A DNA stretch of 63,858 bases, filler included, from Bigelowiella natans CCMP2755 (Eukaryota; Protista; Cercozoa), in assembly GCA_000320545.1 (NCBI GenBank). It is 10 parts of 10 records of this genome, joined end to end, with 100 filler letters (N's around TTAATTAATTAA, not from the genome) between each part and the next. Parts side by side here need not be neighbours in the genome. Positions count along the whole stretch, not along the records: positions 36,913 to 52,991 come from ADNK01001619.1; 9 more parts are not named here. One strand, 5' to 3'. The position numbers were made by a program, and so were the translations under genes. Of the stretch, positions 1-63,858 are shown one piece after another. Position 1 is the first letter of the stretch, and each line of letters starts with the position of its first letter. The notes beneath the pieces are model-generated. The model saw only the letters and a program-made list of their open reading frames with translations, ran no database searches and was not told the DNA's origin.

Positions 1-37
1 CCCCCCCCCCCCCACCCCCCGTTAATTCATTGCAAGG

Positions 38-1303
38 TTGTTCGTGGAATCTGCAAGTTTCGACGAAAGCGCGACTGCATTCAAGGAGAAGGAAGAAAAA
101 CATGACGACGTGATAAAAGAGAACAAGATGAAAAAGGAGGCGGATGAGCAGGGGCGAAGAGCTGCGGACACGAAAAAGGAGTCAACTGATAGCATACCGA
201 CAGCAGCACTGACGGGAGAAGAAGAAGCGAAAGGCAAGGAGAAGACAACAGCAACAGGAACTCCGTCCCCCCAGCTGAACGGATTGGCGATCCTCGTCGC
301 GATTGTGGGGGTTAGTGAGCAAATTGCATCATCAGTATCATCAAATTCACGGAGCAACATCAATAAACAATAACAACAACAATACAGGCTTCTATCCAAA
401 GTCTCGTTGCTCCAAGCAACAAAGTTAAGGCTCTCGACATCTTGGAGAAGGTGATTTGAACGATGATGATGGTGATGGGAAAAGGGAGGACACAAAGAAG
501 AAGCTCGTGATGATCAAGAAGAACAACAAGACAGAATCAAATGAATTAAAAACGAATATATTCCTAATCCTTTTGTTCAACCTCCCCCCCCCCCTCTCAT
601 TTTCTCTGTCTATCTGTCGGTTTGTGTGTGTGTCTGTGTGTGCGTGCGTGCGATTCCCTGACGACGCACGTGAACAGGTGGTTCGGTACAGCGAAGGTAG
701 TCCTAGCACACACCCACGACATTCTACGTGGCACTACCAGCACACATGCACGCACGCGCCATTCCCAACCGCTCTCATCGTAATCGCTCGAGCACGAATC
801 ATGACAATCGTCACACCACTGCCTCAGGATCCATGATTCTCGATCTGATCATCCCACACGCGCTGTACCTGAGGAGCGACCCTCAGGCAATCGTGCGGTA
901 TAAGGTCGTGAACCTGCTGGCGCTGGCTATGGACAAAGTGGACCAAATCAGCATGGCAGACGCGAATGTGCTCAGTGACTACCTCCTTCCCATCATCGTC
1001 AAGCTGCATCCTGATCACGAGAAGGACCCTCTCGTGCAGATTGGTATGTAGCAATAGGAGTAGTAGTAGTAGTAGTAGAGTAGAAGTAGCAGGAGAAGGA
1101 GTAGTTGAGTGTTCATCATCCTCACCTCTGATGTACATCATCTTGCACGTTCTACACTACCAGCGATCTGCAAGAAACTCCCCGTCTTGATGAGGTCTAC
1201 CCGGAAGTTTCTCGGTCGTCCTTCATCATCATCTCCTTCTTCTTCTTCTTCTTCTTCTCCTTCAATCATCGACCATCATCATCCGCCACTTTCCCATCTA
1301 ATT

Positions 1304-1343
<40 letters not shown>

Positions 1344-1762
1344 ATACTACGAACGTACGCTTCATGCGCCCACACCACTTTCAATATACCGCCGACCCCA
1401 TTATAATGCTCCGAGAGAAAGAGAGAGTCGCAGTTAGCCCCCTGTGCTCATCGTTGAAGTTGTAAGTAAAACGAGGACAGGCGACGTGAGGGTGCTGACC
1501 CAATGCGTATCACACAAATAATCTGGATATAAATATTTTCTCACCTTCCGTTGTTGTTTTATGTTATAATCTACGTGGGGATGCTGCTGGAACTACTATG
1601 CTGCTCCCGACATACAACCAGACCTTACACATGCGCTCAAGCAGAAGGCCGCAGTTGCACTTGACTCCAAAGAAAGTCAGGGATAGGAGCGAGGGAGAGA
1701 CAGAACGAAAGCACACGGAATAATTACAATGAACGCATCAATAAATTCAATTTCCATCATTG

Positions 1763-1796
<34 letters not shown>

Positions 1797-2777
1797 AATA
1801 GCAAATTTGATCGTATCTTTCTCTGGGTATTTATTGGCGGTTTCAGGTTCGTACGATAAGGAGCTGCACACCATCAAGCTTACGTTCCTCAAGTAAGTTG
1901 AAAAATTGAGAGGAAGAACATGAATACGATGTGTAAATGCGTGCGTGTGCGTGTAAGGTTTTGGTGATGGGAGCATGTATTTAAGGGGTAAATGATCATG
2001 TTCTCCTCCCCTCTCCTTATATTCTCTACCACGTCCTTATCACCCCCTGCATGGCTTGGCTGCTGTTGCTGCTGATGGTTTGTGTATGTAGTATGGTGGT
2101 GGGCTTCCTCGCGATGGGGTCGAGTAAGGCCAAGATCGCTCTTCTGAAGAACTTTCTTCACGTGTGCGAGTTCCTCGGCAAGGCCTTGGTATGCTGCTGC
2201 TGCTGCTGCTGCTGCAATTGATGACAGTGATGGTATTCCGCTGAGCAACGCTTTAAGGATCTTGTTGTTTTTGGAATCCTTTCTAGGTCGAGGAGAAGGA
2301 GATGCTTATGCACCTTACGACAGTCAGAAGCAACACGCACCACCATGATGACGATGATGACGACGATGATGATGATGATGACCCTTGACCTTTTCTACTG
2401 CGATGTCAATCGTAGTAGTGCCAGATGTAGTTCTAGTTGTAGTGTTAGCGGGTGGAAGAGCGCAGAAGAAGGAGAACAAGTAGAAGTAGCATTCTTGATG
2501 TCTTTTTACAAATGTTAGTGTGGGGTGTGCATGATGACCATTCATCATCATCATCATCATCATCAGCGATCATAACGATATATTCTTCATCTCACCTCGC
2601 CATACTAACCGATCAAACCAGGTGTTGAATGAGCCAGACTGGGAGCTCAGAGCGTCGATGTTCCGCCATGTGCCGAAGTTCAGGTACGTACTGCCAAAAA
2701 GGGAGGATAAATACGAGCGAATTGATTCTCATGCTTTTGCTGCTGGCGCTCCTCCTCCTTATGTTATTGTATTTGTG

Positions 2778-2812
<35 letters not shown>

Positions 2813-3143
2813 TGTCGTCTTGCTTCTCCTCCTATTATTACTTAACCACCACACAACTGCCAATTCCAACACACAAACTTCAATTTATCACAACCACAAA
2901 CCACGTTGCTGCTGCCCCCTCCTGATGCCATTATTATTAACAATAATGACCCATGAACAACTTGCTGCAACGCGTCATCATCATCATCGTCTCCAGTGTC
3001 TTCCTCGGGCAAGAATCACTGGTGAGTGAGGAACAGCCTATCTCTCGTATTTAAATGATATCACAGAATGCATGAGGCAGTGAGAAAAGAAGAAGAGGGC
3101 GGAGGGGAGAGCGATTCTATGCGTTTGTGATGAGGATGACGAC

Positions 3144-3175
<32 letters not shown>

Positions 3176-3267
3176 CCACGATGACGCAACGAGGATTAGC
3201 ACTAGTGATAACTACTCTTATGACTTTGGCTTGGAATTCGCTTTAGAAGGCTATAAAAAGGGCGATA

Positions 3268-3300
<33 letters not shown>

Positions 3301-5244
3301 TTTTAAAAGGTGGTGGATTCCTTGCTCCCTATTATGACGGAGGCGCTGTATGATGCAGAGCTCTTTGTTAGTCATGAGGTGACAATCATGTGCAAAGTTC
3401 GAAGGGGGGGGGGGAAGGGGAAAAGAAGTCTCAAGTTGGACAGACAGAATTCAGCCACCCTTCGTTTTCTCTATGTATCTCTATTCTCCCTCATGCAAAT
3501 TCTTCCTCATATAGGCACTGAAGGCGTTAACTAGCATTTGCTGCTTCATCATTGCGAAGAAGAACAACAGGTGGTGGTGGTGGTGGTTGTGGTGGTGGTG
3601 GTGAATTGTGGGGTTTCGGTAGTATAGGCCCACTTCTTGCATGCCTATCTTAGTGTATGTGTGTGTGTTCTGCGCCTCTTTAAGCTACTCGTCTGCCTGT
3701 CCGCCAACTCGTGTGTGTGTGTGTGTGTGGGCGTGTGTGCATTTGTTGGTTAAGGTACAGATCTGATCATCATGCTTATCATCGGCATTATCATATTCGT
3801 CATCATCGCCATTCCTTAGCACAGCCTTCCATCTCCCCCTCCCTCTCTCACAGACATAAAGGTCCGATCAGCGGTCGTATTCGGAATGGAGGTGGATTCT
3901 CTCCCCCTTCCTCCTCCCCCTCCTCCCCCTCCTCCTCCTCCTCCTCACGAGAGGCAGGGGGCTTGCGGAAGGAAATCATCGAAAAGGTATTGATAATCGA
4001 AGGGGGTAAAAAAGAAGAATGCCGTCACAATTCCGTCTCCCCTCTTCTCCCCCCCGTTCAAGCTCCTGCTGCTGCTGCTGCTGAGAGCAAATAGAGATAT
4101 GACGGGGTTGGTGGGGTTGCTTTATGTGTGCTATGTTTGTAAATCATCATCTCGTCGCACATTAGGTGGCCCCACTCCTCTTGCACCCTGCCCATTTCAT
4201 CCATCGAGAGGCCTGCAAGTATATGCTCAAGCTAGCAGAGGTAAGAAGAGTGAAAGGAGGGGGAGGAGGAGGAGGAAAAGGATGATAATGGAAGAGAAAG
4301 AAGATTATGATGATGGAGAAGAAATCACATTCCATCCCTGAACGAAAATTATTTGTGACTCACTGAGCGTATTTCCCTTGTTGATATCATGATGGTTTCA
4401 TCCCCTCCCCCCCCCCTCCCCCCTCCCATGTTTCGAGGAAGAGACTGTAGTAATACCTGTCCCCGTGTTCCTCCTACTATTTGATATACGATATGTGTAT
4501 ATATTTATATATCCGATGATGATGTCGCTGCTGCTATCAATGTTGATCAGGCGCTCGGGCCTGCACAGTCATTCCAACGGCTGCACCCTATCTTGAAGAA
4601 GTACACGACATACCCCGTGCTGGTAGGAACACTACTCCTCTCCGTGCAGTGTAGTGCCTGCTGCTGATGCTCCCTTACTTCACTTTCCACGTGCGAGGAC
4701 CGTTGAAGAATGAGAAAGGGGGAGGGGGGGGGGGGGGGGGGGGGATGATGATTACTGGAAGGAAGGGATGAACGGGAAAGTAACAGATAGGCAGCTGCAA
4801 CAGCAAAACACAAGAGCTCAGAATGTTTTTCTGTCACCTTTCTCTCTCTCTCTCTCTCTTTCTCTTTCTCTTTCTGGTCATCTTGCTTCTAAGGTCCTAA
4901 ACGAAGAGACTCTTTCCCAAGCACTGAGGCCCTGCATACCTCTATCCGATTACAATGAGGTCATTCGTCCTAGAATAGTAATTCCTCCGTCGGTGGTGAT
5001 GCTAATCGCCTCATCATCCCAACCCCGCTCCCCCTCTCATTCTCTCGATTTCCTCCTAGTGACACTGATAATGAAGGCAGTGATTGATGATGACATTATT
5101 ATTATTTTCCGCGACTTTGAAGGCGTTGTCGTTGTATTCGAAGACCCCGAAAGCCGACTATAAGCAACTGAAAACGGTCGCTTACTTCAAGGACCTCGGC
5201 ACCAGCGAAGGTCACGTGCATAGCGGGGCAATGATGATGATGAT

Positions 5245-5277
<33 letters not shown>

Positions 5278-5341
5278 AATGATGACAGATGATAGATGAA
5301 GTGACGCTGGCATGTACACACATCTCTTATCATGTGTCTGT

Positions 5342-5373
<32 letters not shown>

Positions 5374-6010
5374 CTGTGTGTGTATTAATACGACATTATC
5401 AGAGTCGGACGAGGGCGCGCTGCTGCGTGATATGAAAACCTACTTCTTCGAGGTTTTCAAGAAGTCCGCGCATATCAGAAGGCAAGAGACCACCACCACC
5501 ATCACCATCACCATCATCATCCTCATCCTCGTCACCCTTACCGCCACAAATCTCTCCAACCTCTCGTTCGTATGTCCAGGACATTTTATTCGATGATGAG
5601 GATTTTCTATCGGTACAACTGAGAGAGATTTTTGTTGTTGTTGTTGTCATGCAATTATTACTCCTCCAGATCACATAATGGTAACCTGGGCTCGCCGCAG
5701 GGAAGGGTAGTAGAGTGATGCAGTAGTAGTAGTACTAGTAGTAGTAGTAGTAGTTGCTGTTGTTGTTGTTGTTGTTGTTGTAGCTCTGACATGCGTAACT
5801 TACGTCCCGAAACACCGTCGTACTTTGAGGATAGATATACGAGCAACTTGAAGAGATACACATCATTACCTTACCTTGATCAGAAGTTTAAGTTTAAGTA
5901 GTAGTAGTAGTAGTTCTTTCCCTCGTCGGTCCACTCGTCGTCGGAGCTGGCCACTAGCATTAGAATTTGATCTCCGCTTCTCCTTCGATAACATGACCTC
6001 ACTATTAGTA

Positions 6011-6041
<31 letters not shown>

Positions 6042-6349
6042 CTATTTCCACAGGGTGCTGCTGGAGGCGCTGCTGGTGGCGGTTCCTCCCCCACAAGCGG
6101 GGCGCGGATGAGGAGTGATTGGGCGGACGCTGGTCGTAGGGCCAAGCTTTATGCGACATCTCTCGAGCCAACAGCCGACATTCACCACCATTCAATCTCT
6201 CGCTCCGGAAGCAAGCGCTCGCACCTTGCCGATAAGCAAGGTTTTTTTTTCCCCTTGGGGAGGGGGGGCGGTTAAGGCTTTAGAAGTAGAGATGCATGCA
6301 AGAACTATCACCCCTGTCAAGAAATTAACAACTCGAAATTCTTCTTTTT

Positions 6350-6386
<37 letters not shown>

Positions 6387-7753
6387 CTCGAGAATGGATA
6401 TGTTTCATCATTTCCCAAGTAGTGATAGAAATACTGACCGAAGATATCGGATACCCCCCTCAACCTCCCCTCTTTTCATAGGAGACATTAAACGGCTGAA
6501 GGAAAGGAAGAAACCTGGCGACTATTCTTCGGGTAGTTGAGAAGTTGTTGCGTTGGAGTGGCAGTGGTGGAATAGAATGGAAGAAGGCGAGGGTGATTAC
6601 AGCTGTGACGATGAAATTGATGATGATAATGATGATGGTACGGGTGTCGGCGTCGTCGTCTTTGCTGTTGTTTTTGTTGCTGTTCGGTGTTCTTCAGGGG
6701 GCAGGGACCCACCCCCTGGGGCCGTGGATGTGGTCAACGCCGCTTTCGATATCCCCATCTACGACGATATTGAGATACGAAATAGGCCTAATACGTGGTA
6801 AGTAGAAGTAGTAGTAGTAGTAGCAGTAGTAGTAGTAGTAGTAGTGACATTGGTGCTGCTTCCGGTTGCGGTAATAATAATAGTAGTAATGATGATCAAC
6901 CCCTCTCCTCCCTCCCTCCCTCCCTCCCTCCCTCCCCCCCCTCTCTCTCCGCAGGTACAGGCGGCGTGTTCGGCAATGCTTGGAAGAGGATGAGAAGGTG
7001 AGAAGAATCACAAATGAAAGAGAGAAAAACACCGAGACGATGATAACAACGTGACCCCGTCATTTATGCATGTACGCGCGTACGCGCGCAGGTTCGGCCC
7101 GAGATGCGAGGAGCGACATGGGTGCCAAAGGGAATACTGGTAATGAACAGCAGCAGCTTGCTCTCTCCTTCTTCTTCATCATCATCTTCTTCTTCTTCTC
7201 CTCTTCCTTGCCTCCCCCACCTGATGAGTCCGTTTTTCCCTCCTCCTCCTCCTCCTCCACAACTACTCACTTTGTACTGTGGTAATCTGCCTCTCGATTT
7301 CGTCCAACCCTCCCCCCCTAACCATGTTGCTTTGATGATGAATGACCAAGATTATGATAAGTGTCAATACGAGGAGGTTGAGATGGAGATGTGAAACGTA
7401 TTCATCAGAAATTCCTCCTAACCATACTACTGCTACTACAACTACTACTACTACTATTACTACCACTAATACTACTAATACCTGTACAGATGGTGGGCAT
7501 TTGTTGGACCCTCTGGGTAGTGGAAAAAGCTCGGTAAGTAGTAACGATAGTAAGAAGAAAAAAAGCTGAGAGAAGAAGAAGAAAAAGAAGAACATGATGA
7601 TGATGATGATCTTCAGAGAAGGAAGGAAGTAGATTAAGGGTAATGTTCAAGAGAGGACATAAAAACATGATATACTAGAACTATTATATCGGCAAAATAT
7701 GTTGATACAATATATATAAGTATAGTTTTTATGTGTGTTTCTGCTGCATCATC
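38..7753 (+). CDS. VPS15: VPS15/PIK3R4 PI3K regulatory subunit, HEAT region; multi-exon, partial at both ends
   Basis: Spliced exons give 'LDLIIPHALYLRSDPQAIVRYKVVNLL...DANVLSDYLLPIIVKLHPDHEKDPLVQI', 'SYDKELHTIKLTF', 'LLKNFLHVCEFLGK', 'VLNEPDWELRASMFRHV' and 'LLPIMTEALYDAELFV'. These match the order of VPS15 HEAT motifs (LDRILPY..DP.A.VR; FLND.DW.LR; L.D.EEFV). Exons are bounded by GT-AG, microsatellite-filled introns. Confidence 0.85.
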
Positions 7754-7853
7754 NNNNNNNNNNNNNNNNNNNNNNNNNNNNNNNNNNNNNNNNNNNNTTA
7801 ATTAATTAANNNNNNNNNNNNNNNNNNNNNNNNNNNNNNNNNNNNNNNNNNNN
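7754..7853. other. Artificial contig linker; identical copies at 11115-11214, 29919-30018, 33975-34074, 36813-36912, 52992-53091, 55671-55770, 60713-60812, 62704-62803
   Basis: Every gap is exactly 44N + TTAATTAATTAA + 44N. The 12-mer gives stop codons in all six frames. Confidence 0.98.
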
Positions 7854-7907
7854 CCCCCCCCCCCCCCCTCCATTCATCCATCTCTCCTCCTTCAAATATA
7901 CACAACA

Positions 7908-8333
7908 AGCTCTGCTAGCATGCTCAAGCCGAATCGCACTCTCACCTCTTTGGATTTAAGATGGTCAGCACTAGCAGCACAGAGTCGTAGTAGAATAAGT
8001 AGTAGTAGCAGCAGCAGCAGCAACAACAACAACAGTATACCTATACCCAGATAGATGATCTCAACTCAGCGTCTCACTGTGGGTTACTTTCACTTACATT
8101 ATCTAACAGGAATCAGATTATGGACGTTGGGGCGCGCGCTCTGCTGGAGGGTCTTGCTCGTAACGACACGCTAATCGCGATGCCTCTATCGGGGAACAAG
8201 GTGCGTTGTGGCGCTCCTCTGCGCTTCTCATTGCCCCTCCCCCTTCCTCTTCTTCTCGCATTCCCCATATTTGATTCCTGCTTTCGAAAGAATATGCTCC
8301 ACCCCCCGTGGCTAGTGTGTTTGTGCGGGAAAC

Positions 8334-8377
<44 letters not shown>

Positions 8378-8389
8378 CACACACCTAAA

Positions 8390-8427
<38 letters not shown>

Positions 8428-8560
8428 ACACATATATGGACATTTGTGTGTACAAAATATGCACGTCCACAAAGCTCTTCTTGCATCACCATCGTCACTC
8501 ACTGTTCGAATAGGATGAGAAGGATACGATCGCCGACTGCATGTCCCGTATTGGCTCGCT
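7908..8560 (+). CDS. Ribonuclease-inhibitor/NLRC3-type leucine-rich repeat protein, 3' fragment
   Basis: Exons 'ALASMLKPNRTLTSLDLR' and 'NQIMDVGARALLEGLARNDTLIAMPLSGNK' follow the 28-aa LRR_RI consensus (L..N.TL..L.L..N.I...GA..L). Confidence 0.75.
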
Positions 8561-9468
8561 CACCTCAAGAACAGGGCCGGGTCATAAAACCACAACAGAC
8601 TCCAAGCTGCTTGATGATGACGCCTATAGCGACGAGTGAGCCTGTTTGGAGATGCAACGAGACGTGCTAGCGTAGTTCGCAAGGCACATGAGTGAATGTA
8701 CGACTTGGCTCATGCAGGATTCAGAACATGCAATGCACATCGCATCCATAGCTCTAGATGTGTGCCAAAACATCTAGAGGTGTTCGACACGGCTAGACGG
8801 CGATGTCTCGCAGATTCGTGCATGTGTTGCTGATTGACTGGATAAAGTCACAGCAGCAGTGTGGTGTTCACGCCGGTGTGTCTAGCTCCATGGAGCTAGC
8901 TGCTAGGCATGCTAGCATGCTAGCATGCATCTATGACACTTCTGTTTGTTTTGGCGACTCGCATGGTCACAGTACGTCGAGCCTGTCATGCTAGCACGCA
9001 CCATCGTCTCCTTCGATCACTACGCACTGCTAGACTGCATCTCTGCCACAGATGTGCTAGTGTGTATAGTGGCTAGCTAGCTAGACTAGCTACTAGACGT
9101 TAGTTGCCATGCTAGCATGGCGTTTGATTCCAATGACGATTGCATGCCCAACCATATCTTGCCGTTTCATTTCTGTGTGACGATCGAAAGCACAACCCTG
9201 AAAGAGACTACAAGCTAGCAAGGCCTGCCACATCTAGACATTGAAACACCCATCTAGACATGCTAGCATGGCGTTCGTAGCCGCGCCATGAATGTCTAGA
9301 ATGTGCTTGCTCATCGATACTACCGGCTAGCCGGCGCTGCTTTGCTTGTTATCATTCAGTGTTGCACATTTGGCTTGTGTCTGCTGATGGCTCCCAATTT
9401 CCCTCATGCACCCGCAAATGCTTACATTTAGTGCACTGCTATAGTGATTTTCAATAAAACAATAACAT

Positions 9469-9503
<35 letters not shown>

Positions 9504-9577
9504 ATATTGTTCACCTGTTATTGCTTTATTTACTACTGCAGATGGGCTGATTAATCGTAATCCATCGAGCTGTAGGG

Positions 9578-9618
<41 letters not shown>

Positions 9619-9648
9619 GAGCTTTCTGGCGGCGGCATGGTAGTAGCA

Positions 9649-9863
9649 TTACCCAAGACGTGCCATAAGGTCATCCTAACAGGAGAAGGGGAGGAAGAGA
9701 AGGAATGGCATCGTTGAAAGGTTGGCTCTTCCACGCGTAGATACGAGCAGATTGCTACTTCGTTATTCTTATTACTATCGTGCGAACGCATTGCATACGC
9801 GAAAGGATTCGACACAATCAGAAGATCGAGAGGAAGAACGGTGTGATTTTATACACATCTAGG

Positions 9864-9907
<44 letters not shown>

Positions 9908-9928
9908 AAACACACAAACACATACCAC

Positions 9929-9975
<47 letters not shown>

Positions 9976-10022
9976 CTATTCTTATCTATAACACCATACT
10001 CCTGCTTCACGGTATATTACTT

Positions 10023-10056
<34 letters not shown>

Positions 10057-10749
10057 GTCTGCAAGTGATTATGTGCGTTTGTGGTTTAAGTTGTTGCGCA
10101 CCAGCTTGGAGATCGGGTTCGATGGATTGAGAGTCACCACATCGAGAGAGGTCTTCCCGTTGGCGTTCTTCACGGAAACCTACGGGAGGGGGGAGGGCAG
10201 CGAGATGTAGCAGCATGCGTTAAAGCACGAATCGGAATGATCTAATATGCTCTCATTCCTGCTCATCGTATTCTTCGTCCAACAATCATCATCATCATCA
10301 TCATCATCGTCGTCATCATCATCCAATCCACGAATGGGTTGAGTAAGATTACATCGACTCCAGCATCGAGGAGCAGCTTTGCAGCATCAGGCTGGCCATA
10401 TCCAGTCGCGTAGTGTAGAGGGGTGTTGCCCTGACACGAGAAAGCACATAGTTACTCAAAAAGCGTTATGATCGTTATCCTTATCATCCTCTCTCACTGC
10501 TGCTGCTATTACTACTACTGCTACTACTCACTACCACTGCTACTACTTCTACAACAACAATTGCTACGGCTGCAACGCTTCTAGCCCGACGACGGCACAG
10601 TTCCGACCAACGCCACCACCCCTTTCCTCTTCTCACATACCTTGCTGTCTAGTGCACCTAGGTCGGCGCCGTTTTCAAGCAGAATCTGTAGTTCATTTAT
10701 ACCGCCCAGTTGTCAGATTTGGGGGAGGGGTGGGGGAGGTCGATCATGG

Positions 10750-10781
<32 letters not shown>

Positions 10782-10950
10782 TTGATGGTGTTGATGGTGG
10801 CGGCGGTGGCCGCGCAGACGCTCTTGACGGGATGTTTCTCACAAAATGGCAGAACCTTCGCGACATCGACGTGGCCTCCTGCACATGCCCAATGCATTGG
10901 CGTGCGCTCCTCTCCGTCACGCTGGTTCACGTCCTTACCGACAAAGGTCT
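9649..10950 (-). CDS. Ankyrin-repeat protein, AKR2-like C-terminal region (5' part lost at gap)
   Basis: Spliced: 'GKDVNQRDGEERTPMHWACAGGHVDVAK | ILLENGADLGALDSK | GNTPLHYATGYGQPDAAKLLLDAGVD | VSVKNANGKTSLDVVTLNPSNPISKL | DDLMARLG*'. The NTPLHYA.GYG...N..GKT..DV pattern is typical of plant/green-algal AKR2. The last exon is tentative. Confidence 0.8.
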
Positions 10951-11216
10951 GCAAGGAAGAAGATGATAAAGAGAGCAGAGTAGCAGCAGCAGCAAGGGTT
11001 GTGTTGGATGAAAGAATCAGGAAAGAGGGGTTTTCAATTGTAGAAAGCAATCGTATTATCAACACAGAGCAACACCATCATCAACATCCGAAAATCCAAC
11101 CCCCCCCCCCCCCCNNNNNNNNNNNNNNNNNNNNNNNNNNNNNNNNNNNNNNNNNNNNTTAATTAATTAANNNNNNNNNNNNNNNNNNNNNNNNNNNNNN
11201 NNNNNNNNNNNNNNAG

Positions 11217-11251
<35 letters not shown>

Positions 11252-11329
11252 AAGAAAACGATCGACCAAACCGCCACTTCCCGTTCCCCTCCCACCCACC
11301 CCCCCCCCCCCTTCTTTTCTGGCGCACAC

Positions 11330-13659
11330 ACCTTTGGCGCTCGACATTCGGTTGAGAGCCATCGATCCAGAGGCATCAACGCAGAAGATCACTAGGGAAC
11401 CGGCCTATACAGGGCGGTGGTGGAAATTGCGGCAAAGAATACAAAACACTATCAACACTAATACAGAGCTAAGTGTGAATGCTTGCATCCGTGCGTGCGA
11501 AGGGTAGATCGAGATTGATTGATAGAGAAAGAGAGAGAGGGGACGGAGGGGGGGGTGGGAGAGGGGGAATAGAAATCATTATGGCAAGATTCCAAAGTAC
11601 CTTTCTGGCAAGTTTTTTCGCCCTGAAGTCCGACGATTCGACGTAAACATTGCGAATGTCTCCTTTCTCCTTGCCTCTCTCTCGTCGCGCCCTCTGGTAA
11701 GGAGCTGCGGCACGCAGGGTTGCATCAACAGCCATCTTCTTCACCTTGCCCTGTTAGTCATAACCAGAACGATGACGGACGATGAGTATGAGGGTGATGG
11801 TGGAGACGATGACGGTGGAGATCGATAATTGGGAAGGGGGGAACAACATTAGAAGATGTGCCCACAGGGAGGGGGGAAACAAAAATAAAATAAAACAAAA
11901 ACATGCAGAAGCTGAATGAATAAGAGGCGGAAAATGGCCCCTTTGCCGCTCCGCGGCGACACATATCTGCCGTTCGCTCTCTCTCCTCGCTCACCTTGGG
12001 AATCATCGGCTTGATGTAGCGTCCACGATCCTCTGAGAATATCATCTGCGTCTGTGGAGAAGGAGGGAGGAACACGTTAGTTCTCGGGCAGGAAAACGAG
12101 AAGTGCGAACGACGATGAGGATGATGATGGGGACGATGATGACGATGGCATTGAAGCTGTTACTATTGCGGCAGGATGGTCATCATAGCCTCTCAGCTGC
12201 GGAGTGAGTGACAACTAACACCACTGACCCTCGCTCGGCCAGTTCTTCCGGAGGCCTTATTCGAGTTTTGGAACTTCATCAGGTCGTCGTCGAGGATAAC
12301 GCCCTCAGAGTCAAAGACAAACTCCTCGGGGACTTGGTCCATCTCGGGCTCCTCTTCCTCCTGTTTCGAGCAGAACGAAGAAGAGACGAAGAAGAGGAGG
12401 GGGGGGAGGAGATATAGTATTCAGAGGGTGCTCGCTATTTTAGGAAATAAGAGCTTTCTCTCTTTCTCTCTCTCTCTCTCTCTATCTCTCCTCCCCGTCC
12501 CTCCCCCCTGCGTGTGTGCGTGTGTGTGTGTGTGTGTGTGCACGTGGGTATCTCAAGAGAGGAAGAAGCAGTAGAGAGTTTGTCGGTCTAGCAGTGCGCC
12601 AGCCTCATCATCATCATCATCATCGTCGTCATGGTTTACAACCTCTTGGTCCTCTTCCTCTTGCTCCTGCTGCTCTTGCTCTTGCTCCTCCTGCATCTCA
12701 TCTTGTGGTGGGGGAGGAGGTGGGGGGGGCTGAGGAGGCTCCATTTCCTCTGGGGGCATATCCTTGAAGATCGAGCGAGGAATGATCACGAGCTTCACCG
12801 CCTGGAGAAGAGGGGGGGAGGGGGGGGGGGGGAGAATCATCAGCGTCAATATCATCGTTGCTACTCACATTACCTTCCCCCATCCCCAACCGCCCCACAC
12901 TAGTATCTACCAGAACTTATTATCATCGTATTCGTTAATAAAATTTGCCGCACTCCACCTTCTGAAGATCCTCGGGGACGACCTTGGTGCGGCCCTCCAA
13001 CGCCGCGTTTGCCTGTCAGTAAACACACCGAATTATTAAAAAACATCAAACAAAAAAAAACGGTGTCGCGGCTTGAATTCCTACGATGCTCGCTCGAGGT
13101 TTCCTCTCCTCTCTTCTAGCTGCAGCACTGCGCAGTGAATAGTTTTCATGTGAGCGCCCGTCTCCATTCAACCACCTTTGCGACGCGAACGGCAAACATC
13201 TCCGCTCTGTGGCCTTCTACGCCTCCTCTCCTAGCCTCATCGACAAGGTATTCAATCTGCTTTGGCCCGATCGTAACCTCCTTTAGAAACTCCCTGCGGA
13301 TAGGGAAAAACAGGACAAATGGGAGGGGGTTGGGGGGTTATTTAATTTACTTTACAAGGGAAGGGTCTTCATTGCGTCATCATATGCACACGGTGTGTGT
13401 AAGAACAAACGTCGGTGCTTTGCAGCCTTGGGAGCATTTAGGGGTTATTTTCGGATTATTCATGCCTTTTGAGCGTCAGCATGGGCAGTAACAACGCTGC
13501 TTGCAGCATACCTCGCGAAGAGAATCTGAGAGCCCATTTGCCCGGTCGCGTCTTTGCACTCTTCGATGATCTCCATGGGGTCATCTTGAAAGCGAGAGGC
13601 CATATCCATCGCCTCTAGCCGCTCCTCGGATGTCTTCGGCTCTTCGCTATTCAACACCT

Positions 13660-13700
<41 letters not shown>

Positions 13701-16560
13701 TATATACAGAATATAAATATACACGAGCAGCTTGATGGTAAAAACATGCAGGAGGACGCATCTTGATGATGCTGCTGCTTTCGATATGTGCTAGAGTAGT
13801 TTTTCCAACAAATGGCGGGTGGGTCAAAATAGGAGGAGAAATGATATATGCGCGTCGTGCCGACAGTGAGCTTGAGTGTGATAACAGTTGATAGTAATGG
13901 CAAGAGTAGTAATCCTCCGCACTGCTACTTTGCACGCTAGTTTTCATCGATGGTTTTAAAGATCTTCTCACCACGGCTATGCGGTCAAGCAGGTGGTCAC
14001 GAACATCGCCCTGCGTACAACACAACCAACACAAATATATAAACAAACATACTCGTCACCCAAAGCACACACACACACACACACACACGAATATTATTAA
14101 GGTGGGTCTGCGTTCAACCGCGATGTCCCCCCTCCCCCCCCCCCCCCCTCCCCCACTATCTTCATTTCTGCGCGCTACTATTACCTCTTCTGGGTTGAAT
14201 GTCGCGATAAGCAGAGGTTTGCACGGGTGTTTGATTGAGATACCTACAGCAGCGTCGATTAGTAACATACTTCATCACCAACAAAGACTAGTCACGAGTG
14301 TGTTGTGTTTGGGAGGGGGGCAATGCTTTTGAAAACCCTGTCACTGACCTTCCCTCTCCACCACGTTGACTCCGTCGGAGAGAACAGAGAGAAGCAGATT
14401 CACGATTCTATGATGGCGACGACACATCATTTCTCATTGCTTGCTCTTCCGATGATGATGGTGCAAAAAGTAAGAAAAGGACCAATGACGATGACGGTGT
14501 AAAGTAGGGGAAATGCTTTACTAGCGCCGTATCACGGGACAGGCATCGAATCCTAATCATCTTGGAAGAGCCTATGAAATGCCTTACCCATCGTCGAGGA
14601 GATTGATCTCATCAATGTAAAGGACGCCGCGATTGGCCTCCGCGAGAAGCCCCGGCTGGAAAACCGGCTTCCCAAGCTTTGTCGACTCTTCGATATCCAC
14701 CGTACCTATTTTTGGCGAAGAAAGGGGCATTCTATGTGACGCCGGGAACCACGGAGGAGTTGAGGAAAACGAGCAGTGTTAAAGGTAGAAATATCACCGA
14801 TAAGGCGGTCCTCTGTGACTCCCAGAGGAATGGTTACGAAAGGCGCAGATCGAACCTTCTTCTTCGCCGCTTTGCCCTGAGCATGTGAGAAACACGTGTG
14901 TGTGTGTGTGTGTGTGTGCGTGCGTGCGTGTGCGTGTGCGTGAGTGTTTTAAGATTGTGATGTTGAGTTTCAGACAAAGCAACGAGCGCTGCTATCGACT
15001 GTCATCACCATCAGCAAACAACACAGATAGTCATTAGGAGGTCAGTCAGTCAGTGGTAACTACATCAAGCTTATCGGCCAGGCCTGACTCCCACGAGGAC
15101 ACGTCATTTGGGTCGGCATTCGCAAACGATTCTTCCACGACCTCGATGGGAGGCTGTTGGGAGGAGAGGCAGAGGAAGAGTGGGAGTCGGGGAAGACCCA
15201 AAAAAATTAGGAATATGAATATAAATGAATAGACGAGAGGGGAAGGGAGAGGAGGAGAGGGGAGAAAGGGGGGTGATACGAAAGGAGGGGAAACGAGGAG
15301 GATTCTAAATCAATGAGCTCTTTACCAGAAGGGCATGAAGACCACGCGCTAGCACTGATTTAGCTGTACCCCGGCGTCCAGCAATTGCAATTCCACCCAG
15401 ACTTTGATGATTGGTGAAGGAAAGGGGGGGGGGAGGAGGAGGAGGTGAGGGGGTTAGACAGCTATTCACCAAAAACAAAACCAAAACGGCAGGAGAGCGT
15501 CTGAACGTATTCTCACCGACTCTAGTAGAAAACACTTCACATTTATTATGTTAGATGGAATGGCCATCCCCATTTTAAATTGTCGTCGATGTCGAGTGGC
15601 AAAGCTTGTGTCATTACGAGTTATCAACAGCGCCCAGTAGCAGAGCAGCTTTGATCTCGTCGCACCCAACGATTCCCGCCTAGATTGATGAAGGTCCTCA
15701 ATCATGCAAGGGATCGACAAATATGACACCTTCGATGTCTCTCAACTTACCATAGGAAATGCTCTTCGCAGCCTCTCGTCCACCATGCTATCATCGATTC
15801 CGAGCTCCTCCTCTTCCTCCATCACCGCTACGCATTTGATTGCGCGTGCACAAAGCATCAGCACTAAGTCAGTATGGGGAAATCGCTCTAGTGTTTTCGG
15901 TTAGGATGAAGTTCTCACTCGCTCGCAGAGAGAGGCGATTCCTCAAATGTAGCGCTGGGTTCAGTGAGCGAAGTCTCGTCTTCGCGCCTAGTGGGTAAAA
16001 ACAATGCCTTTACTCTTCGTGCATGCAGCTTTAGTTCTAAGTCTAATATTGTTTCTAAACTATGCTCGACCTTGATTAGATAGTGGCCGAGATACGAAGC
16101 ATTGAGCGCCCTTCTGATGTGACAAACCAATATTGTTATTTATCATTTCTTATCATGACTAGACAGCCAGAATTGTTATTCCTCGCACAACGCAAAGCGC
16201 AGGAATATAAACTTTGATACTATACATGTTTCGATAACAATAAGCTACCTGGCTACGTATTGTCGAAGTTCCAAGTCCTACTTGATGGCGACTGGAAACG
16301 ACACTTAGAGCCACTAAAATTGCGTTATACACGAATCAATTGTGGAGAAGAGGGTACCCTACCCCTTCTCTTGCTTTTCCCCACCCACAACCACTGACCA
16401 CATAGACACTCTATCTTTCGCTGAATATAAATCTTCGAAACATGGCGCCATATCCCCGTCAGAATTATGGACAATCTCAAACTCATACGAGGAATAAAAC
16501 GAGTGGGAAATGCAACCTGCACACAAAGCAGCGACCGCCAGAAAGGGTAGAAACAGGGTT
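11330..16560 (-). CDS. CHLD: Magnesium chelatase subunit D; about 18 exons, vWA end cut by gap, presequence exons unresolved
   Basis: Exons include 'RAFPM|[19 protein letters not shown]', '[25 protein letters not shown]', '[24 protein letters not shown]', '[15 protein letters not shown]', '[10 protein letters not shown]', the Pro/acidic linker '[22 protein letters not shown]', '[15 protein letters not shown]', '[13 protein letters not shown]' and the MIDAS motif '[15 protein letters not shown]'. The 5' coordinate is approximate. Confidence 0.96.
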
Positions 16561-17333
16561 CCATATCCCTAGCGACAACAACAAATTTTGGTCATGATTA
16601 GATTGCGATTTAAATGTAATTATTTTCGATCGTCCTAACCTTTCTTCTCATCCCCTTCGAATCGAAAGCCCGATCAGGGCTGGAGGGGGGGTGGAACCGT
16701 GACATTCGGCTATGAGAAGTTTCAGATCTAAAATAATTAGTCTGATTGTAAAAGTGCTTAATTTTAAGCCTTCAAAGCGAGCATATGTATTAAATTATCC
16801 TGCATTATAGGAAATATGATTAACCCCCTGTGATCACGGGATTCAGATGAAATCCCGATGATCTTCGATAGGTCTCAATTTTTTTAATCGGCCCGCTGGA
16901 ATTTGGAATTGCATGATAATTTTAGCTTGGAACTCATTTATTCGATGTCGCCTCGAAGTATTCTTGTGTGGCACGTCTCATTGTCTCATTCCACAAGAGC
17001 GCAATTGCAGCCATACACGCAGGCAAACTTTGTCCAGCGACAATCCACCTCAGGACTTACTATGAGCGAATTACGAAGTAGAAAACTGCGCATTTGCGAA
17101 GTTGGGATTTTCTCATTTCCTTCGGAAGAAGATGAAGAAGCGAGGCTGCGGCAAAGAAAAATTTTATGGAATTTCTCGCAGCGACTTCAAATATTTATCA
17201 TTTTTGGTAATTTTAGGGGTCTTTTTGTTCGTTTATAAGCGCAACACACACCCGCCACCCCCTTCTTCCTCCTTGGCTAGCCTTCTTTCCGCTGGAAGCA
17301 TCTCCATCGCCCCTTGAGGGTGTAGACTGATCG

Positions 17334-20300
17334 ATGCAATCATCAAACACTGACACCAGAGGCATGAATGCGGAAAAGTTCTTGAAGGATGTAATGATAA
17401 TCATTTCTCACGCAAATAGCAGGCAGCAGCTAACATCATTAATGTAATTTTCATCTGCTGAACCCAGGCTCTGGACCTTCTCAGAGCTAGCAGACAACCG
17501 TAAGTGGCCACATTTTCGTTTTTCCCATGTTCTGAGAGAATCGAGTGTTGGGTGATAATATATGTAGTGCATTCATTCATTTTCCTTGTTTTCCCCCGTT
17601 GGCAGAGATGCGGAAGTTCAGAAGAATGTGTACCGAAAGTTTGAGACGGTATTAACCCCTGTCTTCCCGTAAGTGTGGGGATAGATTCGTTGATGGTTTG
17701 TGTTCCACATTTTAACAGCTTCGAACGAATTCTGAATTCAATCAATGCCTTGCTTACATCTTCTCAAACCCGAAAGCAATAGATCTCGTTACGAGGCGGC
17801 AGGTATTATGCCATTTATCCATTTGGAAGCCATAAATCCATCAGCTTGAACATTATTTTCTCCGAAAATTCCAAAGGCGGGTATACTTCTGATGCGGAAT
17901 TTGGCCAACGGAAGGGTGTATTCGCAGATGGCAGCCGGGTAGTGCATTCATTTGAGAGGCCCTCTCAAATGAAGGTGAAATGACACTATTCCGCATCACC
18001 TAATGCTCTGTCTGTAACAACCAGGGTGAAGAAACAAGTCAGAGATTCTATTCTCCGCTGCATAGGTAGAGATCGAGCAGTACTTGCAGGAAATCGTGAC
18101 TGTTTTTTACTGTTTGGTCTCACTTTACCACTGCGTGGTTTGAATATGATTAGATGACAAGAATCGGCAAATCAGAATTACCTTTGGCAATATACTTGCG
18201 GTACATTTTGCTGAAACAGTAGACTCGTTGACTGCATTGGAGCACGACTCCTTTGATCCAATCTAGTTGATTCACTGATATTTTATAAAACAAACCTATC
18301 ACCAGACAATAGCAAAGCTCGAAAAGGGCAACGGTCCTTGGCTAGGTTTTTTGGCGAAGAACTTAGCCAACCCGAATCTATTGGTAGGTGTCGGACTGCG
18401 CGTTGAATTTTTTTAGGAGGGGGGGGGGGGGGGGGGTATACTTTTGGTGCCAGTCGTGCAGTACATGGGGCGTTGTGTGCTGTGTATGTTTGCATGGGTT
18501 GAAGATATGCGTTGTGTGAAGTTATGATCTTTCCTTTCAGATTCAAGACAGCACAATGATTGTCGTGGAATCGTTGATGGAAGACTGCGGTAAGAATCGT
18601 CTTCATGGCTTTACTATATAATAACCCTGATACTAGCTTGTATCTGGTGTAAAGCGGGAGAGAGGTTGGGGGGAGTACATTTCTGGAACTAAGTTGTACG
18701 CGTTCGTCTCTATTTTTTAGGAGAGGAGCTGTTGAAGGCCCATCCGCAGGTTCTTTCCTGATGTGTGTGCTTATGAGCGAAAAATAAAATGTAGCAGTAG
18801 ATTCCTGAGATGCAAGGAAGAAGCATCGATGCTTCCTCCCCCTCCCATTACTTTTTGTTCTACAGCTGTGTGAAAGCACAAATCCCATAGAATGCTAAAT
18901 TTGTAGAGGCAGATTTCGGCCATTGTTATAATCCTCTCCCTCTCCCGTTCCCCCTCCTCCCCGTCTTCCTCCCCGCCTTCCTCCTCGCCCTTCTCAGGAG
19001 CTCCAGATGTTGATGCAAAAGGTCGTGGAGAAAATGAAGTCCAATAATGAGGTAATCAAGAACTATCATCATCCTCAAGACGAAACTGTTATCGTTGTAT
19101 ATTATCTTTGCGTTCGTAACATCTCTCATAAACTCGTCCAGGAGATAAGACATATGGCGATTAGTGCTGTCGGCCAAGCAATTGGCCCAGGTTAGTTTCC
19201 CCCCCCCCCCCCCCCTCTTTTTCCCTCTTCAGGGACATTCCAAGAAGTACATTTTTAACGATTTCCTAGTATTGCTTGGTTATCGTCGTTACCAAATAAA
19301 ATTGTCCTTCCCTCCCCCCCCCCCCATCCTCCTTGCCTGTTACACATGTCACAGGAATGCCTAGCCCATTCCAGGGCCTGACAGAACAATACCTCCAAAA
19401 CCTATTTGTGCTTGCCAAAGACTCGAGTCCAAAGGTCGATCAGTTATTTCCTTTCTCGTGTGAAACAACAACAAACACATCGGAGATGACGAGCGAGAAG
19501 AGGCAGCTACCACATATTCTAATACAGGGAGAGGGGGGGGGGAGCACAATGGTGGTTGCCGATGCGTAGAGATGACCGTGGAGGCATGCCATGAGCCAAA
19601 AGTTCATTCGAGTTCTCGCTGTACCTTCGGGATTGCTATTTCAAGATATTTCTGATGCTACTTGCTTAATACCATCTGATCTATGGTGTCTTGTTGCGCG
19701 CAGGTATTGCTACGTGTCGGGTGGGCCTTCATCGCCCTCCAGGAGGCTGGATCTTCGCAACTCAAGATGAGGTTATATTTCATCAAAAACACACACGCAC
19801 ACGCACACAACCCGCCTTTTACCTGTTGGTTGAGGATGCGATTATTTATTTATTATCGCAGGTTCGAAGATTGCATCAAGGTGATGCTGCATTTGGCTTC
19901 CAAGAGCGACGAGAAGGTTTTGCAAATACCTCTGAAACATAAACTAGCGAGATGACAAAATCTTGAATCTATAACGTCCCAATGGAGGCGAAGGCTTTTG
20001 TTATTATCACCTGAACGATGATGATAGCGCAATGCATCACCATCACGAACATCGTCACTGTCTAAGCCCGTCCTTGCAGGTTGTCTTTTGCGCCTTCGAG
20101 TTCTTCCGCTTACTCCTCCAACATGGAAACCTACCGCGCTCAGACTGGTTCGCCACCAGGTCAGTCGCGATACGCATCAATGCACAAAGCACGATCATCG
20201 TTATCATCATCATCATCATCGTCGTCATCATCATCGTCGTCATCATCGTCGCCATCATTACACTATGAAAATCACCCCGTCATGGCCATCGCCACCACCA

Positions 20301-22289
20301 GCCTCCTCGCTCATCCTATCCTCCCCCCTCTCCCTCGCCCGCAGGGAGAAGAGCATGGCCCAAGGAGCTCTAGCGAAGATGCTGGGCCCATACCTGAAAA
20401 ACCTCGTGCCGCTGCTGCTCCGAAGCCTGGTATTCTCCGAGGAGGAGCTTGCCGACCTCGGCGAGGAAAAGGACTCCCACGTCCCCGACACCGCCCAGGA
20501 GGTGGCCCCGCGCCATGCCCGCCAATCCAAAGGCAAGTTCTCCTCCAAAGTCGACGCCGTGAGCCGGGGGGAGGACGGGTGCGAATGGTCCGTCCGCAAA
20601 TCCAGCGCGAACAGCCTTGACAGCCTGGCGATGCTAGTGCAGGGGAAGGACCTGCTACCCATCTTCCTCCCCCTCGTCAACCAGCTGCTCAAGCATAAGC
20701 AATGGCTGAGAAGAGAGAGCGGCGTCCTGGCGCTAGGGGCCGTGGCGGGCGGCTGTGCGAGCGGCATCAAGGAGCACCTTGAGTCGCTATTCGCGCTCCT
20801 CATTAAGGGCAGCAACGACGAGCGGTCCGCCATTCGCCGCATCACCTGCTGGACTCTCAGCCGATATGCCCCCGTCCTCCTGCAGAGCGACGAGGACAAC
20901 AAGTTCCTCCGCCCGCTCGTGAAGACCCTCCTCGAGAAGATGGGGGACTGCAGCAAGAAGGTGCAGAAGGCGGCCTGCAGCGCGATGCTGCGGGTATTCG
21001 AGGAGACGGCGGCGCGGCACGGCGCTAGGAAGGTCGGGCTCTTTCTCGAACCAGTCTTGATGAAGGTTGGCAAGTGCATGGGGTCATACCAGGAGGCCAA
21101 CAGGCACACACTGTACGATCTCATCGGCACCATTGCCCGCACCGCAGGCCCGAAGTTCAGGGAGCAGCATAAGTTCCTGGAGGGGGCTGTCTCCTCCATG
21201 CTGCAGCACTGGTCCAAGATGGAGACGGGCAGCTACGGCCTCTTCCCCCTCCTCGAGAGTCTATCTGCCATCGCCCTGAGCGCCGAGCAGAAGTTCCTCC
21301 CGTACGCGAAGGTCATCTTCCCCCAGTGCCTCAAGCTGATAATGATGAATCTGAAGACCCTGCAGGAGCTGCGGTGGAGACAAAAACAGGCCGAGGCGAA
21401 GCAGCAGCAGAAACGCCAGCAGCAGCGCGATTCGGAGCTGCACTCCGACAGCAGGTTCCAGCGCTTCGAGGGAACAGACTCCGTGGTGTGCTGCATCGAG
21501 CTGGCGGGTTGCATATACCGAGCCCTTGGGAAGGTGGAGACCCACCTCGCAGAGCCGAAGGCCGTCTTCGAGACGCTCATCGCGTGCTGCAGCGACCCGA
21601 ACCCCTTTATCCGGCAGAGCGCCATGGCCTGGATGGGCGACGTCGTGTGCGCCTCGCCGGGCTTCATCGGAGGCTACTTCAGGGACATTGCTAGAGTGAT
21701 CGTGCTCAATCTGGACTCTGCCCACCCCTTCGTGTGCTCCAACGCAGCGTGGGCGCTTGGAGAGGCAGCCATCCGGCTTGGGCCGAGATGCATGGCGCCG
21801 TTCACCGACGCTGCCATGCGAAAGATGATTCCCATCCTGAACAACAGCAGCGACGGCGGCGAGAAGCAATCACAGCTGCAGCGAGACAGCGGCCTCTTCC
21901 ACTCCATTGCCCTCACCATCTCAAGACTGGGGCTTGTGTGCCCTGGGGAGACCGGCAAGCATCTCGAGCACTTTGCGAAGGCGTGGTGCGAGAGCCTCAC
22001 GAAAACGGCGCAAAACGAGCACCCGAGGGAAGTGGAGATGGCCTTCCGGGGGCTGTGCGGTGTCGTTCCGAAGCGCCCGCAAGCAATGCGGAGTGCGCCC
22101 ATCTTTGTTGCCCTCTGCGAGGCGCTGGCCTCCTTCAAGCCGCCCAGCCAAGAGCTGCACAGTATGGTCAAGAGCCTCCTCCACAACTTCCGCGCGATGT
22201 TCGGCAGCCGGTGGGGGGAGTACTTCGGGAAGTGCAGCCCGCAGCTACGGTATCACCTAGCGCGCACCTACGAGCTGCCGGAGAAATAG
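17334..22289 (+). CDS. TNPO1: Transportin (importin-beta2 / karyopherin-beta2) homolog
   Basis: 5' exons splice to 'MQSSNTDTRGMNAEKFLKD|ALDLLRASRQP|DAEVQKNVYRKFET|LRTNSEFNQCLAYIFSNPKAIDLVTRRQ|AGILLMRNL...VKKQVRDSILRCI..DKNRQIRITFGNILA'. The terminal exon 20345-22289 has 'WSVRKSSANSLDSLA', 'WLRRESGVLALGAVAGGC', 'IRRITCWTLSRY', 'KKVQKAACSA', 'IRQSAMAWMGD' and 'VCSNAAWALGE'. Confidence 0.93.
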
Positions 22290-23977
22290 AAGTCCCGTTG
22301 GTCTATTGTAGAGGTGTACATGGCGAAACCAGCCGGTGTCATTAATAATTATTTCTTAAAAGGAAATGGTAGTCGCAGCACCTGCAGCAGCAGCAGCAGT
22401 GATAGAAGCAGCAGTTGTAGTAGTTGTAGTAGTTGTAGTAGTAATAGTAGTAGTAGTAGTAGTTGTTGCATTAATAGAATACGAGCAGCTGATTCTCAAA
22501 GGTGGACGGATTGGCCTTCTCAGAAGTTCAGATACACCATCATCATTATCATCATTATCATCATTATCATCACCATAAAGTTAGCTTTCTCGTGCGTCAG
22601 TTAGGACCACGCCCTTTTTACATTTGATTAGAATTATACGAGCCTCCCCCCTGTCCAAGCATATGTTGATGTTTCGGGAAACAGTTTCAGAAACGCAGAC
22701 ATGCATCTTGCTAGCACCTTGTAGCTCGAGGTAAGCAAAGGCAGCATGGCGTCCACATCGGATTCCCAAAAAAAAAATATTATAAACATATATATTGAAA
22801 GTTGCTAATCCCATTGCGTCTAGACTTGGGACTTTGGCACTGGATTAGCATGTTTTATTAATGAACGTTACATATGAAAAGAATTCAAGAACGTTGAATC
22901 GATACTTTTGAGAAGAAAAAACTTATCTTGGCGTGGATTGCACATCTAAAACATGTCCTAGTTGGCTGTCTTGCTGCGCCCGCACGCACATGCTAGTACA
23001 TGTATCAAGACAATGCATGCCAATCTAGTAGCAATGCCAACTAGCCAACCCCAGAACTTCGCCAGTCTTGTTCTTCCTCAAAGCTAGAAAGCGCTCACGC
23101 TAATGAACGGTGGTTGATGACACTAACTAGCTAAGCTAATTACAGTGCATGTCAGATGTAATAAAATTACAAAGTGTACGCGATAATTGTATAATTGCAT
23201 TATCGCAACTCATACATCATCCTTGCTAGACATCGCTTATCAACATGATACTTTGCATTGTAGCACACGCTAGCACATGTAGCCACCATGCAGCACGCAG
23301 CAATAAGCTAGCTAGCTACTAGCATGCATGCATGTGTTCTTGACATTTCAATTATTTGCGTACGACTAGTTACGTCTAGACATTCCAATGGTGACATCAA
23401 AGTACGTGCATGTCTAGACATGTTATTTATTCTTGCAAATCTACACATCTAGACACCCGAACCGGAATGAGGCTCACGCGCACACACATCTAGACATGAT
23501 ACTAGCATCGATTCTTTCTGGTGTCACACATTTGGCATGTTCATTTGCTCAACAAACGCATGTTCACTGCATTACATTTCGTCAAAAGCATGGTCAAGAC
23601 GGCTGCATTACAATTGTTGCTATACATGATCATGTATACTTTGCAATTCATTTGCTAGTTTGTCTTCATGCTAGCCTGCACGTACATGCGTGTTATTGCG
23701 TAGCAAGCATCATATTTCAGACGCATTGTGCTCGTCGACATCCATCCTGCAAACAAGGCCACATGCTGGCAATGATGAGCTGCGAATCGGAAGATGCGTT
23801 TGTTGGTAGCATGTGCTGCGTGCAACTTTATCTGCGTTCAAATGCATGGAAATGGCCCCGTGCAAGCGACTACACTTGCCTTGACCACGAGCTTCATTGA
23901 ATGAACATGATCCTAGTGGATTCGGAGAGAGGATAAAGCGATGGATGAATGAATTCTCTGGGAGAAATGAGTTCTAT

Positions 23978-26278
23978 TCATTGAGTTATTTTAACGAATT
24001 CCCATTCCACATCAACAAAATCTTCGTTAGATGACGTTGATTTCAAATGGTTTACCCAATTCGTATCACTGCCCGAGTATTTCTTAATGGGCGACCATGA
24101 GTTGCTACAAATCATCTTGCCATCGGATGACAATCTTAGTTCATCTGGTTCACTAACCATGATGCAGTAGTTGGTCATTCTGGACATAGAAACCCAGTTT
24201 TTGCTTTGCCTAAATCCCCACAAAGCTTCAAGCTTAAATCTGTTGTCTTCAAGCCCATCCTTGTCCTTATGAATGCGGAACACCAAAGTAGACATATTCA
24301 ATGGAGCTACAGTCACGTAATGAGTTCCGGAAACGCTTTGTGTTATGACCATATATTCATTAGAGCCTCTTGCTTTCATGTAGAAAAGATCTTCATCACT
24401 TGGAATACTGTCCCCTCCACAGAGCTTTACCCGTTCTTCCACCATTGTGCGTGTCGGTTCACCACCGGTTTCCCGACCCATTCCTTTCCCATCACCCTTG
24501 ATTCTCCGAAGATGAGCACGCAAATTCGCTTGCATTTCAATCGCCTGATCTTGGAGAGGAGTCCTGTTCATGACGCTGTCATATATGGCGTTAATCTGCA
24601 CTGCAATTTCGACAGATGCTCCAATTATCGCGAAAGTCCTCATTAGCATTAGTGCTGGCGCACCAGTTTCAGTAGCAGCAATTCCTCCAGAGGTAGCGCC
24701 ACTGGACGCCGATGACGATCCTCCGCTGGATGCTGTACTCGCACTGCCAATCGTTGCGGCAGAAGTACTGCCGCCGCTTGATGCTGCGGAAACCCCGCCA
24801 CTCACCGATCTTCTTGCAGCACAACCGGCGATATACTTCACCACGCCGATAAAGTCCTTCGCGGTTGAGCCAACGTTACAAACAGCATTGACTTCTATGA
24901 TCGCGCTCTGCATATGCTGCCGAGACTCAAAGCAGGATTTGATACACAGGAATTTCACATTCATTTCCTCGAGGTACTCCTCAAATTGACGAAGCACTTC
25001 TGCCAACTCATCTTGTTTCAAACACGTCGCACGGCTATCGCCTACAGTATTTGCTGTCGATCCAATACCCATCCCAAGGAGGGTAAATAAGCCAGCAGGC
25101 ATAGTGACTGGAATTGCCGTCAGGACGATCCCAGTGATAGCTGCGACCATTATGGTACCTCGAGCAGCTCCAACACCCTGCTTCTGAGTTACGAGACCTT
25201 CTCTAAAGGATGACAGCCATTGGTCAAGCTCCTCCAAAAAAGTGATTGCCTCCTCGCTTGCCTTACGGACTTGAGTTTCAAGCTGAGTCTTATTGAGTCC
25301 GTTGTAATTTTGAAAGAAGCGAGCTACAATTTCTTCATGTGGCGACCGATCCGACGATACTTCCTCGAAAATAACATCTTCATACTCCTCTCCGCTAGTG
25401 CAGTAAATGCGATTACGGTAGTATCCAGCAGTCGTTACCTTCGCAAAATAACATCCGGAACTTGAATTGTACAATTTCCCGGAAGGTTTATGTTCTAAAC
25501 GCATTGAGTAGTTATGGTCGCAATAAATACCGACACGGCTCTGCCCCCCTACCCGGCCCACCCATTTGTAGCCCCCCCACCCCTCTTTAAGGCGCTTAGC
25601 TGTTTCTAGCAGAAATGATGTCCCTTCTATAGATGCTTTCCGAAATAGCATCGTGCTTTCCTCTCGGTATCTCCCAAGCTGCAGATAACCCCAGCCAGTT
25701 TGCTTCAGATATAATCCAGATTTTTTCTCCCTCAAATAGAACGTCGGATCTTGGATGGGCAACGTCTTTTCGAATAGCACCACCTTGTAACCAGAGCGAG
25801 ATGCACGAGTGCTGAAGATTTGGTTGTAGTAGCGGCCCTGCTTCGTGAATTTGGCAAGGTCACACGAACACGATACGTCATGCAGTCTGCCATCATTTCG
25901 TAATTCAAGCCGTATTGCATAATTGAAATCGGAGAATATCCCTACATATGTGCCACCGTTATGTCGGCCAATCCACTTTTTTGCTATGAACCCTGGTATA
26001 GCTTTGTTTACCTCTAAAACGAAGCTTTTGCTCCCATCACTCCCATCACTGCCCCCCGATATTCTTAGGATAAGAGTGTTTGTTTTAGAAAACTCCCCGA
26101 GGTGGAGATACCCCCCTTCGCAATTAAGATATAATTTTGAACTCTTTTCTCTCAGATGGAACAGCTGCGACGCCTCGACGTCCTTCGCTTCCTGCTGTTT
26201 TCTATCGTCCTTGGCGACGACACATTTTCTGTCATCACAGAGCAACTCTCCCCTTTCATCCATGCCAATCTTATCCAT
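23978..26278 (-). CDS. Intronless 766-aa protein: two N-terminal and one C-terminal ~130-aa beta-rich repeat domains around an apolipoprotein-L-like helical/hydrophobic-hairpin core
   Basis: Uninterrupted 2.3-kb ORF with an in-frame stop just upstream of the ATG. Internal repeats start 'FHLREKSSKLYL', 'FYLREKKSGLYL' and 'FYMKARGSNEYM'. Hydrophobic segment 'GTIMVAAITGIVLTAIPVTMPAGLFTLLGMGIGSTA'. The CDS is secure; the function is inferred. Confidence 0.8.
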   Translation of the reverse strand: MDKIGMDERGELLCDDRKCVVAKDDRKQQEAKDVEASQLFHLREKSSKLYLNCEGGYLHLGEFSKTNTLILRISGGSDGSDGSKSFVLEVNKAIPGFIAKKWIGRHNGGTYVGIFSDFNYAIRLELRNDGRLHDVSCSCDLAKFTKQGRYYNQIFSTRASRSGYKVVLFEKTLPIQDPTFYLREKKSGLYLKQTGWGYLQLGRYREESTMLFRKASIEGTSFLLETAKRLKEGWGGYKWVGRVGGQSRVGIYCDHNYSMRLEHKPSGKLYNSSSGCYFAKVTTAGYYRNRIYCTSGEEYEDVIFEEVSSDRSPHEEIVARFFQNYNGLNKTQLETQVRKASEEAITFLEELDQWLSSFREGLVTQKQGVGAARGTIMVAAITGIVLTAIPVTMPAGLFTLLGMGIGSTANTVGDSRATCLKQDELAEVLRQFEEYLEEMNVKFLCIKSCFESRQHMQSAIIEVNAVCNVGSTAKDFIGVVKYIAGCAARRSVSGGVSAASSGGSTSAATIGSASTASSGGSSSASSGATSGGIAATETGAPALMLMRTFAIIGASVEIAVQINAIYDSVMNRTPLQDQAIEMQANLRAHLRRIKGDGKGMGRETGGEPTRTMVEERVKLCGGDSIPSDEDLFYMKARGSNEYMVITQSVSGTHYVTVAPLNMSTLVFRIHKDKDGLEDNRFKLEALWGFRQSKNWVSMSRMTNYCIMVSEPDELRLSSDGKMICSNSWSPIKKYSGSDTNWVNHLKSTSSNEDFVDVEWEFVKITQ

Positions 26279-27087
26279 GACAACACAGCAAGTTTACGAG
26301 CAAGCTATAACACCAAGTGCAGAGGTACGTGCCGCGTATGGAGTTAAGGCGTTAAGGTCAACGTCGAAGAATGGGTTGGAGATATAGGTATGCGGCTCAG
26401 AAAGAACCGGGCGTCAATTCTGAATCTGGCTTCAATTCCACAGCTTGAAAATGAGACAAATGGCCTGCATTCATTCATCATGCATGATGAGGAAACGTAA
26501 CCGTAGAAAATGCGAAAGCGCTGCGGAAAACCCAGCGGGATTACTCATGAACACAGAAAACTAGGGTGCGACAAGGCGTGAGAAACCCAAAATACGAGGG
26601 ACACTGAGCTCGGATACGTTCCAATCTTTTGGTTTAGTTCCGCAACACATGGACGTTCCCTCAATTATTTTCTGGCGAATTTACCACGATTTCCTTTCAA
26701 CAACATCTACTGCGGAGATGTTCATACCACAGAAAGCGGTGTACCCAACTGGAAGGAGCACAAAAAGGACCAATTCTCTTGGATGGTATTTTAGAAACGC
26801 TTTGCTTGCGCTTTTTCTTTTATTAGGATGCGCAATAGGAATTAAATGAATGTATTTCGAGTCAGCGACAATGAATTTTCGTTGTCGTCTAATTTCCCAT
26901 AAATTTGGCGCTTCTGTAATTTTTCCGAAGTAGTCGCCCCCCCCTTTTGATCATTTTTACCGACTCTATTTTCCTTCCAACTTTTGATCTTCTAGAAAGA
27001 AGGGTGTCGAGAGTCGGAGTCACTACGTGTTGCAACGCCGGTCTATCCAAAATATTACCCACTAAGCTAATCCAACATAGAGGTCTC

Positions 27088-28357
27088 ATGTCCCAAGCAG
27101 CCAAAATTAGGGATGAAGCTTCACAGAATAATTCCGATGAAGCTAAATTGCTGAGTATTCTCGAAAGAGATCTAGGAATAGTTCATATGCTCCACCCCAG
27201 CATACTGGAGCTTGCCCGACCGCAGAAATGGGAGACAGTGGCCGAACTCAAGAGTGGGAGAACTCACTTCGCCGTGGCAGTTAGCCCTGACGGGAGCAAA
27301 ATATTTGCTGCTGGTGGTGCCGATCACTCTGGACTCCCTTCGGACACAGTCGAGTACTATAACTTTGCCACTGAATCATGGGAAGAACTTCCACAAAAGA
27401 TGCACTGCAAGCGGAGGGGCTTAGGGGTTACCATGAGCCCGGACGGCAAGAAACTTTATGCAGTAGGCGGTGATGGCCTCGCTTCCTGTGAATGCTATGA
27501 TTTCACGACGTCCCGTTGGGAGGAATTGCCCGCAATGGGCCGGAAAAGAGCGTCGGCTGGAGTCGCAATGAGCCCAGATGGGCGGAGAATGTTCGCGGTT
27601 GGAGGATCCCTCATAGGCAGGGAAATCGGGTATCAGCAGTGGAATACTGTCGAATGCTTCGACTTTGAAGAGGGGAAATGGAGGGATTTGCCACAGATGT
27701 CTTCTAGACGAGAGAGTCCTATAGTGTCAATCTGTCCTGGAGGGAGAAGGCTTGCCGTCTGCGGACAAGAGAGCTCGGATTCCGAGTACGACACAATAGA
27801 ATGCTTCGATTTAGAGGAAAGGTGATACTATTATACGTAAACAAAAACACAGAATCTAGATATACCCCCACTTGTCGACTGAGCCCGATAACTAAATCTT
27901 ATTCTTACCTTCTTTCTCTAGGAGTTGGATAACAGTACCAAAGATGACACTCCCTCGCAAATCTATAGGCTTCGCTATGAGCCCGGACGGGAAAAGGCTT
28001 TACGCAGTTGGCGGACACCGTCCAAATGGCGACTGTGATGTCACGTTATTCGAGTTCTTCGACTTCGACACGTGGGAATGGAAAGAGCTGCGGCCCTTGA
28101 AAACTACTATTGCAGAACCCAAAGTCACGATCAGCCCAGACTCTACTAAGCTTTACGTAATGGGTAAAACGTTGCGACAGGGGCACGTGATTGCATCCTA
28201 CGATTTCGAAAAAGCGGAGTGGGGTGAGATTCCTCGGACGAACAGCAAAGAATGGAAAGAATTTATCATGAGCCCGGACGGGAAAACGTTGTGCTCCCTC
28301 GACACCACGAGTCACTATGATGTAGGAAAATTAGAAGCCATCAGAGTATCATTGTAG
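27088..28357 (+). CDS. Kelch-repeat beta-propeller protein (2 exons; intron 27822-27921)
   Basis: Repeated blades 'V(A/T)(V/M)SPDG(S/K/R)(K/R)(I/L/M)(F/Y)A(A/V)GG...VE(Y/C)(Y/F)DF....WEELP.M..(K/R)R'. A 100-nt GT-AG intron joins ORFs 26947-27825 and 27944-28357 in frame (LEER|SWITVPKM). Confidence 0.92.
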
Positions 28358-28867
28358 TTCCTTCTGGAGGTTTAGCTCAGTATGTTGTATGTCATTCAGC
28401 TGAATTTAAGGCGCGCATAATCGCGCCATGATAATGTGTAGCCCGTTAATGTGGCCGTCAGTCTAGCAATGCATGTTGTGTGTTATGTCTATAGCACCGT
28501 TCTTCAATTCACAATCTTACGCTTGTGATGTTCTCCAGCAGTTCAGCTGTGCATGAGTGGCTATCTAGCTATGGCTGCTCACACATGCGATAATAGACAA
28601 AATGTGTCTACAATTGCGCAGCGCATCAAAGAGTGCTTGAATGCTCAGAGCTAGAATGTGCTGTTGTCTAGCTGTGGAAATCGTATGAATGCATGCGTCG
28701 AGATGGTGATGTGGACGTCTAGTCGGGGCAGCATGCTAGCATGCAAATCAAATCTAAAAGACCCTTTAGTCTGACTAGTGTATCAAGGTGCACATAAGCA
28801 CCCACATCTCTAGATCTGTATATCTGCAGAACTATGCAGCGAACACTTGAACGTGCGAGCTGCAAGA

Positions 28868-29193
28868 TGTAGCGCGTACCACTACGCGGGCACAAGTCAC
28901 GTGCGACAACAAAGGGGTTGTCGCGGATATAGAATATAGATAACGTAGATATTAATACAGCATAGGCACGTGGGTTCCGGCGGGACTCATGGCAGCACAC
29001 CGGAAGTGTGCTGCCCCACGTGCGGCGGCATTCGCGAAAGCTTCGCGAATGATTACGCAGTGCACGATTTAATAAAAATATAATCTTTAATAAAAATAAA
29101 CACAACTCTTCAAAAGGAAGCAAACGTGCCTTTCCCCCCCCCTGCCTACTTGTGCACGTAGCGCCTCGGCCTGTGAACACCTTACGCGCAACA
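28868..29193 (+). mobile_element. Predicted 5' LTR (326 bp) of an LTR retrotransposon, followed by a primer-binding site at 29199-29216
   Basis: Begins TGTAGCGCGTA and ends TACGCGCAACA (10/11 terminal inverted match, TG...CA). Internal AATAAA signals lie at about 29070-29100. TGGCTTCCACACACGGGA, 5 nt downstream, is complementary to a tRNA-like 3' end (..UCCCGUGUGUGGAAGCCA). The gag ATG is 40 nt after the LTR. Confidence 0.7.
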
Positions 29194-29232
29194 ACCTTTG
29201 GCTTCCACACACGGGAAACGATTTGACTAACA

Positions 29233-29918
29233 ATGTCACAGCAGCTAGAAGAACAGCAGGACTTTGGCTCGCAGGCCGTGCAAGGGCACGAGCAGAAACA
29301 GGAAAGGAAGGGCGATACGGACGCTAAGGAAGGAGGAGGAACACCTCCACAGGCACCGCCGGGACCAGCACCCGGGATTAAGAAAGCAGATGCAGCAGCA
29401 GAGGCACTGGAGAACTTCTACGAGGCGGACGACGAGGACGTGGCCGCCGAAAGCAAGAAGGTCGTAATGGCATTACGAGCCTTGCGACCCAGGGCGAGCA
29501 ACTACGCCAAACTGAAAGTATCGATAGAATACAAGTATCAGACACATGATGTTTGGGCAGCTATCATGCAGGACATCATGGATTACGAAGCAGACTTACC
29601 TCCAGAGTGGGCAGCTTTGTTTAGGAACGACGGGGGTCTGGGCGCCTCGCGGGGGACGACCCAGAGCACCGTCAAGCAGCAGCAGCCGGTACAGCGGAAC
29701 ACCCAGTTCATGTCTGTTAAAACAGCACCGGTTATGATAACGAAATACAACGGGAAAAGAGGTGAGGCAAGGAGGTGGTGGAAGAACGCTAGGAGTATAC
29801 TCTGCGACTTTACCCCTAACCCCACCGAAAACGACAAGCTCAAATGGCTAGCTATAATAAAGCAAGCCATGGACCTTTACGAGACAGGCAGGACCCGGAT
29901 CAGGCAGCTAGAGAAAAT
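29233..29918 (+). mobile_element. Gag-like ORF of LTR retrotransposon, truncated by contig end
   Basis: Intronless, purine-rich ORF immediately after the LTR/PBS. 'ITKYNGKRGEARRWWKNARSIL' resembles the (F/Y)xG....WW start of retrotransposon capsid domains. Confidence 0.65.
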
Positions 29919-30025
29919 NNNNNNNNNNNNNNNNNNNNNNNNNNNNNNNNNNNNNNNNNNNNTTAATTAATTAANNNNNNNNNNNNNNNNNNNNNNNNNN
30001 NNNNNNNNNNNNNNNNNNAAGAGAG

Positions 30026-30071
<46 letters not shown>

Positions 30072-30169
30072 TATATTAATATATTTATATAAAGGAAGAT
30101 GTGGCAGTTGTCATATCCTCTCATTACTAGTGGCCTACTACTACTACTACTACTACTACTACGGCTACG

Positions 30170-31192
30170 GCTACTACCAGATGCCAGCCCCTCCTTGGTT
30201 CCATAGCCCAAGCTTACCAATAAACCCCACCCTTTGCACGTGACAAAACAGCAGTAATCGAAGAGAATCACGCTACGCAATTAAGGAGAAAAAGAGAGGG
30301 GGGGGGGGGGGGGGGGAATGCCATAAACAGCAATCACCTATAAGCAGAGGCAGCAAGGTCCCGGACAAAGCAATGGAAATGGCAGTGCAACCGACCTGTC
30401 GCACCTTGTTTTTCATCGGTGTCATAACATCGACGGATCAGTCCGTATGAACGAGAGAGTCATCAAAGGCAGAGGCGAGATAAAGTAGTGTGAGGGCAGG
30501 GGGGGGGCTGCTGAGCAGTCTCCCATAGTAGTGGAAGAAGGAATAAACTGCATTGATTTGCATGTTACCTGGGCGGTGTCCACTGCAAGACCGCCCTCGA
30601 AAACAAGCAAAACAAGCCCCAGGCTTCCGATCAGGCGTACGGCTGATTCATCAAAGATACAGTAAATAGTGTACACGTGCGCGCAGCTTGGTCTCCAAAC
30701 GCTATGAGAGCGCGTAGGAGCAGAAGGCGTGTTTTTTAAAATTTTATGTCTTTGGAGTATTTCCACTCATCAGAGAGAGCGAGGGAGGCTAGTCACAATC
30801 GTTCTCAATCGATATCCCCTCGACTAGCACGCACACAACAATTCACAAGATCGTATGCTTGCAGTGCGACCGTTGACGTCCGGTATGATGTCGAGCCCAT
30901 GGGGGCCCATTATCGTGCCTGAGGAAGGAATGATGAGGGCTGATGGCTAAGACCAGAAGCCTAGAATACTAAAAGGGAGAGACATCATATATGAACTGAA
31001 CGCAACGAACCTATGAGAAGCTCGCCTAGAAGGGACGCATAGATCGGAGCTGAGGGGGTGAGGTTTTCGGGATGGATACGAATGTCAGAGAGGTGGCGTT
31101 GTGGAAGTGAGAATTCGACACCACGAACCCATTATGGCCCCTCCTATCCGTAGGAGGATGAGAAATCCGCCAGCTTCCAGGAGCTCCTCCAT
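30170..31192 (-). CDS. Cation/H+ antiporter (CPA2, Kef/NhaS3-like), 5' part
   Basis: Spliced 'MEELLEAGGFLILLRIGGAIM|APIYASLLGELLIG|TIMGPHGLDIIP|AVRLIGSLGLVLLVFEGGLAVD|VRQVGCTAISIALSGTLLPLLIG|WGLLVSLGYGTKEGLASG'. Contains the GE++.G.++GP..L and G+..L+F..GL motifs of the Na_H_Exchanger family. Confidence 0.85.
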
Positions 31193-31713
31193 TTAGGAAT
31201 GGAGATGCGGCCGCGCGTGGAGAAGGCCTCGTACGAGGGGGGCGACGTTGTTCCGAAGTGAGGTGTTGTTTATGTTGTTGTTTTTTTTTTTGAAGTTGGA
31301 ACAATTTTGTTACGCAAAATATACTACGTTTTCCTTTTGATAAGAATCACAGAAGCATGATTCATTCATGGATATTTCTACATGAAAACAATTTCTAAAA
31401 CTCGCCATCTCGGCGCGCAAGCCAACAGCTGTATTTCAAGAAGGGAAGACCATCATTCGCTACGCTGAAACCACCGACCAAATTTAGCCTTGCAAGAGCT
31501 GAGGTACAAGTTCTATTTATCCTACGATAGTAGTATGTTCGTGTCGCAGTGTATAAATCGTGGCTATTTATGCATAATCTCGGGTCTGATTTTTCTTCGA
31601 TTTCGACCGAATGCAGTCGGGGAAATAACATCCCCCATCCCATTCCGAAACGGAGTACCCTACCTCTGCTCGCACACCCACGCGGCGTTCTTGCGACAAT
31701 TGTGCCGACCCGG

Positions 31714-32551
31714 ATGATGAGGAAGTGCCTGAAGAGGGCCTTTCCACTGCGAGTGTCGCCTCTGATGGCAAAGAGAGGCTGCTCCGTTGCAGCGGGAGAT
31801 CCGGAAGGTGCTATTTTTTCCCAAAGCGTTAACCGACTGACTGTGTACGCTATTGCCTCGCGAGGACATAGTACCCATGAAGGCTTCCGCTTTCGAAACG
31901 TAGAATTTTAAAGTTCGAATGCGACGCGGCGATACTTGCCGCGCAGAAGTGAAGTGGCTTTATGCACTGATGGCCCCTCTTCAGGTTGCTTGCCCCCACC
32001 TCTCGTTGGGATTCCCTCCTGCTATCGCGAGGACCCCGAAGGAAATTTCTTCCAAAGCTTTCATAGCAACACAGACAAGTATCCGCGCTCTGTTGCTCAT
32101 TCGGCCCAAGTGCTGCCTGTCTCGGTACTGATTGATGCTGTTTGGAAGAGAAAATTTTAAGAAGCATGGGGAAGTGGTCAGTAGGTAGGCGAGGGGTAAA
32201 TAATAGAATACACATCTAAGGGTGATATGCGAGGAGAATAATGATTACCATTATCATCCTGACCATTATGAAGCATCGTCATTATCATCGTCATCATCGT
32301 CACCGTCATTATCATCATCATCATCATCACCACCATTACTATCAATCATCACTCATCCTCACACGAATCGCTTGCAGATCCCAGCTCTCAAAGGTGCCGG
32401 GATGGGAGACCGATGGGCGGACGACTACGTTCAGGTGTGGAGGTTAAAAATTGAATCAGCTTCGATGGGGCAGATGGTGGTGACGGTGATGATGAGGATG
32501 ATAATGCATAACCCGTAATATACATCATTAATTTCGCCAAAAAATGTGTTT

Positions 32552-32611
<60 letters not shown>

Positions 32612-32903
32612 TGTGTGTGGTGTATTGTAGAACCTGGACGGGATCTTCCTTACAGGGTCCCCTTCCAACATCCACCCAAGTAAGCAACCTCGTGTACGTT
32701 TAGCCAAAGGCGATAACAATCAGCCATAGCCGTAGTCAAACAGGTGTCGGTGAGAGCAAGAGGGGGAGGGAGAGAGAAAAGACCCTTTACTTTTGCATAT
32801 TATATGCATTCGTCATGGTGTATCTAAAGATAGAAAAACAGTTGATAAATATCTCTCAATCGCCCCTTTCCAATCTTCCCCTCTTTTGCAAATGCATGCT
32901 CCT

Positions 32904-32955
<52 letters not shown>

Positions 32956-32972
32956 CCAACCATGCCCCCCTC

Positions 32973-33017
<45 letters not shown>

Positions 33018-33535
33018 TCCTCCTTTCCCCACCTTCCCCTCCCGCCCCCGCCCGCCCCCCCCCCCTTGTTTAAGGGACATGACGTCGCTCCCCCTCATCC
33101 GGGCGGCGATCTCAGCGAATTTGCCCATCCTCGCTATTTGTAGAGGGCTACAGGTTTGTGGACGTATGTCGCTGCGGCCGCCCTACTAGCCCCCCCCCCC
33201 CCCCTCTCCTCGTCACCTTATTTCGCATCGTCGTTTGCCATCTAACCACCTCCATCACCATCTGGACGCTATGCACATAAGGAGCTCAACGTTGCGACCG
33301 GAGGAACCCTCATTCCAGATGTAGACCGGAGATTTCATGGGTATGTGCGCCTCTGAAGCGCCAAACGAGCAAACCGTATTTTCTTGCCCGCCTCGCTGGA
33401 GTGGCCTTTTTCTCTCTTTTTATTTGCTCCCGCTGGAAGAGACAGGGATGGGTTGCTCTGCACAGTAGCATAGCCGAAGGGAATCGTCGCGGTTAAGAGT
33501 GTCTTCAAACGCGCGTTGGAAGAGATGTTCATTTG

Positions 33536-33573
<38 letters not shown>

Positions 33574-33935
33574 CATAATTTTTTCTAAAGCACTTGCCTT
33601 CTTCCCCCCCTCATCTGCTCACCCTGCCCCTACCTCCTCTTTATGCAACAGCTATCCCACCGACTTCATTGAGAGGGCAGAGGGCGAGCCAGAGGACCAG
33701 GACATAAAATACGGACCAGGTGCCATCATAGGATGCATGAAAACGGCGCAAAAGCATCAGCAGCAGCAACAGCACCATAGGGGGGGGGGGGGGGCGAGGT
33801 AGCCCCCCAAGAAAGTTAGGGTGCTTAAAACCTCTCCCTCCCCCCCCCCCCCCCCCCTCCATCCTACGACAGCTCACTCGGTCCGACTTAGCGGTGTCCT
33901 GGGCGAGATCCTGGGTGCAGAAGAGATCATGGTGC
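31714..33935 (+). CDS. puuD: Gamma-glutamyl-gamma-aminobutyrate hydrolase-like (peptidase C26 / class I glutamine amidotransferase), 3' end lost
   Basis: Exons 'PPLVGIPSCYR...FHSNTDKYPRSV', 'IPAL', 'NLDGIFLTGSPSNIHP', 'RDMTSLPLIRAAISANLPILAICRGLQ|ELNVATGGTL', 'KYGP|AHSVRLSGVLGEILG'. The catalytic Cys sits in ICRGLQ. Confidence 0.88.
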
Positions 33936-34074
33936 TTGTGCTATCTGGGGAGAGGGATATTGACGCGCGATAATNNNNNNNNNNNNNNNNNNNNNNNNNN
34001 NNNNNNNNNNNNNNNNNNTTAATTAATTAANNNNNNNNNNNNNNNNNNNNNNNNNNNNNNNNNNNNNNNNNNNN

Positions 34075-34114
34075 CACTTATATATCCGATGCAGTGTATA
34101 CATGTGGCAGCACA

Positions 34115-34173
<59 letters not shown>

Positions 34174-34622
34174 AATATACACATGTATATGCATATATCG
34201 TGTGGTGATGAGAGGGGGCAACCGATGTGATTATGATAAAAATTGGTATATGATATTTATATGTGCGTGTGTGTTGACTGGTCATCATATCAGGAGGAGG
34301 AGGAGGAGTGCATTTGTTCCCCAGCATAGACCAACAACGCTGTGCGACGTGAGCAAGCTTAGAGGAGTGTACTATTTACTTGTATATCTCCCACGCCTTG
34401 TCTTGTGCGGTCAGGACCTTTAAACAGAAGCGGCAGTTAAGAGAGAGGGGGGGGGGGGGGGGGGAGTGCAGGCCGATTATAATGGCGAGGTACTCGCACA
34501 CTGGTCAGCCGTCTCTTCGTTCTTGCATTCGGAGAAAGATACAAGGCAATATGCATCTTGCAACCACCTGCTTCAAGAGCGTGTCCACATGCCCACTTCC
34601 ACCCTGTTGTTATTGTTGATGA

Positions 34623-34665
<43 letters not shown>

Positions 34666-34746
34666 GCCATCATCAGCATCATCAGCAAAATCATCCTTCA
34701 AATCACATAAATTTTGAACCAAAAAAACGAAAATATACGGAAACAA

Positions 34747-34784
<38 letters not shown>

Positions 34785-34795
34785 CTACTACTAAG

Positions 34796-34833
<38 letters not shown>

Positions 34834-35073
34834 CTACCACCACCACGACGACGACTGCAACAAATACTGGAGCTGCATGTTTATTGAAACACCTTAGCTT
34901 GGATCTCCTGAATCCGTGCCCACAGCTGGTCAGGAATGCCTTGCGTTCCCTCCCTTGCATCAAGCGCTGCTGGGAGATTTAGCAGCTGCAATGCGGTCCT
35001 GTGCACACCATTACCAGGAGTAGGCCACCGACATCAATTCAACTTGCCGTTGTGGATGATATTATGTATGAAT

Positions 35074-35108
<35 letters not shown>

Positions 35109-35579
35109 TATATATAAGTATATAGGTGTGAAAGACCTTATCTCCTCTGCTTTGGTCTCCGCGTCTCTTCGCCTCATTTTGTAGTCCTCCTTCAGCTGTG
35201 AGTAGCAGCCATATTGTTCATAATGATCATAATAAAGCGCATGAAGCCCGTTAAAGAACGACGACAACCCATCGGCAGGGCACACGGTTTACAGGTGGGG
35301 AAGGGGGGAGGGGAGGGGAGGGGGGATTAATTCCAGGTATTGAAAAATAACGTTATCGTTATAACTATCATCATCGTGATCGTCGTCGTCGTCTCTTCTC
35401 ACAAACTACTACTACTACTACTACCTCCTGTCGGAATCGCAGTGCTACTTCCTGGATCCTGAAGATGATATTAGACGCCAATAATAACAAGACACACATC
35501 GTCACATCATCATCATCACCACCATCATCATCACCATCATCATCCATGAGCTCATTCGCCAAAAGTAGCAGCGTAACAA

Positions 35580-35618
<39 letters not shown>

Positions 35619-35913
35619 TAAACGAGAGTAGCCGTTAGGTGCTCGACCGACACCAAATATCAGTTTGGGGGGGGGGATCGGAGAGAGAGAAAGAGAGGGA
35701 GAAAGAGATGCACGTACGCTGCAGGGACAAGAAGAGCGAGTGGCGACTCAGTGTTGAGAGGAGGCTCCTACCAGGAAGAAACAGCAGCACAACAAGCATT
35801 TTATGATTACAATGGTGTTAGTAATATTGATGATGATGATGTTGATGATGATGAGCGTTTACGCATCATCGTTTACTGCCTGTATTACAATACATCGAGA
35901 GAACGAATGCGAT

Positions 35914-35959
<46 letters not shown>

Positions 35960-36513
35960 CTAAATCATCACAAATAATAATAAGAATGAAAATAATACAC
36001 ATTGCTTCTTCTGCTTCTTCTTCTTTACACACACTATTTGTCCACCATCACCACCACTACTACCACTACCATCATCATCATCATCATCATCATCATCATA
36101 TCACGAATAAATGCTTCATCAACTACCGCAAAGGCCGAGGGTTTGGCTAACAAATTGGCCTCAATTTTCTGCATCATTAACGCACCAAACCAACCAGCCA
36201 ACGCACGAATAATGAAGCAACAACAGTAACAACAACACCACTTTCACAGCTTAAAGCATGAACCCCCATTTCCTCTTCTTCTCATAATTATTTTTCTTCT
36301 CCCTCCTCCTCCTCTCTCTGCACACATGGCACTACGTGCGCCAGAGTCACCTCCATTTTCTTCAAAGAAGGCACTCTTTCATGGTAAATGGCCTCATTTT
36401 CCCTGAAAAAGAAGGAATAGAAGTTGTCGCCCAAATAATCAGATGATAGCGTTAATGTTCCCCCTCCTTAAACTCAAGAAAAGATGATTATAAACGCGTT
36501 AAATAACGCATTG

Positions 36514-36551
<38 letters not shown>

Positions 36552-36575
36552 TCATAGTTGCACTAACAGTGGCTG

Positions 36576-36619
<44 letters not shown>

Positions 36620-36643
36620 ATGTATAAAATATATTGTGATATT

Positions 36644-36677
<34 letters not shown>

Positions 36678-36727
36678 CTATAAAAAAAAAAAAAAAAAAA
36701 ACAGAGAGAAAACCAGCCACCGTGAGA

Positions 36728-36768
<41 letters not shown>

Positions 36769-36812
36769 CATGTATATAATTCATAAAATATATGTATATA
36801 TATGTGTATGTA
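34075..36812 (-). CDS. ALIX/BRO1-family ESCRT accessory protein, internal exons (end of Bro1 domain, start of V domain)
   Basis: 'RENEAIYHERVPSLKKME' (Bro1 K.N..IYH..VP), 'SFFNGLHALYYDHYEQYGCYSQLKEDY', and 'ALQLLNLPAALDAREGTQGIPDQLWARIQEIQAK|GGSGHV' (V-domain LNLPAAL). Confidence 0.8.
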
Positions 36813-36912
36813 NNNNNNNNNNNNNNNNNNNNNNNNNNNNNNNNNNNNNNNNNNNNTTAATTAATTAANNNNNNNNNNNNNNNNNNNNNNNNNNNNNNNN
36901 NNNNNNNNNNNN

Positions 36913-42351
<5,439 letters not shown>

Positions 42352-42539
42352 GTCTGATGCCTGGTCTGCGGGGAGGGGAGGCAGTTCTGAGGCGCAGATC
42401 AAATTTGAATTTGAATCTCAGCGTCCGAATTTGGACAAATGAAGAAGCCGTGAACATCGAAGCACATACCTCTCCACAGAGATAACTGTGGAACCCGATG
42501 TACCTATCAGTGGCCTTTTCGGACAGTTTTCAGGTGCAC

Positions 42540-43870
42540 AAATTAGGATGTGTACAGGGTGATACATGCTCTACACTTCAAACATCGCGGCAACAGCCTG
42601 GATGAGAGTGAATGTATTTTGTGCCGGAAACATCTTAGAATACTGGTTTGTATCAAGGAGCTCTTGAGGTCGCGCCTTTTCTCTTTTGGGATGATTCGGC
42701 GCGCATTTTTCGAATCGAGCGACAAAAGAGGGGTACCCTAGTTGGAAGCGGCTTTTCCTGTTGCGTGCAAATTGCTGTTGCGTCAGCCAGACTCCATGTC
42801 GTAGAATGGGGTTTACAGGAGATTTTGCCTGTGCAAGATTGTTGGAAGATGAATGCAGACACAATTTCATCGATGATTGCAAGCAGTTTTTTCGTGACGA
42901 CACTTGACGCAGCCAACGTCTAGTCCAGTTCTGAAACCGAGGGAGGACATCCACAAAAAATTGTCGAAAATCAACGAGACAGAAAGTGTGTTTTCGATGT
43001 CATTCATCTCCTCTCGAAGTTTCGCCATCAGAAAAAAGAGCTTCGGTGTCATCTGTCAAAATGTTCCTCTTTTTCGTCGGAAGTGAAAGTCGCAGGGGAT
43101 CTTGAGGCTGTCGATATGTAATTTTGAGAAATCTATCTCTGAAGTGTCTCAGAGAAATGGGAGAAACTTCCCACATTTTATTCCGGGAGAGCGTTCCGTA
43201 ACTGGATTTCTGGACCTGGATCACAAAATAGACCATCTGATCCAAACTTTTAGTTCTTTGAGAAGCGAATATGTCTTAAGCGACTTGAATAAACCTGGAA
43301 TATTGTGAAGAATGTACGAGGTTTCATTGACAACGACATGGAAGGAGCCCTCAGGCTGACTTCAGTATCAATCTCGTTTTAGATTCATCCAACCCTTGTT
43401 TGTGGCCTCGAGTGGTAAACTGTTGATCCAAGCATGGCAGACGAGGAAGGTACCAGATCGTTGGTAGATTTTGGTGTCTCATTTTCTTCTCTTCTCTTAC
43501 CCCTGAAGAATTTATAGAAGACATTTGACAAACTTCTCCATAGGAATTCATTACATACGATGTAGCCATAAGTTGCGGATTTATCGCATATACGAGTTAA
43601 AACCAAAATCCTCGAATAATATGGTGTTTTCGATCAATTATTATATGTAAATTATAGTTGCGAAGTTCACAGCTATGTACGTGGAGGCGTACAATTCGTG
43701 GGGGAATAGTGAGACGCTCCTGGACGCATTTGCACGTGTTGCTTTCGCTCCGCAAAAGCCCGAGATTGAAGCTGCTGAGGATGAAACAGAGGTCGCCATC
43801 CCAGTAGTCGAAGATGAAATTCAAAAGGTGTCAATTTAGATGGCCAGTATATCGCAATTTGGAATTTCAC
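42540..43870 (-). CDS. Possible small multi-exon gene of unknown function
   Basis: Microsatellite-free stretch with AG/GT-bounded open segments, e.g. 'PEGSFHVVVNETSYILHNIPGLFKSLKTYSLLKELK' and 'VQKSSYGTLSRNKMWE'. No motif recognised and the model is not resolved. Confidence 0.3.
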
Positions 43871-43920
43871 AGCCCGTAGTCTGATTGTTGTTTATGACGG
43901 GACATGGCTTGTACTGCACG

Positions 43921-44456
43921 ATGCAGGTAGCGGAAGCGACAGAGGAGTCGACAGAAAGTAAGGAAAAGAAAAGCCAGTCGAAGACTATTCAGGCCAAGAA
44001 GGCTCACATTAATGATGCTAGGTATGTGTGCCTTTGTAAGAAAAAATGTTTTGTCCGCACATGCGCACAGAAGCCAAAACACACACAAATTATTTATATT
44101 AATATCTAAAAATATGTATACTTTTTTTAAATGTGAGTTGTGTGTGTAAAGCACTGCCGTTACACAATATCCTTCTTCCCAATTCAACAAATAGTTTTTG
44201 GTCAAGCAAAAATAAAAAAACCTGTCCAATCACTCTGTCCTCATTGCTTTTCTTTACTTCAAAGCATCGTGCTGGGTGACGACGGTCCTAGCAGACATCA
44301 TGATAGTGTTGGAACGAAAACAAAGCGTAGGAGTAGCAAAAATGTCGTCAATCCACCCGGCGGGAGGTCATCAATTTCATTCGGTGAAGGCGAAAGCGTC
44401 TCCGGTTAGGAAGCTTTATAGACGAGTTTACCTTTCCTCCCCCCTAACCCCCACAC

Positions 44457-44493
<37 letters not shown>

Positions 44494-45813
44494 CCCTCCT
44501 CCCCTTCTCTCTCCTAGTCCCCCCATTCTGACCCCTTTGCGTGCATATGTATGGTGAACCCTCAAAGTGATTTTAGCTTCCCCCCCCCACGCAAACAACA
44601 CTAATCAGCTCAAAGTACCCCTCAAAGCACCCCAAAGCGCATACATCCAGGCGGGAATGCGAGCTTCAAGTTTGCTTACAATGACAAGGCTAAGCCTCAA
44701 ACCTCTGGTCGCTCTCCAGCGGGCGGAAATGCGTCGTTCAAGTTCGCATACAGCGAGGAGGAGATTGAGGAAACGAAACCGAATGGCGAGGGGCGCACGC
44801 CTGCAGGAGGGAGAACCAAAATCCAGATCGGTAATCAAATAGGAAGAAGTTAGAGGGAAAGTGCAGCCAGCTGGCCAGCCTGAAGAAAGTATAGATGTCT
44901 CTGAAAATGCGCGCCATTTTGAGAGAGTTGCATATTAATGAGAGACTACTTTACGACTAATTTGGATCTTGCGACGGAGGGGAACAGCAGCCGTGCCATG
45001 GCCAAAGAAAATGAACGATGTATTCGTAGTTTTGATGTACGAATATTTTCGGTGAGAGTTTTCCTTCGTTTGTAGGTCATGAGGAGCCGTCGAAGAGGGA
45101 GGCACCATTGTCCGGGAGGTCTCCTGCTGGAGGGAAGAGTAGTTTTAAGTTCGCTTACAATATTGACAACACCGGCGAAAAGAGTAGTGTCAAGCTCCAT
45201 CACGCACCCGGAGGAAAGACCTCCGTTGTTCTTGGTAATGCCTATTAAACGCATTACTAAATGTCTTTGTTATGTGCAGAGATTGGCGTGATGATGGTTG
45301 TCGTACCTATGATTGTTGCCCGCATGGTGTTCTTGCAATATTTCCTTCTTCTCTCGATCATCTAATTATTTGCCTAGAGGTATCCTTCTAGGTCGACGTC
45401 TACCCCCACCCCCCATCTCCCCCTTCCTCTTGCTGCTCTTCACCATTTCTTACCTCCTTTTCTTAAAGGTACGGATGGCACAGAGACGAAAAGCGCGGTT
45501 GGGAGTGAAGTATCTTCTGATGTGATGGGCGGCTTTGTCAAGGCGGTGTACGGGCATGGTTCAAAGCTGAGGAGCCTTTTCCAAGAATTCATTGGAGGCA
45601 ACACCACCAGCAAGTTTATCACCAAACCGGGATTCATCAATGGCCTTAACGTCATCGGCTTCAAGATGGGGTACGTTGCGTGACGCATGCACGATTTTCC
45701 CAAAGCTTGTCTAGCAAGTTGCGAACGAACGCGGCCATGCCTAGATTCGAGCTTATCTACCAGTGCAATACATGCCCCACACTATGGAATGGAGAGAAAG
45801 AGAGAAAGAAAAT

Positions 45814-45860
<47 letters not shown>

Positions 45861-46054
45861 TGATAAAGATGGAAAGGGGGTGGGAGGGGGGGGAGTATTT
45901 TTTTCAATGCGCTCATCCCCACACCATATCTCACATATCTGGCTCTACGATGCACACACATAGAGATGGAGATGTAGACAAGATCTTCGAGCGCTACTCC
46001 AAGAATGGGGGCATCTCGTACTCCTCGTTCGTCCGTATGCTTTCATTTCGATGA
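43921..46054 (+). CDS. Protein with six PGG motifs (Jupiter/HN1/SPIRAL1-like) and a C-terminal EF-hand-like pair
   Basis: Six exons splice in frame. Motifs: NPPGGRSSISFG, HPGGNASFKFAY, SPAGGNASFKFAY, TPAGGRTKIQIG, SPAGGKSSFKFAY, HAPGGKTSVVLG. Tail 'LRSLFQEF...ITKPGFINGLNVIGFKMG|DGDVDKIFERYSKNGGISYSSFVRML'. Confidence 0.75.
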
Positions 46055-46634
46055 GAAGTAAGAACCTTCTCTTTGTGCTGGGTGCTTCAGAAAAACACGG
46101 GCGGAGGTAGGAGTTGTGGGTGGGAATGAATTTTCATGCTCAAAACGGAAATTTTCCGGTACATGCATCAGGACGCCTTTTCAGTGAACATCGTGATGAA
46201 TGTGAGATACAAATCTATCAAAACAATCTATGGCCTGTGCTTAGACTTCCTTGGTTTCAAATTTCATGCACGAAGAACTCTGAGTAAAGTCTAATCCTAT
46301 CGTGAAAATTTGTCCGAGTCCTTGCCACCGCATGAAATTAGGCAGGAAAACTTCTGCGTGCAAGTAAGCGTGAGCTAGGCATGTGCGGCTTTCAGTGGCA
46401 TGGCAATGACACATGTAGAAATCATGTTGAACACTAAATCAAGAAATTAGAGCTTTGGCTTCGACACATGCGCGTGTCTAGCTCCACTTTATTTGCACGC
46501 GCAGTGCGCAATCATTAGCTCACGCACATGCTATGCACCGCTTTGGGTCGGGCGTCGGCTCTCCTTCCGAGCAGCCTGGGCACTCGGATGGCAATGAGTC
46601 AATCGTCTGCCCCATCAAAGCACTATAGACACAG

Positions 46635-46667
<33 letters not shown>

Positions 46668-47272
46668 CGTATGTCTATTGTAAGCCAAGGCAACGGTGTC
46701 TCGAATGCTCTAGCTTTGGTGGACACGAATGAGGCCGCCATTTTTCCGAAATCCCAGGCGAGCTAGCGTGACAGAGTGTGGCAGAACGTGATTGCATGTG
46801 TGGACCATGCTAGCATGCGAACTGCTGCGGTTCATTGATCCTAAATGCTGCGCAGTTGCACATGTGTGTCACGACGTGCAAAACTTCCACAAACAGGGCG
46901 CATGTCGACAAAGTTCTAATTGTCAACTTTGTCAACTGAGTGCTAATAATGATCATGGAAGAAGCCCACAAATGAAACCAGATTCATGTCCCATGATGAG
47001 CCAGACACATGTGTGCAATGCTAGAATGCACTGCACATGCGTCTTGCAACCTTGCCATGCGCGCAGCATTCTAAATGTTGAGATTCGTAGCATTTGTAAA
47101 TAAAATTTGTTGCATTCATTGTTCCTGGATGTCGTCACATCGCATGTGAAAGTTGAGATCTAATCTAGTATTGTCTTAGCAAAGCTTGAAAGCGTTCCTC
47201 AAAATCGTCACATCGCAGTGCATCTTGTCTTGGTAAAGCAAAATTTGTTGTATTTGTTGTTCCTTAGTGTCG

Positions 47273-50068
47273 TCATATTGCAGTATATGACAGTATCAAT
47301 CTGATCTCATCTTGTCGTAAAGTGTTTGTCAAAGCTTGAATCAATGGCTTTTCAGTCACGATTTGAACTAGTTCGTCTGCTTCTTTCCAATGTGATGACT
47401 TCCTCTGCTCCGCGTCCAGGATGTGAGTCAGATGATATGCAAGGCTCAAGTACGCAGGAACGTATTTCTTTTCAACGGCCACACGGTAGCAGATCGCAGC
47501 CTATAGTTAGAACACAAGCACAGATGGGATGTTCAGAATACCATGATGAACGACAATGTCCCCGCACCCCCTAAATGGCGAATCAAACGATTCTGTATGC
47601 CTTCGTGTGTAGTTACGACACACCTGCTCAAATTTCCCCAAGTCGTAATATTCGTCCCCGGTTCGATTCACTTTTTTCCCAGACTTGGAACGAAGCGTCG
47701 AGAACCACATGTCTCCCAGATATCTGGTGTTCCATTGCATCAAGAATGATCAGAAGATTTTCAATTGCATAACTAATTCGGCCCTGAAACTTGCAATTAT
47801 TTCCTGTGGTACTAACACCTCTGGATGTGTCGTTGGCATGTGTAAGGGTGAGAGAGAGAGAGAGAGAGAGCGACACAGAAAAAAGAGAAACAATTTGTCG
47901 TCGCACTTTCAATCTCATAGAAAGCGTTCTCACATGACGCATAAGTACTGCTGCTCTGGTGGCGGTCATGATGCTGCTGCTGCGGTTGCACAACTCACCC
48001 TGGGGGTTTCCGGTCAAGGCAGACAGAGCATGCAGGTGCCTGTATTCCATTAACAAAATCGCATCTGGTGCAAAACCAGGTCATTCCCTTGATCTTCGTG
48101 ATGGTCTGCATTCTTTCAGCCTCTTTGCATTCTGAGAAAGGCCCGATCGTTGGATTAGAGGGAGCTGGTCCCGAAACGAAAGCAGGAAGCTTGAAATTCG
48201 CCTTGGATTGAATGTTAAGTAGAATTTCATCCTCGTCTTTTACTCCAGATTCCAAGAGAGTCCTGACTCAGATGCAGCATGATCAGCGCATGTGTTCGGA
48301 TAGTCACCACTAAATCTCATGATCGACCTTTCATTGACGAGTAGCTTGGAGCGATGGGTGAGATGAATGCTTTCATTGGAGCTTTTATCGGAGATTCCAA
48401 TTTCAGAACGCACATGATTAACCAAATCTCCCACCTTTTGGATGTTGGGATTGGGAAATATGAACCAGTTAGAATCCACCCTCGATTTAGCAGTAGTAGG
48501 TGTAACTGTGCAGTTTTGCATGTACCTTGACACTCGATGGCATTTCGATGGTGCAACAATTGCCATTAAATTTAACATGAATCTGGAGAAACTTCTCCTC
48601 GTCCTCATCCTTTTCTTCATCCTACATGTACAAATAACCAATCAGACCAACAAATGCTTGGAGAAGACATTTAGTCACTACATTGTTTGCAGCCGATCTC
48701 CATTTTTTTTTTTTTTTTTTTTGTGGGAACCCTTAGTTTCTTTGATTTTTCCTGTGACAGAGATATTCATTTTGTCGCAGTTTGTTTGAGATGCATTCTT
48801 TTGTTAACATGTTCGTCGCTTTCTGTTTTCTCTGGATAACGCAGTATCATATGTTGGAAAATGCGATACATTATGCGACTTTCATTAGATGCAGAGTCAG
48901 AGCCAAAGCCAAATCCTCCACCAAATCCTCCAGTTCCTACAAATCGATGTTTCATGAGTCTGTTAGATACTTCCTTGTTTCCTCCAGACAACGGAGCATC
49001 ATTTGCACAAGAATGCGATGTATCATGCGACTACCATTAGATGGAGAGTCAGAGCCAAAGCCAAATCCTCCACCAAATCCTCCAGTTCCTACAAATCGAT
49101 GTTTCATGAGTCTGTTAGATACTTCCTTGTTCCTCCAGACAACGGAGCATCATTTATACAAGAATGCGATGTATCATGCGACTACCATCAGATGGAGAGT
49201 CAGAGCCAAAGCCAAATCCTCCAGTTCCTACAGATCGATGTTTCATGAGTCTGTTAGATATTTCCTTGTTTCCTCCAGACCTCCAGACAACGGAGCATCA
49301 TTTATTTCAGAATGTGATGTGTCATGCGACTACCATTAGATGGAGAGTCAGAGCCAAAGCCAAATCCTCCACCAAATCCTCCAGCTCCTACAGATCGATG
49401 TTTCATGAGTCTGTTAGATATTTCCTTGTTTCCTCCAGACAACGGAGCATCATTTACACAAGAATGCGATGTATCATGCGACTACCATTAGATGGAGAGT
49501 CAGAGCCAAAGCCAAATCCTCCACCAAATCCTCCAGCTCCTACAGATCGATGTTTCATGAGTCTGTTAGACATTTCCTTGTTTCCTCCAGACCTCCAGAC
49601 AACGGAGCACCATTCATACAAGAATGCGATGTATCATGCGACTACCATCAGATGGAGAGCTTAAGTCAAAGTCTTCAATTTCAAACTGCATGTTTGCTTC
49701 AGTGTTTAGTATTCAATGTTCTCCTGCAAATCAACATTTCATCATTGTGTTAGTCGCTTTCTGTTTTCTCTGAAGAGTGAGCGTGACTGGGATGCGGGCG
49801 AGCTTTCTTTCTTATAAATGGAGAGCAAAAGGTTTATCAGAATTACGTCTGGGTAGTTTGTGCTGTTGAGAACTGAGCGCCCTCCTCTATTTTTCCCCTG
49901 AAGGGTTTGGCCAGGAGATCTCGGCTCCAAAGAAATCAGAAGGATTTTGCTGCGCATCGGTTCATCCAGCTGTAGAAGAAAAGGCGCCAGACAGGCATGT
50001 CGTCTGAAAACAATTTCCTCCTTTTCATGCCGGCGACAACTGTTTTCATCTCTCTTCTCATCGTCCAT
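47273..50068 (-). CDS. Multi-exon protein: FG-rich repeats x5 - ubiquitin-like domain - RanBP2/NZF zinc finger - TPR/Sel1-like helices
   Basis: Phase-consistent GT-AG splicing from the ATG at 50068 through the zinc finger. UBL 'FLQIHVKFNGNCCTIEMPSSVK|VGDLVNHVRSEIGIS...IHLTHRSKLLVNER|TLLESGVKDEDEILL'. ZnF 'WFCTRCDFVNGIQAPACSVC'. TPR-like 'GDEYYDLGKFEQ|AAICYRVAVEKKYVPAYLSLA'. The ZnF-to-TPR junction is less certain. Confidence 0.7.
48860..49660. repeat. Tandem repeat, ~150-bp unit, about 5.3 near-identical copies
   Basis: The unit core 'catgcgactaccattagatggagagtcagagccaaagccaaatcctccaccaaatcctccagttcctacaaatcgatgtttcatgagtctgttaga' recurs. Equivalent positions are 48936, 49088, 49227, 49387 and 49539. 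Confidence 0.95.
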
Positions 50069-50239
50069 TAGAAATGCATGTCGTAGGAAACTTTGAGCTT
50101 GCGTTTGTGGTCGCAATCAACCTGTCGCTGGATAAAAATCCCCAAAAGCAAGCCTCGTAATTTCGAAATTCGAGATTAGAAATTTGAAATTCAATTCCCC
50201 CCCTCCCCCCCCCTTTCTCTCCTCTTGGCATTACGATCC

Positions 50240-52759
50240 ATGGCATCGGCATGGAGGATGGGAGGTAACACATTAATGCATCTATCGTCCTCTCACTTCC
50301 TGAAGTAATCCTTCTTTTGATGACGCAGCTACAGCCTTGGCATCCCTCATCCTCATCGCCGTCGCTTTCCGAGATCAGTTTTCATCGTCAGTTTCAACGG
50401 GGAGGGTAATGTTTTTTAAAGTAATCGCGAGCATCCCTCAAACGAACATGTCGGTGGTTTCACCTCAGAATGAATACAAATAGATCCACACGTTGAAGCA
50501 TAGGGGACTATGTTTACTCAGGATACCTCTGGTGCTTTGCTTTTCTTTGCTGTCATGTTTTGTCGATTTTGTGCAGCAGGTTTCCGGGGGTTGTGTCGGC
50601 ACTCGCTTGATTGTTAATACGAAAAGAAGTGGATTGGGAAGTCAGAAGCAGATGCCTGCGAGTTGTTCTTCTTTCTCCCGATTTGGAGTGTTAGGGGCTA
50701 CCAGGAGCACGCTAAGATTCCGAGGGGGGGGGGACGATGGCCGTGCAACTTTCATCAATTGTGTGAATGAGAGAAAAGAGGAGTTTTCTTCGTATCTAAG
50801 TGAGGCAGGAGCAAATAGGTTGTTAATAGCCCATTCGAGGAAGGGAGGGACCGAACAAAGGATCATTCTTCTCCCATTTTTTCCTATTCTTTTTGTTTTC
50901 TTCCCTTTCTTCACCACTACTGCCCGGTTGCCTTTCTATTGATCTGTTTATCCTGCCATCTCTACAGAGCATCCTTGGAAAGAATCATTGAAGAATACGC
51001 AGAATCACATGTAAAACCCTACCCATCAAGACATCCATCTTCATCTACTACTTTGATGCTAGTTGCCTTTGTAATTATTCACGCGCCACCCTCGAGGAAA
51101 AGAATGAGAGTAAACATATATATATCAAAAGAGTCATGAAAGATGAAACTGAAGGCATTAAATACGTGCACTTCGACAAAACAAGAGCCTTCTTGTTTCG
51201 TGCAATCAACCTTGCTTCCTTTCCGTGTTTCTTCGGCACGAGATGTTAGCTGTTATCTCCTTGAAGCTTGCAGTTTGCAGCACATCTCCACTCCAACTGA
51301 TCTTTTCTTCCTGTTTAGCACGATGAAGTGGCTTTCCTCCTGGAGAATATGCCGAAGAAGCATCTTCGGTCGCCATCTCCTGATCATTAGAATCTCCTTC
51401 GTAGCGTGCTTGTCTGCGCTTTCTTCTCCTGCTATCGATATGGCACGATTCAGCCGGAAAATATATAATATATTGACACATATGCTGTTTCACCTTCAGA
51501 GAAATCCCGTACGAGATTCTGGCCAGTTCCATCACCCTGTCCAAGAGGTTGCGCGAGGAAGCACCCTGGGGAGGCGATGTGCCTCTGGAAATCTACCTGA
51601 ACGATGTGCTGCCATACTCCTGGTGAGCCGTAGGAGAGAGCGGTGATAGAAGTTCAGATTTATTTTGGGGAAATACTCACGTGAGCAGCTATTAGTGATG
51701 CTGTTGCTGCATAGCCGCCATCTTGAGCACATCACGACATCTCGCGAGACGTCGGCGGGGACAACCTATAAGATGGCGGCTAGCTCTTTTTGATCGAATT
51801 CCGTCGCGAAGACCCAAATCAACTTGTTTTCGCGGGGACGATGACGGTAGCAATAGCATCATCATCATCATCCAAAAGTCCATGTACAATCAGTGTGACG
51901 GAGCCAATCGAAGACTGGCGCCCGTTTCTCCATGCAAAGTTCGCTCAAAAGGCAAGCGCGCCGAGAGAAATGGGAGGAACTCGTCAAAACCACGTTTACG
52001 CCTGTAGCGACCTGCATTCACCATCAGAGAGCCCCGACACGAAGAAGAAGAGAAAGAAAAAAGAAGAAGAAGAAGAAGAAGAAGAGAAATTGTTTCGGCA
52101 ATAGACCTTCAGTTGTTGATACGAGCATTATCTTCTAACTTTGTCAAGTAGGCGTTCGATGAGGCAGGTCATCAACAGCTCTGCTGCCAGCATCTGTGAT
52201 CATGCATTGAATTTTGCCGCATAAAAGCAGCGCGGGGGGGGGGGTGAGGCATTGATGGAACACATTGTATCGCTTCCTCCTCTCGTATTGCTGTCGCTTC
52301 CCTAAATTTAGAAAATCAATTGTGCAAATTGCAGCAGGCCAAGCTTCCACAGCTGCCTCTATAGAGAAAGCCGCGCTTTGGCTCAATGAAAACGTATTTC
52401 GAGAATTGAACGTCACTTACAAGTATGTGTGCGCACGTGTGCGGCCAGCACACAACACGCAAACACACACAAACACACACACACACGCACACTTATGAGA
52501 GGGTGAAAGTTGGGCAAGGAATACCGCTTGCTGCTGTGGGTTAGTCCCCAGCATGATGATAAAAATTGAAAGTTTAAGTAGAATTTTGTTTTGGGAGATC
52601 CGTTGCTATACCGAGGCCAAACAGCAGTCGTCGTCGTCGTCGTACGTGTGCGGGTGGTAGTGGTAGTATTAACTCTGTGGTGCTTGTGTTCAGGGCTTTT
52701 TACCCAGGGCATCATCCAGACCAGGTAGTAGTAGGTGGCGGGGTGTGCTTACGTGTAGA

Positions 52760-52806
<47 letters not shown>

Positions 52807-52991
52807 AGATTGTTTAACGTTGGCCCGTAGCCGTTTTAGAAACCCGTTTATGTCTGTGCGGTTCATTGGAAGTACTGCCGCCCAACCGACTCGTGATGTG
52901 GGTCCCCCGGTCTCGTTGTGTTCCCCGTGCGTGGCAGAGGCATCTAACGCTACGAGATGGTGCACATTCAGGGTTTTCATGGATCGCTCGG
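50240..52991 (+). CDS. Bacterial-type transglutaminase-like domain protein with bipartite presequence; 3' (catalytic) part lost at gap
   Basis: Spliced 'MASAWRMGATALASLILIAVAF...STLRFRGGG...EVAFLLENMPKKHL|EIPYEILASSITLSKRLREEAPWGGDVPLEIYLNDVLPYS|VTEPIEDWRPFLHAKF...AALWLNENVFRELNVTY'. This matches the FL..NMP / PW...VP..I(F/Y)LN.VLPY...E....WR signature of bacterial transglutaminase-like proteins. Confidence 0.7.
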
Positions 52992-53245
52992 NNNNNNNNN
53001 NNNNNNNNNNNNNNNNNNNNNNNNNNNNNNNNNNNTTAATTAATTAANNNNNNNNNNNNNNNNNNNNNNNNNNNNNNNNNNNNNNNNNNNNATATATATC
53101 ACACGCCAAGGGAGTGAATTGAATTTGGATTTTTTGATTGAGATCGCCATGCTGTATTGTCAATATCTTTTTATATACTATACCGCCACTTCTGCAGCAG
53201 CAACAAACTTGCTGCTGCTACGATGAGCCTAGCATATATTATAAT

Positions 53246-53283
<38 letters not shown>

Positions 53284-53285
53284 AA

Positions 53286-54427
53286 CTATGTTCTGTCTGT
53301 ATCGCCTACTGTGGGGTCATCCTCTGGGAGGGGGTCTCCTCCTGGTCCGTCACCATAGCCTCGAAGCCAGCCGTGGAGGTTGAGCACATTGATGTTCGGC
53401 AACAGCGTTGCATCTGATGCACCAGAGACGAGCTGAATACGCTCTCCCGATCCAATCAGCTGCTGGGGCGAAGAAGGGCCGCCATTACTGCTATTCTTCC
53501 CGCTGCTTCCCTGTGCCTCCAGTGCGTCGATGATGCCGTTCACGTCCTCGTCCTCAAAAGCAAAGTAGATCGGAATGGTAAATTGTCGCGTGAGCAGGAA
53601 CTGCTCGAACGTGCGCCACTTCGCCAGGGTGGGGGGGGGGACCGTCGTCAGGTCGCTTGGCAGCACGATGACAACCACCGTGGCGCTGCGGCGGTCGACG
53701 AGGCGCTCCAGCACCGCCTCGTTCATGTTTTCCATCCGCACCATAATCGCCTTTCGATAAAGATCGCCTGTACCCATGAGGGAGGGGGGGGGAGATGATG
53801 ATGATGATGATGAGACTGAGATTTGGGTTGACAATATCCTCTGTCTTCTTCGGCTCTAACCTTGACTGGTGCGTCTCTTCTTCTTAGCAGAGGAGGAAGC
53901 TTCCTTCTCTTTGTCCTCTTCGCTATGTTTTATCTTGTCTTTATTTCCCACTGCATCCTCGTGGCTACCACTACTCAGGTTTCTGTGATGAGAGAGGCGG
54001 GGGGGGGAAGTCGGAATAATAAGTTATAGATTTGGTATGCTCCTGCAAGTACGGAGGGAGAAGAGAATAACATTGGAAGATGAAACGAACTACATCGATT
54101 CCCATTAGAATTATGGACTACCCGTGTTTTGCAAGCTTCGCTGGAGCTGCCATGTGGTAGACCTAGCATGCCCCCCCCAAACATCGATTAGCGGCTCCGT
54201 GACGCTCAGCACGGTAAAATAACATGCAGGATGAATGGGGGGGAATCATATCTTTCTCTCCAAACCTGCGAACGCCTAGATCCGTATGGCTTTCCATTCT
54301 TATCGTATTGGACGAGGCGGTACGCATCGAAGACGTGGGCAGACTCCACAGTCCCCACGAGCAGGTTTGACAGAATCAACACCAGGGGGACAAGCAACTG
54401 CCGCAGCCGGTGATCACAAGACACCAT
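53286..54427 (-). CDS. NCLN: Nicalin (ER membrane, M28-peptidase-like), 5' part
   Basis: Signal peptide followed by 'AHVFDAYRLVQYDKNGKPYGSRRSQV' (nicalin AH.F..YR..QYD..G..YG.R), 'VVVIVLPSDL', 'WRTFEQFLLTRQFTIPIYFAFE' and 'INVLNLHGWLRG'. Confidence 0.9.
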
Positions 54428-54868
54428 GGCAACAGGCCTACGTATCGCGTACACAAGGTGAGCAGATGAGCCTCCGGCATGAATCATTCATGCAAGCACA
54501 CACTCCATCGCCACGGTACGACCTGGTGTTGGCTTGGGATCTGAAAGAGAAAAAAAGACGAATCGCAGGCTATTACGAGAGAGTGACGTCTCCTCAAGGA
54601 TGTCGCTCCTCAGAAACAAATCCGTTGTTGGAGGTACGTCCCGTCCCGCCAAACCTCATTTACGTCAATGCGAAAGCAGCAGGAAAAGCAAAATTTGACA
54701 ATATTGTTGCGTTTTGAGGATGCGACAAAGAATGTTGAAGGAATATCCGTATAAAAGGGGCTGGCGATATACGCAACGGCTAAGGGAGGTTCTTTCCTTT
54801 GGCCCGAACAGGCCCCCCCTTAAAAGAAACCGGAAGCTGAACGGGAAGCAAGCTCCCGAAGAAATTCT

Positions 54869-55520
54869 ATGGACGCTTCCGATTTATCTGCGAAGGAGTA
54901 CGAGAGTGGATGCTACGATGGCTCTAGGTGCAATTTTTCATCATCGCTCTTCATCGTATCATCGTTAAATTCTTCGATCGTATATCAACTCCATCACCAA
55001 GGTATAGCTCCCCTCGATTGGATGCAAGGCACTCGCCGGCGATCTCGGCAATCGACGAAGGGCTAAGTATGACGCCGCTGGAAACGAGAAGCACATCATA
55101 CGATGGGGGCGACAACAGCATGAATGACTTCCGAGAAAACCAGCTCGTGCAGAGGAACGATGGAGCGCTATCTTCCGCTCTCAGAGGCGTCCCTCTTGAA
55201 ACACCAAAATATTGGCATCGGATGTGCGAAATGATTTTTGTTCGACTGTTCCAAAACGTCAGGTGAGGTTAAAACACAGCTCTTTGTTGGCTCAGGTATG
55301 AGATGCCAAAGCCGAGGAGCCATAAAGAATGGGTCAAGCACGTCAATCGGCGCGCTCGGAAGGAAAAGGCAAAGATGCTGCAGGTTTCGTCTGAGATTAC
55401 TTCGAAAACATTAGCTCTGTAGTACTGATTTAATAAATTAATGCGATGTCTAGAGGGCGAAAACTGTGCTAGCAACGGCTGTGCAGCGCACTGAGCTCAG
55501 CGTAGACGCTTACGATGGTA
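54869..55520 (+). CDS. Possible 5' exons of an uncharacterised gene, divergent from nicalin
   Basis: 'MDASDLSAKEYESGCYDGSR|YSSPRLDARHSPAISAIDEG...' and 'YEMPKPRSHKEWVKHVNRRARKEKAKMLQ|' have plausible splice sites; no motif recognised. Confidence 0.35.
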
Positions 55521-55544
55521 AACAACAACTTCCTGCATTCAACC

Positions 55545-55614
<70 letters not shown>

Positions 55615-55770
55615 CTCTCTCTATATCTCTAGATACATACAGACAGAACCAGAGAGAGACAGAAAGAGAANNNNNNNNNNNNNNNNNNNNNNNNNNNNNN
55701 NNNNNNNNNNNNNNTTAATTAATTAANNNNNNNNNNNNNNNNNNNNNNNNNNNNNNNNNNNNNNNNNNNN

Positions 55771-55819
<49 letters not shown>

Positions 55820-55844
55820 AGAAACGGGGAGGTTGGGCCCGACT

Positions 55845-57650
55845 ACCTAGCTTCCTTCATTTCCTGAGCGATTTTCCCTTCTATCTGCTTTGCCCTGTCC
55901 AGGAAGGCGTTCTTCTCGTTGGCCAGTGACGCCTCGAATCTTTCGATGCCGCTCCGTATTTCCTTGCACTGGTTCTGAAGCTCCACCTCCTCCTTGTCCT
56001 AGGAAGAATAAGAAGAGCACAAGATGGTGATGACGATGACGATGGTGATGACGATGATGATGGTCGTTGGCGGTGGGATACTAGTTAACAGTGCGTGAAA
56101 GAATGGAGGGCCGAGTGCTTGTCGCTTCTCTTGCATAAAATGAGTGGAGCCAGCTACTCACTATATCGTCGGAGGGTGAAGATGCTGCGCTAGTTCCTCC
56201 TTCCTGCGATCCATTGCCATTCTCTTCTTCCATTGCCCCCCCCTCACGAGGAGCTTCTTTCTCGGCACTCCACAAGTTGTGTGCTTGCGAAAGCCGTTCC
56301 TGCGTCTCCTCAGAGATTCTCTTCATCTTCTCAAGTTCAGCGCGAGCGCCTTGAATCTGATTTGCGGCGACGGCAACGGAGGTTGGCGGTCACCGATGAT
56401 GCGATTGGGAAAAAAAAAGGGGGGGGGGGGGGGGAAGGATTGTGTCAATCGACTTTTAAGAGTCAGAGAATCAGAACGCTCCAGACAAAGCATTCGAGAT
56501 TTCAGCGGTAAGCGCGAAGAAATGATATCATCGGTGAATTGTTCGTATTTCATGATATGCCTCCACCTGGGCCTTCAAGATTTGTTGTGCGTCATGCTCT
56601 TGCTGCCATTGACGCTGAACAACCATTGCGAGGATAGCTTAGAGGTGGAGAGTGGTGGAGGAAAGAAAGAAAGAAAGAAAGAGAGAGATTGGGACGAAGA
56701 CGAGCTTCATTCTCAAACCCCCTCCAACCAGACGAAAATACATTAAGGTGCCACCTGGAGCAACTGCTTCTCCTTGGCGCGCGACAGTTTCATCTCGAGC
56801 GAATGCACCGTTCTGATCCTGCCCTGTTCGTCAGAGTCGCTCTCCTTAACCTTCGCCTCCACTCCAGCCTGAACCTCGTTCTCAAACGAATAGGCCTGCA
56901 ATTGGTTGGTTGGTGTTGATCAGATTGGCAGCTGGACATCTCCCCCCCCCCCCTCCCCCTCTGAATGTGCCCGTGTTCGTATGTGTGCACAAATAATCCA
57001 ATCGACCTTTAGATTCATCTTCTCGATAGATTTCGTGACTCTTTCGAGTTCTTGCGTGCACTTCTGCACCTTGTCAGTGAGCTCATCGCCTTGTGCACTG
57101 TATGTGATGACATATAAAACCGATTCCATTACTAAGAGAGAGAGGCGAAACGGGCTGGGAGAAATCGAGATAGGAAAATTTTACACGAAATTATTTTGCC
57201 TAAACAGTACCAGTGTATAGAGAGTTCCTGAAGTTGAGAAAGGACCGCTCCAAGTTCCTCCCCTCCCGCTTTGGAGTTCTCATCATATCTGCAACAAGAT
57301 TTCGACCCTTCATGTGTGTTTACCGTCATCTTAATCGCTTCACAGACACCTTGTAGGATACTGAGATCCTTTGGAGGCCTCCGATGCTATCGATTCCGAA
57401 TTGTTCATGAGAAATATCTCTTCCTGAGTCCCAAAGCGGATCTACATGGATTCACAACAAACGTTCATCTCCAACAAATGTCTTTCATTCTGTCTTTGGA
57501 GCCCTGCCCGCCATCACATATTTTCAACACCTTAGGAATCATGGGAATGTCCTTGGGTTTGGCCATCTTCAAGTTCCCCAGGTTTGCGGTGGACCTACAA
57601 ATGGCCTCGAGAAGGTCCATCGTACGCGAGGCGGTTATCGTGGACGCCAT
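55845..57650 (-). CDS. Uncharacterised coiled-coil protein, multi-exon, 3' end lost
   Basis: Heptad-rich exons 'QGDELTDKVQKCTQELERVTKSIEKMNLK', 'QIQGARAELEKMKRISEETQERLSQAHNLW' and 'DKEEVELQNQCKEIRSGIERFEASLANEKNAFLDRAKQIEGKI'. Confidence 0.6.
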
Positions 57651-57981
57651 CGTTTGAAGTTTGTAATTAGTCGCGGCAACCAGAATTTGTTGTCGCTTTC
57701 CCAAAACAGGATGTATTACCAACATTGTTGTGAATCACTCAGGGGGGTAAACGAAACCCTTTCGCGCGCTCTGAAAGAAGTGTGATAAGATCGTGAACGG
57801 ATAGGTAACAGTAGAGACGTCATACCAAGAATGCTGTCGTATCTCTGGATTTTCCCTGTTACGAGATTAAATTGGGTTCCTGTTTTGCGTGTGTTTTCTA
57901 TCGATGCGACATCTAAAATTCCATGTCGCATAATAGTTAATGTCCACCGAATCGAGCAGATCTCCCTGCTAATAATTCCAA

Positions 57982-58862
57982 ATGGCGTCGAAAGGCCCAG
58001 GGCCTGACCTGAACTCCACAGGCAAGAGCACGGCGAATTCCTCCGAGGCCGACCATTCGTGGACATCGATTCTATCTGTCCCACAGGATGAGAAAGGTCC
58101 TTATGTTGTTGGGGTTGATGATTCTCCTGATGTCGTAGGAGGTGTCATATTAGAATTGAGCTTTGGGATTCGAAAGGCGGAATAAATGTGCTGAACTTCG
58201 TGCCTGTTCTCTAGGAGGGATCATCACCGCGGTTGAATTCGATGAGAGCGGGGACACACTAGCAATGGGGGATAAATCCGGCCATGTTTCTTTATTCCAG
58301 AAGGTGTACTATGATGCACCAGGAGAGTCTAGCGTTGCTGGAGAGAGATGTCATCAGCTCACGTTATCTTTTCCCTTTACCTAGTCCAATAACGGTGGAT
58401 ACAGGAACGCGTTTAGGTTTAAGAGTCACTCACCGGTATGCATTGCATTTCCATCTCTAATCCCTCGAGCGTGCTCTTAAGATTTCGCCGTCGCTCACTG
58501 TCCTCGCTTGCGGCAATTTACCCGCAACCGTAGGCATTGGACCCTCTAAAGAGCCTCGAAATCGAGGAGAGAATCAACATGATCAAGGTTGGGATCGGGG
58601 CACTTCTTCCTTGTGTTTTGCAGCAAAAATGTGCGTGCGTGCGTGTGTGGGTGTTCGCAGCTCAATAAAATTGTGTTGCGAGATATCTTCCATGCATTTC
58701 GTGAGGTATTTGTGTCTTTTCCTCCCCAAACCCTCCCCCCCCCTCCCCTTACCCCACTTCTTGTGTACGCAGTTCGTGCGGGGCCGCTCCAGCGGTATGT
58801 ACGTGCTCACGACAAACGGTACTCCTACGATTTTATATTTTCTAGATTCAAATTAGAAAAAT

Positions 58863-58898
<36 letters not shown>

Positions 58899-59018
58899 AT
58901 GTGTGTGTGTGTGTGTGTTATCGTCTTTAAGCTTTCATGAACCACGATATTGCGAAATACTCTATGGTTTTTCCGCCTCGTGACCAGCTAATCATACAGG
59001 CATTTCTCCTTCCATAGC

Positions 59019-59063
<45 letters not shown>

Positions 59064-59281
59064 TTTCTCTCTTTCTTAAATTTTTTTTTTTTTTTTCCCC
59101 CCCCCCCCCCCCCCCTCCTGTTGTTAGGTGCCCCCCCCACCCTTACGATTGGGATCTTCGGCAAATGGGGAGGAAAAGGGCCGGAAGAAGGACCCGGGCG
59201 TGCAGGTTTGTGGCCCTGTGTGATGGATGTTGTGTGTATAATAAGTTTTAGCAGAAACCGCATTTTACGTGTGGTACACGC

Positions 59282-59320
<39 letters not shown>

Positions 59321-60242
59321 TTGTTTCCTCCCCCTTTCCCCGGGTTTTTTTTTTTTCCTCCTCCTTTTCCCCCCCCCCCCCCCCGCCCTCCTCGTGCGCA
59401 GATGGCTGCGAGTTTAAAGAGGCAGTACGGAGGGGTTGGCGCTAAAAATTGAATAACAACGCTAATAAGCACTTGATACACGGCAAAACAAGCTTACTTT
59501 TCGAAAATGACGATCTGAGAATGCGGGCAGCATCCATCTATCTCTCATCATCATCACCATCACCATCATCATCATCATCATCATCATCATCGTCGCCTTC
59601 GTCGTCGTATTGATCCAATGCCCTCTGTTTCCTTCATCAGGCACATGCGTACCATATTCACTCAATATCGATTAATAGGTAGTAGTAGAAGTAGTAATAG
59701 TCGTAGTAATAGCAGCAGGATTTGTACTTAAAATAGCAGCATCAAGAGAGAGATATCATCCACGAGACACTTAGATATACACATTGTTAAGTATGTAGTA
59801 ATAACTATTGAAAAAATGACCTTTGTCCCCCCCCCCTCCCTAGTGACAACGAGACGTTCATATCGCTTGATAGCTTGCGCGTGAATTTATGGCATCTGCA
59901 ACGGTATTTCTTAAGGGAGAAGGAAGGGGGGGGGGAGAGGGGAGGGAGATGGCGTTAGGAGCACTTAACTAGTAGGTGATGACGCTCAGAAGAGAACCCA
60001 AGAGAAGATTGCGTGGATGATGATGACATTCGAAGATGCTCGAGCCGATGTGATAAGTAAATTGCAACAATGCGTCGTCCTCTCCCTCCCCCCCCCCCTC
60101 CTCAGTGACGCACAGCGATTCCCAATTGTTGATATCAAGCCCAAAGATAACATGTACTCCCTTACTGAGATCGTAACGAGCGGCACCTTCCACCCAGAGC
60201 AAGTACAGGGGATGGGGGGGGGAGGAGGGGGGGGGGAGAGCC

Positions 60243-60277
<35 letters not shown>

Positions 60278-60310
60278 CTCGCGCACACTCGCACACACTC
60301 GCACGTAGAT

Positions 60311-60351
<41 letters not shown>

Positions 60352-60647
60352 AAATATTATTATTCACGAGTGTGGGTGGTACTCTGTGTTTCGTCATCGT
60401 CTTCTTTTCCATCATCATTATCATCATTATCATTATTATCATCATCATCATCATCATCATCATCACCACCATCATCTTTACCATTATTATCATCAGTGCC
60501 ACACGCTGATGTACACGACGTCGCGCGGCCGCATGTGCATGCACGACCTGCGTAGCTCCGCGACGCTAAAGGTAATCCCCCCCCGGCCATTGCTGCTGCT
60601 TGTAAGATGCAGCGTGTAGGAAATGTGCACAGAAAAAAATCTTGATG

Positions 60648-60689
<42 letters not shown>

Positions 60690-60712
60690 TGTGTGTGTGT
60701 GTGTGTGTGTGT
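57982..60712 (+). CDS. PPP2R2: PP2A regulatory subunit B/B55 (WD40), divergent; 3' part lost
   Basis: 'IITAVEFDESGDTLAMGDKSGHVSLFQ', 'FKSHSP|ALDPLKSLEIEERINMIK', 'YVLTTND', 'AHAYHIHSISINS|DNETFISLDSLRVNLWHL', 'FPIVDIKPKDNMYSLTEIVTSGTFHP', 'CHTLMYTTSRGRMCMHDLR'. Confidence 0.92.
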
Positions 60713-60812
60713 NNNNNNNNNNNNNNNNNNNNNNNNNNNNNNNNNNNNNNNNNNNNTTAATTAATTAANNNNNNNNNNNNNNNNNNNNNNNNNNNNNNNN
60801 NNNNNNNNNNNN

Positions 60813-60898
60813 TGCGCTCGATCCTTCCAGTAGCCACTCCGTCGCTACCGAAATGCGGGGATTGCTCAGCACCGAAGCAAACACCTGAATCGATGTTA

Positions 60899-60942
<44 letters not shown>

Positions 60943-61038
60943 GTAAAAGTGGGGTTGGATCAACAGGTGTTGGTATACAAGGTCTGTGGTTATCTTTAAC
61001 AACAATTCTGTTTTGAATATTATGATCGAATGGCATTT

Positions 61039-61080
<42 letters not shown>

Positions 61081-61702
61081 AGAATTCAGAAGTAACGATC
61101 GATATCACCCTTTGTCGCGCAACGGGTATTTCGCTCCTCCCCCCCCTCCCCTTGTCGTCGTCGTCCATTGTCCTCCTCGCACTGCCCCACAAAACGCTAC
61201 CATCCCTGCTACTACTGCTGTTGCTGCTGCTGCCTTGGATTATCCCTTTAGATTGTGTATTGTGGGCACGCCCCCCCCCCCAGCAGCTTCTTTCCGCTGC
61301 GAAATTGAGAAAATCCTCCACCCAGTCGAGGTGTTTGATTCCGCTCTGATTCGGTGGATTAACGATCACGCAACAACAGCAACAAAGAACAATAAACTAT
61401 CGTTTTTCCCAGGAATGCAGGTGGGTACTGGGGAAGTGCAACGGCAGCAGCAAAGGGCCAGCCTAATCTAATTCATTACGCATCGTTTGCGACATCAGCG
61501 AAAGCAGTTCTACGAGTGGCCGTTGTAGCCACTGCTTGACCACCTGAAATCGTTGCCTCAGCAAACGGCACATGCCCTTTATATCATCATTTCCTGCCTC
61601 ACTGCTGCTCTCCTCCTCCCCTCTCGAAAAGGAGCCTCTCCTCTCAAAGAACGAAAGTTCCAGCGCTGATTCCAGGCCTAAGGTGTTGCGGAAACAATGC
61701 TA

Positions 61703-61734
<32 letters not shown>

Positions 61735-62396
61735 AATGATGGCAATCGACGCTCCCCCACCCCTCCCAACATTGACTCATCCTCAAGTTTAATGCTCTAG
61801 ATTGTTTTATTTCCTGACTTGTACGCGGGCATTGCATTCACTAGCGTCTGTCTACTACACATCGTCGTTATCGTCGTCGTGTCGTCCATGGTGTGAAATT
61901 AGATAACCGTTGAGGGTCTTTAGGCAGCACTCCACAATACGTCTCACGATCAAAATAAGGCTAGGATCCACAGATGATGATGATGATGGTGCTCTTTCGC
62001 ACAACTCCTCCCCCTCCCCCTCGCCCTCCCCCCCTTCAGCAAGGGTGGATAGCAACGAAGGTGCGGACGAGGAGGAGAACGGGGAGGAGGAGGAGGAGGA
62101 GGAAGAGCACAGATGTCGGATCTCTTCGTGAGCCTAACGAGTTTATGTTTGATACAAAATGATATGAATATATACGTATATAGGTTGTAGCATGGTGTGT
62201 GTTTTTGTGTGTGTAAGATAGGCGCAGTGCTTCTAAAGCAGTCAAGCCGATGAATACACGACAACAACAACAACAACAACGACGACGGCCCTACTCCACC
62301 TTCTCGAGATAAGCGCATAGCTGCTTTGCCGCACCGTCAACCATTGGGATAAGCTGCGTAGGAAAGTGATGAGTGCCAGGCAGAATGTGCTCTTAT

Positions 62397-62454
<58 letters not shown>

Positions 62455-63146
62455 TCATGATGAGCACGATGAACAGCTTTCACAGCATGGTCCACATAAT
62501 CAATGCTGCGGAGAATAATTGTCGATGATCCACGCAAACACCAAAACCAAAGCAGAAGAGAGGAGGAAGAGGGGGAGGGAGGAGGAAGAGGAGGGGGCCA
62601 AATGAAAATTCACACTCCAAATAATCATAAAGCGACCTTAACGATGTTCGAATGCTCTGCAGCACAAGCCTCGATGAACTCTGAATCATGCACACACACA
62701 CACNNNNNNNNNNNNNNNNNNNNNNNNNNNNNNNNNNNNNNNNNNNNTTAATTAATTAANNNNNNNNNNNNNNNNNNNNNNNNNNNNNNNNNNNNNNNNN
62801 NNNAGCTCCGTTTCGCACGTTCACCCCCCGGCTGTTTTTTATCAAAGTTGGTCATGTACGAAATCTATAAATAGCTAAAGTGTAAAGCACCCTTCTCCTC
62901 CGCCGAGAAGGAACTCCATCCACGTCATTATCTCCCGCACCATCATTATCATCATCGTCGTCATCATCATTATCGTCTTCTTCCTCATCGTTCCCCTCCC
63001 CGTCAACTTCATCAGCGGCTGGTTCTTTCGTGTTGGTGCCGTCTATTTCGTCGTCCATCTCTTTCTCAAGGGCATCGAGAGGCTCCGACTTGCTTCTTTA
63101 TGTCCCGGTGGTAGGAAGCATATCCAAACACACATACAACAGCAGC

Positions 63147-63178
<32 letters not shown>

Positions 63179-63240
63179 CGCGATCACGGGACGTAAATAA
63201 ATTAAACGTAAACACACTCACCAATTTATGTACATATATT

Positions 63241-63312
<72 letters not shown>

Positions 63313-63620
63313 GATTCGTATAACGGCTAACAGCAATGCCAATATTAGATTCGTTGATGATATAAATATAAATACGATACTGCGCTCTGCACAGCCCAAT
63401 CATTCTTTACTTGAGCACATTGTTCACCACCTTGAGTATATCATCACCGAGCAGCTCTCCCTCATGATCGAAAGGCTGATCTCTCCTTCCTGACGGCGGC
63501 AGAGGGCCATACCTTTTTGGTGGGACGAACAGCAACCAACAAAGAAAGAATATCAGAAGCGTGATGCTCGCTTGGGCGACGGAGAAAAGACATTTCTTCC
63601 ACAAATTGAAAGGTGGCCGC
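60813..63620 (-). CDS. Exon fragments of one or two uncharacterised alpha-helical proteins (spans a linker)
   Basis: Non-repetitive islands between microsatellites read open on the minus strand: 'LVLQSIRTSLRSLYDYLE', 'TFCLALITFLRSLSQWLTVRQ', 'LILIVRRIVECCLKTLNGYL', 'HEGELLGDDILKVVNNVL'. No family recognised. Confidence 0.35.
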
Positions 63621-63826
63621 AGATGATGACACTTTTGAGCAGCATCGATTATTTGTGTGACTGGACGACGATACGAAACCTGCGGCTCGTGGCTTCGTAT
63701 TCCTTGTCGTGGCAGCAGCAGCAGTTGTAGTTAGAAGTTGTTTGCAGTGCCACACCCCGACAGTGCCAATTAAATCCAACAAAAATAAATAACCAAAAAA
63801 ATAATTAAATAATTAGTGTTGTTGTC

Positions 63827-63858
<32 letters not shown>

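What the first reader, a model, noticed from the sequence alone, without database searches (positions are those of the whole stretch)
48860..49690. Tandem repeat is an amplified exon+intron cassette that writes an FG-repeat tract
Seen: on the minus strand each ~150-bp unit reads ...(t/c)tgtAG | GA ACT GGA GGA TTT GGT GGA GGA TTT GGC TTT GGC TCT GAC TCT CCA TCT AAT G | GTagtcgc.... This is a symmetric phase-1 exon of 54 nt (57 nt with the donor 3 nt downstream) encoding TGGFGGGFGFGSDSPSN, plus a ~98-nt intron. Unit spacings are 152, 139, 160 and 152. The only indel in the exon part is an in-frame 12-nt loss (third copy), whereas the intron part varies by non-triplets (98, 97, 106, 98 nt). Flanking exons join in the right phase (FEIEDFDLSSPSD upstream; a 20-nt exon KIKETK downstream). 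Inference: recent intragenic tandem duplication created new introns and a phase-separating, nucleoporin-like FG domain. Symmetric exons would also allow FG-repeat number to be tuned by exon skipping.
Basis: partly seen in the sequence, partly recalled or inferred. Interest (0 to 1): 0.8.

Follow-up and report, generated by a model that had tools for sequence, protein, structure and literature searches.

The report
Amplified exon-intron cassette, really spliced
In the alga Bigelowiella natans, five tandem copies of a small exon with its intron sit at the start of a ubiquitin-like/zinc-finger gene and are really spliced into mRNA, adding a glycine-phenylalanine-rich stretch; this is a clean but ordinary case of exon amplification that the public gene model already contains.

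Summary
A 152-bp array (5.2 copies, 88% matches) lies at 48860-49659. On the minus strand each unit is an AG...GT-bounded 54-nt segment (42 nt in copy 3) plus a 97-106-nt intron.

The window is Bigelowiella natans CCMP2755. JGI gene model 88764 (405 aa) already counts these segments as coding exons.

Assembled transcript contigs show the predicted junctions: start-codon exon to FG exon (L003, 100% identical to the window) and FG exon to FG exon (L001/L002, another isolate). The array is therefore not removed as one intron.

There is no 20-nt exon. The acceptor at 48752/48751 opens a 70-nt exon (48751-48682) holding a 20-A run.

Whether the FG tract is fused to the UBL / RanBP2-type zinc finger / TPR-like protein varies:
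- In the other isolate it is fused (P0029).
- In the reference-strain transcript a strain-specific donor puts a stop six codons later.
- Four further contigs or models keep that intron, which also closes the FG frame.

The B. longifila orthologue has no FG tract, so the array is lineage-specific. Nothing supports a nucleoporin role, and exon skipping could not be tested. This is a new member of a known kind, of moderate to low interest.

The parts
49646..49723 (-). Exon E0: 5' leader plus start codon (ATG at 49691), 15 codons, ends in phase 1. It is the diverged parent or edge copy of the cassette.
   Evidence: L003 positions 11-89 match at 100%. It is joined upstream to an exon ending at 49847 and downstream to an FG exon. 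It aligns with the units through the acceptor and the exon 3' end.
49486..49539 (-). FG exon 1, 54 nt, phase 1 to 1 (AGGFGGGFGFGSDSPSN). The preceding intron is 49540-49645 (106 nt).
   Evidence: The E0|FG junction in L003 begins GAGCTGG, a start specific to FG1/FG2.
49334..49387 (-). FG exon 2, 54 nt, identical to FG1. The preceding intron is 49388-49485 (98 nt). The JGI model uses an alternative acceptor that starts the exon at 49432.
   Evidence: P0024 sequence.
49186..49227 (-). FG exon 3, 42 nt; it lacks one 12-nt internal repeat period. The preceding intron is 49228-49333 (106 nt).
49035..49088 (-). FG exon 4, 54 nt. The preceding intron is 49089-49185 (97 nt).
   Evidence: An FG|FG junction of this type (TCTAATG|GAACTGG) is seen in L001/L002.
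48870..48936 (-). FG exon 5. The homologous donor is lost. Alternative ends: 48880 (57 nt, donor GT at 48879, phase 1) or 48870 (67 nt, donor GT at 48869, phase 2, a GT specific to the reference strain). The JGI model runs on to 48809.
   Evidence: The 67-nt form is seen in L003. The 57-nt form is seen in L002.
48752..48869 (-). Intron between FG5 and the next exon. Its first ~73 nt are a diverged partial cassette. It is retained in several transcripts. It holds the FG-frame stop (TGA 48769-48767), which overlaps an ATG at 48770 that opens the MNISVTGKI... reading of the UBL protein.
   Evidence: Retained in L001, L004 and L005 and in the MMETSP model P0021. Homology to the unit is shown.
48682..48751 (-).
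   Evidence: L003 157-227. The A-run is 20 in the window, 22 in L003, 24 in L001 and 3 in the L002/L004 haplotype.
48526..48621 (-). Acidic/UBL exon (DEEKDEDEEK..., phase 0).
   Evidence: L003 228-323 at 100%. P0024 residues 142-174 at 100%.
48328..48434 (-). Second UBL exon.
   Evidence: Pfam ubiquitin scores 22.4 bits in P0024 and 33.8 bits in the B. longifila orthologue.
47999..48262 (-). Exon with the end of the UBL, a linker and the RanBP2-type (NZF-like) zinc finger.
   Evidence: Zn_ribbon_RanBP scores 23.7 bits in the orthologue. The weak PDB match is to the HOIL-1L NZF.
47624..47723 (-). Exon encoding YLGDMWFSTL...KFEQ.
   Evidence: L003 695-794.
47273..47500 (-). Last coding exon (TPR-like C-terminus, stop at 47273). 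The 3' UTR continues to at least 47076.
   Evidence: Weak TPR hits.

Best explanation
The array is a tandemly amplified exon-plus-intron cassette. It lies at the 5' end of the Bigelowiella natans gene for a ubiquitin-like / RanBP2-type zinc finger / TPR-like protein (JGI Bigna1 model 88764).

Shown:
- Each 54-nt segment (42 nt in copy 3) is a real, spliced, phase-1 symmetric exon.
- The cassette descends from the first coding exon plus the 3' part of its upstream intron and the 5' part of its downstream intron. Each 'new' intron is therefore a chimera of two older ones.
- The diverged edge copies and near-identical inner copies fit repeated unequal exchange.

Together the exons write about 90 residues rich in Gly, Phe and Ser (14 FG dipeptides) right after the start codon.

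Whether that tract is fused to the UBL protein is decided at the exit from the last copy:
- Donor 3 nt downstream of the lost one (57-nt exon), followed by a 70-nt Lys-rich exon whose A-run is divisible by 3: fused. This is shown in another isolate.
- The reference-strain-specific donor (67-nt exon): a stop six codons later. This is shown in the reference strain.
- Intron retention: the FG frame ends in a stop and the UBL frame restarts at an ATG inside the retained intron. This is shown in four contigs or models.

Inferred:
- The FG tract is a young, weakly constrained, disordered N-terminal extension that in some isoforms or strains is only an upstream ORF.
For: Array and coordinates.

Identity of the locus: P0024 (JGI Bigna1 88764) maps at 100% to the window exons.

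Splicing:
- L003 is 100% identical to the window and fully GT-AG consistent. It joins exon -1 to E0, E0 to an FG exon, FG5 to the 70-nt exon, and that exon to the UBL exons.
- L001 and L002 carry the FG|FG junction TCTAATG|GAACTGG.
- L002 gives one ORF running from the FG repeats through the UBL and zinc finger (P0029).

Origin:
- The E0 flank and the tail after FG5 align to the unit, with 0 of 1000 shuffles reaching the score.
- Both edges share a 25-nt block that differs from the inner copies.

Lineage specificity: the B. longifila orthologue and its transcript have no FG in any frame.

Conservation: exon copies are more alike than intron copies, with mean pairwise difference 0.030 against 0.055.
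Against: - The transcript evidence is assembled contigs only. The repeat is collapsed: L003 starts as FG1/2 and ends as FG5. Copy number per mRNA and isoform abundance are therefore unknown.
- In the reference genome as assembled (A20), no canonical path fuses the FG frame to the UBL frame. The JGI model bridges the gap with a weak CAT|GTTAAC donor that no contig uses.
- In L003 the UBL frame has no ATG before an internal Met.
- All three point differences among the FG exons are nonsynonymous, so there is no sign of purifying selection on the peptide.
- The A-run length is unreliable in both the genome and the transcript assemblies.
Confidence: 0.8

Rival explanations
1. The FG exons are spliced into the mRNA but are functionally only 5' leader. 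They form a long upstream ORF (about 40 to 150 codons) that ends before the UBL ORF and mainly lowers or regulates its translation. The FG peptide itself has no role.
For: - In L003 (reference strain) the ATG-FG frame stops six codons into the next exon.
- L001, L004, L005 and the MMETSP model P0021 retain the intron after the last FG exon. There the FG frame stops and the ORF callers start the UBL protein at an ATG inside the retained intron.
- In the window the stop and that ATG overlap as ATGA at 48770-48767.
- There are no synonymous-only differences among the copies.
Against: - L002/P0029 shows an uninterrupted FG-UBL-zinc finger ORF.
- The two haplotypes of the Lys-rich exon differ by a 21-nt, in-frame A-run indel (24 against 3). 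That fits a coding exon read in the frame the FG exons deliver.
- All five exons keep the same open frame and symmetric phase.
Confidence: 0.3
2. The array is a non-coding intronic tandem repeat or satellite, and the exon-like appearance is chance. The whole array is removed as one intron.
For: - Tandem repeats and microsatellites are very common in this piece.
- The indel pattern can be explained by internal micro-repeats rather than by coding constraint.
Against: Transcript contigs contain FG exons joined at the predicted sites to E0, to each other and to the downstream exon. These junction sequences do not exist in the genomic DNA.
Confidence: 0.03
3. The FG tract makes the protein a nucleoporin-like, phase-separating FG-repeat protein, with repeat number tuned by exon skipping.
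For: - There are 14 FG dipeptides in about 90 residues, with Ser-rich spacers. FG-repeat domains are described as FG motifs separated by S/T-rich spacers (PMC8311347).
- A RanBP2-type zinc finger lies in the same protein.
- The symmetric exons would allow in-frame skipping.
Against: - There is no Nucleoporin_FG hit and no pore-anchoring domain. The only weak hit for the tract is the keratin type II head, E 0.008 and below cut-off.
- The zinc finger is closest to the ubiquitin-binding NZF of HOIL-1L, not to a nucleoporin finger, although that match is weak.
- The orthologue lacks the tract.
- The tract is short, and it is not even fused to the protein in several transcripts.
- No skipping isoform could be seen.
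Confidence: 0.07

Closest known systems
JGI Bigelowiella natans CCMP2755 v1 gene model 88764 (estExt_fgenesh1_pg.C_370150; P0024, 405 aa)
   Same: Same locus. The model already includes E0 and all five FG exons as coding sequence, followed by the UBL, zinc finger and TPR-like parts.
   Different: The model starts FG2 at an alternative acceptor (49432). It leaves FG5 through a weak donor at 48808 directly to the UBL exon, and it skips the 70-nt Lys-rich exon that every transcript contig contains. It probably does so to get round the frame problem caused by the A20 run.
Tandem exon duplication or amplification building repetitive protein regions, such as the 54-bp exon units of fibrillar collagen genes (own knowledge, not tested here)
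   Same: Head-to-tail copies of a short symmetric exon with its intron. The exon length is a multiple of 3 (here also 54 nt) and encodes a glycine-rich repeat. The copies are spliced in series.
   Different: This array is very young and lineage-specific. It has five copies, lies directly after the start codon, and shows unstable reading-frame continuity with the rest of the gene.
Intron gain by tandem duplication of an AGGT-containing exon segment (Rogers model; own knowledge)
   Same: A tandem duplication raises the number of introns in the gene.
   Different: The duplicated segment here carries a whole pre-existing exon with its own acceptor and donor. Each added intron is the 5' part of the downstream intron fused to the 3' part of the upstream intron. 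No splice site is born inside an exon.
FG-repeat nucleoporins and other FG-repeat proteins (PMC8311347)
   Same: FG dipeptides separated by short Ser-rich spacers, in a region predicted to be disordered. The Atlas model of the whole protein has mean pLDDT 0.52.
   Different: No profile match to Nucleoporin_FG and no pore-anchor domain. The composition is nearer to GGFG glycine loops (weak keratin-head hit). The tract is only about 90 residues and is absent from the orthologue.
UBL plus NZF proteins of the ubiquitin system (HOIL-1L/RBCK1, Sharpin; Rad23 UBL)
   Same: A ubiquitin-like domain is followed by a RanBP2-type/NZF zinc finger. The best, though weak, PDB matches are the Rad23 UBL and the HOIL-1L NZF.
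   Different: All matches are below significance (E 0.1-0.4). There is no RBR or PH domain. The C-terminus is TPR-like. Membership is not established.

Membership tests
Tandem exon (exon+intron cassette) duplication | Adjacent head-to-tail copies that include both the exon and its flanking intron sequence | tested here: met
   TRF period 152, 5.2 copies. Unit alignments. The edge copies align to the unit with 0 of 1000 shuffles reaching the score.
Tandem exon (exon+intron cassette) duplication | The copies are bounded by splice sites that are used in mRNA | tested here: met
   E0|FG junction in L003. FG|FG junction in L001/L002. FG5|next-exon junctions in L002 and L003.
Tandem exon (exon+intron cassette) duplication | The copies keep the same phase and a length divisible by 3, so serial inclusion preserves the frame | tested here: met
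   Lengths 54, 54, 42, 54 and 57 nt, all phase 1 to 1, with an open frame in each.
Tandem exon (exon+intron cassette) duplication | The duplicated exons are part of the protein-coding frame of the host gene | tested here: inconclusive
   Fused ORF in L002/P0029 from another isolate. Stop after the FG tract in L003 (reference strain) and in the intron-retaining contigs. The A-run length (20, 22 or 24) decides the frame and is unreliable.
FG-repeat nucleoporin | Many FG motifs separated by hydrophilic S/T-rich spacers | tested here: inconclusive
   14 FG dipeptides in about 90 residues with SDSPSN spacers. The tract is short and very Gly-rich, and there is no Nucleoporin_FG hit at E up to 1.
FG-repeat nucleoporin | A domain that anchors the protein in the pore (such as Nsp1_C coiled coil, Nup98 autoproteolytic domain or beta-propeller) | tested here: not met
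   Pfam scan of P0024, P0029 and P0030 finds only ubiquitin, Zn_ribbon_RanBP and weak TPR.
FG-repeat nucleoporin | Localisation at the nuclear pore and binding of transport receptors | not testable with these tools
   Needs microscopy and binding assays.
Intron gain by duplication of an AGGT-containing exon segment | New donor and acceptor arise from a duplicated AGGT inside a formerly continuous exon | tested here: not met
   The unit carries the pre-existing acceptor and donor of E0 together with flanking intron sequence from both sides.
UBL + RanBP2-type zinc finger protein | Profile matches to the ubiquitin family and to Zn_ribbon_RanBP above the curated cut-offs | tested here: inconclusive
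   Ubiquitin: 22.4 bits in P0024 (cut-off 25.4) and 33.8 bits in the orthologue P0030. Zn_ribbon_RanBP: 23.7 bits in P0030 (cut-off 27). The single exons alone gave no hit.

The most novel reading that the evidence does not exclude
The locus may show a protein domain at the moment of its birth, together with a strain-polymorphic switch. An acidic first exon (EDFD-type) was copied, turned into GGFG by GAx-to-GGx changes and amplified. Two small variable sites then decide between strains and transcripts whether the new FG tract is the N-terminus of the UBL/zinc-finger protein or only an upstream ORF that gates its translation. One site is a single-base GT that creates a competing donor in the last copy. 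The other is a 3-to-24-nt A-run in the next exon, which is itself prone to slippage.
Probability: 0.3. Interest if true: 0.5.

Novelty: new member of a known kind. Interest (0 to 1): 0.35.

Why it matters
This is a compact example, backed by transcript contigs, of how unequal exchange can add exons, introns and a low-complexity protein tract in one step in a protist. B. natans has been reported to have unusual levels of alternative splicing, although that claim is disputed (PMC6142364). The example also shows how fragile such a young addition is: one donor SNP and a homopolymer length decide whether the tract is protein or leader. For annotation, it shows that the public model bridges a frame problem with an unsupported donor and omits a real 70-nt exon. 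It opens no long-standing question, because tandem exon amplification is a well-known route to repetitive domains.

Tried and rejected
- Pfam on single exons by reference gave nothing. Domains appeared only with whole database proteins.
A GG, not a GT, follows it, and the contigs show a 70-nt exon.
- I considered a model in which the last three bases of E0 and of each FG exon (ATG) act as the start codon, spliced straight to the UBL exon in phase 0. No contig shows such a junction.
- I considered a phase-1 alternative acceptor 7 nt inside the UBL exon. No contig uses it.
- The JGI donor at 48808 is in frame but is used by no contig.
- Two scans of metagenome contigs were blank (UBL exon; FG exon). 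That collection evidently lacks the MMETSP samples, so the blanks say nothing.
- Searches for relatives of the FG ORF found only the ORF itself. The searches with P0001 and P0024 added P0021 and P0022 but no further isoforms.
- An exact look-up of a genomic read-through ORF and of the antisense ORF of L003 found nothing. P0002 had no contig on record.
- The protein-atlas search gave no usable feature hit, and the structural neighbours are only generic disordered proteins.
Frames were worked out from exon lengths and from naturally contiguous transcript contigs and database proteins.
- The contig is not human.
Full report
**What is there**

Tandem Repeats Finder reports one array at 48860-49659: period 152, 5.2 copies, 88% matches. 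A 33-nt core occurs five times on the minus strand and never in 100 shuffles.

On the minus strand the units resolve as follows:

| Part | Coordinates | Length |
|---|---|---|
| FG1 | 49539-49486 | 54 nt |
| FG2 | 49387-49334 | 54 nt |
| FG3 | 49227-49186 | 42 nt |
| FG4 | 49088-49035 | 54 nt |
| FG5 | from 48936 | 57 or 67 nt |
| Introns | between the above | 106, 98, 106, 97, 98 nt |

Each exon is preceded by TGTAG. FG1-FG4 are followed by GTAGTCGC. In phase 1 each exon reads (A/T)GGFGGGFGFGSDSPSN or a near variant, giving 14 FG dipeptides in all.

Upstream, exon E0 (49723-49646) carries an ATG at 49691 and ends in phase 1.

FG5 has lost the homologous donor (GT to AA) but keeps a GT 3 nt further on.

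**Which genome and gene**

An HMMER search with the zinc-finger exon found a 98%-identical 187-aa protein and a 55%-identical orthologue. Cluster look-up named them. The locus is Bigelowiella natans, and the orthologue is from B. longifila.

JGI model Bigna1 88764 (P0024, 405 aa) maps at 100% identity to the window's exons. The window is therefore the CCMP2755 reference.

The gene encodes an acidic stretch, a ubiquitin-like domain, a RanBP2-type (NZF-like) zinc finger and a TPR-like C-terminus. Pfam scores are marginal in B. natans, and the ubiquitin match is above cut-off in the orthologue. The PDB matches to the Rad23 UBL and the HOIL-1L NZF are weak.

P0024 already contains E0 and all five FG exons. 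In that sense the FG exons are already annotated.

**Transcript evidence**

Several of the database proteins come from intron-less contigs, that is, from assembled transcripts (MMETSP samples held at JGI).

*L003 (reference strain).* L003 is 100% identical to the window and fully spliced at GT-AG sites. Its exon chain is:
- an upstream exon ending at 49847
- E0
- an FG exon
- a 70-nt exon, 48751-48682
- 48621-48526
- 48434-48328
- 48262-47999
- 47723-47624
- 47500 onward

Its FG part begins like FG1/FG2 (GAGCTGG) and ends like FG5 (TCTGCATCT). The assembler has therefore collapsed the repeat. The E0|FG1/2 junction and the FG5 exit are nevertheless real.

*L001 and L002 (another isolate).* These are about 96-97% identical to the window. 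That junction sequence does not exist in genomic DNA.

The exons are real.

**What is wrong downstream**

There is no 20-nt exon. The acceptor at 48752/48751 is real, but the exon runs 70 nt to the donor AACAAT|GTAGTG (GT at 48681). It contains an A20 run at 48722-48703.

Frame arithmetic from exon lengths gives the following:
- E0 leaves phase 1, and FG1-FG4 keep it.
- FG5 has two observed exits.
  - The 57-nt exit keeps phase 1 and reads the next exon as (R)KIKETKGSHK... It then needs an A-run divisible by 3 to reach the phase-0 UBL exon.
  - The 67-nt exit uses a GT present only in the reference strain; the other isolate has AT there. It gives phase 2 and a TAA six codons later.

The transcripts then fall into three groups:
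- L003 uses the 67-nt exit. Its ATG-FG frame ends in ...MKNQRN-stop, and its UBL frame has no ATG before an internal Met.
- L002 uses the 57-nt exit into a haplotype of the Lys-rich exon with only 3 A's. It gives one uninterrupted ORF from the FG repeats through the UBL and zinc finger (P0029).
- L001, L004, L005 and the MMETSP model P0021 retain the intron after the last FG exon. There the FG frame stops, and the ORF callers begin the UBL protein at an ATG inside the intron (48770), which reads MNISVTGKI....

In the window, the FG-frame TGA overlaps that ATG.

A-run lengths are 20 (genome), 22 (L003), 24 (L001) and 3 (L002/L004). The two haplotypes with reliable frames differ by 21 nt, which is in frame. 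That argues the Lys-rich exon is coding in the frame the FG exons deliver.

With A20 as assembled, no canonical path fuses FG to UBL in the reference. The JGI model gets round this with a weak CAT|GTTAAC donor at 48808 that no contig uses, and it omits the 70-nt exon.

**Origin**

The sequence just upstream of E0 aligns with the 3' half of the unit intron through the acceptor. The first ~73 nt after FG5 align with the 5' part of the unit intron. The two edges share a 25-nt block that differs from the inner copies. In each of the three comparisons, 0 of 1000 shuffles reach the observed score.

The 3' part of E0 aligns codon for codon with the FG exon. EDFDLSS..PSD lines up with GGFGFGS..PSN, and most differences are GAx to GGx.

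The cassette is therefore a copy of the first coding exon with pieces of both flanking introns. It was later amplified, with diverged edges and homogenised inner copies. The added introns are chimeras of older introns, not introns born inside an exon.

The B. longifila orthologue and its transcript have no FG in any frame, so the array is lineage-specific.

**Constraint**

Exon copies differ less than intron copies: 0.030 against 0.055 mean pairwise difference. However, all three exon substitutions are nonsynonymous. The 12-nt exon indel and the 8-nt intron indel are each one period of an internal micro-repeat. There is no clear sign of selection on the peptide.

**Function**

Nothing ties the tract to nuclear pores. 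There is no Nucleoporin_FG hit and no anchor domain, only a weak keratin glycine-rich-head hit. The atlas gave only generic disordered neighbours. FG-repeat domains are defined loosely, as FG motifs with S/T-rich spacers (PMC8311347). The tract fits that description in form only.

Exon skipping could not be assessed from collapsed assemblies. The level of exon skipping in B. natans is itself disputed (PMC6142364).

**Verdict**

The cassette is real, spliced and lineage-specific. The downstream model is wrong and the functional reading is unsupported.
- The most likely reading is a young, weakly constrained N-terminal low-complexity extension. Depending on donor choice, intron retention and A-run length, it is either fused to the UBL/zinc-finger protein or left as an upstream ORF.
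- It is a new member of a known kind (tandem exon amplification), already present in the public gene model.

Only natural contigs and database proteins were used. The contig is not human.

Noticed in passing
window 48703-48722 (minus strand A-run in the 70-nt exon): A 20-A homopolymer lies inside an exon that is read as poly-lysine. Its length is 20 in the genome, 22 in L003, 24 in L001 and only 3 in the L002/L004 haplotype. Coding poly(A) runs are reported to cause ribosome stalling and frameshifting (PMC7295572 abstract). The run may damp or shift translation here, and it makes the frame of the reference model uncertain.
   Followed up: partly
window 48767-48770 (minus strand): The stop of the FG frame (TGA) overlaps the ATG of the MNISVTGKI... 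reading as ATGA in the retained-intron isoform. In the other isolate the FG frame stops at a TAA whose last base lies 11 nt upstream of that ATG. The arrangement resembles stop/start coupling but is not conserved.
   Followed up: partly
L001 versus L002, both from JGI sample 3300017170 (positions about 340-420 and 220-275): Two clearly different haplotypes of the Lys-rich exon occur in one sample. One matches the reference and has A24. The other has several substitutions and only 3 A's. This could be heterozygosity, a second gene copy or a mixed culture.
   Followed up: no
L001/L002 positions 1-108: The other isolate has an internal cassette whose donor carries the same GT-to-AA change as the last copy. 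Its intron is retained in the contigs, with stops in the FG frame. Donor-dead copies are therefore not confined to the array's end in that isolate.
   Followed up: no
window 47724-47998 and 48263-48327 (minus-strand introns): The intron after the zinc-finger exon is retained in L001 and L002, and the ORF then ends right after the finger. The intron before that exon is retained in L004/L005, giving the 121-aa P0022. Intron retention is frequent along this gene.
   Followed up: partly
L004 positions 828-1738; window 47076-47502: Contig L004 carries the last-exon region twice in series: window 47502-47142, then 47492-47226, then 47258-47076. The 3' UTR also holds an internal ~90-nt repeat at about 72% identity (window 47319-47230 against 47178-47093). 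This is either an assembly artefact or another tandem duplication in that isolate.
   Followed up: no
window 49432 (minus strand, inside the intron before FG2): The JGI model starts FG2 at an upstream acceptor (GGAG|GAAAC). This adds 15 in-frame residues read from intron sequence. None of the contigs fetched shows this junction.
   Followed up: partly
window 44140-44409 and 45108-45248 (plus strand): Two plus-strand ORFs contain PPGG(R/K)SS-type motifs. From memory these recall the HN1/Jupiter family, but Pfam gave no such hit. They may be exons of a neighbouring gene.
   Followed up: partly
window 36913-52991 overall: The piece is unusually dense in di- and trinucleotide microsatellites, with 57 TRF rows in 16 kb, many of them perfect CA, AG, AT or TC runs. 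No long ORFs lie outside the gene described.
   Followed up: no
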